From assembly GCA_026986575.1 (NCBI GenBank), contig JALSOH010000004.1, forward strand, positions 800,001 through 864,000: a stretch of 64,000 bases of DNA, given 5' to 3'. Both the position numbers and the translations under genes were made by a program. Positions 1-64,000 of the stretch are shown piece by piece. Numbering within the stretch: position 1 is the stretch's first letter; each line of letters begins with the position of its first letter. This DNA comes from Thermoproteota archaeon (GTDB lineage Archaea; Korarchaeota; Korarchaeia; Korarchaeales; Korarchaeaceae). The notes below the pieces were generated by a model. That model had not been told where the DNA came from and did not search any database. It saw only the letters and a program-made list of their open reading frames with translations.

Positions 1-608
1 ATTGGATAGGTTCATATGGCGGCCTTCTCTCCATTCTGATGGGAGATGCCGATCTTTCAGGTATTCATCTGCTAGATCCTAGAACTGGTGAGTACAACAC
101 CCATGTAATGCGCGAGATTTTCCCCAATGGAGGTGCAATCCTCATTAGGGGATATTATAGGGAAGTGGGATGGGCATTTAGGAAGGGCTACTCCTTCAAA
201 GTAGAGGATCTGTTCATGGGAAAGGCCATCCTCGCTAACAGAAACAAGGGATCGGGCATGAGATTACTCCTAGACAGGTTACTCTCGAGAGAGGCATATG
301 GAAATGGATTACCTAGAGAGTCGATAAAGGGTATCAAGGGATATAAGACCGAATATTCGGCCCACACGGAGGCCTGCCTCGCAGTTGTTGAGGGTAAGGC
401 CGATGTAACCCTTACAGTACTCCCCGCGGCTGAGATGTATGGATTGGAATTTGAGAGCATAGGATGGGAGAGATACGACTTCATAGTGAGAGAAGGGGTT
501 AACAGCGATATCATAGAGGATGTACTCGAAGTCATCAAGAGGGGAACTCCGCCCAGAGGCTACAGGATTCCATCGAACTTCGGCTCCCCTGTCAATTTCG
601 TACAATAA
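1..608 (+). CDS. Periplasmic-binding-like (PBP_like, molybdate/tungstate-type) domain; 3' part of a MoeA-PBP or HTH-PBP protein, 5'-truncated by the window edge
   Basis: Frame is open from nt 3: WIGSYGGLLSILMGDADLSGIHLLD...NRNKGSGMRLLLD...GY..E...H...A..V..GKAD...ERYDF, typical PBP_like motifs. Confidence 0.75.
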   Translation, partial: WIGSYGGLLSILMGDADLSGIHLLDPRTGEYNTHVMREIFPNGGAILIRGYYREVGWAFRKGYSFKVEDLFMGKAILANRNKGSGMRLLLDRLLSREAYGNGLPRESIKGIKGYKTEYSAHTEACLAVVEGKADVTLTVLPAAEMYGLEFESIGWERYDFIVREGVNSDIIEDVLEVIKRGTPPRGYRIPSNFGSPVNFVQ

Positions 609-626
609 AAAGGGGAAGGTGTGGGT

Positions 627-1572
627 TCATGGAGGTAAGAACACCGTCATCACACCTGCCTCCAAGATGGTCACTCTAAGTAGGAACCCTCCGACTAGTA
701 TGAGTGCTGATCCAATCAATGGTAAGATGCAACTTCTAGCGATGTTTTTAATGGCTCCCTCCTTGGCATACTTCGTTCTTAGATAGAACACTAGCATGAG
801 GAAAGCTGCACCTACTATAGCCAGATCTAGATAGGCCCAGAAAGTACGTGATACTTCCCCAAAGAGCATCATATTTACCTGCAGCTGCTGCCTCGTTGGG
901 CCCGTAAGAGTATATGTAGTAGTAAACTACAACTATCGAGAGCTCTATTGCAGTTGCTATAGCACCTCACTTGGCCATCTTGGTGCAGTGATCCCTATAC
1001 CTAGCCCTCTCCTCCTCTGGTACCCTCAATCCCTCTGCTATGTTAACTACGGCAACGAGAGCAATTCCAGTAGCTAAGGCACTGGCAACGAAGAGCGCCG
1101 GGAGCCCAGGAGAGTGCCAGAACGGAACGGCCTTTGCCACGCCCAGTAGTATGCCCGTGTAGGTCGCTACCCCCAACCCGAGTATTGAGGCTATCCATCC
1201 TAGGAGCCACATCCCTGATTCGCTTTCGGCCCAAGGAAGCCATTTGAATGGTTTGAAGAAGGCAGCCGTGTAGAGAAGCCCAAATGCTATGAAGAGCATT
1301 ATCAACACACTGCCCTTAAAGATCCAGGAATCGACCTTGAAGGAGGTTATGGTGAGGTAGAAGAGCTCTGGCTTCTCCAGATCCATTATTAAGAACAGAA
1401 CGCCAATGACAACTGAAACCAGCGATAGCACTGCCGATACTGCCGCCACGCCCTCCTCCTTCCTATAGGTGTGGAAGTAATGGGCGAAGAGCATGGAAGC
1501 ACCGCCCATTCCACCCAAAAAGAGGTAAGCAGCTATAAGCGGCCCCCAAACCTGCTGCACCAGAGGATCCAT
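627..1572 (-). pseudogene. psrC: NrfD/PsrC-family membrane anchor of a polysulfide/thiosulfate reductase-like complex, disrupted
   Basis: WGPLIAAYLFLGG, LIMDLEKP, YTGILL..AKAVPFW and GGFLLRV motifs; in-frame TGA at 969-967; the reading continues GAIATAIELS... and needs a one-base shift near 878 to join MMLFGEVSRTFW. Confidence 0.85.
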
Positions 1573-1583
1573 ACAAACACCTC

Positions 1584-2145
1584 CTAAACTTGGATGGATC
1601 TCCTTATATAGAACACCTTGGGCTTGGTCCCTAGATCAGGTCTGAGCGGTACAGCAGTCCCTGATGCCACTAGCTTGTATACCTCGCTGTCAGGATCGTC
1701 TAGGTCGCCGAATATCCTTACATGGCCAACACAAGTCTCAACGCAGGCTGTTCCAGACCTTTAACTACCCTGTTATCGAAGCAGAAGGTGCACTTATCTA
1801 CGGATCTGATTCTATGGTCCACGTACCTCGCGTTGTACGGGCAGGCGACTATGCAGTACTTGCAGCCAATACATAGCTCGTGATTCACTAGCACGACTCC
1901 ATCCTCGTTTACATAGCTCGCGCCAGTTGGGCAGACAGAGACACAAGGGGGATTTTCGCAGTGCATGCACAGTCTAGGAATGAACATCCTAGCAACATTT
2001 GGAAATTCGCCAAAGAAGAACTCTGGAACATGAGTTCTCCTCTTCCCTTCCCTCCAAGCGGTATCATTCTCTAGGTCACAGGCGGCGATACAAGCCCCAC
2101 AACCTATACAGCTTCGGGTATCTATCACCATGCCGTATCTACCAT
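1584..2145 (-). pseudogene. psrB: 4Fe-4S dicluster subunit PsrB/NrfC, disrupted
   Basis: CIGCGAC, CMHCENPPCVSVCP, CIGCKYCIVACPY and DKCTFC motifs; ATG 2145 (after a GGTGA RBS) is one base out of frame with RYGMVID; near 1745 CAGCCTGCGTT lacks one CCTG unit needed for QPACVETC; the other frame continues ...[13 protein letters not shown]...[12 protein letters not shown] to TAG 1584. Confidence 0.88.
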
Positions 2146-2155
2146 AAATATCACC

Positions 2156-4664
2156 TTATACTCTCTCAACCTTAACTAAGATTTCCTGAGTCAGAGCATT
2201 TGGTAACAGCTTGAATGGTTTATCAAACTGAGCCCACAATTTGTTTAAAGCCACACCCCTCACTTTCCTAGCAAAGGCAAGCTTGTTGCTCTCCTGGCCC
2301 CACCCTGACACAGTGAATATTGTATCAGGCCTAATCGCCTCAGTTACAAAGGCCACGGCCACGGTGCTATTTCCCGACTGTAAGCTGGTTAGTCTCACTA
2401 GATCGCCCTCCTCTATCCCTAACTCTTTGGCCTTTTTGGCGTTTATCCAAACTCCGAAATGCGCTTTTCTTCCTATGGAGAGTAGCAACTCGTTGTCGGA
2501 TGTGTGGGTATGACTCGTTATTGGACTCCTGCCGTAAGTTAGGTAGAAGACATCGCCTCCGGCCCTATTGTGAACTCTTGGGGGTACCCACTCAGGTAAC
2601 GGGCTCCATATAGGGTCTTTACCAGCCTTAGCGGTTATGGCAGCTAGCTTGAAGCTGTATATCTCGACCTTCCCTGAGGGGATGTTCAAAGGCTTCTTAT
2701 AAGGCATAGTACCCACCAATTTCTCCCTAGGTACCTTAACTACGACTCCTTTGCTCTCTAGGTCGCTCAGTGAAATGCCCTTCGCCTCGGCAAGGACCTT
2801 TCTGAGTCCAGCAATGCCTTCACTCTCATAACCCTCCATAAGCTTCTTGTAATCCTTGAATCCCATTATGGCGGCGACAGCCTTGAAGTAGGCCTCCCTC
2901 ATACCCAACTTGTCTGCTATGCCCACTAGAATGTCGATCATTGGTCTACTATCATAGAGGGGCTCAACAGCCTTGTATGCAGTGTACACAGCCGCATCCG
3001 GAGTGAAGCCAATTCCGAATAGTGGATCGTCCCTCTCTAGGTAGGTGGTATCAGGCAGTATGACATCCGCATACATGGCTGTGTCCGTGGGCATGTTGTC
3101 AATTACAATGACGTCTTCTAGCTTGAGGAATATTTCCTTGACCTTCTTATCATCGGGCAGTGTTCTGACCCAATTACCTCCACCCAAGAGCAGCGACTTT
3201 ATGGGATAGGGATCTCCATGTACAACTGCATCATATAATGCGAGCACGTTTGCTTGTGCGTTGTTCACGATTATACCCTTCTTCTTGGACCATTGAACAT
3301 CAAATCTTGCATCTGGAAGCGGTTTCGACTTTACAGATCTACCAGCTGCGTTGAATACTAATCCACCTGGCTTATCGATGTTACCGACCAGCGCATTTAA
3401 GATAGCAACCATCCTCCAAGTCTGGACCGAGTTTTCGTACTTGGGGTCATGCCACCCCGGATCAATGACGGATGGCCTGTAAGTCCCAAACTCAACGGCA
3501 ACCTTCTCAATGAGATCAGCGGGAATGTCGCATATCTTGGCAGCCCAATCTGGTGAGTAGCTCTCCAGTTTCTCCATCATAACTTGGAACACTGGCTTTG
3601 CTTTGACTGAGGAACCGTCCTCTAGAACCAATGTCGAACTCGCCAGTTAGAGCCGGATCGGCCGCGCTGTCATGAGGTGAGACCCTATCCTGCTGGGCAT
3701 CGTAGACCAAGTATCTCTTCTTACCTGTATTCTCATCGGTCCATACCTTCACCGGTGTTCCAGTATTGGTGTCTAGTAGCATCGGGGCATTAGTGTACTT
3801 CTTCAGGAAGTAGTCGTCGTAAAGCCCCCTCTTTATCAGTACATGCCCTATCGCCAAGAGGAATGCCAAATCTGTCCCGGGTTTCAATGGGACCAATATA
3901 TCAGCAATGGCAGCACTCTCACTCAGTCTTGGATCCAGTACCACGATCTTCGCTCCTCTCTTCTTAGCCAAGGCTAACGTTGTAGCTTAGGGAACTCCCA
4001 AACTGCCCGCCAGGTTTCTCCTCAGTAGGATTATGTATCTGGCATTCTGGTGATCCGCCCTTATATGCGGGTGGCCTCCAGCGCCTATAGTTACCGTCCA
4101 AGCGAAGGCCTTTGGGAAGAAGCACATGGATGGTGGGCTCCCTAGGCCATTGGGAGAACCTATCATCTTCCCAATCCCGACTACGAAGGGCTTACACAGG
4201 GCGCAAGGAAGCCAGCCACCTCCACAGGCGAATGTTTTCGGATCCTCTTCCTTTCTCTTCTTCAGGATGTTGGCCACGTATTCGAGGGCTTCGTTCCAGC
4301 TTACCTCTTCGAATCCCTCCCAGCTGCCTCTCTTTCCCTTATCGGTTCTTATCATGGGAGACTTTATTCTATGGGGATTGTACAACCTCTCTATCCCTGA
4401 CTGGCCTCTGGCGCATATCTTGCCCAGGCTGTGGGGATCGTTTGGATTCCCATAGATCTTGACCGCTCTGCCATCGACGACCTTGACCTTTATAGCGCAG
4501 CGGTTTACACACATCGTGCAGATGGAGTGGACATATCTCTCCTCCCTGCTTTGGGTAGCGGCTTTCAACGCCCTGAATGCATACTCAGTAGTCCCGTAAA
4601 CTGAAGCTAGTGCTCCAGTTACCGCTGCTAACTTTAGGAATTCCCTCCTACTAATTGGTATCAT
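2156..4664 (-). pseudogene. psrA: Molybdopterin catalytic subunit PsrA/PhsA (TAT-exported), disrupted
   Basis: TAT motif SRREFLK, CTMCVNRC..C cluster, Cys ligand in PSMCF, ADVILPDTTYLER; in-frame TAA at 3989-3987 and a one-base frameshift near 3630 split it into three ORFs. Confidence 0.88.
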
Positions 4665-4689
4665 GTGCCTCACCTGGGGAAGCCCCATA

Positions 4690-4860
4690 AGGTACCACTA
4701 TGAAATTTTTAAAAATTTACAAATATTCATATGTTATTCTGGCTATGACAACGCTTTATTTGACGCATTATCCTGTATGGAGAATAATAAAATTGCATTA
4801 TGCTGCTATAGATAAACGATTAAAAATAAGGATATAACAATACTTTTTTAAAAAGAAGGG
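4690..4860. promoter_or_regulatory. AT-rich intergenic region containing the psrA promoter and the T-rich end of the SQR operon
   Basis: AAATTTTTAAAAATTT palindromic TATA-like tract at ~4703-4718 and TTTTTTAAAAAG at ~4844-4855. Confidence 0.45.
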
Positions 4861-4868
4861 GAGGGAAA

Positions 4869-5303
4869 TCACTCGCCACACTCGGAAGCGCAGCTTCCTA
4901 TAGCTTTGAGCGAATTGAATACTATTGCCAGCCCTCTCTGAATATCGGGATCCCTCAGCCTACTCAGCATACCAGTTAATGTCACCCTGTCCTCCTTTTC
5001 AACGGCTTCCGCAATCTTCTCTAGGCATTCAGGGGCTCCCAGAAATGAAGCTGACCCCATCAGTTCCGCTATAGCCCTCACAGTCTCCTCCTTGAGGAAC
5101 CCTCTCTGGAGTGCCACTAGGGAGAACAGTACTCCATACAGGTCATCGAGCATACCTGCCTCGGAGAACAACTCCAACTTACTCAGCAGCGCATCCATCC
5201 TATCTAGGTATTTTTCCAACTTATCCGCATTATCAAGCAGCTTCTCCAGCTTCTTTACCTTATCTGGATCGGATAGTATCTCACTCAGCTTGTCCTCAGC
5301 CAT
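4869..5303 (-). CDS. DUF1641 (helical membrane-plugin) protein associated with SQR
   Basis: C-terminal TLTGMLSRLRDPDIQRGL motif; GGAGG RBS overlapping the sqr stop. Confidence 0.85.
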   Translation of the reverse strand: MAEDKLSEILSDPDKVKKLEKLLDNADKLEKYLDRMDALLSKLELFSEAGMLDDLYGVLFSLVALQRGFLKEETVRAIAELMGSASFLGAPECLEKIAEAVEKEDRVTLTGMLSRLRDPDIQRGLAIVFNSLKAIGSCASECGE

Positions 5304-5315
5304 AATCAACACCTC

Positions 5316-6455
5316 CTAGATCATCCCGCTCAATATGCACCTCCAATACATCTTGTTCATAGCTAGCTTCATAGCGTGAAGCAGCCAGTTAGGTATCAAA
5401 CCGGGAGGGACGTCGTAGAAGTAGTTAGATACTTGAGCTGATGCCTTGCCCATTCCAGTCTCTATAACACAGAAGCTCTGTCCATCAAAGAGCTCCTTGG
5501 TACCCTCCCCAGTTATCTCAACTGCTAAGTTGTTAGCCAGTGTGGCGGCTTGGAAGTGCGCTATGACACCGGTCTTGGGTGTCGGAAGTGCAGTGGCGTC
5601 TCCTACTGCGAAGGCATCATCGTATCCCTCTACATTAAGGAAATACTTGTCAACGGGGATCCAACCCTCATCATCGCCTATCCCAGAATCCCTAACTACC
5701 TTTGCGCCTTGCTGGGGAGGTGTGAGTATCAATAGGTCGTATTCGAGTGAATCTCCTTCGAGTGAGTTGACCACCTTCTTCTCAGGATCTACCGTATCGA
5801 CAGAGAAGAATGTTATCACATCAATGCCCCTCTTCTTCATCTCGTCCTCTATTACCTTATTGAGGAGGTGTGGCGCATAAGCCCTGTCTATTGGGGAGAC
5901 ATACTTAATCTCTATCTTATCTCTCACGCCCCTCCTTCTGAATATCTCCTCAGCTAAGAACACTATCTCCAGAGGAGCTACGGGGCACTTGTAAAGCAAG
6001 CCACCTATTCCAACGATAACCTTGCCCTCCTTTATTGAGAAGAGCTTCTTCCTGAGCTTCATAGCTGCATCGTAGTTCCAGAAGTGATCAACGCCTTCAG
6101 TAAATCCGGGTATCTCATCCGGATTTAGGCTCGAACCAGTGGCGATCACCAAGTAGTCATAAGTTTTCTTTGTTCCATCGGATATCTCAACACTTCTATT
6201 GTCTAAATCTATTTTCTTAGCCTCCCCTTTAGTGAATTTCACTCCTTTCCTGAAAAGTTTAGGTCTTCTTCTGGAAATATCCTCCTTTTCCGCTTCCCCC
6301 GTAGCGACGAAAAGGAATCCTGGTTGGTACCAGTGAATATCGCTCTTGTCCACGACTTCTACCTCAACTTGGTCGGGGGATAGCTTCTTCACCAGCCTAT
6401 TTGCAAGAATAGTACCCCCATCTCCTCCGCCTAGAATCAGCACTTTCTTGGCCAT
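5316..6455 (-). CDS. sqr: Sulfide:quinone oxidoreductase-like flavoprotein
   Basis: GGGDGG FAD motif, HWYQPG, YKCPVAPLE, AVGDAT..PTPKTG, FDGQSFC. Confidence 0.85.
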   Translation of the reverse strand: MAKKVLILGGGDGGTILANRLVKKLSPDQVEVEVVDKSDIHWYQPGFLFVATGEAEKEDISRRRPKLFRKGVKFTKGEAKKIDLDNRSVEISDGTKKTYDYLVIATGSSLNPDEIPGFTEGVDHFWNYDAAMKLRKKLFSIKEGKVIVGIGGLLYKCPVAPLEIVFLAEEIFRRRGVRDKIEIKYVSPIDRAYAPHLLNKVIEDEMKKRGIDVITFFSVDTVDPEKKVVNSLEGDSLEYDLLILTPPQQGAKVVRDSGIGDDEGWIPVDKYFLNVEGYDDAFAVGDATALPTPKTGVIAHFQAATLANNLAVEITGEGTKELFDGQSFCVIETGMGKASAQVSNYFYDVPPGLIPNWLLHAMKLAMNKMYWRCILSGMI

Positions 6456-6605
6456 CGCTAACACCCATATATTCCCATCTGAGGAACTTCTGCTTCCCTC
6501 TAGTGTATAATTAAAATCTTCTTGAATGAACGTATAAACATAAGAAACTACAATAAAATTAGGGATGAATCCAGTGAATGAAAAAGTAGTGGTTGATGTG
6601 TGGGG

Positions 6606-6848
6606 TCATCTTGCAGTTACTTTTATTAGTGCCCTGATGACCCCACCCTCTTCCGTCAAGCTAAGGAGCTCATTGCCAGTTCTCTTGACCCAAGCCTCCA
6701 CATCCGCCTTGAAGCCCGCATCAGTAGCGAGTACCTCTATTATATCCCCATTCTTGGCCTTCCTGTATGCTTTGATTAGACTCGTGAGGGGTCCGGGGCA
6801 GGCAACACCCCTGGCATCAACGGTTACAGTCGGCTGAACATCTGACAT
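6606..6848 (-). CDS. tusA: TusA-family sulfurtransferase
   Basis: DARGVACPGP motif, IIEVLATD. Confidence 0.9.
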   Translation of the reverse strand: MSDVQPTVTVDARGVACPGPLTSLIKAYRKAKNGDIIEVLATDAGFKADVEAWVKRTGNELLSLTEEGGVIRALIKVTAR

Positions 6849-6857
6849 ACCGATCAC

Positions 6858-7265
6858 CTACACGAATATTACCTCGTAGTCCGACATCTCTGCTAAAAAT
6901 GTTGCGGCCCCCACAACGTCATCTACGATTGGGTCTACATGGTCTTTGGAGAAGCCCAGAGCTTCCATAGTCATGGAGCAGACCATGATCTTCACGTCAC
7001 CCAGCTCCTTAGCATCCTTGAGCATGTCGTACCAAGAGGGAGCTTTCATCTTGGCCATGCCCTCGAACATTTTCTGTCCCCACTCCATGAACTCTTGGGG
7101 TAACTTAGGCTCAGGTTTCTCCTTCATGAAGTAGGGTGTCGCAAAGCTGGTGACGAAGATCCTTACAGGCATGTCGTAATTGGCCGCAGTCTGGGCCAAG
7201 ACACCAGCCAAAACGAGGGTATCTGCTCTACCAGAGTACAGGACGATACCTAGACCCCTGGCCAC
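6858..7265 (-). CDS. DsrE/DsrF/DrsH-like (DsrE2-type) sulfur carrier
   Basis: VKIMVCSMTMEALG and VVGAATFL motifs; GTG start after GGTGA. Confidence 0.85.
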   Translation of the reverse strand: MARGLGIVLYSGRADTLVLAGVLAQTAANYDMPVRIFVTSFATPYFMKEKPEPKLPQEFMEWGQKMFEGMAKMKAPSWYDMLKDAKELGDVKIMVCSMTMEALGFSKDHVDPIVDDVVGAATFLAEMSDYEVIFV

Positions 7266-7446
7266 TAAGATCACCGCCTCAAGGCTTCTCGTCAACAATT
7301 TTAAGTTTGCGGTGGATCCGCAAATATTTGTGATCTAATCTATGGTCACCAGTTGGCCGAATCGCATGCCATCTAGATTATTGGAATCTTTGGGTTGGGA
7401 TGAAAAAGGAAATATTAAACACGTAAGAGATGTCCTCTGATGGAGA

Positions 7447-8403
7447 ATGGATCTAAAGGCAGTTAAATCTCTACTGGAGGAGAATGCTACGAGGACTTGG
7501 AACCCTCTGGGAGTGAGGGAATCCTACTGTAGTAAATGGGCCGAGGGACTGAATCTACCTAAAAAGGGAGATACTCTACTATACACTGGATGCCTCTATC
7601 AGATGATCCCCTATATCCAAACGTTCTCGGGCCTACTCAAGAGGCTCGAGGGGTTGGGTCCCTTCATATCCAATCTAGCGCTGACTATGGGAAGGCTCCT
7701 CAACTCTTTAGGGGTAAACATCACCTCAATAATGGGAATAGTCACATCCAGGGGAGAGAGGGAGAGGTATTTCTCCATCCTAAGGAGGATAGCAAATGCC
7801 CTAAAGACTGCTGGAGTTGACTTCGCCTATATGAAGGAGGAACCCTATAATGGAGTCCTCTATCACGATCTAGGGATGGACGAACTATTCAGGGAGCATG
7901 TCGTTAGATTGGCCAAGAAGATAAGGGAGACAGGTGCGAAGAAGGTGATCACGGTAGATCCCCATACCACCTACATGCTGAACTACCTGATCAAGGAGTT
8001 CGTGGATGACTTCGATGTCGAGGTTGTCCACTACATGGATGTACTGTTGGAGAGGGGATACACCCCGAAGGTCAGGGGGCCCAAGGAAGTGGTGATACAC
8101 GACCCCTGCTACTTGGCTAGGTGGAACGGAGTGATAGATCAGCCCCGCGCCCTGCTTACCAAGGCTGGTGTCAGGGTGAGGGAGCCGGAATTCTCGAGGA
8201 AGTTCACGGGCTGTTGTGGTGGTCCAATAGAATCCCTCTTCCCCTCACTGTCATCGAAGCTGGCTAGGAAGAGAATGGAGGAACTGAAGGCGAGCGGATC
8301 CCCCTGTTTCACTGTAATGTGCCCGATATGCCTCACCAACTTCCAGAGGGAGGCTAGGGAACTCGGGGTGAGGGTTTTCGATATCATGGAGGTGATCGAA
8401 TGA
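7447..8403 (+). CDS. CCG-domain Fe-S protein (HdrB/GlpC/LutA-like)
   Basis: LYTGC, VITVDPH, IHDPCYLAR, GCCGGP, MCPIC. Confidence 0.85.
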   Translation: MDLKAVKSLLEENATRTWNPLGVRESYCSKWAEGLNLPKKGDTLLYTGCLYQMIPYIQTFSGLLKRLEGLGPFISNLALTMGRLLNSLGVNITSIMGIVTSRGERERYFSILRRIANALKTAGVDFAYMKEEPYNGVLYHDLGMDELFREHVVRLAKKIRETGAKKVITVDPHTTYMLNYLIKEFVDDFDVEVVHYMDVLLERGYTPKVRGPKEVVIHDPCYLARWNGVIDQPRALLTKAGVRVREPEFSRKFTGCCGGPIESLFPSLSSKLARKRMEELKASGSPCFTVMCPICLTNFQREARELGVRVFDIMEVIE

Positions 8404-9578
8404 CCGACCTGACGGAGGTTAGCCAGCTGCTCAACAAGGTATCCGAGGATCCTGTCCTGAGGACGGCCTTGGATAGGGCCATAGCCTCTTACTGGAACAA
8501 AAGGAAGCAGGTTATGGAGAGGTATTCGTACATAAAGGAGCTCGCCGATGAGGTGAGGAGGATAAAGGAGTGGTCCATCGATCACATGGAGGAGCTGCTC
8601 GGTAGAGCCATAGAGGCCGTGGAGGCCAAGGGCGGGAGGGCTTACGTCGCCGAGACGGCTGAGGAGGCCCGGAAGATAATAGGAAAGCTGGTGGGAACCG
8701 GCAAGGTGGTGACCAAGGCCAAGAGTATGACCACGGAGGAGCTTAAACTTAGAGAGTTCCTGATTGAGAGGGGTAATGAGGTCTACGAGACCGATCTAGG
8801 AGAGTTCCTAGTTCAGTTCCTAGGTCCCAAGCCGATGCACTTCATATCCCCCTCGATCCACCTGACGAGGGAAAAGGTGGCGGAGTTCCTCAAGGACTTC
8901 ATGGGGGTCGAGGTGGATAAGGACGATGTGGAGGGGATGGTCGCCCTCGTCAGGAAGTTCCTCAGGGATAAGTACTTCAGCGCTGACGTGGGAATAAGCG
9001 GGGCCAATGCCTTCGCCGCCGACGAGGGAGCGGTCTTCCTCATAGAGAACGAGTCGAACATCAGGTTGTCCATCTCCCTACCTCCCAAGTACATCGCTGT
9101 TGTGGGTATGGAGAAGGTGGTGCCCACGATGAGCGATGCTTGGAAGGTAGTGGAGGTGATAAGCAGGTACGGCGGCTACAAGGTAACCTCATACATCAAC
9201 ACCGTGATGGGGCCCGCTAGGAGGGGGAGAGGGGATATCGGCCCCGAGGAATACCATGTCATATTCCTAGATAATGGGAGGAGGGAGGCATCTAAGGATC
9301 CCATATTGAAGCAGACCCTCTACTGCCTCAGGTGCGGGGCCTGCCAGTATCTCTGCCCCGTCTTCGGTGTGGTGGGTGGTTACTGGGCTGGACTCGAGTC
9401 GGCCTACTCCGGCGGGATAGGTGTAATGTGGGAGTACGTGACTGGAGACAAGGAGACCGCGACGCAGCACGCGTTCGTCTGCCTCCTCTGTGGGAGGTGC
9501 ATAGAAGCCTGCCCCATGAGGATAAACCAGCCTGAAGTCCTGAGGGAAATAAGAAGGAGGCTCATGGAGAAGATTTGA
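8400..9578 (+). CDS. LUD-domain + 2x[4Fe-4S] protein (LutB-like)
   Basis: KAKSMTTEE, ETDLGEF, GISGAN, ENESNIR, CLRCGAC..LCPVF, CLLCGRCIEACP; ATGA overlap with the upstream gene. Confidence 0.88.
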   Translation: MTDLTEVSQLLNKVSEDPVLRTALDRAIASYWNKRKQVMERYSYIKELADEVRRIKEWSIDHMEELLGRAIEAVEAKGGRAYVAETAEEARKIIGKLVGTGKVVTKAKSMTTEELKLREFLIERGNEVYETDLGEFLVQFLGPKPMHFISPSIHLTREKVAEFLKDFMGVEVDKDDVEGMVALVRKFLRDKYFSADVGISGANAFAADEGAVFLIENESNIRLSISLPPKYIAVVGMEKVVPTMSDAWKVVEVISRYGGYKVTSYINTVMGPARRGRGDIGPEEYHVIFLDNGRREASKDPILKQTLYCLRCGACQYLCPVFGVVGGYWAGLESAYSGGIGVMWEYVTGDKETATQHAFVCLLCGRCIEACPMRINQPEVLREIRRRLMEKI

Positions 9579-9603
9579 GGATTCATTTGCACCTCCCATC
9601 TTT

Positions 9604-10650
9604 TCATAAGAGTGGGCAGCTACCTTCTCCACTCACCTCGCCGCGAACCTCCCCATCCAGCCCAACTATTTCCCTCCAGAGTCTCCAAGTGTCGAAGCAG
9701 GGTAGTTTCGACACCCTGATGCAGCTGAGAGCGACCCTCATCTTACTGTCGAGGGCTGCCGACCTGCCGTCGTCGAGTAATATCACATGGAACTCCCTAG
9801 GGCCGTGGGCCCCATATGTCACCCTTTTTTCTATATCTCCCGTCTTGCTCGGACCCGCGACTATTCCAAGGAATGAGAAGTCCATCTTTCCGAACCTAGA
9901 GGCAAACTCAGTGACTAAGAAGGCATCCATATATTTGCTGACCACCTCCTCAATACCCGCCACTATGATGTGAATCTCCGGAGTCATGGTTACTAGCCTG
10001 TCGATGCCGCTATCGGGGAGGAAAGTCATCGCACCGGGATCGGCGGCCACGGCCCTGACCCCAGTTATCCCCACATCGGCTTTATAGAGGGCTTCCCTGT
10101 AGAGGGCCTCCAAGCCACCCAGAACATCTCCTTCCCCTATTCCAATCCCCATATCTTTGAGGAACCTCCTGACGGAATCGCCATCCAAATTCAAATGGGC
10201 TAGAGCGGGAGGTACCGCTGTGTCGAGCACATCATTCAATTCCCTGAGCCTCTCGCCCAGCTTGGATTCCTCGACGGCCCAGCTGAATGATTTGATGACG
10301 GTCTTACCCTCGCCCACTATATCACCAACTATTCTAGCGACCTCGTCGCCATTAGACGCCCTGTAACAGTGACCCTTGTTCTCCTCTATGTTCTCACAGG
10401 CCTCTTCAAGCAGAGAGCCATCTCTCAGTAGATCTAAGGCCCTCTCCCTTATCTTTCTGACCTCCTCCAGCATCTCCTGATCCACTTCACCGTAGCAGCA
10501 GGCCATTCTCCTGACGATGAAATCTGCCAGAGGGCCCCTAGCCCGGCCAGTGAGGGACAGGTCTATAAGATCCAAGTTAGACCTAGGTCGTTCTCCATCA
10601 AGTGCTCCGCTCAATCTAGCCAAGTCGTACAGCATTAATGAGATGCCCAT
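9604..10650 (-). CDS. Second, divergent LUD-domain protein (LutB/LutC-like)
   Basis: ADVGITG, GPSKTGDIEK...GAHGPRE.HVILLD; ferredoxin motifs reduced. Confidence 0.8.
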   Translation of the reverse strand: MGISLMLYDLARLSGALDGERPRSNLDLIDLSLTGRARGPLADFIVRRMACCYGEVDQEMLEEVRKIRERALDLLRDGSLLEEACENIEENKGHCYRASNGDEVARIVGDIVGEGKTVIKSFSWAVEESKLGERLRELNDVLDTAVPPALAHLNLDGDSVRRFLKDMGIGIGEGDVLGGLEALYREALYKADVGITGVRAVAADPGAMTFLPDSGIDRLVTMTPEIHIIVAGIEEVVSKYMDAFLVTEFASRFGKMDFSFLGIVAGPSKTGDIEKRVTYGAHGPREFHVILLDDGRSAALDSKMRVALSCIRVSKLPCFDTWRLWREIVGLDGEVRGEVSGEGSCPLL

Positions 10651-10841
10651 CACCCCCGACCCCCCCGGTCCATAAAAGATAGATTTTTCGAATCACCCAA
10701 CTCCTTGGGGAGAAGACAAGGCGTTCCACGGGTTGCCAAGGCATGCCAAGACATGAGCACCGGACCCGCGCTGTGAAAGGTTTCACGCTGTTCGTACCAT
10801 TTCAATACGCTTAAAGTCCAGTGACAGTCCATCCACCGTGT

Positions 10842-13055
10842 ATGACCTCGAGATTACGGAAATTTCTCATTACAATAGTTCTGGCTGCAGTGATCTTCTT
10901 GATCGTGGGATCTCCGAAGAGCCCGACGCCTCCCTCCCCCTCAGCAACCTCTAAAGGTAATACATCCGCACATCCACTGACCACGGGTTGGATGATGGGT
11001 AATTGGAAGCTTGGATCGATACCCAGCTCAGGGAAGTTCCCTAGAGCAGGAAAGATGGAGCTGGTATGGGAACCCGCCAACTGGAGTGGTCCTCCAAAGG
11101 GGAGAGACGATCTCATAAATCCACAGATAATAGATGAACTGGGAGTCAATGAGAAGATCCTCTTCGACAGGGGATTCGCCCTGATTAAATGGGGCGAGAC
11201 TGGAGATTTTTCCATCGCCTACTCTAGGCTCAAGAGGTTCCCCATCTATGTGACGGTGGACACCTTCCTCCACGCCTATCACGTGCAGTTCGATTCAATA
11301 CTGGCTGAGATAGAGGAGGACTACCTCTTCGACGATCTCTTGAACCTAACCAACCGGATGCTGGAGCATAGCAGCACGGACGTACTGAAGGTCGGAGATC
11401 CGGCTCTCATGAACTTAGCCTACTTTTCTGTCGGCAGGAAGCTCTTGGATCCGGACTTCAATCCACCGGAGGAGGTGGCTAACTTAGTGGAGGAGGAGTT
11501 GGGTCTCATCAAAAGGGGGAAAATAGGGATGAGCCCAATTTTCGGATACAGGGAGGATTACAGTCAATACAGGCCTAGAGGACACTACACCAGATCGGAG
11601 AAGCTGAAGAGGTACTTCAGGGCTATGATGTGGTATGGGAGGATGGCATTCCTCCTCAGGAAGGGGTTGGTTGATGAAGAACGATCCAGAGAGCTGACAG
11701 TTCGCGCATCACTAATCGCCGCTGACCTCTCTTCAGATAGAAAAGATTCCGATATCTGGAGCAGGATCTACACAGTTACCTCTTTTTTCGTGGGGCTCGC
11801 GGATGATTATACCCCTTACGATTACTTGGAGGCGCTCAAGTCATTGTTCGACGGTACCCTCACCTTGGAACAGCTGAACTCCCTCAGAGAGGACGGACCC
11901 ATCGGGAAACTCAGGGAAGAGCTGATGAAGAGAGGGAAACCGAGGATATACGGAGGGACTGGAGTCTGCGAGGTGAGGCCCCCCATAACAGAGGAGATGC
12001 TGGAGAAATGCTTGGCTAGATCGGCGGGCATGAGATTCATGGGGAGGAGATTCGTGCCCGACTCTTACGCCTTCCAGAGGCTGGTAGCTCCGTCAGTGGG
12101 CCTCTATACTGGCCGGGATAAGCCCTTCACCTTGGTGATAACACAGATCGGCCCAGCGAGGGGTTTCCCACGTGGACTGGATTGGTTAGCTGTTATGGGG
12201 AGTGATAGGGCCTTAGAGATAGTGAAGGAGGAGGGAGATGCGAGCTACGATGGGTACGAGGAAAGGTTGAAGGAGCTCAGGGAGGAGTTCTCCTCCGTCG
12301 ACTGGTCTAGGAATCTCTACTGGTCGTGGTTGGACACTCTCCGACTTCTAATCGAGGAGAGGGGTGAGGGATATCCACCGTACATGAGGTCCAAGGCTTG
12401 GTTGGACAGGCAGCTGCAAACAGCACTGGCATCGTGGGCTGAGCTGAGGCATGACACCATACTCTACGCCAAGCAGAGCTACACGCCGAAGCTCACTGCA
12501 GCGCCTCCTCCTGCCGAACTTGGCGCAGTGGAGCCGCTTCCCCATGTATACGGGAGGCTCGAGTCCTTGGTCAATCAGACGATAGAAGGCCTCGAGGAGA
12601 TGGGCTATCTGAGCCAAGAAGCGAGGATCAGACTTGAGATCCTCGCGCAGGCGCTCAAGACTGCTAGGGAAATTTCGATGAAGGAACTAAGTGGAGAACC
12701 GCTGAACGCGAGCGACCTCTACTTCATAGGGAATTTTGCGGATGTGATGGACTCCATCATGATGGGACTGGATGAGAGGGCAAAGAGTACGGTGCTCGTG
12801 GCTGATGTGCACACCGATCTGAACAGCGGTGAGGTGTTGGAGGAGGCTGTGGGCAAACTGGACCTGATAGTCGTCGCTTTCCCAACCCCGAACGGGACGG
12901 CTTTGATGGTGGGACCGATCCTCTCCTACTACGAGTTCAGGCACCCCATGACCGACAGGCTCACCGACGAGAAGTGGTCGGAGATGCTAGATAACCCGCC
13001 CAAGCAATTCCCTTGGCAAGAGAGGCTGTATCATGGGAGACCTGCCCTACCTTAG
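10842..13055 (+). CDS. DUF3160-family membrane-anchored extracellular protein
   Basis: N-terminal TM segment; VTVDTFLHAYH, EDYSQYRPRGHY, YFRAMMWYGR, ASWAELRHDTILYAKQ, LVADVHT. Confidence 0.85.
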   Translation: MTSRLRKFLITIVLAAVIFLIVGSPKSPTPPSPSATSKGNTSAHPLTTGWMMGNWKLGSIPSSGKFPRAGKMELVWEPANWSGPPKGRDDLINPQIIDELGVNEKILFDRGFALIKWGETGDFSIAYSRLKRFPIYVTVDTFLHAYHVQFDSILAEIEEDYLFDDLLNLTNRMLEHSSTDVLKVGDPALMNLAYFSVGRKLLDPDFNPPEEVANLVEEELGLIKRGKIGMSPIFGYREDYSQYRPRGHYTRSEKLKRYFRAMMWYGRMAFLLRKGLVDEERSRELTVRASLIAADLSSDRKDSDIWSRIYTVTSFFVGLADDYTPYDYLEALKSLFDGTLTLEQLNSLREDGPIGKLREELMKRGKPRIYGGTGVCEVRPPITEEMLEKCLARSAGMRFMGRRFVPDSYAFQRLVAPSVGLYTGRDKPFTLVITQIGPARGFPRGLDWLAVMGSDRALEIVKEEGDASYDGYEERLKELREEFSSVDWSRNLYWSWLDTLRLLIEERGEGYPPYMRSKAWLDRQLQTALASWAELRHDTILYAKQSYTPKLTAAPPPAELGAVEPLPHVYGRLESLVNQTIEGLEEMGYLSQEARIRLEILAQALKTAREISMKELSGEPLNASDLYFIGNFADVMDSIMMGLDERAKSTVLVADVHTDLNSGEVLEEAVGKLDLIVVAFPTPNGTALMVGPILSYYEFRHPMTDRLTDEKWSEMLDNPPKQFPWQERLYHGRPALP

Positions 13056-13109
13056 GCTCCTACCTTGTCAACCTGTAGTGGATAAATTAATCGCCGAGGT
13101 GGTCACAAG

Positions 13110-13907
13110 GTGAGCAACTTGGTCAGGGAGGCCAAGAGAGAGGATCGCCCCCATGTGGAGGAGATAGCGAGGCTCACGTGGGAGGGTCACGATTACCTAC
13201 CTCGGGTTTTCGACTCGTGGCTCGAGGACGGCCATTTCTACGTGATCGAGGAGGACGGCAAGGTCGTGGCCACTGCCAAGCTAACCCTGCTCCCTTGCGG
13301 CGTGGGGTGGATGGAGGGCCTCAGGGTTCACCCGTCTTACAGGGGAAGGGGGCTTGCTAGAGCCCTTCACGAGTTCCTGATATCGGTAGGAAGGGAGATG
13401 TCCTCCAGAGGAGAACTTAGAAGCCTCATGTACGCCACTTACGTGAAGAACGAGGCGAGCATACATCTGGGAGAGGTTACCGGCTTCAGGGTGGTTAAGA
13501 GGTTCTATCACCTCTCCAAGGAGCCCGAGAGACCGGGAGTCGAGATAAGGGAGGTGGAGCCCAGACTACCTCAGCTGTACCTAGTGCCCGTTGGCTGGAG
13601 GTTCGTGAGGAGGTGCGGTGACACGCTGGACTGGTTGAAGGAACGCGTTAGGGCTTACGAGGACGGCTCCGGGTTCTTCGTACCTAAGGAGCCCACCACG
13701 TCCTTCACGCCCTTCGATTACGGTGAAGTGATCGAGGCATTGAAGGGTATGGAGGAGCTGGCATCGCGGGAGCGGAGGAAGGTCAACATAATGGTCCCTG
13801 AGGAGAGGTCTGAGGTAGTTAGCAAGCTAAGAGAGGCCGGATTCTCGCAATGGGAGCTTGAGGAACCGGATATACTCGTCTTTGAGCTGGATCTCCTGAT
13901 GACATGA
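13110..13907 (+). CDS. GNAT-family N-acetyltransferase
   Basis: DYLPRVFDSW, WMEGLRVHPSYRGRGLA, NEAS..L...GF. Confidence 0.85.
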   Translation: MSNLVREAKREDRPHVEEIARLTWEGHDYLPRVFDSWLEDGHFYVIEEDGKVVATAKLTLLPCGVGWMEGLRVHPSYRGRGLARALHEFLISVGREMSSRGELRSLMYATYVKNEASIHLGEVTGFRVVKRFYHLSKEPERPGVEIREVEPRLPQLYLVPVGWRFVRRCGDTLDWLKERVRAYEDGSGFFVPKEPTTSFTPFDYGEVIEALKGMEELASRERRKVNIMVPEERSEVVSKLREAGFSQWELEEPDILVFELDLLMT

Positions 13908-14146
13908 GGGGAAACCTCTCAGCGATACTGGAGCCGTCTTATAAATGTAAAATCTATATTACCGAGATCTGAGGAAGATTAGGATTATGTTAAAGGATAG
14001 TACAGAGAACGAAGCCAGCGCAACTATTATATGAACTAATATTTAGGGAGAACAGTTCACTACGGTACGGATGCCAACTCTTCGAACGGAGAGTACTACA
14101 TAGCTGAGGATGCTCTTAAGGATGTGACGCAGGGGGATCCGAATTC

Positions 14147-14677
14147 CTACTTTATCCCTAGCCTCTCCTTTATTAGAGCCACATCCCTCTCTAAAGTCGC
14201 CAACCTCTCATCTAAGATGGACTTCAGGTCCCTCCTCACTCCCTTAATCTCCTTCAGCGTCTCATCCTGCTTCTGGACCATGATTCCTTGATTCCGAATC
14301 ATCGTCTGCTGGTTCTGCTTGCTCTCCTCCCTAAAGGCCCTCAGCTCCTGTATCATGGCCAGCCCTACCTCGATCATCTTCCCAAGCTGGAGGGTCGTGA
14401 AGTAAGATCTGAACATCTCTATGTCCTTCACGGGACCCTCATAATCCTCGAAGGTTACTCTTTAGACTTGGGCCCCCTCAGAAGCTATTAACCTGACATC
14501 AGATTCGAAAGCCTTGACTGCCTCCTCATCTCCCTCGTACAGGGCCTCCACTACGTTCTTCCCAACGTTTCGAGCCTGGAAACCAGTCAGATCATGCTCA
14601 CTTGCCAGGTTGAGGAGGAACATGCGGTAGCCTATGTCTTGGACCCTCTCCCCCTCGATGATAAGCCTCCTCTTCAT
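14147..14677 (-). pseudogene. Acylphosphatase-like domain + coiled-coil tail, single nonsense codon
   Basis: GERVQDIGYR...GFQARN motif; the TAA at 14464-14462 is in frame, and reading on (RVTFEDYEGPVKDI...) joins ORF 14147-14431. Confidence 0.8.
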
Positions 14678-15182
14678 CGATTTAGGTATCTACGGGAGCT
14701 TATTTAAGGGTTCCCAGTCGTTCGACATATTCAGGATGGTTAATGAAAGTTTTGGTGGGCAAGGGAGATGGGGCTAGGTAGGTGCGATGTCAGCTGCTGC
14801 TTAAGGCCGCCAAATGCCATCGTGCCGTTCCAATAGCATGATCCTCGATCAATCGCCTGCGTGAGCATGACGCACGCATGCTTAAATATCTAAACTAAGT
14901 TGATGAGGAATCTCGGGTCAGAATTCAAATATTTTTAAAATTAATGGGTTCAATAGTTGTATACGTGTCGTGACAACCTGTCTCCTAGCGAGGATTTCAA
15001 TGTCATCCCCCCGGACTCTATGCCACCGAGAACGTTACCCTAAAGACGATGAGAGTTGCGAGATCTGAGAGATAGGACCTATGAAACGGATTAAGACCTT
15101 AAATGGGGGCGGATAGTCCCCCCTCAGCTCACTAAGTGCACACACCAGCACTAATTCTAAGACTATGATCTCTGGGATAGCA

Positions 15183-16322
15183 TCACCTCACTAGATCAAT
15201 GCCTTGCTCCAGTTCCCTCAGTAGGTCGCTGAACCTCCTGAGTCCCTCCCTCAACTCCTCTCCACTCCCTCCGAAGCCGATTCTGAAATGCCCTTCCATC
15301 TCGAAGCAGCATCCTGGAACGATGAAGACGCCCTTCTCCCTGATGAGGCGCAGGGCCAGCTCCTCAGAGGGCACATTCAGGTGATAGCGGGGGAAGGCCA
15401 CGGTCCCGGCCCGAGGAGGAACCCAGTCCACCAAGAGTTCGGACTCGACCCACTCCCTCAGAACCTCGAAGTTCTCCCTCACTATACTCAGATTCCTCTC
15501 GTATATCCTCTCCACGTTCTCCAAGGCCAGAAGGGCTAGGTGCTCCAGCAGGATGCTGGCGCTTATGGTGGTGTAGTCCCTGTGCCCCAGTAGCTCCTCC
15601 ATGACCTCTTCCCTCTTTGTAGCTATCCATCCCAGCCTGAGGCCCGTGAGGGAAAGTGACTTGGAGAACGACCTGGTCACCACCGCCCTGTCGCATAGAT
15701 CGAGCATCGAAGGGACTCTCTCCCCAGAGATCTCCAGACCGTAGTAGGATTCGTCAGCCAGAACGTAGGCACCGGCCTCCTCCGCCAAATTGCAAATCTC
15801 CTCGAGCGCGCGCCCATCCAAGAGGGCCCCAGTAGGGTTGTGCGGGTTGTTCACTACCATCATCTTCGCACCCTTCCCCACCAGCCTGGAGAGCTCGTCT
15901 AGGTCGGGCAGCCACCCATCAGCTTCCCTGAGATGGAGCAGCCTCACCTCGGCGCCAAAGGTCTTAGGCAGGCTGTAAAGCTGCTGATAAGCTGGGAAGA
16001 TCGATACGACCCTGTCACCCGGCTCGATCAAGCTGAAGAAGACGAGGAAATTGGCATCTATGGCCCCTCTCGTGATCAGCACGCCCTCCGGAGGTAGGTC
16101 CCTGTAAAGCTTAGCCACCCTCTCCCTGAGCTCGGGCAGCCCCTCCACGTACCCATAGGTGAGGGGGAGGTCCTTCAACTCCTCGAGGTAGTCTTCCCTC
16201 CCCACGAGCCTGAGGAACTCCCCCAGCGTGAAGGGCTTCACGCATGTCTCCGCGAGGTTCAGCTCGACATCATGCTCGTACTTACCCATGAACCTCTCGA
16301 CCAGAAAGGGATCTACCTTCAT
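15183..16322 (-). CDS. PLP-dependent aminotransferase class I/II
   Basis: NNPHNPTG, DESY, SFSKSLSLTGLRLGW, FRIGFG. Confidence 0.9.
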   Translation of the reverse strand: MKVDPFLVERFMGKYEHDVELNLAETCVKPFTLGEFLRLVGREDYLEELKDLPLTYGYVEGLPELRERVAKLYRDLPPEGVLITRGAIDANFLVFFSLIEPGDRVVSIFPAYQQLYSLPKTFGAEVRLLHLREADGWLPDLDELSRLVGKGAKMMVVNNPHNPTGALLDGRALEEICNLAEEAGAYVLADESYYGLEISGERVPSMLDLCDRAVVTRSFSKSLSLTGLRLGWIATKREEVMEELLGHRDYTTISASILLEHLALLALENVERIYERNLSIVRENFEVLREWVESELLVDWVPPRAGTVAFPRYHLNVPSEELALRLIREKGVFIVPGCCFEMEGHFRIGFGGSGEELREGLRRFSDLLRELEQGIDLVR

Positions 16323-16447
16323 CCCGATGCTCGACGGGGGATGCTAAAAAAAGGCGCGCGAGCTATCCCCTACTGATGGATCCCACCCGCTGATGAGGAT
16401 CACGATCAAGTGAGGAGCACACTGTCCAGTCCTTCTCGAGTGACACC

Positions 16448-16711
16448 TCATGGAGCCTCTGAGCCTCTCATCCGTCTGATTAATTCGCTCACGATTCCTT
16501 TGGCCTTCACCGGCTAGAAATTTAGTTCTATCTCCTTCTCATCATCTTTCTCATCTATCTAGCTCAAGATGTCTTCTATCTCAGTGTTAAGCTCCTCCCT
16601 TACGATCTCCCCAAGGAGCCTCGACGTCTAGATCCCTCTACTCTTCGCATGCGCCTTAAACCTCTCCCACAGCTCCCCATCTATATAGATGTCCGTCCTA
16701 ACCCTCTTCAT
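16448..16711 (-). pseudogene. Ribbon-helix-helix antitoxin-like gene with three in-frame amber codons and no frameshift
   Basis: MKRVRTDIYIDGELWERFKAHAKSRGI*TSRLLGEIVREELNTEIEDILS*IDEKDDEKEIELNF*PVKAKGIVSELIRRMRGSEAP; TATA-like CTTAATT about 30 nt upstream. Confidence 0.7.
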
Positions 16712-16825
16712 GAGTCCCGTTACCAAGTCGATCTTACCGAATTAAGTAGTTTAGGTTTGATCTCAGGCATCAGCCGGCATACCCGATCCCAACCTTGAGG
16801 CGGAGATATCGATCCTCCATTGAGA

Positions 16826-17248
16826 TCAAACCTCCCCGTGAGCCACGCTAACTATGAGAAGCTCCACGAATCCCTCCCCACGATGCCAGATGAAGGCCCT
16901 AACCCTCACCTTGGGCACCGACACTATAACGTAGAGGAAGCCGGGATGGGCCCTCTCCTCATCCATCCTTGAGGGAACAGCTTGGCCGAGGGGATGGCTG
17001 TGGTACGCACCGAGGATCTCAAGCCCCCTACTCTCAGCATCCATGAGGGCGTGATACATGTCGTCTGGATTTATCTCGTACCTAATAGGTGACTCCGCCG
17101 AGTTCCTCGTTGGATATGCTGCCCTAATGTTGAAAGACCCGTCACGGTCTCTCACACCAGCTAGGAGCCCGCATGCCTCGTTGGGGTACTCCCTGAGGGC
17201 ATGCTCGATCACGCGTCTCCTGACGCCCTCTGGTAGGAAGACCCGCAT
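16826..17248 (-). CDS. JAMM/MPN+ (M67) metallo-isopeptidase, desampylase/Mec-like
   Basis: EACGLL and YHSHP....PS..D motifs. Confidence 0.9.
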   Translation of the reverse strand: MRVFLPEGVRRRVIEHALREYPNEACGLLAGVRDRDGSFNIRAAYPTRNSAESPIRYEINPDDMYHALMDAESRGLEILGAYHSHPLGQAVPSRMDEERAHPGFLYVIVSVPKVRVRAFIWHRGEGFVELLIVSVAHGEV

Positions 17249-17302
17249 CCCATCTCTTCCCCGCCGTCCAACTTTAATATCCCCTTAACGATCTTCCATC
17301 AC

Positions 17303-17367
17303 GGGGCGATGAGGCTGGAGGGGACATCTGATAACGGGGTGATGAGACACCCCTCAGGCTGAGCCCC
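17303..17367 (+). ncRNA. Box C/D-type small RNA
   Basis: GGGGC/GCCCC ends; C box GCGATGA 17306-12, D' CTGA 17328-31, C' GTGATGA 17339-45, D CTGA 17359-62; TATA TTTAATA at 17273-79. Confidence 0.75.
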
Positions 17368-17923
17368 CCTGACTGGGCGTAGAAGGGGAAGGGTATTGGA
17401 TGGTCTCCTTTCCTCGGACAAACCCGTAGAGGACTTTAAGGAGACCGTATAAGGAGGTCAAGTGGACCGCGATCACTACGGAGGTCAAGACGAGGGAGGA
17501 GACGAAGAAGAGGGGATCAATGGGTACCGCTGGAAGGGAGGGAATCCCCGGAGCGATGGAAGAGATGACGACGAGCGACTTCCCTACCCTCCCCAGTCCC
17601 CTCCAGACGCGCACGAACCAAGATGCCTCCAGATATATCACGGCTAGTGGGAGGATCGTCGAAAGACCCTTTATTCCGCAGACGCCTGCAAAACAGAGGA
17701 TCGTTCCTATCATGCTCCAAGGAAGTGCGAGGATAACCATAGCTGGCCATATGGACAGGGGTTTGAGCAGATCGTAGAGGGGAGGGGGCTCAGTCCCGGG
17801 AACGTCGTCCACGAAAGCGTAAGCCTGTATCTGGCCTCCTACAAGGATGAACGCGAGGATAAGGGTGAGGACAATCGAGGAGGGGTCGGGGAGGACCCAC
17901 TCGAACCTCGGACTCATGCGCAT
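17354..17923 (-). CDS. Hypothetical multi-pass membrane protein
   Basis: Several hydrophobic segments; start chosen from TATA-like CTTATAAG at ~17948-17955. Confidence 0.6.
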   Translation of the reverse strand: MRMSPRFEWVLPDPSSIVLTLILAFILVGGQIQAYAFVDDVPGTEPPPLYDLLKPLSIWPAMVILALPWSMIGTILCFAGVCGIKGLSTILPLAVIYLEASWFVRVWRGLGRVGKSLVVISSIAPGIPSLPAVPIDPLFFVSSLVLTSVVIAVHLTSLYGLLKVLYGFVRGKETIQYPSPSTPSQGGSA

Positions 17924-18027
17924 GCCCGTTGACACGGGCATGCATCCCTTATAAGCTCGGCGGGACATCCGAGTGGGGGTCAGCCTCTTTACACAAAAGG
18001 TAATATAGGGGGTCCGTTGGATCCCCC

Positions 18028-18393
18028 GTGCGAGGCAGGGTCAAGGTCACGATATACGGTCTCTTCCCCACAGTCTACTTCACCGCAGCGCCCTGCTGCC
18101 GCTTCACCACCCCTGAGGAGGAGAGGTACGGCGCTGAGCAGCTGCAAGAGTACCCTTGGTGGATGGTGCACGACCTGAGGCAAGCCGCTGCCCTAGTCGA
18201 GAGGCTCTCCAAGTACGGGGGGTCCGTGAGGGTGGAGCTTGTGAGCGCGGACTCCCTCAAGGGGGTGTGGCTTTCACTGAGGTACGGGCTCGGGGGCGAG
18301 CCGGCCGTATTGGTGAACGGCTGGGTGTTCAAGGGCCCGGCCCTGGATCCGGACACTATTGAAGACTTCGTGAGACGCCTGCTGGGCTACTGA
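18028..18393 (+). CDS. Thioredoxin-fold-like hypothetical protein
   Basis: N-terminal PCC and C-terminal PAVLVNG, a cis-Pro-type motif. Confidence 0.6.
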   Translation: MRGRVKVTIYGLFPTVYFTAAPCCRFTTPEEERYGAEQLQEYPWWMVHDLRQAAALVERLSKYGGSVRVELVSADSLKGVWLSLRYGLGGEPAVLVNGWVFKGPALDPDTIEDFVRRLLGY

Positions 18394-18395
18394 AC

Positions 18396-18626
18396 TCATA
18401 TCTCCTCTATTTTGATGGCCTCCACCGGACAGGACATGGCCGCATTCTCAACGCATTCCTTCAGCTCATCGGGGACCTCTCCCACGGATAGACTGTCCGA
18501 CAGTTCCTTGCTATACTTGTCGACGACTCTGTTCTTACCTTCGAGCACGAAAACCTCTGAGCAGAGGGTGGGAGCCACTCCGCATGCTATACAGGATTCC
18601 CTATCCACTACGACTCTCAGGGTCAT
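18396..18626 (-). CDS. Monocluster ferredoxin
   Basis: VDRESCIACGVAPTLC...VF and AAMSCPVEAI. Confidence 0.85.
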   Translation of the reverse strand: MTLRVVVDRESCIACGVAPTLCSEVFVLEGKNRVVDKYSKELSDSLSVGEVPDELKECVENAAMSCPVEAIKIEEI

Positions 18627-18789
18627 ACTCGTATAAGTCCGTTATACATAATAAAGGTGAGCTTCCAGATAGATGTCGGAAAGATCGCCATCTGTTAGAT
18701 CCTAACCCCCACGAGTTAGGCTCTAACAGAACGTTTCGAGTGCGCTGGGAAACGGTAAAGGGGGATTCTTCTCTGGATCAGAGGTGATA

Positions 18790-19010
18790 GGGTCAGGGCT
18801 TTCCACCACACGGTGGATGCCTCGGCGGAGCTCTCTAAGAGGTTCCCAGTGGATCTGCATTTGCTGAATGAGGCACCCGCACTCTTCCTGTATCATGTCT
18901 TCACCGAGGGGAGGTCCCTTATTATCGAGGGGTGAGAGAGTGAGATCGGAGGTCTATACAGGGCCCTCAAGATGTACTTGGACTTTAAGGAGGGAATCAA
19001 GTCCTTGGGT
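18790..19010 (+). pseudogene. Remnant of a minimal nucleotidyltransferase (MNT) gene
   Basis: Fragments ...AELSKRFPVDLHLLNEAPALFLYHVFTEG... and RALKMYLDFK lie in different frames; the 5' half is lost. Confidence 0.55.
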
Positions 19011-19071
19011 AGAATTCGCTCGCATCGCGAGGCGGAGAAAAGCCTTCTACCTGCAAACGAAGAAGTTAGAC

Positions 19072-19480
19072 TTCATGGAATCAGAAGGGTTCGCAGCCTA
19101 TCCTCACTAGATCGCGTGGACTTAACCTCACACAGATGTACTCGCTGCCAGCGGATCCCACAACCCAGTCGAGGGAGATGAGGGCCCTGTCGATGTAGCA
19201 CGGCATGATACCGTGGAAGGCGAAGGAAGAGATGCTTCCCAGTTCGTATCCAAGGACGGAGAGGATCTCATCATGTCTCGCCAACCTTGGCCTCTTCAGC
19301 CCGGAGGCGGACCTCAATCTCCTCAGGTCAACCCTCCTGTCCCCCCGAGGTGATGACGAAGACGAAGTTCCCCCTCTCCACGAAGACTAGGGTCTTCAGG
19401 ACTCTATTGAGCGGAATGCCCGGGACTTGGCTGCCTCCTCCGAGGTCCTCCCGCTCACTCCATGCTAGATTATCTCTCCA
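19072..19480 (-). pseudogene. YbaK/EbsC (ProX) aminoacyl-tRNA editing-family remnant
   Basis: RVLKTLVF in one frame, then GDRRVDLRRL...LGYELGSIS.F...ID..L...VVGSAGS in another. Confidence 0.7.
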
Positions 19481-19679
19481 CCAATTCTTAGGGCCTCCAT
19501 CGTACGTAAGGCCCTCTTCACGGGATCCACATGCCCGAGCGTTCGGGCATAATATAATTAACCTAAGGAGACCGCGGACCATAGCATCGGCTGTTCCGCC
19601 CACCGGAGTTGTTCAACTCAAGATACTCACATCCGTAGACGGGCCCCATCTTTATTAGCCGGAACGGGCCTACTCACCG

Positions 19680-19994
19680 ATGCTCCCGATAGTAGTAGAG
19701 GCCTCCGCCTCTGAGTCGTGGCTGGACTCGGTGATAAAGTTCTCCCAGGAGCTCAGGTCCCACTTCGGCAGGAGGCTCCTCAGGGTCATAGCCCTTCCCA
19801 GCCCCGATCAGGAGGTCCACGACTCCAACGTCCTCGTGGTCCTCGACAGGTATGACCTGAGCGATGTGGATGCCGTTGTAGAGATCGCCTCCCGCGTCGA
19901 TGAGAGGATAAACCCCTTGGTCGCCAGTGCCGACGAGGAGGACGAGGTGGAGGCCTTCCTTCAAGCCGGTGGTAGGGATGTCCAAGCTGGTTAA
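19680..19994 (+). CDS. Degenerate MNT-like antitoxin
   Basis: MNT-like layout (LRSHFG..LLRVI...DSNVLVVLD...INPLV) without canonical GS/DxD; overlaps the HEPN gene. Confidence 0.6.
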   Translation: MLPIVVEASASESWLDSVIKFSQELRSHFGRRLLRVIALPSPDQEVHDSNVLVVLDRYDLSDVDAVVEIASRVDERINPLVASADEEDEVEAFLQAGGRDVQAG

Positions 19995-20340
19995 GTCTAG
20001 AGTCCTAATGGAGGAGGCAGAGAAGGACTTGGAGCACGGTTCTTACAACAAGGCCGTGTCCGCTTCCTACTTCGCCACTAGGTTACTGGTAGAGCATCTG
20101 ATAAGGGGTTTGAAGACCTCAAAGGACGACAAGATAGCTAATGCCCTCCAAAGGCGATTGGAGGAGAGGATAGGGGAGGAGAGAGCTCGAGATATAAAGG
20201 AGAGGTACCTCAAGCTCTTCATGAGGAGGAAGATCGCTGATCACAAACCCTATCTCTTCTCGAAGGACGAGGCGGAATGGACGGTGTTGGAAGCTAAGAG
20301 GCTGATGGAGGAGATAATGGAGGCCCTCTCCCCGAGGTGA
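19978..20340 (+). CDS. HEPN-domain protein
   Basis: AEKDL..G.YNKAVSASYFA and RKIADH (Rx4H). Confidence 0.8.
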   Translation: MSKLVKSRVLMEEAEKDLEHGSYNKAVSASYFATRLLVEHLIRGLKTSKDDKIANALQRRLEERIGEERARDIKERYLKLFMRRKIADHKPYLFSKDEAEWTVLEAKRLMEEIMEALSPR

Positions 20341-20373
20341 ATGCTTAAGTCCTGTTGGAACCTCCCAACCCAG

Positions 20374-22308
20374 ATGAAAGTCGCTTGCCAGAGGGACTGC
20401 CTTGACGGCTGCGTTCTAATCTTGGAGGGCGAGGGTTCTGAGGCCTCGGTGCGGGGCGATCCCGATCATCAGGTCACTAGGGGGTTCACATGTCCTAAGG
20501 CCCTGAACTTTCCCCGCTACTATTCTAGCGGAAGGAGAGTCCTCTACCCACATATCAGGACCGTAAATGGGTTCAAGAGGGTGAGCTGGGACCAAGCTCT
20601 GGATTTAATCGCCTCCAAGCTCAAGGAGGTGGTGAGGGAACATGGCCCACAGGAGATCCTCGTATTCAACTACTCTGGCAACACGGGACTAATAAACTTC
20701 AACTATCCGCTCAGGCTTGCCTACGCCCTCAACGCCTATCGGGTGCATTACACGATATGTGACGAGGCTGGTGAACTTGCGCTGGAGCTTCACTACGGCA
20801 TGCGCTACGGGGCCTTTCCGGAAGACCTTGAAAGGGCCGAGATGGTCGTGGTGTGGGGTGCAAACCCGGCCTCGTCCAGCGTGCACGCCTATCGCATCTT
20901 GGTAGACCTGAAGGTCAGGGGAGTGCCCATCTGGGTGATCGATCCTAGAAGGACGAGAACATCTCTGCTGGGGAATTACGTCAGGATAAAACCGGGAACT
21001 GATTCCTTACTGGCTGCAGGCATCTCTTGGTATCTGATAAATGAGATCGGCGTGGACGAGGACTTCATATCGAAATACACGGTGGGCTTCGAGGAGTACT
21101 CGCGACATATCTCCAAGTACACTCCCGAACTCGTGGAGAAGGTTACCGGAGTTCCCAAGCGGATAGTAAGGGAACTGGCAGAAGAATACGCTGAGCTTAA
21201 GCCCAGCGTCACGTATATCGGTGTGGGAATGCAGAAGACCAAGTATGGAGCTGAAGCTGTCCGCATCATCTCCCTAATACCTGCGCTGGTGGGAGTTCAC
21301 AGAGGTTTCTTCTTCTGCAACTCCTCTCGGGACTTCGACACCGCTTACCTGCAGGCCAGGCATCTGGGGGAGGACAGGAGGGTCAACATGCTGGACGTTC
21401 CCTCCATGCTCTCCTCAGGTCGCTTCAAGTTCCTCTACATCTACAACTCAAATCCCGCAGTTACCCTACCTAGGTCAGACCTCTTCCGAAAGGGCATGAG
21501 GAGGGAGGACTTGTTCTCCGTAGTGCACGATGTGATGTGGACTGAAACGGCGGAGCTGGCTGATGTAGTACTCCCAGCCACTGGGATGTTCGAACAGGAG
21601 GATTTCGTCGCCAGCTGGTGGCACCCCTATCTCGCTTACTCCCCCAAGGTCTGGGAGCCACTTGGGGAAAGCAGGCCTAATTGGTGGGTTGTCCAGGAAC
21701 TGTCCAAGAAGCTTGGGATAGAGACGCCTGAATTCAAGGAGGATCCCATCCGAGCTTTCGAAGGGGCTGTGAAGGGAAGTATGATGCTCAGGGTTCCCGT
21801 TGAGGAGGTGATGAGGAGGGGTTATGTGAGGCTGGAATACCCGCCGAAGCACGAGTACCAAACCCCCTCCGGCAGGATAGAATTCTACAGCAGCACAGCG
21901 GAGAGGCTTGGCTATTCTCCCCTTCCGGTCTTAGAGTGGGAGGAGGTCGATCTCGACTACCCATACGTCCTCATCACTAGTTCGGTTCCGAAGAGGACAT
22001 CCTCGCAGGATGCCATGCCGAGGGATCTCCCGGTGAGGGATCACGTTCACATCAGTTGTGAAGATGCCAGCAAACTGGGACTGAAATCAGGGGATCTGGT
22101 CCTCATTCGCTCCCCGTGGTCCGAAGCTATCTCAACGGTCGAGATCGACGATTCCCTCCCTAGCGGAGTATTATGGGCTAGGAGATCAGCCAAATTCATC
22201 AAGGGCACGGTCAACGATCTCCTGCAGGATGAAAAGCAAGTCATAGCCGGTGGAAACTCGCTCAACAGCAGCAGGGTATCGATTGAGGTGCTGGTCAGTG
22301 GGAGTTAA
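20374..22308 (+). CDS. Cytoplasmic molybdopterin-dependent oxidoreductase (YyaE-like)
   Basis: CQRDCLDGC..C cluster, TIC ligand, VVWGANP, ADVVLPAT; no TAT signal. Confidence 0.88.
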   Translation: MKVACQRDCLDGCVLILEGEGSEASVRGDPDHQVTRGFTCPKALNFPRYYSSGRRVLYPHIRTVNGFKRVSWDQALDLIASKLKEVVREHGPQEILVFNYSGNTGLINFNYPLRLAYALNAYRVHYTICDEAGELALELHYGMRYGAFPEDLERAEMVVVWGANPASSSVHAYRILVDLKVRGVPIWVIDPRRTRTSLLGNYVRIKPGTDSLLAAGISWYLINEIGVDEDFISKYTVGFEEYSRHISKYTPELVEKVTGVPKRIVRELAEEYAELKPSVTYIGVGMQKTKYGAEAVRIISLIPALVGVHRGFFFCNSSRDFDTAYLQARHLGEDRRVNMLDVPSMLSSGRFKFLYIYNSNPAVTLPRSDLFRKGMRREDLFSVVHDVMWTETAELADVVLPATGMFEQEDFVASWWHPYLAYSPKVWEPLGESRPNWWVVQELSKKLGIETPEFKEDPIRAFEGAVKGSMMLRVPVEEVMRRGYVRLEYPPKHEYQTPSGRIEFYSSTAERLGYSPLPVLEWEEVDLDYPYVLITSSVPKRTSSQDAMPRDLPVRDHVHISCEDASKLGLKSGDLVLIRSPWSEAISTVEIDDSLPSGVLWARRSAKFIKGTVNDLLQDEKQVIAGGNSLNSSRVSIEVLVSGS

Positions 22309-22372
22309 CGAATTTCCCGCAAGAATCCTAGGAAGGATTATCATATTCCTCCCCCTCATTTTTGGGATTATC

Positions 22373-23629
22373 ATGAAGGTAAGCGATTTACTTAAGGGAG
22401 AAGTACCCGTTGGGAGAGCAGTCGAGCTCGAGGGAACTATAATTGAGATACTTCCGTCCTTCTCGCTCGGAGACATAGTTTATGAGAGGTTCTCATTGGA
22501 GGACGGTACGGGACAGCTCACTGTGATCCTACCCGCATCACCCAAGTACTTCCTCCCCGACGACAAGGTGAAGGTGAGGGGAAGGGTCAGACCCTGCCCG
22601 TACGCCCCGTCAGTGACCTGTTTGGAGACATCGGGGGACGACATCGACATCTTGGAGTGGAAGTGGATAGAACCCAGATTCAGGGAAGGAGCTGCAAAGA
22701 GAGGAGCATTCGACGTAAATGCCCTCCTCCAAGTCACCAAGTTCGACCGAGAGCTCATCAGAGGGGTGGTCGAGACCGGTCTGGACCCGCTCAGGATGAG
22801 GGAGAGATTCGAGGAGAATATTTCCTCCGGAAAAGATGTGAGGTACCTAGTAGATGCGATAGCGGCCATGACCATGTACGCCATATTCCTCAGGGATCTA
22901 CCGGCGGCGAAGAGCGTTAAGACAACCCTCTACTTGCTGAGAGATTTGAAGCTCCCTGAGAGCGAGCGCAGGGTCTTGGAGCTCCTAGGGGAGATGATCG
23001 ACGCCTTGGTGAGCAGAGAAGGTCTGGCCCCCTACATATCACCGCCCGAAGCCATTCAGGGGGTAGTGGAGAGGTACCCGGTGGCGGAGGAGGACGAGAT
23101 AGAGGGTCTCCCGAGGCTTGGCTTTCTGGCTAAGAGGATAATAGAGGATCTCAGGGAGGGAAAGAAGGAGTTCCTGATAGTGGAGATATCCGATGGCTCC
23201 CAAGTTATGGAGGCGAGGAAGATGGCCGAGGTAGCTGCGGGGGTCGCGAAAGCGAAGCTCTACTACATGCCAATCTCCTCACTCAGTTCGGTCGAGGGGA
23301 TGGGTCAGGTGATATCGGACCTCAAGAGCATCGTGGAGGGAATCAAGCCGGATGAAAAGGTGGTTTTCTACATGGAGGGGCTTGAGCTCCTCGTTCCCAG
23401 CGAGAGGATGATGGAGATGATGAAACTCACCCCTCAAGGGGTATCAGCGGCCAAGGCGTTCAAGGCCGACCTCATGAAGACGCTGGAATCCTTATTGGAT
23501 AAGGCCATCGTGGTGTCTGTGACTAGCTCAAAGGTCCTCATAGACGACGAGCTGGCCTCTAGGGCAGCCCAGATAGTCTCAGGCGAGACGGGGATGGGAA
23601 TAAGTGGGGGAGGATACCCTCCCTACTGA
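22373..23629 (+). CDS. Hypothetical protein: OB-fold-like N-terminus + degenerate AAA+-like C-terminus
   Basis: VELEGTI...FSLEDGTGQLTV...KVKVRGRV (OB-like); the C-terminus follows AAA+ element order but lacks Walker A. Confidence 0.55.
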   Translation: MKVSDLLKGEVPVGRAVELEGTIIEILPSFSLGDIVYERFSLEDGTGQLTVILPASPKYFLPDDKVKVRGRVRPCPYAPSVTCLETSGDDIDILEWKWIEPRFREGAAKRGAFDVNALLQVTKFDRELIRGVVETGLDPLRMRERFEENISSGKDVRYLVDAIAAMTMYAIFLRDLPAAKSVKTTLYLLRDLKLPESERRVLELLGEMIDALVSREGLAPYISPPEAIQGVVERYPVAEEDEIEGLPRLGFLAKRIIEDLREGKKEFLIVEISDGSQVMEARKMAEVAAGVAKAKLYYMPISSLSSVEGMGQVISDLKSIVEGIKPDEKVVFYMEGLELLVPSERMMEMMKLTPQGVSAAKAFKADLMKTLESLLDKAIVVSVTSSKVLIDDELASRAAQIVSGETGMGISGGGYPPY

Positions 23630-24031
23630 TCACTCCCTCAATATGGTCATCACGGGCCTCCTAGTTGCCTTGGCCACTCTCTCCGAGATGCTCCTCCCCA
23701 CGACCTTTCCCAAACCCTTTCTTCTTCTCTTGAACATGATAATCAGGTCATACTTCCCTTCCTCAGCCTCCTCGACTATGGCATCGGCCACATCCCTCGC
23801 CTCGGCCACGACCACTCTAGTGGGGATACCCATGCTCCTCAGCTCTTGAGCTAGATCCCTCAACCACTCGGGGGTGTTCACTTCAACGTCGAGAGGCGTG
23901 GTTATGGGGACCTTCACCACGTGAAAGATGGTCAGTTCGCTCCCCCCTTCTAGTTGGGAGAGTGCCGCCACTATTTCCCTCGCATCCACCCTATCTTTGA
24001 GGGGGAGCAGCACCTTTCTCAGCTTAACCAC
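23630..24031 (-). CDS. Universal stress protein (UspA family)
   Basis: KVLLPL, IFHV, AIVEEA...YDLIIM, G.SISERVA....PVM. Confidence 0.88.
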   Translation of the reverse strand: MVKLRKVLLPLKDRVDAREIVAALSQLEGGSELTIFHVVKVPITTPLDVEVNTPEWLRDLAQELRSMGIPTRVVVAEARDVADAIVEEAEEGKYDLIIMFKRRRKGLGKVVGRSISERVAKATRRPVMTILRE

Positions 24032-24084
24032 CTCTTTTTATTCTCAGCAACCGTTTTAAGCTCTTTCTACTCCTTGAGCTCCCG

Positions 24085-24432
24085 GTGGAAATGAGGGTTC
24101 GGGAGGATCCAACCACTTCATTCGTGAGAGGGAGCTACCGTCTCCTCATCTTAGCGTTGCTAGAAAGCTCTGTAATGCACGGTTATCAGATTTTAAAGAA
24201 TTTAGAAGGGCTGACGGGACAGAAACCAAAGATAAGCACCCTCTACTCTATACTGAAGGACATGGAGAGGAGCGGACTCCTCCGCTCGAGGGTGGAGGAT
24301 GCTAGGAGGATATACCAGCTCACGGAGAGGGGAAGGCAGGTTTTGGATGAGTTCAGGTCTAAGCTGGGCGAGGGGGCGCTGAGGATACTGGAGTTCATAA
24401 TGAGACCTAGGACCCTCTCGTCTAATCGTTAG
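24085..24432 (+). CDS. PadR-family transcriptional regulator
   Basis: LLILALL...MHGYQI, TLYSIL..ME..GLL, RRIYQLTERG. Confidence 0.9.
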   Translation: MEMRVREDPTTSFVRGSYRLLILALLESSVMHGYQILKNLEGLTGQKPKISTLYSILKDMERSGLLRSRVEDARRIYQLTERGRQVLDEFRSKLGEGALRILEFIMRPRTLSSNR

Positions 24433-24481
24433 AAGCGTTACTTCTAATAATTTATATATTTATCAGAACAGCAACTTCTAA
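24430..24481 (+). promoter_or_regulatory. TATA box flanked by two 19-bp imperfect palindromes
   Basis: TTAGAAGcgttaCTTCTAA and TCAGAAcagcaaCTTCTAA either side of TTTATATATTTA. Confidence 0.55.
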
Positions 24482-25689
24482 TGAGTATGCTCGAGTGGCA
24501 GAACCCTTGGTGGGGGGGGAAGAAGAGCAAGGTAGTCCTTAAATGGGAGGAAAGAAAGTACAAGTGGGTCCCCTCGTGGTTAAACGAGATATCTCTTGAG
24601 CCGTTCTCTCTCAACTTCGTGATGGGCCCCAGGCAGGTGGGAAAGACCACGGGCCTTCACCTTCTCATAGACAGGCTTATTAAGGGCGGGGTGGAGCCAC
24701 AAAGGATATTCTTCCTCGATCTGGACCTCGTATGGGATCTGGATTCCTTCAAGAGGGCTCTGGACGACTACCTGAGGATGAGAGCTTATGAGGGTCACGA
24801 CTCGTCCTACATAATCTTGGACGAGGTGACTAGCTTGGAAGGGTGGTGGAGGCTTGTCAAGGGCTACATTGACCTGGGGATCTTTGACAACGATGTGCTG
24901 ATTCTCACAGGATCCTCCTCCCTGAGGGTGAAGGGGAACGCAGAGCTCTTTCCTGGCAGGATGGGTAAGGGAGTCGAGGTGGAAGCTTTGCCCCTTTCCT
25001 TTCGGGAGTTCCTCCAAGTGAAGGGGATCGAGGTGAAGAGGACCGGGAATCTAGAGAAGGATATGGTCTCACTTCTTCCGGTTAGGGAGAGGGTTAGAGG
25101 ACTGTTTCGAGAGTACATGAGATTCGGGGGATATCCCCTCTCCGTAAATGAAGATCCAGCGGCCGAGGAATCCTTCATAAGATCCGTCATCGGCGAGCTG
25201 CTGAGATTGGGGAGGAACCCCTCCCTGGCCTCGGCCGTAGTGGGATCCCTGCTCAGGAAGGCTCCCTCTCCCCTGTCTTACAGCTCCATAGGCTCAGATG
25301 TGGGAATATCATACAAGACCGTCAGGGACTACTTGGAGGTGCTTAAGGGATTGATGATGATTGGGGAAGCTCCATTCATGGAGTCGGGCTCGGTAAAATG
25401 GAGAAAGGAGAGGAAATATTTCATGAGAGATCCCTTCCTCGTAAGGTCCTTGGCTGGCTGGGTGGGAGTGGATCCCTTACCCAGTGCCATGCACGAGTGG
25501 GTCGTGCAAGAGCACCTCCTCAGGAGGTTCGGAAGAGTCTATTACTGGAGAGACGGATATGAAGTTGACGCCGTTGCCAACGGGCTCAAGGTCGAGGTCA
25601 AGGCCGGAAAGCCCCACAGAAGATATCCTAGGGATGTCCTGATCTTAGATGAGGATAACATAGCCGACTTCCTAGCGGTAATCGTCTGA
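24481..25689 (+). CDS. AAA_14/DUF4143-type ATPase with C-terminal PD-(D/E)xK-like motif
   Basis: QNPWW, GPRQVGKTT, IILDEV, LTGSS, FGGYP, YEVD...VEVK. Confidence 0.88.
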   Translation: MSMLEWQNPWWGGKKSKVVLKWEERKYKWVPSWLNEISLEPFSLNFVMGPRQVGKTTGLHLLIDRLIKGGVEPQRIFFLDLDLVWDLDSFKRALDDYLRMRAYEGHDSSYIILDEVTSLEGWWRLVKGYIDLGIFDNDVLILTGSSSLRVKGNAELFPGRMGKGVEVEALPLSFREFLQVKGIEVKRTGNLEKDMVSLLPVRERVRGLFREYMRFGGYPLSVNEDPAAEESFIRSVIGELLRLGRNPSLASAVVGSLLRKAPSPLSYSSIGSDVGISYKTVRDYLEVLKGLMMIGEAPFMESGSVKWRKERKYFMRDPFLVRSLAGWVGVDPLPSAMHEWVVQEHLLRRFGRVYYWRDGYEVDAVANGLKVEVKAGKPHRRYPRDVLILDEDNIADFLAVIV

Positions 25690-25691
25690 TC

Positions 25692-26402
25692 CTAAGGTCT
25701 TCTGGCCTTGATGGCCACAAAAGTTCCTAAGAGAGCCCTCTTCACCTTGATAATCTCGAACTTCTCCCCAATTATGCTGGTGAATTCGGAGGTCGTTAAC
25801 ATGCTTCTAAAGGTTGGGTAGAGAGCCTTCCATGGCGTATCAAAGCTCCCGTATATGGGTATGGAGATAAGGGGGACCAAAGTCCTGAGGTAGAGGCCCA
25901 CCAGCCAAGCGAAAGCCCTGTTGTCCGGTCTGACTAGGTCCAAGACTAGGAGCTGGCCGCCCGGCTTGAGCACCCTCCTGAACTCACTTAAAGCTCCGTA
26001 AAGGTCCCTTGCATCCCTCAAAGCATAAGCTGTTACGATGACATCTACGGAGCTGTTGGGTAGAGGTACGGATTCGAAGGTGGCCTCCAAGAAGTTTAGC
26101 TCAACGTCGCCAGCGATGCCTCTCAGATTATCGAAGGCCGCCTTCAGCATCGACGGCAGCGGATCCAAGCAGTAGAGCTTACCCTCTCTCATCCTCTTCA
26201 GTATGTGGACTGACATGTTCCCTGGTCCACAGCCAGCGTCCAGCACTGTCATGCCATCATCCAGCGCTGCCATGCCGGCGAGGACTTTCCTCATCCTCTC
26301 GCTGTAACCTAGAGTGATCACCCTGTTCACAGCCTCGTACTTCCTGACCGTCCTGTCCAGAGCGCTGACTATCTCCTTCCAAGTGCCGTCCTCCAAGCCC
26401 AC
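25692..26402 (-). CDS. UbiE/MenG-family SAM methyltransferase
   Basis: YE.VN.VITLG, VLDAGCGPG, AYALRD, EFRRVLKPGG. Confidence 0.85.
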   Translation of the reverse strand: MGLEDGTWKEIVSALDRTVRKYEAVNRVITLGYSERMRKVLAGMAALDDGMTVLDAGCGPGNMSVHILKRMREGKLYCLDPLPSMLKAAFDNLRGIAGDVELNFLEATFESVPLPNSSVDVIVTAYALRDARDLYGALSEFRRVLKPGGQLLVLDLVRPDNRAFAWLVGLYLRTLVPLISIPIYGSFDTPWKALYPTFRSMLTTSEFTSIIGEKFEIIKVKRALLGTFVAIKARRP

Positions 26403-26482
26403 GCGCCGAGCTGCCTTGAAGAGGTTAAAAGGTTATCACTGAGGAGGCCTCAAGTTTTTCTCCTCTCCGCTCGCGATCCCGT

Positions 26483-27447
26483 ATGGAGCTGCTGTACCTC
26501 TCCTACCAAGATATATCTTCCTTGAGTATCCCCCTGTCCGATATAATAAGGGTCGTGGAGAATGCGTTCCGTCAGAAGGGAGAGGGTCTGGCTGAGATGC
26601 CCCCCAAGCCGGAATTCATCCTCGACCGGACTCATTTATTCATGCGATGCCGGCTTACCTCAAGGGTAGCGATGCTGCTGGCTTGAAGTGGGTATCTGGC
26701 TATCCGGAAAATCCCAAGAGGGGTCTCCCCTACATAACTGGCCTATTCATTCTCAATGACCCTAATACTGGGGTGCCGGTAGCCGTGATGGATGCCATGT
26801 GGATAACCGCCTATAGAACGGCTGCAGCCACGGCCGTTGCAGCCAAGTACCTAGCTAGGGAGGATAGCGAGGTCCTAGCGGTGCTGGGTTGCGGGACTCA
26901 AGGTAAGACCAATACCTTGATGCTTAGGGAGTTGCTCCCCATAAAGACCGTCTGGGCATATGACATCGATCCGAAGGCCCTCGACAGGTATGAGGAGTTC
27001 GTTAAGGAGAGGATCGATGTGGAGATCATCAGGGCCTCCTCACCCAAGGAAGCGGTGGAGCACGCCGACATTATAGTTACAGCAGGCCCGATCCTCAAGA
27101 ACCCGAATCCAGTTATAGAGGCGGACTGGGTGAGGGAGGGTGCCACCGCTGTACCGCTGGACTTCGACTCCTACTGGAAATCCTCGGCCATAGCCTCGAT
27201 GGACAAGTTCTACACGGATGATGTGGATCAACTGAAGTACTACATAGAAGAAGGATGGATTCGTCCCATAGAGAGGATAGATGGAGATTTGGGTGAGGTC
27301 GTTGCCGGGAAGAAGCCCGGCAGGGAGGGAGACCACGAGAGGATAATGTCCATGAATCTGGGGCTAGCTATAGAGGATGTCGCAACGGGGAAGCTAATCT
27401 ACGATCTAGCCAAGAAAAAGAGAGTTGGGAGGAAGCTTCCCCTTTGA
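26483..27447 (+). pseudogene. Ornithine cyclodeaminase/mu-crystallin (alanine dehydrogenase-like) gene with one frameshift
   Basis: One extra G at 26611 restores MPPKPGIHPRPDSFIHAMPAY; KWVSGYPENP, TAYRTAA, GCGTQG and GLAIED motifs present; may be a sequencing error. Confidence 0.8.
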
Positions 27448-27929
27448 TGCTCGGGTTAGGGGTGCCCGTCGCTAGAGTGGTCTTAGGGGTGGAGGCCTCC
27501 ACCTACGGGGAGGTAGGCCTCTGCCTTGACCTCTTCTTCTCCAAGTGGGCTTCCTCCCTCGACGAGTTCGTACCCCTCTTAATACCCGAGCAGAGGTTTA
27601 TGGGGGCTGTAGATAGCTCTTACCTCGAGCTCGAACCTCTTGTATCTCCTGAAGAGTTCGTTGAGAGGTTTTCGATCGCATACAGGAGGTATGCCGAGCG
27701 AGTGAACGATCTCAGGGAGAAGCTGCTTCAGGTAAGGAGATCCTATCGATTCAATCTCCTGATTCCTCCCTCGCCGTCGCAGCTTCATGCTGAGGACATA
27801 CTAGTGAAGGAGATAGGGCTGATCGAGGGTTCCGTAAGGGGGGTTAATCTAATACTTGGACTTAACGAGTGGGATAAAATCGAGGAGGTGAGCTTGACAG
27901 CGTGGCAGGATAATTCGATGCTGGCTTGA
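27444..27929 (+). CDS. Hypothetical protein
   Basis: 161-aa ORF overlapping the upstream stop; typical codon usage; no recognised motif. Confidence 0.5.
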   Translation: MMLGLGVPVARVVLGVEASTYGEVGLCLDLFFSKWASSLDEFVPLLIPEQRFMGAVDSSYLELEPLVSPEEFVERFSIAYRRYAERVNDLREKLLQVRRSYRFNLLIPPSPSQLHAEDILVKEIGLIEGSVRGVNLILGLNEWDKIEEVSLTAWQDNSMLA

Positions 27930-28259
27930 CGTGTTCTCTCCGAGGGGTTACTTCAGGTTTGGGGAGAGGTCTAACCTCTTAGCTACGCTGATAAGATCAA
28001 ATCCCCAGCTACGAGATTTTCTATCGTCATTGACCAATGGATAGTGCTTCTCTATTGGAGAGAGTGGCTAAATTGGAGTTATTGATCCACATATCAGGCA
28101 GATTTCTACAACCACGCGCCTTAATTCGATAAGATACCAGCCCACGATACTTGGCCTATGACCTCGGGAAATTTGTTAGGACATGGTGGAAAACCCGAAG
28201 CGCGGGATCCTAAATCAAATCCAATTCATGAAGTGCCATTAAGAACAAAAGCAACGATA

Positions 28260-28934
28260 TCACTTCTCAGTTAGCCTCCTATAGATCTTCCTACCGGTAT
28301 CATTTCTCACGTATCCGCTCTCCAGAGCTGGTATCACTAGATCTGGTCGATCTGTGGTAATGGCGTCCACGCCTATTTTAGCTAGGGCGAGGGCCTGCTC
28401 CGCATCGTTCACCGTCCACACGTATGTGAGGCCACCCACCTCCTTCATCTCGCTCAGAAGGGCCTCGTCCACATAGGAGAGCTCGACTGACAGCCCGTCA
28501 GCCATCGCGTCGGCCATGACCCTAGCGGGTCTGGCTGGCCTGTCCTGTATAGACGCCAGCATCAAGTAGTTGCCCTCTAGCTCCGGTCTGAGCTTCCTGA
28601 GGATGTTGTGGTATTTAGAGCTGATCGCGACACTCCCGTCCCCGGGCAGGGAGCTGAAGATCTTGGGATCCACCTCTGGGGTCTTGAGGTCTAAGACTAG
28701 GGAGACATCCCTCTCTACGACCTCCCTCACGATCCTGTCCAGCGATTCGCCCCTAGGTTCTGGGAAAAAGATCCTCCTCAACAGGGCCTCCCTCAAGGTA
28801 GCGGGCTTTATGCCAGCTACATGCCTGACCTCGCTCCCCGTTATGTCCACCTCTACCGCATCGACTCCCAGCTGTAGGTAGAGCCTGAGCTTGGTAAGGG
28901 TGTTCGCCCTATGTCCCACTATGAGCGGACGCAT
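28260..28934 (-). CDS. Glycerophosphodiester phosphodiesterase family
   Basis: IVGHR, DAVEVD, LDLK, VWTVND, GVDAITTDRP. Confidence 0.88.
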   Translation of the reverse strand: MRPLIVGHRANTLTKLRLYLQLGVDAVEVDITGSEVRHVAGIKPATLREALLRRIFFPEPRGESLDRIVREVVERDVSLVLDLKTPEVDPKIFSSLPGDGSVAISSKYHNILRKLRPELEGNYLMLASIQDRPARPARVMADAMADGLSVELSYVDEALLSEMKEVGGLTYVWTVNDAEQALALAKIGVDAITTDRPDLVIPALESGYVRNDTGRKIYRRLTEK

Positions 28935-29019
28935 CCAAGGGGCGTGCATCCTAACAATTTAAACGTGCCTGAGCCAGCCAGAACTGGGCCGGGAAATCAC
29001 ATGGGAAGAGAAAAACTAT

Positions 29020-30795
29020 CTAACCTGATTCACGCAGTGTCTCCCTAGCGAGCCTCACTAGATTGACCATGACCAATAAGAGACCCCCGTCATCTCCCAA
29101 GGCGACGGCTGCCCACAAGGGGATATACCCAATCACTCCAAGCAGGGCTGCTACAGCCTTGAAGGTACCCACAAAGGCCATATTCGACCAGAAGGTGGAT
29201 ACCACGGACCTGGAAGCCCTGAACAGCCATGGCAGTGACGAGATGCCTGACACAAGGGCCACATCGCCTGCCTCGATTGAGGCCTCCAAACTACCAACGG
29301 CCACACCTAAATCGGCCGCAGCGAGGGCCGGGGCATCATTTATCCCGTCACCGACCATCGCGACATATCCGAACTCCTTCAGCCTCTTGACTATCTCAAC
29401 CTTCCCTTCTGGGGAGAGGTCCGCGTAGAGCTCGTGGATCCCCAAGCCCACGGCTACCGGTCTGGCGTTCTCCTCCCTGTCACCGGTGAGCATGGCAACG
29501 CGGAGACCCATCTCCTTCAGTCGCCCGATCACCTCCTTAGCTAAGGGATTCACCTCGTCCCCAAGCGACACGTACCCGTGTCTCCCTCCAACCGAGGCAT
29601 GAACAACGACACCCCCGCTCGTAACCTCCTCAACCCCTACGAAGGACGCCTTTCCCGCGACCACCTCCGCCCCGTCTACTAACCCCCTTATCCCCTCACC
29701 CGGTACCTCTTCTACTTCCTCGGGTATCGAGAGCTTCAGACCCCTCCTCTTGGCTTCCTCCACAAGAGCTCTGGCCACGGGATGCTGCGAAGCCAGCTCT
29801 AGAGAAGCTAACAGCCTGAAGTCCTCTACATCCATGTGTAGCTCCCTCACCACCAGTCTCCCCAATGTGAGGGTACCGGTCTTGTCGATGGCTACGGCCC
29901 TTACCTTGGCAGCCATCTCTACAGGGGCGGATCCCTTGAACAGCACTCCTCTCCTCGCAGCCACAGCCAACGATGTGAGGGTCGTGGCCGGAGCGGCAAC
30001 AAGGAAGGCACTCGGACAGGCGACGGCCACCAGAACTATGGATGCTCTCACTCCTAGGAGGGCCCATGCCAGCGCGGAGAGGGCGAGCATCGACGGGAGG
30101 TAGTACTTGCTGAACCTCTGGACCAGCCTCTCTCCGGAGGACTTCCTTCCCTTGAACTCCTCCACCATGGCGAGTATGCGCGAGATGAATGCCTCCTTCC
30201 CAACCCTCAGGGCTCTTATGACTAGGCTTCCCTCGACTAGGAGGGAGCCGGAGTGGACGTAGCTGCCCATCTCCACCCTCACAGGGAGAGGTTCGCCGGT
30301 CACCACCGACTGATCCAAGTGCCCCTTACCTCTGACCACCAGCCCGTCCACGGGGACCCTCTCGCCCCTAGCCACCACCACTAGGTCCCCCTTCCTTATG
30401 GAATCGAATCCCACCTCCAAGAGGGAGCCGTCCCTCTCCACTTTGGCCTTCCTCGGGAGGTACTCCATCAACTCCTTCAACCCAGACTCAGCCCTCTCCA
30501 TGGCCACATGCTCCAGTATCTCGGCCAGTCCGAACATTCCGAGGAGGAGGGTACCCTCAAGGTGGAGGTCTAGCCAGTAGGTTAGGCCACCAACCCCGAC
30601 CATCAGCAGGTTAATCACATGCTCTAGCTCCGCCTTCCTCTCGTGGAGCACCTCCCAAGCCGTGTAGGAGGAGATCATGACTATCAGTAAGAGGAGTAGA
30701 AGCGAATCCAAGCCCTCTATACCGGTTACGTGCAAGATCACTGATATCAGCGATGCGATCAGCACTGAAGCCCAGAAGAGATCCTCCAGCTCCAA
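29020..30795 (-). CDS. P1B-type heavy-metal ATPase (CadA/ZntA-like) without N-terminal metal-binding domain
   Basis: TGE, VACPSA, DKTGTLT, HP, TGD, GDGINDAPAL. Confidence 0.9.
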   Translation of the reverse strand: MELEDLFWASVLIASLISVILHVTGIEGLDSLLLLLLIVMISSYTAWEVLHERKAELEHVINLLMVGVGGLTYWLDLHLEGTLLLGMFGLAEILEHVAMERAESGLKELMEYLPRKAKVERDGSLLEVGFDSIRKGDLVVVARGERVPVDGLVVRGKGHLDQSVVTGEPLPVRVEMGSYVHSGSLLVEGSLVIRALRVGKEAFISRILAMVEEFKGRKSSGERLVQRFSKYYLPSMLALSALAWALLGVRASIVLVAVACPSAFLVAAPATTLTSLAVAARRGVLFKGSAPVEMAAKVRAVAIDKTGTLTLGRLVVRELHMDVEDFRLLASLELASQHPVARALVEEAKRRGLKLSIPEEVEEVPGEGIRGLVDGAEVVAGKASFVGVEEVTSGGVVVHASVGGRHGYVSLGDEVNPLAKEVIGRLKEMGLRVAMLTGDREENARPVAVGLGIHELYADLSPEGKVEIVKRLKEFGYVAMVGDGINDAPALAAADLGVAVGSLEASIEAGDVALVSGISSLPWLFRASRSVVSTFWSNMAFVGTFKAVAALLGVIGYIPLWAAVALGDDGGLLLVMVNLVRLARETLRESG

Positions 30796-30848
30796 GTTTC
30801 TCCCCTTGAGCTAGAGGGTCCCTTAAATAATATGCTCCCCCCACCTCA

Positions 30849-31346
30849 ATGATGGAGATGGATTGGAAGGACCTCCTGATAGATCTGTACATGAGGAGAG
30901 CGGAAAAGAACGTCTTAGAGGTAGGTACAGGTTTCGGAGCTAACTTATCTCTCCTCTTGGAGGTCTTCCCAGATTCTACGATAGTGACAGTTGATCCCGA
31001 ACTCTCCGCATCGAACAGGGTTCCTCAGGGGGTTCACTTCGTCCAATCAAGCGCCGAAAGCCTACCCTTCCGGGACGAATCCTTCGATCTGCTCTCGACC
31101 GTTGCCACGATTCACCACCTCACCGACGTTCAGGCAGCGCTTGGCGAGTTCAGGAGGGTACTCAGATGCACCGGCAGGCTGGTCATAATGGACTGGACCC
31201 CCGACTCTAGGTACAATCCACATGGGAGGGAGAGGGTGGCGAGGAGCATGGAAGAGGTAATGTCCTCCGTGGACCACTATGTACAGGTCATCCACATGGA
31301 GGAGGAAGAGGATTACTACGTGATATGCGGGGCCAAGCTCTGCTGA
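30849..31346 (+). CDS. Class I SAM-dependent methyltransferase
   Basis: VLEVGTGFG, AESLPF..ESFD, IHHL, EFRRVL. Confidence 0.85.
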   Translation: MMEMDWKDLLIDLYMRRAEKNVLEVGTGFGANLSLLLEVFPDSTIVTVDPELSASNRVPQGVHFVQSSAESLPFRDESFDLLSTVATIHHLTDVQAALGEFRRVLRCTGRLVIMDWTPDSRYNPHGRERVARSMEEVMSSVDHYVQVIHMEEEEDYYVICGAKLC

Positions 31347-31365
31347 GCTGGCGATAAACCTAAAT

Positions 31366-31400
31366 ATGATAATATTAATTATCATAATGAGAATTATCAT
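31366..31400 (+). promoter_or_regulatory. Palindrome plus direct repeat over the ATPase promoter
   Basis: ATGATAATattaATTATCAT followed by a second AATTATCAT ending at the start codon. Confidence 0.5.
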
Positions 31401-32727
31401 GTTTGTGGACAGGAAGGAGGAGCTGGAAGCCCTGAAAGAGAGGCTGGAATCTGACTCGTTCGAGTTCATAGTGGTGATGGGGAGGAGGAGAATAGGGAAG
31501 ACCCGTCTCATCTTGGAAGCTGTCAAGGGAAAGGATTACATCTATTATCTGGCGGTTGAGGGAGGTAACTTAAGGTACTTCAAGCTGACGGCATCCCGCC
31601 TCGTTCCTCAGGCTAGGTACGCGATGGAGGATTGGGAATCTATATTCACTTTCCTGAAGGACAGGATAGTGGTTATAGACGAATTCCCTAACATGGTGAA
31701 GGAAGATCCTAGTGTCGTCTCGGTCTTCCAGAGGATAGTTGACTTACACCTGCGCGGTACTAGGACGAAGCTGATTCTGTGCGGTTCCTCAGTCTCCATG
31801 ATGAAGGATAAGGTCCTCTCCTACAAGAGCCCATTGTACGGCAGGAGGACCTCCACCCTCAGGCTGGGTCCCCTGAGGTTCCCCGACCTCAAGGGATTCT
31901 TCCCCTCCTCAAGTTGGGAGGAGCTTGTAGAGATCTACGGCTTTGCTGACGGGGTCCCCTACTACCTGAGCAAGGTCAGGACACCCTTCTGGTCTTGGTT
32001 GGAGAGCGAGCTAAAGTCACCAGACACGTTCCTCAAGGAGGAGGTGGACTTCCTGCTTAAATACGAGTTCACCGAGCTATCCACCTACAGGAAGATACTG
32101 GAGGCCATAGCCCACGGGAAGAACACTCCCAAGGAGATAAGGGACTATACAGGGTTGAGTCACTCGGACCTAACTCCCTACCTGAGAAACCTGATGGATG
32201 TGGAGCTCGTGGTCAGGGAGGTCCCGGTCACCGACAGGTGGAACTCCAAGAGGGGACGCTACTACTTAGCGGACAACTTCCTCACCTTCTGGTTCAGGTT
32301 CGTGGCGCCAAACCTCTCCCTCATAGAGGAGGGACTTCTAGACGTGGAAACTGTGAGAGCGAGTTACCCGCAGTATTTAGGAATTATCTTCGAGAAGGTG
32401 GCGAGGGAGGTCGTGATAAGCCTCATCAGAAGTGGGAGACTCGGCATGAGGGTTACAAGGCTCGGCAGGTGGTGGGGGAGAGGTGAGGAGATAGATCTGG
32501 TGTTGGTAGACGATGAGAAGAGAAAGGCGCTACTCATGGAGGCCAAGTGGTCTGATTTAAGCGCTAAGGATGTGAGAAGGGTTGTCAGGGAGCTGATGCG
32601 CAAGGGACAGCTCCTATTAGAGGGATACGATAAGGAATACCTGATTGTAGCTAGGAGGGCCGAGGAAGTTGAGGGGGTAAGGGTACTGGACCTCAGATCG
32701 TTCGGTGAGGTCTTCGGAGGAGCTTGA
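31399..32727 (+). CDS. Archaeal ATPase (ATPase_2) + wHTH + DUF234 nuclease-like domain
   Basis: FVDRKEEL, GRRRIGKT, VIDEFP, SPLYGRR, GRWW..GEEID..EAKW. Confidence 0.9.
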   Translation: MFVDRKEELEALKERLESDSFEFIVVMGRRRIGKTRLILEAVKGKDYIYYLAVEGGNLRYFKLTASRLVPQARYAMEDWESIFTFLKDRIVVIDEFPNMVKEDPSVVSVFQRIVDLHLRGTRTKLILCGSSVSMMKDKVLSYKSPLYGRRTSTLRLGPLRFPDLKGFFPSSSWEELVEIYGFADGVPYYLSKVRTPFWSWLESELKSPDTFLKEEVDFLLKYEFTELSTYRKILEAIAHGKNTPKEIRDYTGLSHSDLTPYLRNLMDVELVVREVPVTDRWNSKRGRYYLADNFLTFWFRFVAPNLSLIEEGLLDVETVRASYPQYLGIIFEKVAREVVISLIRSGRLGMRVTRLGRWWGRGEEIDLVLVDDEKRKALLMEAKWSDLSAKDVRRVVRELMRKGQLLLEGYDKEYLIVARRAEEVEGVRVLDLRSFGEVFGGA

Positions 32728-32747
32728 TTAATTCCCCCGTGGGATTG

Positions 32748-34187
32748 CTATTCCAATCCTAGATGATGGAGCATGTGATGGTAGTGATCTACGGGCATGA
32801 GGTGCCAGAAGGCCCTCTCCACCACCTCTGACAGGGCCGGATGGATGTGCATCCCCGTGGATATGGCCATGTATGTGGGGTCCCTCGAGTACATTAGGGT
32901 CACGATCTCCTGTATCAGGATCGAGGCGTGGGGCCCTATTATGTGAGCGCCAACTATGACGCCGCTCTCCGCATCGACTATCACCTTAACGAAGTAGTCT
33001 CTGACGCCCATTGCCTCTCCTTTGGCCGTGTCCTCGTATCTGTGGAACCCTATGAGCACTCTGTCCTTCCCTAGCTTCTCTACGGCTTCAGCCTCTCTCA
33101 TCCCCACGGAGGCCACCTCCGGGTAGGTGAAGACAGCATGAGGAACTGCGTGGTAGCTCATCTTGACCTTGTGACCCATTATGTTGTAGAAGATGACCTT
33201 GGACTCGTAGTTGGCCACATGCTTAAACAGGTACTTGCCGTTCGCGTCACCGCATACCCATACTCCCGGCTGGGAGGCCTCCAGATACTCATTCACCTTT
33301 ATCCAACCCTGCTCATCTGTCTCTATGCCAGCCCTCTCCGGATGGAGTATGTCCGTGTTGGGCGCCCTGCCGGCCGCCATCAAGATCTCGTCAGCGACGA
33401 AGGTGACCTCCTCATCCGTCTCCCTGTTTATTGCGATGAGCTCCTTCTTACCGTCGGGCGTCTTCTTGGCCTTAACGACCTCGTGATTCGTGTATATGTC
33501 AACGAACCTCCCCAGCTCCCTCTTGGCCAGCTTGGAGACCTCAGGTTCCTCTTGAGGTAGGAACTGGGGGTTTCTCCCTATGATAGTTACCTTAGTGCCC
33601 ATCGCTGAGAAGAAGTGGCCGAATTCAGCCGCTATATAGCCTCCCCCAATTATCGCAAGGGAGTCGGGCCTCTCAAAGAGGTGGAAGACCGTCTTGTTGG
33701 TGTGATAGCCTACCTCCTCCAGCCCCTCTATCGGGGGGATGTAGGGCTTAGATCCCGAACAGAGGAGGATTAGGTTCGACTTGATCAGCTTGTCCCCCAC
33801 CTTAAGCGTGTAGGGGGCGACGAACTCCGCCACCTCCTGATAATAGTCTATGTTCGGATGCTGGCTCAATCCCCTCCTTATCATCTCTATCTCCGGATCT
33901 ATCAGGCTACGCATCCTCCTCATTACCCTCTCATAGTCTACCTTCCTTATCTCAACATCTATGCCGAAGCGACGGGCGTCCTCCACTATCCTGAGGACAT
34001 CGGCGGAGTGTATGAGGATCTTGGAGGGTATACATCCCCTGGTGAGGCAGATGCCTCCAGGCTCGTCTTTGTCTATCACGGCCACCTTCATATCAGGATT
34101 GTGGTGGAGGAGGCCATCAACTATGTTCATCGCGGTTCCAGTACCTATGGCTATGGCGTCATACTCCACGGGCTCTGGCATGCTCAT
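32748..34187 (-). CDS. Pyridine nucleotide-disulfide oxidoreductase (dihydrolipoyl dehydrogenase/mycothione reductase-like)
   Basis: GGICLTRGCIPSK, GGGYIAAE, IHPALSE; His-rich C-terminus. Confidence 0.88.
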   Translation of the reverse strand: MSMPEPVEYDAIAIGTGTAMNIVDGLLHHNPDMKVAVIDKDEPGGICLTRGCIPSKILIHSADVLRIVEDARRFGIDVEIRKVDYERVMRRMRSLIDPEIEMIRRGLSQHPNIDYYQEVAEFVAPYTLKVGDKLIKSNLILLCSGSKPYIPPIEGLEEVGYHTNKTVFHLFERPDSLAIIGGGYIAAEFGHFFSAMGTKVTIIGRNPQFLPQEEPEVSKLAKRELGRFVDIYTNHEVVKAKKTPDGKKELIAINRETDEEVTFVADEILMAAGRAPNTDILHPERAGIETDEQGWIKVNEYLEASQPGVWVCGDANGKYLFKHVANYESKVIFYNIMGHKVKMSYHAVPHAVFTYPEVASVGMREAEAVEKLGKDRVLIGFHRYEDTAKGEAMGVRDYFVKVIVDAESGVIVGAHIIGPHASILIQEIVTLMYSRDPTYMAISTGMHIHPALSEVVERAFWHLMPVDHYHHMLHHLGLE

Positions 34188-34495
34188 CCCGGCCTAGGAG
34201 AGGGTGTCTTTAAAGTACTTGACTCTTGCAGAGGCCCGCGCAAATGAACTGACGGAGGTAGGTCCCAGATCTGAAGTAGTTCCTCCGGAGAGAGAATCCA
34301 GAAGGGCTAAAACTGGCCCAACTTGAGCCTGCTAAGTAGTTTCCAGCTGGACAGACAAGGCACAGCACATTATAACTGCCCGAGCTCCCATGACTGTTGA
34401 GTACTTTGAGGCGTAATGGCTCTAAAACCTTCGGAACTTTTTTAGCTGTGTCATGTGTCCGATAACTCTTAAATATGATCCCGGCGATCCTTTAA

Positions 34496-34815
34496 ATGGT
34501 GAAGGGAAGGCTTCTTATCGAGAGAGAAAGTTTAGGACATAGGTTACCGCATGTTCGTACTAAATTTAGCTAATGAGCATGGCTTGACTGGTTTTCAAGC
34601 TCGTAATGTGGGAAAGAAGGCAGTAGAGGCTCTATACTAGGGGGGCGATGAAGCGGGAGATCTTTCGAGGACGGGATCAATTGGTTAGTGCCTGAGGTGC
34701 TCGAGTGGATAGGATTCATTTCGAGGACTACGAAGGGCCGGTCAAGGACGTAGAGAGGTTCAGGGCCCTGAAGAGGGACGTGGCGCTGATAAAGGGGAGG
34801 TCGGGGGTAGAGTAG
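34496..34815 (+). pseudogene. Second, heavily decayed acylphosphatase-coiled-coil paralogue
   Basis: V*DIGYRMFVLNLANEHGLTGFQARNVGKKAVEALY*G and EDYEGPVKDVERFR|ALKRDVALIK match the 14147-14677 copy, with stops, frameshifts and an internal deletion. Confidence 0.8.
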
Positions 34816-34962
34816 TGGTCTCTAATAACATTCCTAATTAACTCGTAAGCTAATAGCAAAAGCCCGGAATAACTCTTGGCTACCTTCAGGCTTCTATCTT
34901 CCCAGCCGGTCATCGACAGCTCGCTTTAAAACCCCCGTCGATTGGGATCTCTCGGGATTTCT

Positions 34963-35877
34963 ATGAGGTATGAGCAGTTGGGGAGGACAGGTATAAAGGT
35001 CTCCAAAATAGGACTGGGGACATGGCAGTTCGGCGCCAGCTATTGGGGTTGGGGGAAGGAAATAGGTGAAGAGGAGGCCATCTCCATAATAAGGAGGGCC
35101 TTGGAACTCGGAATCAACTTCATAGATACTGCGGAGATATACGGATGGGGGAGGTCCGAGAGGGTAATAGGGAAGGCGCTGAGCCGGTTGGACAGGGAGG
35201 AAGTGGTGATAGCCACCAAGGTCTTTCCCTACAGGGTCACCGTCTCAGGAGTACTGAAGGCGCTGAGAAACAGTCTGAGGAGGCTGAACACCAGTTACGT
35301 GGACTTATACCAGATCCACTGGCCCAGCCCCATATTCCCCCTGAAGGGGGCGATGAGGGCGCTGGAGAGGGAGCTGGAAGAGGGGAGGATAAGGGCCATA
35401 GGGGTGAGCAACTTCTCCTTAAAGCAGATGGAGGAGGCCAGGAGCTACCTCCAGAGGCACGACCTAGCCAGTGACCAGATCGAGTACAATCTCCTCAAGA
35501 GGGATCCAGAGAGAGATCTAATCCCTCATTGCCAGAGGGAAGGTATCACGATAATAGCGTATAGCCCTCTAGCACAGGGACTGCTTACCGGGAAGTACGG
35601 GCCGGGGAGGATGCCTAAGGGACTGCAGAGGAGGCTGAACATATGGCACCTTTACGGGAGGATCGATTGGTCGGTGGTTGAGAGGCTGAAGGAACTAGCG
35701 GACAGGAAGGGAGGAGAACCGAGTCCTGCCCAGCTCGCTCTGGCGTGGGTGATAAGAGATGAGGGAGTGGACGCAATCCCCGGGGCTAAGAGCCTGGATC
35801 AACTCAGGAGCAATGCTAAAGCTGCGGAGATAGAACTTAGTGATGAAGACATCTCCTTCCTTGAAGTTCCCGAATGA
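34963..35877 (+). CDS. Aldo/keto reductase
   Basis: IGLGTWQFG, DTAEIYG, IATK, DLYQIHWP, GVSNF, AYSPL. Confidence 0.92.
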   Translation: MRYEQLGRTGIKVSKIGLGTWQFGASYWGWGKEIGEEEAISIIRRALELGINFIDTAEIYGWGRSERVIGKALSRLDREEVVIATKVFPYRVTVSGVLKALRNSLRRLNTSYVDLYQIHWPSPIFPLKGAMRALERELEEGRIRAIGVSNFSLKQMEEARSYLQRHDLASDQIEYNLLKRDPERDLIPHCQREGITIIAYSPLAQGLLTGKYGPGRMPKGLQRRLNIWHLYGRIDWSVVERLKELADRKGGEPSPAQLALAWVIRDEGVDAIPGAKSLDQLRSNAKAAEIELSDEDISFLEVPE

Positions 35878-36053
35878 CCCTTCCGTGACGATCGATCCAA
35901 ACGCAACTGCAATCTGACATCGATCTGTGGGTACGATGACTTGCATGAGAAGTTCCCGATGACTCGAGAGCCATCTTGTCCATCAGCTCGTCTTCACCTT
36001 CATCGCGCCCACTCAGGAGGGGATCTTTATTACTCTCCCTCCCCGTAGGGCAT

Positions 36054-36728
36054 GTGGATAGATCCTACATATACTACCCGCTCGCCATGATGCTGATAAT
36101 GCTCCTCTTCCTCTTCCTACTCCCCATAATGCTCCTGCTCTTCTTGGGCATGGTGGGGAGGGCCTTCACCAAGATAGGTTTGGCTCCTTGGCAGACATGG
36201 ATTCTCCTTCTCTCCACTCTGGTAGGCAGTGCGGTGAACATCCCTGTGTGGGAGAAGAGGACTTACGAGGTCGTGGACGAAGTCGAAGTACTTTTCCTCA
36301 GGGTGAAACTCCCTCCAGTCAGGATAGAGAGGAGAATCGTGATAGCGGTTAACTTGGGAGGGGCGCTCATCCCCACTGCATTCTCCCTCTTCCTCCTATC
36401 TAAGATTGGTCTCAGGCCGGGGATCATAGCCTCGCTGGCCATCGTGACTCTTGTTAGTTATGCCTTCAGCAGGCCAGTCAGAGGTGTGGGCATTGTGATG
36501 CCCTTTTACATGGCCCCGATAACAGCAGCTCTCTCCTCACTGATACTAGCTCCCCAATATACTGGGGTCAGCGCCTACGTGTCAGGGACTCTCGGAACCC
36601 TGATAGGGGCTGATCTGCTCAGACTTAGGGAAGTGGAGAAGATAGGCAGCGGCCTAGTGAGCATAGGTGGAGCAGGTGTGTTCGACGGCATATTCCTCTC
36701 TGGGGTGCTGGCTGTCCTCCTCAGTTGA
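36054..36728 (+). CDS. DUF1614-family membrane protein
   Basis: GSAVNIP, AVNLGGALIP, SRPVRGVGI, GTLIGADL, SIGGAGVFDGIF. Confidence 0.85.
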   Translation: MDRSYIYYPLAMMLIMLLFLFLLPIMLLLFLGMVGRAFTKIGLAPWQTWILLLSTLVGSAVNIPVWEKRTYEVVDEVEVLFLRVKLPPVRIERRIVIAVNLGGALIPTAFSLFLLSKIGLRPGIIASLAIVTLVSYAFSRPVRGVGIVMPFYMAPITAALSSLILAPQYTGVSAYVSGTLGTLIGADLLRLREVEKIGSGLVSIGGAGVFDGIFLSGVLAVLLS

Positions 36729-36840
36729 CGACCTCGCATCATACGATGCGCTCCAAAAACGTTGTTCTGGGGGAGTGCAAACGGTTAACGCTAAAGTGTT
36801 AAAAAGTAGAAAGTTGTGGGGGTTAATGCTCTTAGTCAGA

Positions 36841-37473
36841 TCATCCCCCTAAGCTGAGCTCTCCAGATCCCTTGGCTACATTGTGCTTCTTCGTGAACAT
36901 GTCCTCATCCGCCATGGCGAAGATGAACGCGATCTTGGTCCTTAGCTTCAGGTCCTTGTCGTACTTATCACCCGTTGATAACTTTCTCTTGAACTCTATA
37001 GTGGTCACACCGCTCTTCTCCGATCCTCCATAAGATAGGATGTCGTTCCTGCCTCCCAGCTTCTCATCCGGTGGATGGGGTCCTGTTTCTCCTGTGGAAT
37101 AGGCATCAATGACCGTAGCCTTGCCGTCCTTCACCCATCCTATCACCATGTCCGCGTCTTTCATCCTCTTCGTTGGCTCAAATCCTATCGCAACCCATCC
37201 CTTGGTCTTTCCTACCAAGGCCATGTAGAGGTACTCTCCGTCAGTTTTCCAGTAGACCTTGAATCTTCCCTCCGCCAGTTCCAGTTCTTGATCATACTCT
37301 CCCTTTGACACAACCCCATCGGGCTTCCACACCACTTCCTCCTTGATAGCTGTCTGTTTGGAAGTCACAGGCACAATAGGAGTTTTCTGGGCTGACTTCA
37401 ACGTCATATAGAGCAGGACCGCGATGAGGATTACAAGAACGGCGATCACTCCTAGCAGAACTGACTTGTTCAT
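36841..37473 (-). CDS. Membrane-anchored DOMON-domain protein
   Basis: N-terminal TM segment; GWVAIGF, M..ADMVIG, EFKRKL.TGD, late His (KH). Confidence 0.88.
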   Translation of the reverse strand: MNKSVLLGVIAVLVILIAVLLYMTLKSAQKTPIVPVTSKQTAIKEEVVWKPDGVVSKGEYDQELELAEGRFKVYWKTDGEYLYMALVGKTKGWVAIGFEPTKRMKDADMVIGWVKDGKATVIDAYSTGETGPHPPDEKLGGRNDILSYGGSEKSGVTTIEFKRKLSTGDKYDKDLKLRTKIAFIFAMADEDMFTKKHNVAKGSGELSLGG

Positions 37474-37669
37474 ATGGAGCTTGGAGTCTCAGAGTGATAA
37501 ATGTGAGACCAAATTTACCCCCTAATCATGCACAAATTTATCATGAATTAGTAAAAAATTCCGAGAGATGTCAATAGTACCAATCTAAATTAACGTTTTT
37601 ATGAGTGACGTTTGGGATACCGTATGTCAAGGGATTTAAGGTTCACAGCACCACCTCCTGAGGTAGTAA

Positions 37670-37951
37670 ATGGAGACCTTGAGGCTCAGGAAGATACTCG
37701 TATGGTTGTTGAACGGTTCGAGAGGAGGGCCCACAAGGCTGAAAATATTGAAAGCTCTCAAAGAAAGACCCATGAACCCGAATCAACTCGCAAAAGCACT
37801 CGACCTGAACTACAAGACTGTGATACACCACTTAACGGTACTGGAAAGGCATGGTCTGATCGTGAGACTGGGGAGCGGCTACGGCGTTCCCTACTTTCTC
37901 TCCGACGTATTGGAGAGGAACTGGGAGATTGTACAATCCCTCACTGGGTGA
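37670..37951 (+). CDS. Archaeal ArsR-like winged-helix regulator
   Basis: WLL.GSRGG.TR..IL..L..RPMN.NQLA..L..NYKTV.HHL. Confidence 0.85.
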   Translation: METLRLRKILVWLLNGSRGGPTRLKILKALKERPMNPNQLAKALDLNYKTVIHHLTVLERHGLIVRLGSGYGVPYFLSDVLERNWEIVQSLTG

Positions 37952-37955
37952 TTCA

Positions 37956-38237
37956 ATGATCGGCATTTACTGGATCTTCAACTTGGTTCTTGTCTTCGTG
38001 GAGGCAGTCTTCTTGACACTCACCCTCAGAAACTACTCCCTCCTCCGGAATACTACCGTGGGCAAGCTTCTAGTGGCAGTATCAGCTATATTCCTAGTCC
38101 AATCGATATCGATGTTCGTGTCCTTCCTCATATGGGCGGAAATGGGATACACAGTCAATGTGGCGGGACCGCTCCTAATGATCTCGGGATTGGGCGCGTT
38201 GGGATCGGCCATTCTTTACCGAATCTCCAGCATGTAA
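37956..38237 (+). CDS. Small three-TM membrane protein coupled to the wHTH regulator
   Basis: Three hydrophobic helices; GGTGA RBS overlapping the regulator stop. Confidence 0.7.
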   Translation: MIGIYWIFNLVLVFVEAVFLTLTLRNYSLLRNTTVGKLLVAVSAIFLVQSISMFVSFLIWAEMGYTVNVAGPLLMISGLGALGSAILYRISSM

Positions 38238-38560
38238 GTAGAATACTTCTACTCCAAACCAGTTTCGGATCTATACGCCTGTCCTTTTCCTATTTACTCC
38301 GAGACAGGAATGCTCAGCGTATTGATACCCTCCCTGATAACCTATGGCTTTTTCCCACGTTACTAACTAGGGATTCAAATAGTTCCCCAGACTCGGACTT
38401 GTTTACGATTGCCGCTTCCGTTTACCTTAACGACTTATCCTGTTCTCACAATCACTCCCCACGCGGAGGAGGTTGATAATATGGCTAATAGGTACTCCCC
38501 GCCTCAGGTGAATTATGCTCACTGAAACCTTAAAGATCTTATCAATTAACCGTCAACTCG

Positions 38561-39064
38561 GTGATCACAGTGGAGAAGGTGAAGAAGAGACTCTTCATTT
38601 GGCTGTTCGTAATATTAGCCTCATTGGTACTGGGATACGCACTGGACTCCATATATGGTCTGATTTTACCCCCGTGGGCGAGGGTCCTCGGGCTACTAGG
38701 TATGATGGTGGCGGCGCTGATCTTGAGGACCTCGGGCAGGATGCTCAGGAAGTTTGGAAAGCCGGAGGAGTGGGGATGGACCACGAAGCTCGTTACACAC
38801 GGCATATACTCCTGCGTCAGGCACCCTCATCATTTCGGCATCGGACTCTTCGTGACCTCCTTGGGCCTAATCCTCAGCGGCCTGTTCACATTCCTCTTGC
38901 TCACTTTCACCATCTGGGTGAGCGTGATCCTCTTTCTGATAAGGGTGGAGGAGCCAGAGGCCATGGAGAAGTTCGGGGAGGAGTACGAGGATTACAGGAG
39001 AAGAGTACCCATGATCCTGCCTAATCCCCTATGCCTGCTGAGAGAGATCTTAAAGCCAATATGA
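38561..39064 (+). CDS. ICMT/PEMT-family membrane methyltransferase
   Basis: LVTHGIYSCVRHP, EE....KFGEEY..Y...VP. Confidence 0.88.
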   Translation: MITVEKVKKRLFIWLFVILASLVLGYALDSIYGLILPPWARVLGLLGMMVAALILRTSGRMLRKFGKPEEWGWTTKLVTHGIYSCVRHPHHFGIGLFVTSLGLILSGLFTFLLLTFTIWVSVILFLIRVEEPEAMEKFGEEYEDYRRRVPMILPNPLCLLREILKPI

Positions 39065-39150
39065 TCGCACCTCCTCGCCTCACGGTTTTCGGGGCGGCCG
39101 CTGATTCGGGATCTTAATAAGCCACTCCTGATCACAATTTCTGAGGAGCC

Positions 39151-39861
39151 ATGAAGTACCAGATCTTAGGGGATAATCTCCAAGTCCTCGTTATAGAACT
39201 GTCTCCCGGTGAGAGGATATACGCCGAGGCCGGGGCCCTCAACCACATGTCGGGCAACATCAAGATGGATGTGAAGGCCCGCGGCGGGTTCATGGCCAGC
39301 CTGAAGAGGGCCATAGCTGGAGAAACATTCTTCGTAACGGAGTTCTCCGCCGAAGGAGGGCCAGGAGTCGTGTCCTTCGCTGGCACAGCCCCTGGTAAGA
39401 TAGCGGTGCTGGAACTGGATGGCACTAAGGAGTACCTTATCCAGAGGGGCGGCTTTTTGGCAGCTGAGGACGGGGTGGAGGTCACCGCCGGTATGGCTAG
39501 GAAGCTGGGAGCTGCTCTCTTCGGTGGGGAGGGGCTCATAATGGAGAGGGTGCGAGGTGTGGGGAAGGTGTTCATCCACGCGGCCGGGGACTTCATAGAG
39601 TACGATCTGAAGCCAGATCAGGTCCTTAAAGTGGACACCGGGCACTTGGTGGCCTTGGAGGACTCGGTGGACTTCGACATAGAGAGGGTCGGCGGTGTGA
39701 AGTCCATACTGTTCAGTGGGGAGGGCCTCTTCTTCGCGGTGCTGAGGGGCCCGGGCAGGGTGATACTCCAGTCTCTGAACATATCTGCCCTAGCTAAGGA
39801 GATAGCGAGGCACATACCCCAATCTGGGAATAGGGGATTCACTATAACACTGGGTGATTGA
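39151..39861 (+). CDS. AIM24/TIGR00266-family protein
   Basis: AEAGA, GETFF, FGGEG, G.G.VFIH, VDTGHLVA, GPGRVILQS. Confidence 0.9.
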   Translation: MKYQILGDNLQVLVIELSPGERIYAEAGALNHMSGNIKMDVKARGGFMASLKRAIAGETFFVTEFSAEGGPGVVSFAGTAPGKIAVLELDGTKEYLIQRGGFLAAEDGVEVTAGMARKLGAALFGGEGLIMERVRGVGKVFIHAAGDFIEYDLKPDQVLKVDTGHLVALEDSVDFDIERVGGVKSILFSGEGLFFAVLRGPGRVILQSLNISALAKEIARHIPQSGNRGFTITLGD

Positions 39862-40162
39862 TTTGAGAGGGAGGGACGTTGCGGCTCTCCTGCTCCTCAC
39901 CCTAATAGGGCTGCTGGCTGGAGGTATAGTGTTCTGGCTGATCCTCAAATATCTCCCGTTAATCGCTGCCCTCATACTGGCCATCCTCGTTGCCTTAATA
40001 ATGTTAGGTGTACTCGTCTCAGTGGTAGGCTTCTTCTCCGCTGCGGTGGGGGCCCTCTACTACGCGGTTGTGAAGAGACCAAGTACGGGCGGGAGGCCGG
40101 TTACCTTGAGGGATGCCAAGAAGCTGGACAAGGAGGAAGGGAAGTTCGAGGAGGCCGAGTGA
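39854..40162 (+). CDS. Hypothetical membrane protein
   Basis: Long hydrophobic stretch; overlaps the upstream stop. Confidence 0.6.
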   Translation: MIDLRGRDVAALLLLTLIGLLAGGIVFWLILKYLPLIAALILAILVALIMLGVLVSVVGFFSAAVGALYYAVVKRPSTGGRPVTLRDAKKLDKEEGKFEEAE

Positions 40163-40163
40163 A

Positions 40164-40562
40164 TTGAGCCATAGGGAGTCAGAGAGCCTGAAGAGGAGGC
40201 AGGGCGTTCCTAGAGCTAGCTGAGTACAGCCTATCCAGAGGCTTCCACGACATGGCTGTGTTTCACGCCCATCAGGCCATCGAGTATTCGTCAAGGGGGT
40301 ACTGCTTGAGGTGGTGGGCACATACCCGAGGACTCACGATCTGATGGAGCTCTTGGGTGACTGGCTCTCCGAGAAGTGCGATCTCATATCTAAACTCTTG
40401 AATGAGAGGGGTGAGAAGATAGAGCATCTCACAGATGCCTACTTCAGCTCTAGGTACGGTGAAAGGAACTTCAGGCGCGAGCTAGCCATCTCATTTGTCG
40501 AACTGGCTCGGGAGGTGATTAGAGTTGCGAGCCTATGTGAGGAAGAGGATAGAGAGAGCTGA
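40164..40562 (+). pseudogene. HEPN-domain gene with two frameshifts
   Basis: MSHRESESLKRR | RAFLELAEYSLSRGFHDMAVFHAHQAIE | FVKGVLLEVVGTYPRTHDL...YFSSRY as three out-of-frame segments. Confidence 0.75.
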
Positions 40563-40878
40563 AATGGTAAAGAGGTGGAGGGAGCACGTGAGAGAGATCG
40601 CCCGATCAGCGAGGAGAGTCTTGGGAGATGTGGAGATATACGTGTTCGGTAGCGCTGTGGAAGAGAGGCTCACCGCCTCTTCCGACGTCGATCTGCTCAT
40701 TGTGTGCGAGAAAGCCCCTAGGGACTTTGAGGAGTACGAGGATCTCAAGGAGAGGATACTGAGGGGAGCTGGCTTGGAAACTAGGTCTCCCTTCCAGCTG
40801 CACATAGTGGACAGGGACGGAGCTAGGTTCTACTTGGAGAACCTCATGGTGAGGGCTGAGAGGGTCCCTCATCCTTAG
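40525..40878 (+). CDS. Minimal nucleotidyltransferase (MNT)
   Basis: YVFGSAV...ASSDVDLLIV, PFQLHIV. Confidence 0.88.
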   Translation: MRAYVRKRIERAEMVKRWREHVREIARSARRVLGDVEIYVFGSAVEERLTASSDVDLLIVCEKAPRDFEEYEDLKERILRGAGLETRSPFQLHIVDRDGARFYLENLMVRAERVPHP

Positions 40879-42085
40879 GAGTAGACCTGATCCTTTCCGC
40901 TAGGGAAACGAGATCATCCGGGCCTAGAGACTCGTCTCCTATGTCAGGCGGCCTCTCAGTCAAGCTGACAAGGTCTGTGTAGGGTATACCAAGTTCCCTC
41001 ATCCTCATCACTGATTTCTCAGCCTCTTTCTCAGGTATCGGTCCCAGCTTGATCTCGTATCCAGCTATGACTCTCTTTCTCCTCAGGAGGATTGCATCCA
41101 CATCGCCCTCGGGCGACACGTGGTAGGCTAGCCTCGCCCCCTCCCGCCTGGCCAGCATCTCCCCCACCGAAAGCTGGATCTCCCTACCCAAGACGCTCCT
41201 GATCGCATCCTCCTCAGGCGGGTAACCGTCGTTCACCCCGAACTTGGCCTCCATGTAGTAGAGGACTGACAACAGGGGAGATCTGTGCCGGTAAAGGTAT
41301 TTGGTCCTTCCACTCTTCCACAGAGGTATCTTAGTCGCTAATCCCATGGATTCAAGCCTCGAGAGGATTCCGGTGACTGCGGCAATCCCTCCAGACAGTA
41401 ATCCCCTGGAGCTTAGGATTCCCGCCATTTCCTTGGCGCTCCAGACCCCCTCCCCCATTAGGAGGAGGATCGAGTCGTAGAGGGATGTGAGTACCCTCTC
41501 CTCCTCGCTGAAGACTTCACCCACAAGTCCTTGAGCGGACATGAAGAGCCCGAATGATCTATCCACCAAGAAGCGGACCGGGTCCTCTAGGTTAGCGAGC
41601 GGTATCACCCAAGGGTCCCTCATGAGAGCGGCCCACACGAAGCCCTCCCTATCCTTCGGCCTGAGATTCGCCAGCATGTCCGAGTAGGATATTATGTCGA
41701 GTCTTAAGGGTTCAACAAGCCCCAGAAGGGGGTTTCTCCTGTCGAACACCTTCCTCACTATCCCCGAGCTAGATCCCGCTAGGTAGAGTCTTCCGCTCGG
41801 GTGTATCTCGGCTAGTCTCTCCCAATGCACATCATCGAGCCTCTGAAACTCGTCTATCACGGCCTTTCCATCAGAGGAGAGGGTCTCCACGACGAGGCGG
41901 ATCGCTTCCTCTATGGTCCTCAGTTCCCCGTCCACAAGCGCAGCCCTTGATCTTGTGATCGTCACGTAAGCATCCCATCTCGTGAGACGACGTAGCAGGA
42001 AGGATTTGCCTACCTTCCTCCTGCCGTAGAGGAGGAGCCAGCCCTTCCTCCTCTTTATCTCCTCGCCTTCCCACCTATCTATCAC
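40844..42085 (-). CDS. Archaeal ATPase with C-terminal PD-(D/E)xK-like domain
   Basis: YGRRKVGKS, VIDEFQ, AGSS, NPLLG, GDVD...YEIK. Confidence 0.85.
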   Translation of the reverse strand: MIDRWEGEEIKRRKGWLLLYGRRKVGKSFLLRRLTRWDAYVTITRSRAALVDGELRTIEEAIRLVVETLSSDGKAVIDEFQRLDDVHWERLAEIHPSGRLYLAGSSSGIVRKVFDRRNPLLGLVEPLRLDIISYSDMLANLRPKDREGFVWAALMRDPWVIPLANLEDPVRFLVDRSFGLFMSAQGLVGEVFSEEERVLTSLYDSILLLMGEGVWSAKEMAGILSSRGLLSGGIAAVTGILSRLESMGLATKIPLWKSGRTKYLYRHRSPLLSVLYYMEAKFGVNDGYPPEEDAIRSVLGREIQLSVGEMLARREGARLAYHVSPEGDVDAILLRRKRVIAGYEIKLGPIPEKEAEKSVMRMRELGIPYTDLVSLTERPPDIGDESLGPDDLVSLAERIRSTPKDEGPSQPSP

Positions 42086-42092
42086 TAACAAA

Positions 42093-42132
42093 CATAATAT
42101 TCCTAATAGAATATTCCCACAAGAATATAAAT
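42093..42132 (-). promoter_or_regulatory. Three GAATATTC-like boxes at 14-bp period over the ATPase promoter
   Basis: aatattcc-taatag-aatattcc-cacaag-aatata, the last box overlapping TTTATA on the minus strand. Confidence 0.5.
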
Positions 42133-42140
42133 TGTTCGAA

Positions 42141-43574
42141 TCAGGAGAGGTCCTTTGCCACGTAGAAGGAGCCCCTGATGAGCTCATACCCCAGCTTCCT
42201 GAAGTAGTTCCTCGCCCCCACACCCGATATGACCAGCATCCTCCTCGCATCCAGCTCCTCCACCGCTATTCTCTCAGCCTCCGACATGAGCCACCTCCCG
42301 AACCCCCTGTGCTGGGCCCCCTCTCTAGGCGGCTCTCCCACCGGAACCAGAGGACCGTAAACGTGGATCTCCCTCACTATGGCCGTCCTCTCATTCACCT
42401 CCCAGCGATGGGCTAAGACCGAGGGCTTCCTCAGTCTGAGCACCCCCATCAACGCGTCATTGTCATCCACCAAGGATAGGAACACCTCATACCCGCTGCT
42501 GGCCTCGTAGTCTATGCGTTCCATCCGGACTGAGTCGTAATCTGGCTCGATTCCCCTAGCCATGGCGTGGCCGACTTCCCTGTACCTTATCTCGTTTATC
42601 CTCTCTCCCCTCTCTTGGAAGTAGTGCTCCACCATTTGCCTGAGGTTCCTCCTCCTCGGTCCAGCCGCTATGTACTCCTCCGGTATGTCTCTCTGAACGT
42701 GTTGAATCCTCACCCACCTAGGAAGGAGCCGGTACACTTTAATCAGGTACTCCAACGTCTCCTCCTCAGTCAGTCCCCTGTACTCCCCCTTCCTCCACAT
42801 CTCGTAGAGAGGAGTACCGGGGAGGACTAGCGTGGGGTATATCTTCAGCATGTCGGGCCTGAAATCAGGATCCTCGAATATGAGCCTGAAGGCTTCGACA
42901 TCTCTGTCCAGATCGCTTCCCGGGAGCCCAGGCATGAGGTGATAGCAGACCTTGTAGCCGGCGTCCTTTAGAATACGGGTAGACTCTATGACGTCTCGGA
43001 CGGTATGCCCCCTCCTCACCCTCTCCAGCACGTCGTCGAAGGGGCTCTGCACCCCTATCTCAACCCTAGTAGCGCCTAGGTAGAGCATCCTGTCGACGTG
43101 CTCCTCTTTCGCCCAGTCCGGCCTTGTCTCAATGGTGAGGGCCACGCACCTCGCTTTAGCTGACTCATTCAGGGCATGGGCCTCCAGCAGGCTATTGGAT
43201 CTGACCTCATCGCCGGGAAAGGAGTTGAGGGCATCGAAGGCTCTCCTCACGAACCATTCTTGGTAGGAGAAGGGCATGGCCGTGAAGGTGCCCCCCATCA
43301 AGATCATCTCCACCTTAGAGGGGAAGAAGCCGGCCATGAGGTGCTGATGCAGCCTCATCCAAACCTGTTTGAATGGATCGTAGTTCACCCTAGCCGCCCT
43401 CATCACGGTGGGGCTCCTGTCAACATAGCTCTGAGGTGTCTGCCCGCCTCCAGGGCAGTAGATGCATCTGCCGTGTGGGCAAGGGTACGGCCTAGCCATC
43501 ACCGGAACTATCGCTACTCCCGAGGCCACCCTGGCTCTCCTGACGGGCCTTAGCTTCAACCCCTCCATAACCAT
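42141..43574 (-). CDS. elp3: Elp3 tRNA U34 carboxymethyltransferase (radical SAM + KAT)
   Basis: CPHGRCIYCPGG, MGGTF, IETRPD, HLMPGLP, KIYPTLV, QRDIP, REIHVYG, QHRGFG, ISGVGAR.YF. Confidence 0.95.
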   Translation of the reverse strand: MVMEGLKLRPVRRARVASGVAIVPVMARPYPCPHGRCIYCPGGGQTPQSYVDRSPTVMRAARVNYDPFKQVWMRLHQHLMAGFFPSKVEMILMGGTFTAMPFSYQEWFVRRAFDALNSFPGDEVRSNSLLEAHALNESAKARCVALTIETRPDWAKEEHVDRMLYLGATRVEIGVQSPFDDVLERVRRGHTVRDVIESTRILKDAGYKVCYHLMPGLPGSDLDRDVEAFRLIFEDPDFRPDMLKIYPTLVLPGTPLYEMWRKGEYRGLTEEETLEYLIKVYRLLPRWVRIQHVQRDIPEEYIAAGPRRRNLRQMVEHYFQERGERINEIRYREVGHAMARGIEPDYDSVRMERIDYEASSGYEVFLSLVDDNDALMGVLRLRKPSVLAHRWEVNERTAIVREIHVYGPLVPVGEPPREGAQHRGFGRWLMSEAERIAVEELDARRMLVISGVGARNYFRKLGYELIRGSFYVAKDLS

Positions 43575-43575
43575 T

Positions 43576-44244
43576 TCAGACCTTCTCCGCCACCACTACG
43601 TGATTTTCAGCGAACCAGCGATATTTAAAGCTCCTTCCGTAGGAGCGGATAATTCTCAGGCCAGCCTCCTCCACTAATGACTCGAGCTCCCTCTTGGTGA
43701 AGAGGTGATAGTAGCGCTGGTAAACTCGGCCCTTCGTGTGCCACGGGACAGTGAGATCCCCGAACTCTCTCCCCTTCAGGGGATTAAGCAGCATCCTAGG
43801 TATTTTCTTGAAGAAGCGAGGCTGGAAGAGGGCCCATGCTGAGACTATCAGCCTCCCACCCGGCTCGAGCACCCTCTTGACCTCTCTCAAGGAGCGCAAG
43901 CGGTCCTCTCTAGGCAAGTGATGTATCGTTGCCAAGTATAGGACCGTGCCGAAGGAGGAGTCGCGGAAGGGAAGGGTGGAGGCATCGCACTGCACCAGAT
44001 CCCTAACCCTCCTCCTAGCCACCATGAGCATGCCCCAAGAGATGTCGGCGCAAACGACCCTGTACCCTTTACCCTCTAGGTAGCTCGCGTGCCTCCCGTT
44101 ACCGCATCCCAAGTCCAGGATGGGATCCCTGTCGACGAGATCCACCTCCGGCCAGGGCCTCCCTCGGGTGTGATCGAACCCTTCCGCTATCTCGTCATAC
44201 ACCCTCATGACATCGCGCTTCACATTCAGGACGAGCACCCCCAC
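43576..44244 (-). CDS. trm9: Trm9/ALKBH8-like tRNA cm5U methyltransferase
   Basis: VY.EIA..F..TR..PWP, LDLGCGNGR, ATIHH, D..VPW and RYYHLF...EL motifs; stops 1 nt before the elp3 start. Confidence 0.8.
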   Translation of the reverse strand: MGVLVLNVKRDVMRVYDEIAEGFDHTRGRPWPEVDLVDRDPILDLGCGNGRHASYLEGKGYRVVCADISWGMLMVARRRVRDLVQCDASTLPFRDSSFGTVLYLATIHHLPREDRLRSLREVKRVLEPGGRLIVSAWALFQPRFFKKIPRMLLNPLKGREFGDLTVPWHTKGRVYQRYYHLFTKRELESLVEEAGLRIIRSYGRSFKYRWFAENHVVVAEKV

Positions 44245-44303
44245 AGCTCTCCAGATCCTTTGTCAACGCTTATCTCCACACGTCCGGTTAGATCCCACGG
44301 TTA

Positions 44304-44771
44304 TTAGATTGAGTCTAAGAACAAAACCCCCAGCTCCTCCAGCTTGTCGAGTACCGGTTCCATCTCCCTCTCAACCCCTCTGAACAGCGGGGATCCCCCC
44401 ATGAGCTCCGCACTGGCTATGACGTAGCAATCCGGTAGGGCTATGCGCAGTTCCTTCTTCAGCTCACCGGCCCTCTTCGCAGTTTCCTCCGTAATTCTCG
44501 CCACAGATATCCTTACCTTTAACCATTCAACGTATTTTAGTGCTTCTTCATTCGGATTAAGGACGGATGAAGCCTCGTAGATCCTTGAAGCTACGTACAA
44601 GGTCTCGCTTAACGTAATAGGGCTCATAAACAGCCTAACGTTTCCCCCGTCTGCATCACTGAATAGCTTCACGACCTTGTGCCTGTACGGAGCCCTTTTC
44701 ACGATGTACTCGACTAGGACACCGGTATCTAACACAATCCTCTCGGGTCTAGCTCTTGGAGATTCTTCCAT
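44304..44771 (-). CDS. vapC: PIN-domain toxin
   Basis: IVLDTGVLVE, TLSE, ALPDCYVIASA. Confidence 0.85.
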   Translation of the reverse strand: MEESPRARPERIVLDTGVLVEYIVKRAPYRHKVVKLFSDADGGNVRLFMSPITLSETLYVASRIYEASSVLNPNEEALKYVEWLKVRISVARITEETAKRAGELKKELRIALPDCYVIASAELMGGSPLFRGVEREMEPVLDKLEELGVLFLDSI

Positions 44772-44985
44772 GCTTCCTACCCTCTAAGGCGTGCTCCTCT
44801 CTGAGCAGCTCCTCTATGATCTTCGGATCGACATCCACGACCTTTGGTTTAAGAGGCCTCAGTATGATAATACCATCGCCCACTTCGACGAGTACCTCAC
44901 CCCCTTCCCTGATACCAGCCATCTCTCTCAGTCTCTTAGGTAGAATGATCACCCCCTTCTTCCTAACCTTCAGAACCGATTTCAT
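44749..44985 (-). CDS. vapB: AbrB/MazE/SpoVT-type antitoxin
   Basis: KVRKKGVIILPKRLRE.AGIREG; overlaps vapC. Confidence 0.88.
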   Translation of the reverse strand: MKSVLKVRKKGVIILPKRLREMAGIREGGEVLVEVGDGIIILRPLKPKVVDVDPKIIEELLREEHALEGRKHGRISKS

Positions 44986-45030
44986 AGGTTCACCTCTGAT
45001 AATGAGTTTAACTTAATAAAAAGGTGAACT
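44986..45030 (-). promoter_or_regulatory. Putative vapBC autoregulatory operator
   Basis: Inverted repeat GTTCACCT...AGGTGAAC around an AT-rich TATA-like tract. Confidence 0.5.
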
Positions 45031-45117
45031 AATAGCCAAAGTGGAACCAATTGAGCTGTGGTGGACCTACCGGATTCGGATCGACCTAGCGGCCCTCCTG
45101 ACGTCGTGGGACCCCAA

Positions 45118-45390
45118 TCAGATGGAGGGAAGTACCTCCTCCAGCCTCTCGTATATGCCCAACCACTCGTATCCCCTGGGAGTTATCTTATACCTCTTCC
45201 TCCCCCCCTCTTGCAGTTCTATCAGCAACCCATACCTGAGAAGCTGGTTCACTATCCTCCTTCCCCTGTCCACTGGAAGGCCGGCCCTCCTGCATATCTC
45301 CGTTACACACATCTCCTCTCTGCAAGCCTCGAGCATCGACTTCACTATATCGTGCCTGCACCTGTTCTTGTACACAATCAAGGCCGTGAT
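45118..45390 (-). CDS. Winged-helix protein (HTH_45/ArnR1-like); start uncertain
   Basis: R.RHDIV..ML, TEICRRAGL, L...GLL, YKITPRG. Confidence 0.65.
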   Translation of the reverse strand: MTALIVYKNRCRHDIVKSMLEACREEMCVTEICRRAGLPVDRGRRIVNQLLRYGLLIELQEGGRKRYKITPRGYEWLGIYERLEEVLPSI

Positions 45391-45658
45391 GCTTGGAATA
45401 AAAGATTGGGTGCTGGCGTTAGAAGGATTGTACTCACTAATGGGGACTCGTCGGCGCTCTCCAGAACTCCGATGGCTAAGTGATCTCCCACAGCGGTGAC
45501 CTCCTATCGTTCTTTCCATCAGAGAACTACCTTAGGGACTGACTGACCCATAGAATTGCCGATCTGAATGGAGAACCCATCGCCTTCCGGGGATTGAACG
45601 GCGGGACCTGCCGATCCGCGTAAGTACTTGGGCTGTGCAACGTTCCCGCCGGTTGCTA

Positions 45659-45679
45659 TAACTCACAATTTGTGAGTTA
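45659..45679. promoter_or_regulatory. 21-bp palindrome upstream of the bactofilin-like gene
   Basis: TAACTCACAA-T-TTGTGAGTTA. Confidence 0.55.
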
Positions 45680-45720
45680 GAATAAAGGGCGGGAGAACCG
45701 GAGGGTCTCGGGGTGCGTGC

Positions 45721-46359
45721 ATGCAGGAGATAGACGAGCTCTCCGTGGGTGGATCCGTCAGCCTCAAGGGACCGGTGAAATTCGGAGTGGTGAGGGTGAG
45801 CGGTTCCTTGAAGATCGAGGGTGACGCTGAAGGTGAGGAAATGAGGATAAGTGGCTCCAGCACGATAGTAGGTAGTGTCAGAGCTGAGGAGATCAAGGTG
45901 GCAGGGAGCATGAAGGTCTCGGGCAGTATAGAGGCATCAGAACTTGAGATCGCCGGTAGTCTGGAGTCGGACGGGGAGATCAGGGGAGGAGATGTGGAGA
46001 TCGCCGGTAGCGTGAGGGCAAAGAGGATCACTGGGGATGAGGTTAAGGTTCACGGCTCAGCCAAGGCCGAGGAGATAGCGGGAAGTGAGATCGAGGTGGG
46101 CAAGAGATCCAAGGTGAGGGGACTCATAGTGGGCAGGGAGGTCAGGATCGGCAAGGACGCTGAGGTCCAGGATGTGATCGGAGGGGAGGTCTACATCGGG
46201 AGGGGCGCGGAGGCTAGGACGGTCGAGGGGGTCGAGGTACATGTGGATAGTGGCGCGGAGGTTGAGGTGCTGAGATACGTGGAAGAAGCCATAGTACACG
46301 AGAAGGCATCAGTTGGGAGAATGGATAAGGTAGACAAGCTTTCTAGGGAGCTTCCATGA
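45721..46359 (+). CDS. Bactofilin-like beta-helical repeat protein
   Basis: Repeats of about 17 aa such as (V/I)xGSxx(I/V)xGx(V/I)xAxE(I/L). Confidence 0.7.
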   Translation: MQEIDELSVGGSVSLKGPVKFGVVRVSGSLKIEGDAEGEEMRISGSSTIVGSVRAEEIKVAGSMKVSGSIEASELEIAGSLESDGEIRGGDVEIAGSVRAKRITGDEVKVHGSAKAEEIAGSEIEVGKRSKVRGLIVGREVRIGKDAEVQDVIGGEVYIGRGAEARTVEGVEVHVDSGAEVEVLRYVEEAIVHEKASVGRMDKVDKLSRELP

Positions 46360-46390
46360 TCTGCACGACCGATCGCCCAACGAAATCGAA

Positions 46391-46828
46391 TCAGCCACCT
46401 GACCTCTTGAGGAAGTACTCCACGAAGGGTAGCACCACGCCCGGCAGTGTGAAGAACAGGAAGACCTCCATCAGGATGGGAGAGAGGTCGAGGGTGACGG
46501 AGATGGGTCCACCGTAATCGAGGCTCACGCTGACTATACCTCCATCCAAGAAGTACACTACTACCGCGAAGCCGAGTATGGACTCGAGTGCTCCGATCAG
46601 CGGTGAGTATATGGTCCCCCTCAAGGCCGTCGCGGCCAGCGAGAGGCCCATGAACAGGAATATGAGGCCAGTAAGCTCTCCCGTCTCTGGAACAATCACT
46701 TCGCTCGCTATCTCTCCCAGCAACCTGTTCACCATGAGGGGAATGATCACCGCGAAGAGGAGCCAGTAATACACGCCCCAGAGGATGCCCTCAGCCAGCA
46801 CATCCGTAAGCCTCTCCTTCCAGCTCAA
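46391..46828 (-). CDS. Hypothetical membrane protein
   Basis: About four TM segments; TTGA overlap with the upstream gene. Confidence 0.65.
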   Translation of the reverse strand: MSWKERLTDVLAEGILWGVYYWLLFAVIIPLMVNRLLGEIASEVIVPETGELTGLIFLFMGLSLAATALRGTIYSPLIGALESILGFAVVVYFLDGGIVSVSLDYGGPISVTLDLSPILMEVFLFFTLPGVVLPFVEYFLKRSGG

Positions 46829-47211
46829 GATCCCACCTCCACCTCCCTGCTGATGGACAGGGGGAAGATTCCTCCTATCTCGGCGTACAGCTTCATCCTG
46901 ACCCTCTTCAGATGGGAGGGTAGCTCGTTCACCGGTAGCCTAATGGTCAGGTGGCTCCCCTCCACCATCTCATCAGCCTTGGCCTCTCTGGACACCTGCT
47001 TTGAACCTATCAAGGTGATCTCCAGCCTCACGTTCCTCAGCTTTACCCTCCCACGGTAATCGAAGTCCACCAGTATACTCTGTCCCTCCTGCCTCAGGTA
47101 GACTCCCGAACTGGAGTTCATCAGATCGACAACGAAGGTCACGAGGGGGTAGCTCACTCCCAAGAGGAAGAGCAGGCCCACTACGGTGATGGCGGCCTGA
47201 AGGCCCCTCAA
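46825..47211 (-). CDS. Hypothetical membrane-anchored beta-rich protein
   Basis: N-terminal TM segment then alternating beta-strand pattern; TTGA overlap. Confidence 0.65.
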   Translation of the reverse strand: MRGLQAAITVVGLLFLLGVSYPLVTFVVDLMNSSSGVYLRQEGQSILVDFDYRGRVKLRNVRLEITLIGSKQVSREAKADEMVEGSHLTIRLPVNELPSHLKRVRMKLYAEIGGIFPLSISREVEVGS

Positions 47212-47504
47212 ATCCCCTCTCCCTCTTCGCTCCTCCGTATCCTCTCCTCTCTGATCAAGGAGACCGCATGCCTCACTAGAGTGCCCCCAGCGGCTAGCGC
47301 TATTCCCAAAAAGGCGACCTTGAATAGGAGCTCGATGAGGAGCCCGCTGCTCTTGGTGAGCGCATCCATTATGTTCTCACCGGCCACGCGCACCCTGACC
47401 TTGGTGTACTCCATCAGGGAGAACACGAATACTATAGAGATCATGACAATGCCTAGAGCCATGAGAAGAGCACCGCTCCTCCTAGGATCGCTGAGCGCTC
47501 CCAT
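47208..47504 (-). CDS. Hypothetical two-TM membrane protein
   Basis: Two hydrophobic helices; first gene of a coupled trio. Confidence 0.65.
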   Translation of the reverse strand: MGALSDPRRSGALLMALGIVMISIVFVFSLMEYTKVRVRVAGENIMDALTKSSGLLIELLFKVAFLGIALAAGGTLVRHAVSLIREERIRRSEEGEGI

Positions 47505-47571
47505 GCAATCCCCTAACTGCTGAGAGTGAGAGAAAGAAAAATGTGAGGGTGTTCGGGTTGGGCGCCCGCGC

Positions 47572-49341
47572 TCAGGACCTCCTCAACCTCTTGGCTCCCA
47601 GCGCGAGGATGATGACTAGTAAGAGTGCAACTACTCCGTAGATCCAGGTCTCCCCGCCAGTGCCCACGGGTCGTGCCTGCTCTCCAGTGACCTCAGGCTT
47701 GTACTGACCGTACTCTACCGCTTTGTTGCCGACGGCATCGTATGCCTCGATCCTATAGTAGAAGCTCTGGTTGGCTGGCATCTTGAATGTGGGCCAGCCC
47801 GTCTCTATCACAGGCTTCAACGGGTTCCAGCTCTTGTTGTCGGTGGAGGTGTAAGCCTTGACCTCCCTCACACCGGTACCCCTGTCGTAGGCCCTGTAAA
47901 AGAGGAGGACTTCCTCCCCGCTCTCCTTGATCTTCACGCTAAGCTCAGGGGGTTCCTTATCGGGCTCCGCTTGGAGGATCACGAGCTTCCTCTGGTCCGG
48001 TGAGACCTTTACCGAGAGAAGGTAGTAACCGTGGCCCCCGACCTCCTTGGCCTCCACTATCTGAGCGCCACTGACCTGCGGCTCCGGATTGAACTTGCTC
48101 AGGATAATGGGTACCTTCAACTCAGCGGGAGACTTGCCAGATACGGTGAACGCTATGCTTCCAGAGGAGGCGTCAGGCACCCTGAGGAAGGTGACGTTAA
48201 GCTTCCAGAGCGTCGTGGTTGGCTCGTACCTGTAGGATCCGTCCTGCGCCAGGGTGAGGAGCCTGTAATGACCGTAGTCCTCAGCGGGTCCTCCATAACT
48301 TGTTCCGTGATCGTACTGGCCAGCATCGGTGAGTAGGACCTCCACATCTCCATACTTCCAGTCCCCATCGCTGTGCCAGTGGCCCACGAGCCAGAGCCTA
48401 ATTCCGTGCTCGTGGGAGAAGTCTAAGAGATATTTGATGGTGTCGTTGTAGTCGACTATCTTCGTCTCGTTCCCCTCCTTCAGCCACAGTCTTATGTCCT
48501 TATCGTCGAATGGGTAGTGTATGAGGCCCACCCCCGCCTTGCTCCTAGCGGTCTTCAGGAAATCGAACTGGTCGCCGAATATCTTGCCCGTGTCGGAGTC
48601 GGTTGCGAAGAAGGTCAGGTCCCCAAACGAAGTGTAGCCTGCGAGGGGAGCGAAGTACTTCTCCCAGTAATACGCATTCTTCTCTATCGCCGTGTAGTCG
48701 TTGTTCCCCTCGCACATTATGATCGGACGCTTGAGGGTGATGAGCTCCTCATAGGCCCTCCTGAACGGCTCCTCCTCATCCTTTGAGACGATCGCATCTA
48801 TCACATCACCAGTATGTAGGATCAGGTCGATGCCCATTGAGTTGAATGTGCCTATAGCGGTCCTGAAGAGCAGCTCGTTCATGGAGTGTTTGGGCAGGTC
48901 CCTGACCCCGAAGTGGGTGTCCGTCCAGTGGGCCACTTTCAGCTCCCTGTAGGAGTCGAAGAAGGCCACCGCATTGGGTTCAGTGTAAGATTTACCGCCA
49001 GCCACGACCGTCAGATTGTAGAGACCTGAAGGTGCGGATCCCCTGACGTTGACGTAGTAGCCCTGAGGGGTCTTCCCCCTATCGGTAATCTCTAGGTATA
49101 TCCTACCGGTGAAGACCGAAGACAGGTACACCTCGCTGGGCTCTCCCAAGTCCGGGTGGACCCATACCGTGAACTCGCTCCCGTTGATGACGAGGGCTGG
49201 TAGACCGATCCTCGGGTAGAGGATGCCGTTCAGCGGTTTGACGTGGTAGGGAGCGAACGGAGCGGGAGGCTCAGCATGAATCCCCGCAGTGGAGAAGGGT
49301 AGGAGTAACAGGGTTAGGAGAACTAACCACCATGATCGCAA
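47572..49341 (-). CDS. Surface calcineurin-like metallophosphoesterase with C-terminal TM anchor
   Basis: Signal peptide; DTH, TGD..D, GNND, HYP, GHWH motifs; C-terminal TM plus basic tail. Confidence 0.85.
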   Translation of the reverse strand: MRSWWLVLLTLLLLPFSTAGIHAEPPAPFAPYHVKPLNGILYPRIGLPALVINGSEFTVWVHPDLGEPSEVYLSSVFTGRIYLEITDRGKTPQGYYVNVRGSAPSGLYNLTVVAGGKSYTEPNAVAFFDSYRELKVAHWTDTHFGVRDLPKHSMNELLFRTAIGTFNSMGIDLILHTGDVIDAIVSKDEEEPFRRAYEELITLKRPIIMCEGNNDYTAIEKNAYYWEKYFAPLAGYTSFGDLTFFATDSDTGKIFGDQFDFLKTARSKAGVGLIHYPFDDKDIRLWLKEGNETKIVDYNDTIKYLLDFSHEHGIRLWLVGHWHSDGDWKYGDVEVLLTDAGQYDHGTSYGGPAEDYGHYRLLTLAQDGSYRYEPTTTLWKLNVTFLRVPDASSGSIAFTVSGKSPAELKVPIILSKFNPEPQVSGAQIVEAKEVGGHGYYLLSVKVSPDQRKLVILQAEPDKEPPELSVKIKESGEEVLLFYRAYDRGTGVREVKAYTSTDNKSWNPLKPVIETGWPTFKMPANQSFYYRIEAYDAVGNKAVEYGQYKPEVTGEQARPVGTGGETWIYGVVALLLVIILALGAKRLRRS

Positions 49342-49509
49342 CTCGTTGACCCCCCGTTATCTGATGAGGGAGCTAAATACCTTAACCCTCTTCAAGTCAG
49401 GTGCGTTCGGTTACCGCGCTCGCGCTCTCAATGAGGTTAGGGCTCTCGAAGCAAGTGAAGCGAGAAGTCATCGCTCTAACTGTGGACGTCATCACTCACA
49501 GCTTTAGCA

Positions 49510-50472
49510 TCACTTCCCCCTTGACCTTTGAACCGCTCTACTCCTAAGCCTTCCCACTTCGTCCTCCGGAATGTACCACCTGCCAGCCAGCTTGACCGCC
49601 CTCAAGTATCCCTTCCTGGCGAGCTGCCCCAGGTAGTCGACGCTCATCCCCAGCTCCTTAGCCGCTGCCGATAGGGGAACCATGCCCTCCAGCGATCCCA
49701 AGTAGAGGGTCAGGCTCTCGTCCACCGCCCTCGCCACGAGGTTAGCTATTGGTCTAGCTCTCCCCCTGTCAGCCTCCTCCAAAGCCATGTAGTAGGCCCT
49801 CCGCCTCTCCTTCCTTATGACGGCCAGTGGATAGCCCTGCCTCAGCAGGAGGAGGTTCATCAGGAGCCTGGCCACCCTCCCGTTCCCGTCGGTGAAGGGG
49901 TGGATGGCCGTGAGGTAGGCGTGGGCCACGGCAGCCAGCTCGATCGGGTGGAGCTGATCACCGGCGCCGTTCAACCAGTCAACGAACCTCCCCATCAATT
50001 TCGGAACTTCCGAAGAAGGGGGCGGTACGTGACCCGATCCCCCGATGAAGACCTGTTCCCTCCTGTACTCGCCCGGTCTCGCTTCCCATATCCCCATCAT
50101 CACGAGGTGGTGGAGCTTGAGCAGGTCGAACTCCTCCACCCTCTCAGCGCGAGCGAGATCCTCCACGTACCTCAGAGCTTGAAGGTGGTTCCTGGCCTCT
50201 AAATGATCCCTCAAGGGCTTTCCTGCTACAGTTATACCTTCCTCGAGCACGAGCCTCGTCTCCCTGAGTGTGAGAGTGTTCCCCTCTATGGCGTTGGTGT
50301 TGTAGACGTACTCTATCGTCAGGAGGTTCCTCAGCCTAGCTAGGGCTTCTCTGCTGAGCGGGCGCTCGGAGCTGAGCCTCTTGAATCCCTCCTCTATCCT
50401 CGCCATGAGCGCCGGGGCTATCAGCGGGGACCTAGCTTGTTCCAGCAGGAGGAATCTGTATCGACTAATCAT
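49510..50472 (-). CDS. Fic-domain protein (class II) with C-terminal HTH
   Basis: TNAIEGN inhibitory motif, HPFTDGNGRVAR, C-terminal LSAAAKELG....L..LAR.G.L.A.K....WYI. Confidence 0.9.
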   Translation of the reverse strand: MISRYRFLLLEQARSPLIAPALMARIEEGFKRLSSERPLSREALARLRNLLTIEYVYNTNAIEGNTLTLRETRLVLEEGITVAGKPLRDHLEARNHLQALRYVEDLARAERVEEFDLLKLHHLVMMGIWEARPGEYRREQVFIGGSGHVPPPSSEVPKLMGRFVDWLNGAGDQLHPIELAAVAHAYLTAIHPFTDGNGRVARLLMNLLLLRQGYPLAVIRKERRRAYYMALEEADRGRARPIANLVARAVDESLTLYLGSLEGMVPLSAAAKELGMSVDYLGQLARKGYLRAVKLAGRWYIPEDEVGRLRSRAVQRSRGK

Positions 50473-51149
50473 GTTTTTCCGTATTATCGATATAGGTAAC
50501 AATATATAAAGACTGATCGCCGACGCTCGATGGGTTGCGCGTCGGGTCACTCCTCATTTACCGATCATTACGCGCGGGTATTATCTCCGTATGATCTGCG
50601 CATCACATCCTCGTCCCATCAAATTTAATCCTCCATTATCAAGTCGGCTGAGGGTGTGTGGTCTTTGAAGGGGCCGTCCGACGCTTACCTAGATGAGATT
50701 CGCATGTACTTCAAGGATAACCCTTGGATTCCCATCCTGAGGACTAGATCTCATGATCCAAATTTGAGCGAGCGTGCGCCGGGAGAGGCAGATCTGCTGG
50801 GATGATCGCGCAACCGTTTCACGTAGCAACCCACGCGCGAAGGTGGACATCTACACCTAAGACGTCGACGGGGTTACGATTAGCGTTCTGGAGGAGGGGA
50901 GTTCGCTGGATCGAGGTGGGAAAGGTCAAAATCCGGGTTCCTCCCCGAGTCCCTAGAGTGAGACCTCGAGGATGTATCCGCGAGGAGATTACTCCAAGCT
51001 CAGTAACTGATCGCACGGCACTTATATATCTTCTTCAACCGGAAGAACGTTAGGCGCGCGACCAAGAGAGCGCGCAGACTCTTTAGCTGGATCAGGCTTG
51101 GTATAGTGGTGCCAAGGTACCCCAAGATACCTCTTCACATGTGCTCCTG

Positions 51150-51926
51150 CTAATACACGAAGACGTATCTCACTCCAACAGATCTCAACTCTTTAGTCAG
51201 CCGGGCTTTCAGTCTCCTATAGTAAGAATCTAGATCACTATCCCAGTCCTTTACCCCCAGCTTACGCATGGCAGTATCCAACTTGGGTCTCAACCCGGGC
51301 TTCATGTTCAACCTGTCGAAGTATGCGACATCAGCCTTCCCCCTCAAAGCTCTCACCAGCTCCAAAACCTCCTCAACGCTCGTACCCGGTAATATCGGTC
51401 CGATGAAGGCGAAAGTCCCTATTCCTCGCTCCTTCAACTCCTCTAGGGCCTGAATCCTCCCATCCACACTTGGGGCGCGGGGCTCCATGACCCTCCTCAC
51501 CTCCTCTCCGAGGGTCACGATGGTCATGCCCACCCTAACCTGACTGAACCTCCTCAAGACGTCGATGTCCCTCAGCACCAAGGGAGACTTAGTCTGAACT
51601 AGGACGGGCCAATCCCTCTCCACCAATATCTCTAGGAGGCGCCTAGTGAGCTCGTACTCCCTCTCAACGGGCTGGTAAGGATCGGTCATGGAGGATAGGT
51701 AGACGACACCCTCCCTTTTCCTCCTCACCTCCTTGGCTAGGAGCTCAGGAGCGTTCACCTTCACCTCAATGTAGCTACCCCAAGCTTCGGTGCGCCCCCA
51801 CCTCCTCGCGTAAAATTGGGCGTAGCAGTAAATGCAGGCGTGCTGACATCCCACGTATGGGTTTATGACGTAATCGCCTATGGAACTCCTGTTCAGGATG
51901 GACTTAGCCCTTACCTCCTTTATCAC
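51150..51926 (-). CDS. SplB-like (Rv2578c/PA0069-type) radical SAM protein
   Basis: INPYVGCQHACIYCYA, SSMTDPYQP.E, QTKS.LVLRD, EP.APS...R. Confidence 0.88.
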   Translation of the reverse strand: MIKEVRAKSILNRSSIGDYVINPYVGCQHACIYCYAQFYARRWGRTEAWGSYIEVKVNAPELLAKEVRRKREGVVYLSSMTDPYQPVEREYELTRRLLEILVERDWPVLVQTKSPLVLRDIDVLRRFSQVRVGMTIVTLGEEVRRVMEPRAPSVDGRIQALEELKERGIGTFAFIGPILPGTSVEEVLELVRALRGKADVAYFDRLNMKPGLRPKLDTAMRKLGVKDWDSDLDSYYRRLKARLTKELRSVGVRYVFVY

Positions 51927-52133
51927 AAGCCATTGTCCGCGAGTCCCTTAAGTGCGTATCGTCGCGGCCAGTTTTAATTAGATCAGATTCAGATTGATTA
52001 GTAGGGAGGTTAGGAGTAGGGGCCAAGAATTACAGGAGGGCACCAAGATACGAAATCATATTCCCATAGACGGGATCTCCCTTCGTCTCTGGATCCCACA
52101 GATTTTATAGCTCGATCCTCCTCGTTAAGACCG

Positions 52134-53315
52134 GTGAAGAAGCTAAAGTTACTGACCGAGGACTTCAAGGTCAGGAGACTTGATAAAGTAGAAGTACGCT
52201 CCTTGCTCGGTTACATACCCAGCGCGGGCACTCTGGTAGAGGGCTCCTCACCTCCCGAGATATTCGTAGGGAGGTATGGCTACCCCAAAGTGTACATAGG
52301 TCCTCTGATCCCTCCCGTTCGGGGCAGCACGGAGCACTGGGGGATGAGCGAGCTCTGGTTCGGGAAGGGCCTGAAGGAGATAGTGGCCATGAGAATCCAG
52401 CTCCTCAGGGGGAAGAGGAAGCTGAAAGTGACCCAGATAGACGATAGGTATGCGAGGGAGCTGCAGGAGTCCATGCTCTCTAGGGAGTCGGTGGACATGG
52501 AGGCTAGGCTCAGGCATCCCCCTAAAGGAGCGATTCTATCGGAGGTGCACCAGCCCTTCGGACCCTCTGCTCTCCTCGAGGAGCTGAGGGTGGAGCCAGG
52601 GAGGTCCGATTCCAGGATGGAGAGGGCCTACTACGACAGGGACGCCAGAGCAACGGAGGCCATGATCGAGCTCTACGAGAGAGGGGTTCCTGTATCAAAG
52701 ATCCAGCAGGGGCTCAGTGCTGGCCTCCTCGGCATCGGGAGGAACAGGAAGTTCGTCCCTACTAGGTGGTCCATAACCGCTGTGGACGACACCCTTTCCA
52801 AATACCTGCTGAGGGAGGTCAGGACATACACTGAGATAAACGAGTACAGGCTGTACTACGGCGAGTACCTCAAGAACAGGTGGTCCGTGATCATGTTTCC
52901 CGAGAGGTGGAGTTACGAGTCCATAGAGGTTTGGTTCCCCGGGACCCTCCTGGAGGAGGTTGCCCTAGCGGGAGATTACGAGCCCTTCGAGGGTAGGTGG
53001 AGCTATGCCAGCATGGGAGGCTGCTACTATGCTGGAAGGCTGGCCGTGGCTGAGAAGCTCAGGGAGGAGAGGAGGCAGGCTACCGTGCTGATTCTCAGGG
53101 AGGCCCATCCGGGATACCTTCCCGTGGGAGTGTGGAATGTTAGGGAGACGGTCAGACACGTGCTCAGGTCCGATCCGCTTAAGTGCGACGAGCTGAGAGA
53201 GTGCCTCCAGCACGTGGAGAAGAGGATGAGCACTCCCCTCGATGTCTGGGTGGAGAATTCCGTGATCCTGAGGAAGCACCTGATCAAAGCGTCGCTTCAG
53301 GAGTACTTTAAGTGA
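52134..53315 (+). CDS. nre: Nre-family archaeal DNA repair protein
   Basis: GSSPP.IFVGRYGYPKV, VPTRWSITAVD, GGCYYA.RL, PVGVWNVRE; C-terminal PIP-like KASLQEYF. Confidence 0.9.
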   Translation: MKKLKLLTEDFKVRRLDKVEVRSLLGYIPSAGTLVEGSSPPEIFVGRYGYPKVYIGPLIPPVRGSTEHWGMSELWFGKGLKEIVAMRIQLLRGKRKLKVTQIDDRYARELQESMLSRESVDMEARLRHPPKGAILSEVHQPFGPSALLEELRVEPGRSDSRMERAYYDRDARATEAMIELYERGVPVSKIQQGLSAGLLGIGRNRKFVPTRWSITAVDDTLSKYLLREVRTYTEINEYRLYYGEYLKNRWSVIMFPERWSYESIEVWFPGTLLEEVALAGDYEPFEGRWSYASMGGCYYAGRLAVAEKLREERRQATVLILREAHPGYLPVGVWNVRETVRHVLRSDPLKCDELRECLQHVEKRMSTPLDVWVENSVILRKHLIKASLQEYFK

Positions 53316-53392
53316 GATAACACATTTGGACGGGAGATCAGACCTTCATGGATGGGTTATAAGTGAGCAGCCAATCTCGGCCCTGGATCCAC

Positions 53393-53776
53393 ATGCTCAG
53401 GGTAGCGGTTGGCGTGGACGACGACGAGACCAAGTTAAGCCAAGAGCATTTCGGTGACGCCAAGTACTACCTGATATACGAGGTGGAGGAGGACGGGAGC
53501 TACCGGCTCGTGGAGAAGAGGGTGAACACGGTCAGGGAGATGGAGGAGAGGGAGCACGGGGACCCTAGGAAATTCAAAGCTGTGGTGGAGCTCCTGAGCG
53601 ATGTCGATGTCTTCTTAGCGGGGAGAACGGGGCCCAACTTCCTCAGGGTCAGGGAGTCGAGGCACTACCCCATCGTGGTCGGGAGGAGGACTGTGGAGGA
53701 AGCTCTCTCAATCTTGGTGTGCAGGCTGGATGAGGTCCTAGACGAGGTTAGGAGGAGGAAGGACCTCAGGCGGTGA
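53393..53776 (+). CDS. NifB/NifX-family (FeMo-cofactor-binding-like) small protein
   Basis: RVAV, HFGDAKYYLIYE, R.N, VDV......GP. Confidence 0.85.
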   Translation: MLRVAVGVDDDETKLSQEHFGDAKYYLIYEVEEDGSYRLVEKRVNTVREMEEREHGDPRKFKAVVELLSDVDVFLAGRTGPNFLRVRESRHYPIVVGRRTVEEALSILVCRLDEVLDEVRRRKDLRR

Positions 53777-53783
53777 ATCAATC

Positions 53784-53836
53784 TCATCATCATCGGTCAT
53801 CATTAATAATTACATGATGATTCAGCACATGATGAC
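53784..53836 (+). promoter_or_regulatory. TCATCAT/ATGATGA inverted-repeat array around a TATA box (vapBC operator)
   Basis: tcatcat..gtcatcat-taataattac-atgatga..atgatgac. Confidence 0.5.
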
Positions 53837-54065
53837 CTACACAACGATACCCGTGAAGAAGGAGGTAAAGAGGAAACTTGAGCTCCTTAAAGGAGACAGG
53901 GACTGGAGCGATTTTCTGAACGAGCTGGCTGAAGAAGTCAATAAAGTCAAAAGAGACAAAGCCTTCGAGAAGCTGAGGGAAGAGGTGCTCCCCTACTTGG
54001 ACGAGGTGGAGGAATCCCACAGGAGGTTCAGGAGGGAATTCTCACTTGATACTGATCGACACTGA
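53829..54065 (+). CDS. vapB: VapB-type antitoxin
   Basis: TTIPVKKEVKRKLE.LKG..DWSDFL; overlaps the PIN gene. Confidence 0.8.
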   Translation: MMTYTTIPVKKEVKRKLELLKGDRDWSDFLNELAEEVNKVKRDKAFEKLREEVLPYLDEVEESHRRFRREFSLDTDRH

Positions 54066-54426
54066 TGTCCTGACAAATTCCCTCAGGAATGGCAAAAGGG
54101 TCGGGGATGCGATCTCCGCGATCGCTCTCTTGGAGTTCATTAGGGGAACACCTAGCGAGAAGAGGGAGGAAGTGAAGAGACTGTTAGAAGAGACCTACGA
54201 AGTAATCTGGCTGGATAACTCCATCCTGCTTGAGTACAGCAGACTTTACGATGTGCTGAAGGAGGAGGGATCCTTAATAGGCGATGCGGATCTGCTCATA
54301 GCGGCGACGGCAATATCTAAGGGGATGGAGCTACTCACCGGCAACCTTAGGCACTTCGCGAGGCTTAGGAGGTACGGACTCCGTCTTAAGGGAATGGAGG
54401 CGAGGAGTGGCTCAGAGATCACTTAG
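54046..54426 (+). CDS. vapC: PIN-domain toxin
   Basis: ILIDTDVL, ISAI..LEF, DADLLIAATA, LLTGN.RHF. Confidence 0.9.
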   Translation: MILIDTDVLTNSLRNGKRVGDAISAIALLEFIRGTPSEKREEVKRLLEETYEVIWLDNSILLEYSRLYDVLKEEGSLIGDADLLIAATAISKGMELLTGNLRHFARLRRYGLRLKGMEARSGSEIT

Positions 54427-55094
54427 ATGTACCGACCTCCTCTCGAGGCCACCATGCCACCCAAGTTAAAGCAGGAGTGGATCAGCACGGCTGGCAGCAG
54501 GGAATCGGCGTAGACCCTGAAGAAGCCGGCCACGAGACCCGCGGTCAGCGCTGTCGTCAGGACCCACCTAAGGTAGCAAGGGGGGGCCTCCCTGTAGGGT
54601 ACATAGTGGATCGCTGCGAAAAGGACCGCGGGCAGTGATATCGCTATTACCAGCGAGGTCGGATTCCCGCCCAGGCTCAGCAGCAGGTAGCCCTCCAGCA
54701 GACCTCTAAAGAGCATCTCCTCACCGATCGGTGCTATAAGAAGGAGGAGAATTACTCTCTCTGCCATGCCCTTGGGAAGGTGTGGAGATTCGTAGTAGCA
54801 GCTTCTGTAGGCGAGGCTACTCATAAACAGTGATAGGGGAAGGGAGATTGAGGCGGCCAGACCCAGCTTGTAAGGCGGAGCTCCCGAGAGAATGGAATAA
54901 GTCCAAACACCACCGGTGAGGTGGATTAGCAGCAGGGAGATCAGTCCATAAAGGACTTGGGAGGCAATTGCCGGGTAAAAGGGCCTCTCAGGTGCGAGTC
55001 TCGCGATGTAGGTTGCTACGAGCGCCGAGATCGATATTACTAGCCCCCACATGCCGATGGCTGTGGCTAGGGCTGCGATCCACATGCACCCCAT
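54423..55094 (-). CDS. CPBP/Abi (CAAX protease-like) intramembrane metalloprotease
   Basis: EEMLFRG, FAAIH, SLLPAVLIH..FN. Confidence 0.88.
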   Translation of the reverse strand: MGCMWIAALATAIGMWGLVISISALVATYIARLAPERPFYPAIASQVLYGLISLLLIHLTGGVWTYSILSGAPPYKLGLAASISLPLSLFMSSLAYRSCYYESPHLPKGMAERVILLLLIAPIGEEMLFRGLLEGYLLLSLGGNPTSLVIAISLPAVLFAAIHYVPYREAPPCYLRWVLTTALTAGLVAGFFRVYADSLLPAVLIHSCFNLGGMVASRGGRYI

Positions 55095-55114
55095 CCTCCT
55101 GAATTTACTAAAAA

Positions 55115-56716
55115 ATGCGCACGGTACTCATCTCATCCCCGAGGGGAATCGAAGGAAGGAAGGTAGGAAAGGAATTAAGTTTCCGGGATAGGGAAATACG
55201 GGAGGTAGGAGTGGAGGTCAGGGACATTTTCTTAGGCGTCTCGGGACACATACCCGAGGAGTGGATAGTGGCCTCGGATATCGACACCCTCACCGCCCAC
55301 GATCCCAAGGCTCCCCTCGCCATAGTTTTCGCCTCAAAGCTGGACCCAGATTCCCTCTCAAGAAAGCTCCTGAACTTAGTCCAGAAAGTACTCGGAGCTC
55401 CTCTACTGAACGTTAGAGCGGTCAGAAGGGAATTTATAGAGGTAAAGGCCGATTTACCATCCTCTCAAGGACTTCAACTGCTCGGGCTGCCGCCAGGAAA
55501 GCTGATCTTGAGGATACGACCGGGTCAGCTGACTAGGGGGTGGATCGCCCACCAATCCCTCTTCACCACAGAGCTGGAGGAGATATCTTCGACATTCCAT
55601 CCCGCTGAAGTCGTGAGGGCCAAGCCCCTTAGGATCGTGGATCCGGTTAGGAGAAAGACCGCGTTCAACTCAATGGTGCCCGAATCGGCGAGAGTGGAAC
55701 ATGGCTTGCTGAACGAGTCCCCTTACTTGGACATTAGGGGGAGAGGGTACAGGGTCGTCCTATACCCGCCCCAGAACTTCGTGCACGGGGATAACTTCAT
55801 AGCTCAGGCCTATCTGGCGATGGGGTACAGACCACACCCCTACGTGGATGCCAAGAATTACGCGTCCTCAGTCCTCAGCTCGATGGGATACCGGGTTACT
55901 GGAGTGGAGAGAGCTCCCATACCTGGAATCATCTCTCACGAGGTCTATGCATCCTTGGGCAGGTCCCTTGCCTCGGACATGCCTCCTATGATCAGCTCTT
56001 CCATCGCATGGTTGGATGGAGGGGCGGCCTGGGCCGTGACGATAGGGGAGAACCTCATGGACGTCCAGCTCTGGAGGGCTTACCTATACCTAGCTCTCGG
56101 CGAGGATGCGCTGGATATCCTGCAGAGCACCGTGCTGCACACAAGCGCCGACGTCAGGTGGCTCAACACCCTCAGCAGAGAGAGCAACGCGATGTACAGA
56201 TCCATAAGATCATCAATAAGGTCTTTCAGACTACCCAAGATTGATCTGGGCTCGTACATCCCGCAGATCCAGGAGGATAGGGACGAGTGGTGGAACGGTG
56301 ACGACTGGACCGGGGGACCTGGGAACGAGGACTACTCTCCCGACTCGACCTGGCTCTCCGACGAGATCTCCACTGGAACGGGGATGGATACCTTCTATGT
56401 GGACGGTGACGGGAGTGTGAGGAACATGGATCTAGGCGAGGAGGTGTCGTTCCATGAGATAGACAGCGAGGGCATATTAAGGGACGAGGAGGGGAATGAG
56501 GTCGGCTATGTGGATGATGGTTACGTTTACGACAGTGAGGGGGACAGGATGGGCTGGCTGGACACATCTATAAGCGACGAGTGGCAGATGGAGAGGCTAG
56601 AGTCGGAGAGCTCCGATCCAGTCGACGTATTCGGTTACTACGACTGGGGGGCTCAGAGGAATGAGGAGTCTACAGAGACACCCTACTACTCCAAGCGAGA
56701 TGAGGAAGAAGAGTGA
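55115..56716 (+). CDS. Hypothetical protein with very acidic C-terminal region; true start may be GTG near 55211
   Basis: 533-codon ORF; tail rich in D/E/W/Y/G, with repeated G.l.D.eG..vGy motifs. Confidence 0.65.
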   Translation: MRTVLISSPRGIEGRKVGKELSFRDREIREVGVEVRDIFLGVSGHIPEEWIVASDIDTLTAHDPKAPLAIVFASKLDPDSLSRKLLNLVQKVLGAPLLNVRAVRREFIEVKADLPSSQGLQLLGLPPGKLILRIRPGQLTRGWIAHQSLFTTELEEISSTFHPAEVVRAKPLRIVDPVRRKTAFNSMVPESARVEHGLLNESPYLDIRGRGYRVVLYPPQNFVHGDNFIAQAYLAMGYRPHPYVDAKNYASSVLSSMGYRVTGVERAPIPGIISHEVYASLGRSLASDMPPMISSSIAWLDGGAAWAVTIGENLMDVQLWRAYLYLALGEDALDILQSTVLHTSADVRWLNTLSRESNAMYRSIRSSIRSFRLPKIDLGSYIPQIQEDRDEWWNGDDWTGGPGNEDYSPDSTWLSDEISTGTGMDTFYVDGDGSVRNMDLGEEVSFHEIDSEGILRDEEGNEVGYVDDGYVYDSEGDRMGWLDTSISDEWQMERLESESSDPVDVFGYYDWGAQRNEESTETPYYSKRDEEEE

Positions 56717-57042
56717 CCGGCTAGCCTAGTGGTCAGCTAGCCTCTCCCCTCTCAAACATCCGGGGGCGTTGCGGTTCAGCGGCGCCCCAGCAGCATGTCG
56801 AGCGTCGATATCACCGTAACCACCACACCGATCAGGAGCTGGAGAGACTATCCCCTCGCTTCCCTCCCGTCCTCCACGGGGGAATCACCATCAAAGGTAC
56901 GAGAAGGAGTTAAGTGACTAAGGGGATTTTTTCTCGTTCTAATAGGATCTGCCTGCGCGGATCGTCCCCGTCCTCCATAAAAACCTCCCTTGAACACCGC
57001 GAGTGGTTCTAGGGGAGCCAGCAGGGGTGCGAGGTACTGAGG

Positions 57043-58377
57043 TCAGACGGCCAGTCCCGATCTGACCTTCGATATCACATACATGAACTTACCTGACGCG
57101 GGCTTGGGCACGCTGTCCACTAGCTCCCACCTTATGATAACATCTCCCAAGACCTCCCTGATCTTCCCCTCGGGTACTGAGAGGGAGACCCTCGTCCCTC
57201 CCCTTGGAGCGATGAATATCCTGAGGGTGCTCAGATCCTCCTGAATAACTTGGAACTCCCTGACCCACTCCTCCACCCTGAAGACCCCCTCGAAGAACTC
57301 GCCCCCCAAAAGGGAGCCGTCCCTCCTCACCACGAACTCGGTGGCCCTGCCCTCAATACTACCCATCCTCGGTAGAAAGGAGCCACAAGAGCACCTCCCC
57401 TCAACCGCCCTAGCCATGTCGCCTATCTCGTACCTTATGAGAGGCATCACGTAGTTGTGTAGAGGAGTCACGACGACGTTCCCGAGCGCCCCATCCGGGG
57501 CCTTCCCGCCCGAGTCGTCGAGGATCTCTATCAAGTTGTTGAAAGAGAAAACGTGGAGGGATCCGTCACTGCACTCTCCAGCTATGGACGGGGCCTCTCT
57601 GGCCCCGTAGAAATTGTATACCCTACCGAATGCCTCCTCTATCATCTCCCTCTTCCATTTGTTTAGCGTTTCCCCGGTTGAGATCACCGCCTTCGGCCTG
57701 AACACCTCAATCCCCCTCCTGAGGGCGTACTCAGCCACGGCAGCTAGGAAGTGAGGAAGCCCCCTGAGGATGTCCGGTCTGTAATCCTCTAGCTTCCTCA
57801 GGACCCTCTCAATTAACCGTTGATCTATGAGGTAAGCGTTGAAGTAGACTGCTCCGTCAAGGAAGTGGGTCATCTTGGATAGAGGGGATATACCGCCGAG
57901 GAGTTCAGCAGCTGAGCCCCAAATGATCATTTTCCTGGCCTTCAGCAGATCTATCCCCAAGAACCAACTGTAATAGAAGACCTCCGTGGCCTTACTCCAG
58001 CGGTAGGATCTCACATCTCTGAAGAACCTTATGGGCCTTGCTGTCGATCCTCCAGTGGTCCCGGTTGATGCCCTCATCCTTTCCATGTCTGTGGAGGTCA
58101 GATCATCGAGATGTGCCTGGACGAAGGATCTTTTGAGGACAGGGATCTCGTCAAAATGGGTTAATGGGTCTTCGAAGTTCCTCAACAGCCGAGTGTAGTG
58201 CGGTACTTTCTTTTCAGCGTACTCTAAGAGGGATCTCAGGGACTCTCTAACGAAATCCTCTAATAGCATATCACCACGCATAATGGACTCTATCGTCCTG
58301 AGTTCCCGCCTGAAGTCCCGACCCGTCAGCCTCATCAGCGCCAATACGGCACTCTTCCTGAGGAAGCTCCCCAACAT
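57043..58377 (-). CDS. Phenylacetate-CoA ligase/CapK-like adenylate-forming enzyme
   Basis: TGGSTARP P-loop, STGETL, NFYGARE, MPLIRYEIGD, EGR, FQVIQ, SGK; TATA-like TTTTTA about 27 nt upstream. Confidence 0.88.
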   Translation of the reverse strand: MLGSFLRKSAVLALMRLTGRDFRRELRTIESIMRGDMLLEDFVRESLRSLLEYAEKKVPHYTRLLRNFEDPLTHFDEIPVLKRSFVQAHLDDLTSTDMERMRASTGTTGGSTARPIRFFRDVRSYRWSKATEVFYYSWFLGIDLLKARKMIIWGSAAELLGGISPLSKMTHFLDGAVYFNAYLIDQRLIERVLRKLEDYRPDILRGLPHFLAAVAEYALRRGIEVFRPKAVISTGETLNKWKREMIEEAFGRVYNFYGAREAPSIAGECSDGSLHVFSFNNLIEILDDSGGKAPDGALGNVVVTPLHNYVMPLIRYEIGDMARAVEGRCSCGSFLPRMGSIEGRATEFVVRRDGSLLGGEFFEGVFRVEEWVREFQVIQEDLSTLRIFIAPRGGTRVSLSVPEGKIREVLGDVIIRWELVDSVPKPASGKFMYVISKVRSGLAV

Positions 58378-58707
58378 TCTCCTAAAGCACCCGATGGACC
58401 CGTAAAAAGGATTGGTGATGTTGGGTGTTAGGCCAGCTAGTTGCCCCCACCAGCCCGACGGGAAATAGAACGTCATTTGTTGTGAAATGCAAGCAGGTTC
58501 CGGCTCCTAATGGCCCTCACAATGCCAACAGGCGACCGAGATCAGATCCGGTATTACAAGCTAAACGGACATAAAAAGAACTTATTCTTTAATCCAATTA
58601 TTCCTGGTAGATATCCACGCCTGATCTGAATCGTAGTTTTCAGAATGAATCTGCAGAGCCGTCAGCTTCATCATAGACGGAACCACTTAATGAGAAATTC
58701 TAGTTCG

Positions 58708-58782
58708 TCAATAGACGTATATTGGGAGGTGATTGGGACTGCCGCCCTCTACTCCAGTACCCCCTTTGCCAGAGCCTAGCAC
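58708..58782 (-). CDS. Candidate micro-ORF, 24 aa (MLGSGKGGTGVEGGSPNHLPIYVY)
   Basis: GTG start 7 nt after AGGGAG, directly following the regulator stop. Confidence 0.3.
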   Translation of the reverse strand: MLGSGKGGTGVEGGSPNHLPIYVY

Positions 58783-58795
58783 ATAAAAGCTCCCT

Positions 58796-60286
58796 TCACA
58801 ATTTTTTGTAGCAGGTCTCGAGATCCCTCTTCAATCTGATGACTGGGTCCTCCCATGTGAAGGTCCCACTTTCCTCATCCCACAGATCTATGGGGAGCCT
58901 CCAGCCGGGACTTATATCCAAGAAATCCTCCGCCAAGACGAGTTGATCTCCGTAAACGGACTTCACCGTCCAAATGAGATCCCCCCTCACTTCTGGCCTA
59001 GTGACTAGGAGAGATAGCAGCCCCTCGAAGTCATCCCCCTCTATGTAATGGGTGAGTACCGATCCCACCGACCTCAGGAAGGAGTGGAAGGGTACCATCT
59101 CATCATGGGAGGCCCTCACTATCAGCATGAGTTTTTCCATGCCCTTAGGGATCCCGTGGAAGTACATCCTGATTATGTAACCGTCCTTCCTAAGTCGGCC
59201 GAGCCTCTTCTTCGGATCAGGAATTCTCTCCCTCTTCAGGAGCTTGTGAGTGACCTTCCCGTGCTTGAAAACTAGGTTAAGTATCCTCAAATCGTTCCTG
59301 TCGAGGTTGGACTCTGGCCTCTTCACGAGAATGCTCAGGTCCCTCCCCCTAGGCTGGGGCCTGGACAATTCCTCCACCGAATCGTACGGGCTCCTCCCAG
59401 CATCGAGAGAGAGGCCAAAGGCTGCGTCCTTCACGAGATACAGCGGGATCCTTCCATCTAGCGCATCTCTCAGGGCATCAAGACCCTGGTAGGGGTAGGA
59501 CAAATATGCCCTCACGTGCGCCTCTGATGAGACCGGGATGTACGCGCTATAGGTGTACGGAAACCTCCAGAAGGCCTTCCTGCACTCTCTATTGTTGGGA
59601 TACGTGATGAGGAGGGTCGTCAGACCTAACTTCCAGTTATCCACGTTCTCAGGTCCGAATATCATGCCAAGCATCCTCAGCTTCTTCAAAGACCTGCTCA
59701 GGGTGGCTCCGGTTATCCCCATCCCCCTGATCTCCCTGTCGGTAGCCAGAGGGTTCCTTGAGATGATCTCCATTATCTTGGCATCGCTCTCGGTGATCCT
59801 CACCGTCATCCCAGCGATCCTGTTGAGGAGTGCCATGTAAGTTTCGAAGTCGAGGGATCCCCTCTCAGCGGCAAGGTTAACTATCATAAGCAGGTTCCCC
59901 ACGACCCTATCCATCTCTCCCTCTTGGATGAGCGAGAGGAGTTCGTATGGATCGTAATCATGGAACGGACCTTCTGGGGAAATTCTACACCTCAACCACA
60001 GCTTCTTGGGGGATCCCGAGTAGTACCAAGCCACATCGTGCACCTGAGGTACAACATCCACCCCCAGGACGGTATGTAGGATCACCGCCTCCTTTTTCAG
60101 GACCTGAGGAAGCCACTTGACCACTCCTCTAGCCACGAGGAGGGCCTCTCCATCGTAACCGGTGCATCTGCCCCCAGGCACTTCGTCGACGATCCTCACC
60201 TCCTTGGGGATAGGTCTGCGGATCTCCAATCCAGTCGACTTAGAGACATCCTCGATCTTCGCGTGCAGCTCACTGACCGGATCCAT
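58796..60286 (-). CDS. Multidomain regulator, paralogue B (N-terminal domain + two HTH/Lrp-like modules)
   Basis: ESDAKIMEII..NP......G....TLSRSLKKL and LDRNDLRIL.....G......RL..L...G.I; co-linear with the upstream paralogue. Confidence 0.75.
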   Translation of the reverse strand: MDPVSELHAKIEDVSKSTGLEIRRPIPKEVRIVDEVPGGRCTGYDGEALLVARGVVKWLPQVLKKEAVILHTVLGVDVVPQVHDVAWYYSGSPKKLWLRCRISPEGPFHDYDPYELLSLIQEGEMDRVVGNLLMIVNLAAERGSLDFETYMALLNRIAGMTVRITESDAKIMEIISRNPLATDREIRGMGITGATLSRSLKKLRMLGMIFGPENVDNWKLGLTTLLITYPNNRECRKAFWRFPYTYSAYIPVSSEAHVRAYLSYPYQGLDALRDALDGRIPLYLVKDAAFGLSLDAGRSPYDSVEELSRPQPRGRDLSILVKRPESNLDRNDLRILNLVFKHGKVTHKLLKRERIPDPKKRLGRLRKDGYIIRMYFHGIPKGMEKLMLIVRASHDEMVPFHSFLRSVGSVLTHYIEGDDFEGLLSLLVTRPEVRGDLIWTVKSVYGDQLVLAEDFLDISPGWRLPIDLWDEESGTFTWEDPVIRLKRDLETCYKKL

Positions 60287-60303
60287 TCGGTTGTTCAACC
60301 TCC

Positions 60304-60360
60304 CTAACCAATATTACCTTTCCTCCACCAGTCCCCGGGCCCGTCCGGTGTGATTACCAC
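60304..60360 (-). CDS. Candidate micro-ORF, 18 aa (MVITPDGPGDWWRKGNIG)
   Basis: GTG immediately after the TAG of paralogue A; fills most of the gap between the paralogues. Confidence 0.3.
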   Translation of the reverse strand: MVITPDGPGDWWRKGNIG

Positions 60361-61869
60361 CTATCCTTGTGGGACCGGCCGGGATCGAGGGAGGCACGCC
60401 TCGAGATCATCCTTTAACCTCTCGAGGGGTTCCCTCCACAAGAATTTCTGCGACCCCTCGTCCCACAGATCTATAGGGAGCCTCCAACCCGGCTTAATGT
60501 CCACGAAATCCTCGGCCAGAAGCACTCTTTCACCGTATACGGTCCTGACCACTCTGAGGATATCTCCCCTAATCTCCGGAGGGGCCATAAGCACGCCCAT
60601 CAGGTAGGAGACCTCGCCCTCTAGGTGCTGAATCATCACCGATCCTCCGGATCCCAGCACCCCCAACAGGGTATCCATCTCCTCGGGTTCATCCTCCACT
60701 AGGACGATCGCCTTCTCTACGCCCATGGGTAACGTTAACCGATAGAGACTGGTGATGATTCCGGCCCCCCTCAGCTTTCTGAGCCTGGACCTAGCTTCCG
60801 GAACCCCCTTCTTGGTCAGGATGTTGACAGACACCTTTCCCTCCTCGAGGACGAAATTAAGCACGTCCAAATCGAGCTCATCAACTCGGACAGGTGGAGA
60901 CGAGGTGGCAATGAACTCCACCTTTTCTCCAAACTCTTGAGGGGTGGCCAGATTTATCGCCTCGAATGGGTCCCTGACGGGGTCGAAATTGAATCTCAGG
61001 AGGGTTTTCCTAACTAGGAATACAACCAATCCAAGGTTCCGAAGCGAGAGCAGATCGTCCATCCCTTCATATGGGTATGAGAGGTATGCATGGGCGTCGA
61101 TCTCGCTCGACACAGGTACCAGCATGCTGCGCGTGTAAGGAAACCTCCAGAAAGCCTTTCTGCACTCCTTTCGGTTGGAGAACGATATCAGAAAGGTAGA
61201 CAGCCCTAGTTTATGATAATCCACGTTCTCGGGGCCAGATATCATCCTCAGAGTCCTCAACTTCCCCATGGACTTCGTCAAGGAGGATCCTCCCATCCCC
61301 CTCCTCCTGATGTAGTCAGAGGTAGCGCGTGGATTCTCTGAGATTATCCTTATCAGCTTCACGTCAGAGTCGGAGAGACCAACGCTAGAACCGACGATCT
61401 TGTAGAGGAGAGCCATGTACATCGGGAACTCTAAGTTACCCAGCCTAGCTGAGGCGTTCACTATCCTGATGATGGTTCCGAGCACCCTGTTCCTCTCCTT
61501 AGAAGGGACCATGGAGAAAAGCCTGTAGGGGTCGTAATCGTGAAATGGGCTCCCAGGCGGGATTCTACACCTCTCCCAGAGTTCTCTGGGGGCCGAAGAG
61601 TATATCCACGCCAAGTCGTGAACTTGGGGGACCTCATCCACCTCTGGCACCATTAGAGAGATCGCAGCTTCCTTCGCCAATACATACGGGAGCACGTCCC
61701 CAGCCAATTTGGCGGATACTAGGAGGGCGTCGCCTTTCCTATGAGTGCACCCATTGCTGGGAAGATCCTCGACTACTCTCATCCGCTTGGGGACGCTCCT
61801 CCTAATCTCCAAGCCAAGTAGTCTAGAGGCCCTCTCAACTTCCCTCTCGACTTCAGCGATAAAGCCCAT
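60361..61869 (-). CDS. Multidomain regulator, paralogue A
   Basis: Shares GLEIRR, KEA, VPQVHD.AW.YS, PFHDYDPY, GPENVD..KLGL, ECRKAFWRFPYT and PGWRLPIDLWDE with paralogue B. Confidence 0.75.
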   Translation of the reverse strand: MGFIAEVEREVERASRLLGLEIRRSVPKRMRVVEDLPSNGCTHRKGDALLVSAKLAGDVLPYVLAKEAAISLMVPEVDEVPQVHDLAWIYSSAPRELWERCRIPPGSPFHDYDPYRLFSMVPSKERNRVLGTIIRIVNASARLGNLEFPMYMALLYKIVGSSVGLSDSDVKLIRIISENPRATSDYIRRRGMGGSSLTKSMGKLRTLRMISGPENVDYHKLGLSTFLISFSNRKECRKAFWRFPYTRSMLVPVSSEIDAHAYLSYPYEGMDDLLSLRNLGLVVFLVRKTLLRFNFDPVRDPFEAINLATPQEFGEKVEFIATSSPPVRVDELDLDVLNFVLEEGKVSVNILTKKGVPEARSRLRKLRGAGIITSLYRLTLPMGVEKAIVLVEDEPEEMDTLLGVLGSGGSVMIQHLEGEVSYLMGVLMAPPEIRGDILRVVRTVYGERVLLAEDFVDIKPGWRLPIDLWDEGSQKFLWREPLERLKDDLEACLPRSRPVPQG

Positions 61870-62182
61870 TCAGAGTCCTTCGAACGCTGGATTAATTTAT
61901 TCGTTCCCCTCGCTGAAAGGAGAAATTGTCTAGCCTTTCTCCTCCAACTCGCACACGATGTATAGTGGCAGTTTGAGCGGTGCTCAGGGAGGAGAGGAGA
62001 GACCCGGGGATCCGACGAGAAGGATCTCGGAGACAATTGCCTAAAGGGGAGGAGAACCGGGAGATGGAGCGAGGGGGACCGAACGAATGCCCGCCCCCCA
62101 TCGCTCCAATAGAGAGCGACCATTCTCTTATATAAGTTATGCGTTCGACGGACCCGCGCAGCGCTCGCGAGCCTGCGAATCG

Positions 62183-63724
62183 TCATCCTACGTCCAGGTC
62201 GCCCTCTAGAAGGAGCACGATCTCCTTCCTGACCTGATCGAGGAGCAGCATGAGGGACCTCCTGAGGGCCACCAGCTCGTATACCCTGACGGTCCTGCTC
62301 CCCTTTCCCCTCCTCCCGACGCGCCTAGACCTCACCAGATTGAGCCTGGTGAGCTTCCCCAGATCGTCCTCGTACTCCGCCCTCTCCCCCCTGTAGATGG
62401 GTGAGAGCAGGGTCACGATCTCTGGAAGGCTGAGGCCCTCTCTCTCCTCACGGGCCTCCAGCTTCTCAGCCAAGCTCCCCCTTCCCCTGACGCAGTTCCT
62501 CAGGGAGCTAGAGTTACCCTGATGGAAGTATAGGCACAGGACCTCAGCCACCCTCTTGGCGTAATCGGACCTGCCCATGAACTTCCCGTCCAAGAACTCC
62601 TTGGCGGCCAGGGCCTGCAGGATGGCGCACTCCCTCTCCTCCAGCGCGACGAGCACGTCGTCCACGTTGGGTTGAGATGCCCCGAGCCTGAATAGGTTAA
62701 CAGATATCCTCACCGCCTTCTTCAGGTCTAGGGTCGGGAGCCAGAAACCCTCTATGTATCTCCTAAATCTCCTCTCCACGTCGAAGTTCCTCAAGAGGTG
62801 GGAGTACGTGGAGCCGAAGGTCGCGTCCCGCCATCCCGTGACGTTCCTGAGCACCTCGGGATTCAGGATCATGAGGCCGTTGACGAGGCTCCACTCCCCA
62901 TGGAACCAGAGCGATGAGCTGGTGTAGAACACCTTCTGGGCGAGCACCAGATCTATGCCCATCCTGAGCATGCCCCTGACCCTCTTCCTCGCCTTCTTGT
63001 TCACCTGCCTGCTCCTGCCGAGGGACATCATCACCAGCACACCGTCTACCGAGGAGAAGACGGTATCGTAGAGCCTGTGCACCAGCACGTCAGGTTTCCT
63101 CATCTTCAGCTTCAGGGGAGAGATCAACTCCTTGACCAGATCCAGCGGCATATCCTCCACGGGGGCCGGGAAGTACACCTCGGTGAAGAACCTCGAAGCC
63201 CTGATGTTCGGGATCTCCCTTCTCTTCAGTTCGTCATTTATGGCTCCCTTGAACTCCCCGGCCAAATCGGGCCACTCAGAAGCTAGGCGATAGAGATCGC
63301 TTGAGAGTCCGGGGCTGACCTCGACCACCTTAGACAGCCTGATGGACCTCAGGCCTGACGAGTAGATCCTCTCCTCCCAGGTCGCATCCTCCAGTACCTT
63401 TCTCACCTTCCTCCCCAGGAAACCCGGGCAAGGGTTCTCCACCGTGGGCACTGAGCCTTCCAGCTCCCTTCCTAGGAATGTGGAGCAGTTGGTGGCGAGT
63501 TTCACCCCCTCCCTTATCACATGCTCCTCGTCCCACCCAGCCCTCCTGACAGCATCGCTGCCTGACCGGTTATGGAGGATGGGAACGAATTCAGGTTCCA
63601 AGTAGACCTTGCCCAGCGTCAGGGTTACCCTCAAGTTTTCCCTCCAAGTAACCCCGACCTGTCCAACAAAAATTTCACCACGCCGGGGGGAACCGCGTTC
63701 ATGCAGGGATTGGCCGGGCACCAA
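62183..63724 (-). CDS. Hypothetical protein with C-terminal winged-helix-like domain; start uncertain
   Basis: 513-codon ORF; GLSLPEI...L.KL...NLV.S......G.......Y.L pattern. Confidence 0.6.
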   Translation of the reverse strand: MVPGQSLHERGSPRRGEIFVGQVGVTWRENLRVTLTLGKVYLEPEFVPILHNRSGSDAVRRAGWDEEHVIREGVKLATNCSTFLGRELEGSVPTVENPCPGFLGRKVRKVLEDATWEERIYSSGLRSIRLSKVVEVSPGLSSDLYRLASEWPDLAGEFKGAINDELKRREIPNIRASRFFTEVYFPAPVEDMPLDLVKELISPLKLKMRKPDVLVHRLYDTVFSSVDGVLVMMSLGRSRQVNKKARKRVRGMLRMGIDLVLAQKVFYTSSSLWFHGEWSLVNGLMILNPEVLRNVTGWRDATFGSTYSHLLRNFDVERRFRRYIEGFWLPTLDLKKAVRISVNLFRLGASQPNVDDVLVALEERECAILQALAAKEFLDGKFMGRSDYAKRVAEVLCLYFHQGNSSSLRNCVRGRGSLAEKLEAREEREGLSLPEIVTLLSPIYRGERAEYEDDLGKLTRLNLVRSRRVGRRGKGSRTVRVYELVALRRSLMLLLDQVRKEIVLLLEGDLDVG

Positions 63725-63797
63725 GTCATATGCGAAGGTCTACATCTTCACTCTTCCACCTATTTTAGCACCCAGATCTCGATAAGACAGAGAGGAA

Positions 63798-64000
63798 TTG
63801 AGGACGATCCTTATCGGGGTCGAAGATCTCGGAGTGAGGCTAGCTGAGAGGCTCATATCCACTGTCAAGAGGTCGTCCTTATTGGAGAGGGGTGCTAAGC
63901 TCATCCTAGAGACCTACTACGTGGACGATTCCGGGAGGAGGGAGAGGCTCAGAGCATCCTACGAGCTCGACGATACATTCCTCGGGGAGAGCGAAACCCT
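63798..64000 (+). CDS. 5' fragment of a gene with a Rossmann/tubulin-FtsZ-like first strand-helix; runs off the window
   Basis: TTG after GAGG; MRTILIGVEDLGVRLAERL...ETYYVDD, open to the window end. Confidence 0.5.
   Translation, partial: MRTILIGVEDLGVRLAERLISTVKRSSLLERGAKLILETYYVDDSGRRERLRASYELDDTFLGESET

Follow-up and report, generated by a model that had tools for sequence, protein, structure and literature searches.

A conserved proline-rich micropeptide may be a signal or switch for archaeal regulators with a predicted zincin-like domain

Two tandem regulator genes in a Korarchaeaceae genome lie beside a small gene for a proline-rich micropeptide, and this peptide may be a signal or switch for the regulators. 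The genes are in the window, by which we mean the whole stretch of 64,000 nucleotides that was analysed (GenBank assembly GCA_026986575.1, contig JALSOH010000004.1, positions 800,001 to 864,000 of the forward strand). Comparison of related loci shows that the micropeptide gene is under coding-type selection and that its position is tied to the regulator gene. The larger genes discussed here are as follows, in coordinates of the window.

54423..55094, minus strand: CPBP (Rce1-like) intramembrane protease (PF02517, E 5.5e-15)
57043..58377, minus strand: PaaK/F390-synthetase-like adenylate-forming ligase, 444 aa when counted from its probable start (the longest ORF starts at 58476)
58796..60286, minus strand: regulator B, 496 aa from ATG 60286 (500 aa if TTG 60298 is used); HTH_24 at E 7.5e-05 (Pfam)
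60361..61869, minus strand: regulator A, 502 aa; predicted gluzincin-like N-domain without zinc-binding His (about residues 1-165) and two wHTH + Lrp/RAM modules
62183..63634, minus strand: partner gene U, upstream of A, 483 aa from a TTG start (the longest ORF extends to 63724)

Regulators A and B are 46% identical across 497 aa. An earlier note on this DNA described them as twin paralogues of about 500 aa, each with an N-terminal domain and two HTH plus Lrp/RAM modules, and this was borne out by an AF2 model and by fold searches. Each regulator has two wHTH + RAM (ferredoxin-like) modules of the Lrp/AsnC type (Foldseek matches to NirDL at E 1.5e-06 and to Lrp chains at probability about 1), and confidence in the predicted domain folds is high. 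The helices LPYVLAKEAAI and LPQVLKKEAVI, which had been likened to a zincin helix without its His ligands, are present as quoted. The model and the fold searches support such a zincin-like N-domain, which is predicted in two independent models; a profile of the N-domain had no match among PDB sequences up to E 10. With the register assumed from the helix motif, the first His position (66) is Arg or Lys in 35 of 36 sequences, Glu67 is retained in 35 of 36, and position 70 is mostly Ile or Ser. The HExxH motif with its two zinc-binding His is missing, so, judging by these residues, the regulators are not proteases.

Members of the regulator family are mostly 490-530 aa long. Of 40 genomes of the class, 26 have at least one. 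This genome (G000, 1.91 Mb) has four further copies beside A and B, one of them frameshifted. In the phylum of a Thorarchaeota genome, 29 of 41 genomes have weaker matches (E up to 1e-8); many of these matches span the HTH region only, and a few span the whole protein. Viral contigs gave 43 pattern matches, with no relative among them. PADLOC matched 0 of 11 proteins, and there was no Pfam, NCBIfam, or PADLOC match to CARF for A, B, or U.

The small features near the regulators are the following.

58682..58720, plus strand: conserved non-coding block with a short inverted repeat, upstream of the micropeptide; candidate promoter or operator
58725..58732, plus strand: perfect 8-nt Shine-Dalgarno (SD) site of the micropeptide, GGAGGTGA, invariant in 4 of 4 orthologous loci
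58739..58786, plus strand: Pro-rich micropeptide gene, convergent with B, 15 aa (MPPSTPVPPLPEPST) from CTG, or 17 aa with TTG 58733 as the start
58802..58807, plus strand: T-run 3' of the micropeptide, candidate terminator
58708..58782, minus strand: Gly-rich 24-aa ORF with an SD run of 4 nt; antisense shadow of the Pro-rich micropeptide
60304..60360, minus strand: 18-aa ORF with an SD run of 3 nt; probably a chance intergenic ORF
62064..62135, plus strand: second candidate micropeptide (doubtful), 23 aa, divergent from A

The micropeptide gene beside B ends 9 nt from the stop of B. In 4 of 4 orthologous loci, GGAGGTGA, the CTG that lies 6 nt after it, and the stop are all retained. Most of the pairwise base differences within the gene are at codon position 3 (37 of 51), and the codon differences comprise 33 synonymous and 10 non-synonymous ones. 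Just 2 of 43,693 small ORFs in this genome have both the full 8-nt SD and a T-run; both encode regulator-adjacent Pro-rich peptides, and one of them is 58739-58786. (With an SD of at least 7 nt and a T-run, the number is 6 of 43,693.) The T-run is not independent evidence at this locus because the Lys codons at the end of B overlap it. Invariant columns are dense in the block at 58682..58720 across the 4 loci while sequence farther upstream diverges, and the block gives a small hairpin in folds. The peptide lacks the Gly-Pro start that is usual in its family, and a matrix built from other clades places it at rank 268, so it is a diverged member.

The earlier note had instead given each regulator its own same-strand Gly-rich peptide, of 18 aa after A and of 24 aa after B, and had treated the antisense 17-aa ORF at 58733-58786 as a mere competitor of the latter. 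Both Gly-rich ORFs exist as sequence, with best SD runs of 3 and 4 nt, and we reject both as genes. In the orthologue that is 95% identical (G020), the stop of the 18-aa ORF is lost, and nothing that corresponds to this ORF follows two other A-type genes (L032 and L071). The 24-aa frame is open, with its GTG and stop, in 3 of 4 orthologous B loci, and both are lost in G011. Synonymous bias cannot separate it from the Pro-rich ORF because the two are reverse complements whose wobble positions coincide. Family-wide, however, stops interrupt the shadow frame within the stretch that encodes the peptide in at least 8 of 41 rows (counted by eye), and it is the supposed competitor that keeps its SD, CTG, and stop in all 4 loci. 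The B locus shows that an antisense shadow can mislead micro-ORF calls.

Across the family, 34 of 42 full-length regulator genes with both flanks readable have a micro-ORF with the Pro motif on the antisense strand within 300 bp, or 32 of those 42 without two doubtful A-type rows. On the regulator's own strand, the same rule is satisfied at 1 of 42 genes. A conserved micropeptide gene adjacent to the regulator was upheld family-wide, and its identity as a pair of same-strand Gly-rich ORFs was not. As a control, 31 of 781 long genes in this genome satisfied the rule, and 6 of the 31 were regulator loci. The rule was derived from the same data and the loci are related, so these counts are descriptive and carry no test statistic. 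Three full-length Korarchaeia genes were fetched after the rule was fixed; two pass it, and in the third a Pro-rich ORF fits more loosely.

The peptides are 11-24 aa long, with the consensus M-x(0-4)-G-P-x-x-P-P-x-P, and their genes are either divergent, about 160-210 bp upstream of the regulator, or convergent, 9-230 bp downstream of it. Pooled over eight related groups, codon position 3 accounts for 344 of 495 pairwise base differences, with 288 synonymous versus 103 non-synonymous codon differences, and all four Pro codons and all four Gly codons occur in the core columns. Among 41 candidate rows (44 minus L081, L101, and the second L091 ORF, which are unlike the family or inside other genes), 35 have an SD-like site on the 5' side and 31 have T5 within 60 nt, versus 2.1% of 20,000 random windows for the latter. 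When the 43,696 small ORFs of G000 are scored with a matrix built from other genomes, ranks 1-3 go to three regulator-adjacent peptides. The type of peptide tracks the regulator clade in the tree (FastTree; its long branches are unreliable). In the single-copy ancestral clade the peptide gene is upstream of the regulator and divergent; the convergent micropeptide is a feature of B's clade. A Gibbs search of 31 regions upstream of peptide genes gave no accepted family-wide operator, just a weak A-rich motif (information content 10.5 versus 8.6-8.7 for shuffled sequences, and 12.3 versus 9.6).

A peptide for each of the two paralogues, as the earlier note had it, is well supported for B and doubtful for A. 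The A-side candidate at 62064-62135 (23 aa) has a 5-nt SD and is open in 3 loci, and it passed the Pro-motif rule, but it was graded doubtful on further features: it has 0 synonymous changes and no T-run, and it overlaps a strong G/C stem at 62065-62108 (z −2.2; 7 of 200 shuffles were as good). A TATA-like TTATATAA lies at 62128-62135, beside this hairpin. We think that the candidate is probably not a real micropeptide, and it may be a shadow of the hairpin beside the TATA-like box.

The earlier account of the neighbourhood overlooked the conserved gene at 62183-63634 and a link to cas operons. Homologues of U are found at 34 of 47 regulator loci, and U is the conserved third member of the regulator-peptide module. 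It is modelled with a winged helix at the C-terminus and an alpha/beta N-region that has no assigned fold and few invariant polar residues. Foldseek gave no match for U at E 0.001, and the list of structure neighbours (VIA) was filled by the winged helix and barely probed the N-region. Atlas feature matches of 0.84-0.87 to nucleotidyltransferase-like clusters have low shared-feature counts and are a lead only. A predicted complex of A and U (both given as alignments) scored 0.00 in two runs, a result that is silent for or against binding. At 15 of 47 loci, this one not among them, there are cas genes within 8 kb of the regulator, including those for Cas1, 3, 4, 5, 6, and 7, Csa1, RAMPs, and Csx1.

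The PaaK-like ligase and the CPBP protease are present where the earlier note put them, but neither is linked to the regulators as had been supposed: each occurs at 2 of 47 loci (this genome and the near-identical G020, in which the ligase is frameshifted). The ligase has PDB matches to phenylacetate-CoA ligases (E 7e-21), and its NCBIfam matches are all below the cut-off. In G005 and G011, a CARDB-like gene occupies its slot, and in the short loci seen, other homologues of the ligase lie beside epimerase, sulfatase, or PfkB genes. The ligase is a lineage-specific occupant of the slot that is divergent from the micropeptide, a bystander and not a member of the module. At most, it could be a recently acquired local target, because one intergenic region lies between it and the peptide gene. 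No further recognisable set of enzyme genes is shared across clades, and no exporter or protease was found to travel with the module.

We propose that the regulator, the 11-24-aa Pro-rich peptide, and the winged-helix protein U would make up a lineage-specific three-gene module. The peptide would be expressed from its own small transcription unit, on the strand opposite the regulator, and would act in trans as the regulator's ligand. Its simplest binding site would be the cleft of the peptidase domain, which is catalytically dead, and occupancy of this site would switch the regulator's binding to DNA. The regulator, with U as a co-regulator, would determine how strongly the peptide gene and the genes adjacent to it are transcribed, the latter often being a cas operon. 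The peptide would be needed unprocessed and would probably act inside the cell, which is the simpler view because no exporter or protease accompanies the module. (By analogy with exported bacterial leaderless peptides, signalling between cells may also occur.) In the window, the regulator is duplicated; B retains a diverged peptide, and A may share it or have none. A trans-acting ligand that controls a regulator of neighbouring genes is the explanation that we prefer, and we give it slightly less than an even chance of being right. The position of U varies, but the peptide gene keeps its place next to the regulator, be the layout divergent or convergent, and this points to the regulator as the partner and to a product that acts in trans. 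The motif is also kept in convergent layouts, where there is no downstream gene to attenuate, which again suggests a trans-acting product. What counts against it is that distant homologues keep the zincin helix motifs, yet a convincing antisense peptide candidate was found at 1 of 16 of their loci.

It is less probable, although still a real contender, that U binds the peptide, either as a sensor or as an enzyme that modifies a precursor, and that the regulator only controls the peptide's promoter. The peptide and U are each found at 26 of 29 well-flanked loci, the ancestral layout has the peptide gene just upstream of U on the same strand, the distant homologues are without U and mostly without the peptide, and U has a large region to which no fold is assigned. 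However, where cas6 or the regulator intervenes (L035, L054, and this genome's C6 430 kb locus), it is the regulator that the peptide gene accompanies, and the scarcity of invariant polar residues in the N-region does not favour such a role. Translation of polyproline is prone to ribosome stalling and depends on aIF5A, and the ORF might be a cis-acting leader peptide, with its translation coupled to transcription that continues past the T-run into the genes beyond. This would fit the divergent loci, which run from peptide to T-run and then to U or a cas operon, and 5' hairpins that sequester the SD, counted by eye in 9 of 41 rows, suggest that translation is gated. But those hairpins are mainly in cas-linked convergent loci, and the convergent loci, this one included, have nothing downstream except the antisense 3' end of the regulator and still keep the motif, so a leader peptide is distinctly unlikely.

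More improbable still is that the product is a small structured or antisense RNA, with the Pro codons reflecting constraints on a C-rich RNA. Such an RNA could account for the gene's own T-run, its 5' hairpins, its constant antisense orientation, and its overlap with the 3' end of the regulator in some loci. It would not be expected to use every Pro and Gly codon in its core columns, to concentrate its changes at third positions, or to have a strong SD at start-codon spacing, and the divergent copies do not overlap the coding part of the regulator transcript. The version in the earlier note, in which two same-strand Gly-rich peptides have their own receptors, the ligase modifies them or is controlled, and CPBP processes them, is largely refuted, and we think it has very little chance of being correct. 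The open 24-aa frame at 3 of 4 B loci, the coinciding wobble positions, and the intergenic region in common between the ligase and the peptide gene are in its favour; the short SD runs, the losses in G011, the stops in the shadow frame, the lack of conservation of the 18-aa ORF, and the rarity, frameshift, and unrelated settings of the ligase are all against it.

Parts of the module resemble known systems. IrrE, ImmA, and CapP are zincin sensors that are paired with HTH regulators of stress or defence genes; here too, a predicted zincin-like domain is linked to HTH-based control, but the HExxH histidines are missing, the domain is fused to a double Lrp, and the partner is a micropeptide. Csa3a and Csa3b are CARF-wHTH regulators of archaeal cas operons. 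The genes for our regulators likewise lie within or flank archaeal cas operons, but neither protein has a CARF match in Pfam and two-thirds of the loci are without a nearby cas gene. The wHTH + RAM modules are common to Lrp/AsnC proteins and to the fused double-Lrp proteins NirDL/AhbAB, whereas the N-terminal zincin-like domain is extra; identity is 13-20%, NirDL is an enzyme, and the regulators are without haem-pathway context. A RiPP cluster would have a conserved maturation enzyme and an exporter, which are absent here (the ligase and CPBP being at 2 of 47 loci), although U might possibly be a maturation enzyme in a RiPP-like sense.

The closest likeness is to the RRNPP/LCP cassettes of bacteria. 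According to PMC10518010 and PMC10075063, these place a cytosolic DNA-binding protein of about 500 aa beside an ultra-small leaderless ORF, often divergent, with variable adjacent targets. Leaderless peptides of 8-9 aa act on the adjacent cytosolic regulator, and such peptides are exported (PMC10518010). As in RRNPP(A) systems, especially RopB-type LCP and Rgg/SHP, the small peptide gene here is directly beside the receptor gene (34 of 42), and 496-502 aa falls within the receptor range of about 250-500 aa given there, taken as a likeness. In contrast, those receptors are TPR proteins, and here a zincin-like domain precedes two Lrp modules with internal HTHs. A Pfam scan of A and B with E up to 1 gave no TPR family, and they are not TPR proteins because the high-confidence model is an alpha/beta zincin-like domain with two HTH and beta-sheet RAM modules. 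Also, the RRNPP(A) peptides described have a Sec signal or are hydrophobic (SHP/LCP), whereas these are Pro-rich, 11-24 aa, and by inspection without a hydrophobic stretch. The module further differs in being archaeal, in its conserved third winged-helix gene, and in that export is not evident from the genes. By analogy, then, it would work like an RRNPP/LCP cassette, yet it is not a member because it has no TPRs and no secretion signal (criteria given in PMC10075063).

We found no description of an archaeal regulator-peptide cassette, or of this regulator family, in the literature searched (outside subscription journals and preprint supplements). A more ambitious idea, which we regard as a long shot, is that this is independently evolved archaeal peptide sensing: a leaderless polyproline peptide would be sensed by a dead, repurposed metallopeptidase domain of a double-Lrp transcription factor that works with a winged-helix co-regulator; moving between cells, the peptide would adjust CRISPR-Cas and further accessory loci to the density of the population or to infection, and paralogous receptor-peptide pairs, such as this tandem, would diversify into separate channels. 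The module provides cheap and defined objects for testing: thermophile-type proteins with confident models, and synthetic peptides of 11-24 aa in cognate and non-cognate versions. Binding of the peptide to the dead peptidase domain, if it occurs, would make this a receptor fold unrelated to the TPR receptors, and it would offer a route to ask whether archaea use peptide signals, including in the control of CRISPR.

Beyond the regulators and the peptide gene, the window holds the following genes:
49510-54426: ordinary neighbors (radical SAM, Nre, NifB/NifX-like, and a PIN-type pair)
55115-56716, plus strand: 533-aa protein with an acidic C-terminal tail and weak beta-flower matches that are below the Pfam cut-off

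One of the ordinary neighbors is presumably a Fic-like protein (we assigned it by motif). The 533-aa protein was found at the syntenic locus of G011, a relative, and none was seen at the locus of the near-identical genome G020. From the window's end (63798-64000) onward, over C4:863798-865993 of the same genome, G000, there are three gene pieces whose counterpart in G020 is a single 704-aa ORF. The paralogous module and the cas1/cas4-like genes at C4:875-882 kb are likewise in fragments. The fragmentation at both sites reflects either decay or assembly indels.

Cas3-like helicase, Cas6, Cas1, Cas4, and BrxC/D-like ATPase genes surround several large genes at G000 C6:423-436 kb and at two loci of regulator homologs (L067 and L094). 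These large genes had no Pfam or PADLOC match. This may be a divergent class 1 CRISPR locus.

As for the regulators, A-like and B-like members among proteins P0034-P0047 form four pairs, and within each pair the longest contigs are equally long. These protein records suggest that the A/B tandem is present again in other assemblies. Of 16 loci of distant homologs inspected, only L115 (G052:C11) had a family-type peptide candidate: a 14-aa antisense ORF, upstream of the homolog, that starts with Gly-Pro-Pro. At another distant homolog (L166, G058:C27; a single case), an ORF of 23 aa that is rich in Pro, Trp, and Asp and has an SD-like site lies about 130-200 bp upstream on the same strand. Its composition is loosely like that of the 18-aa ORF (60304-60360, minus strand) highlighted in the earlier note.

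Finally, by eye, the SD of the peptide gene is wholly base-paired with the anti-SD of a 5' hairpin in 9 of 41 candidates (L034, L035, L040, L042, L054, L057, L061, L064, and G000 C10:7160-7254). Across these nine, the sequence of the anti-SD hairpin varies, and the loci are mostly convergent and cas-linked. The hairpins, as scored by eye, suggest that translation of the peptide gene may be gated.
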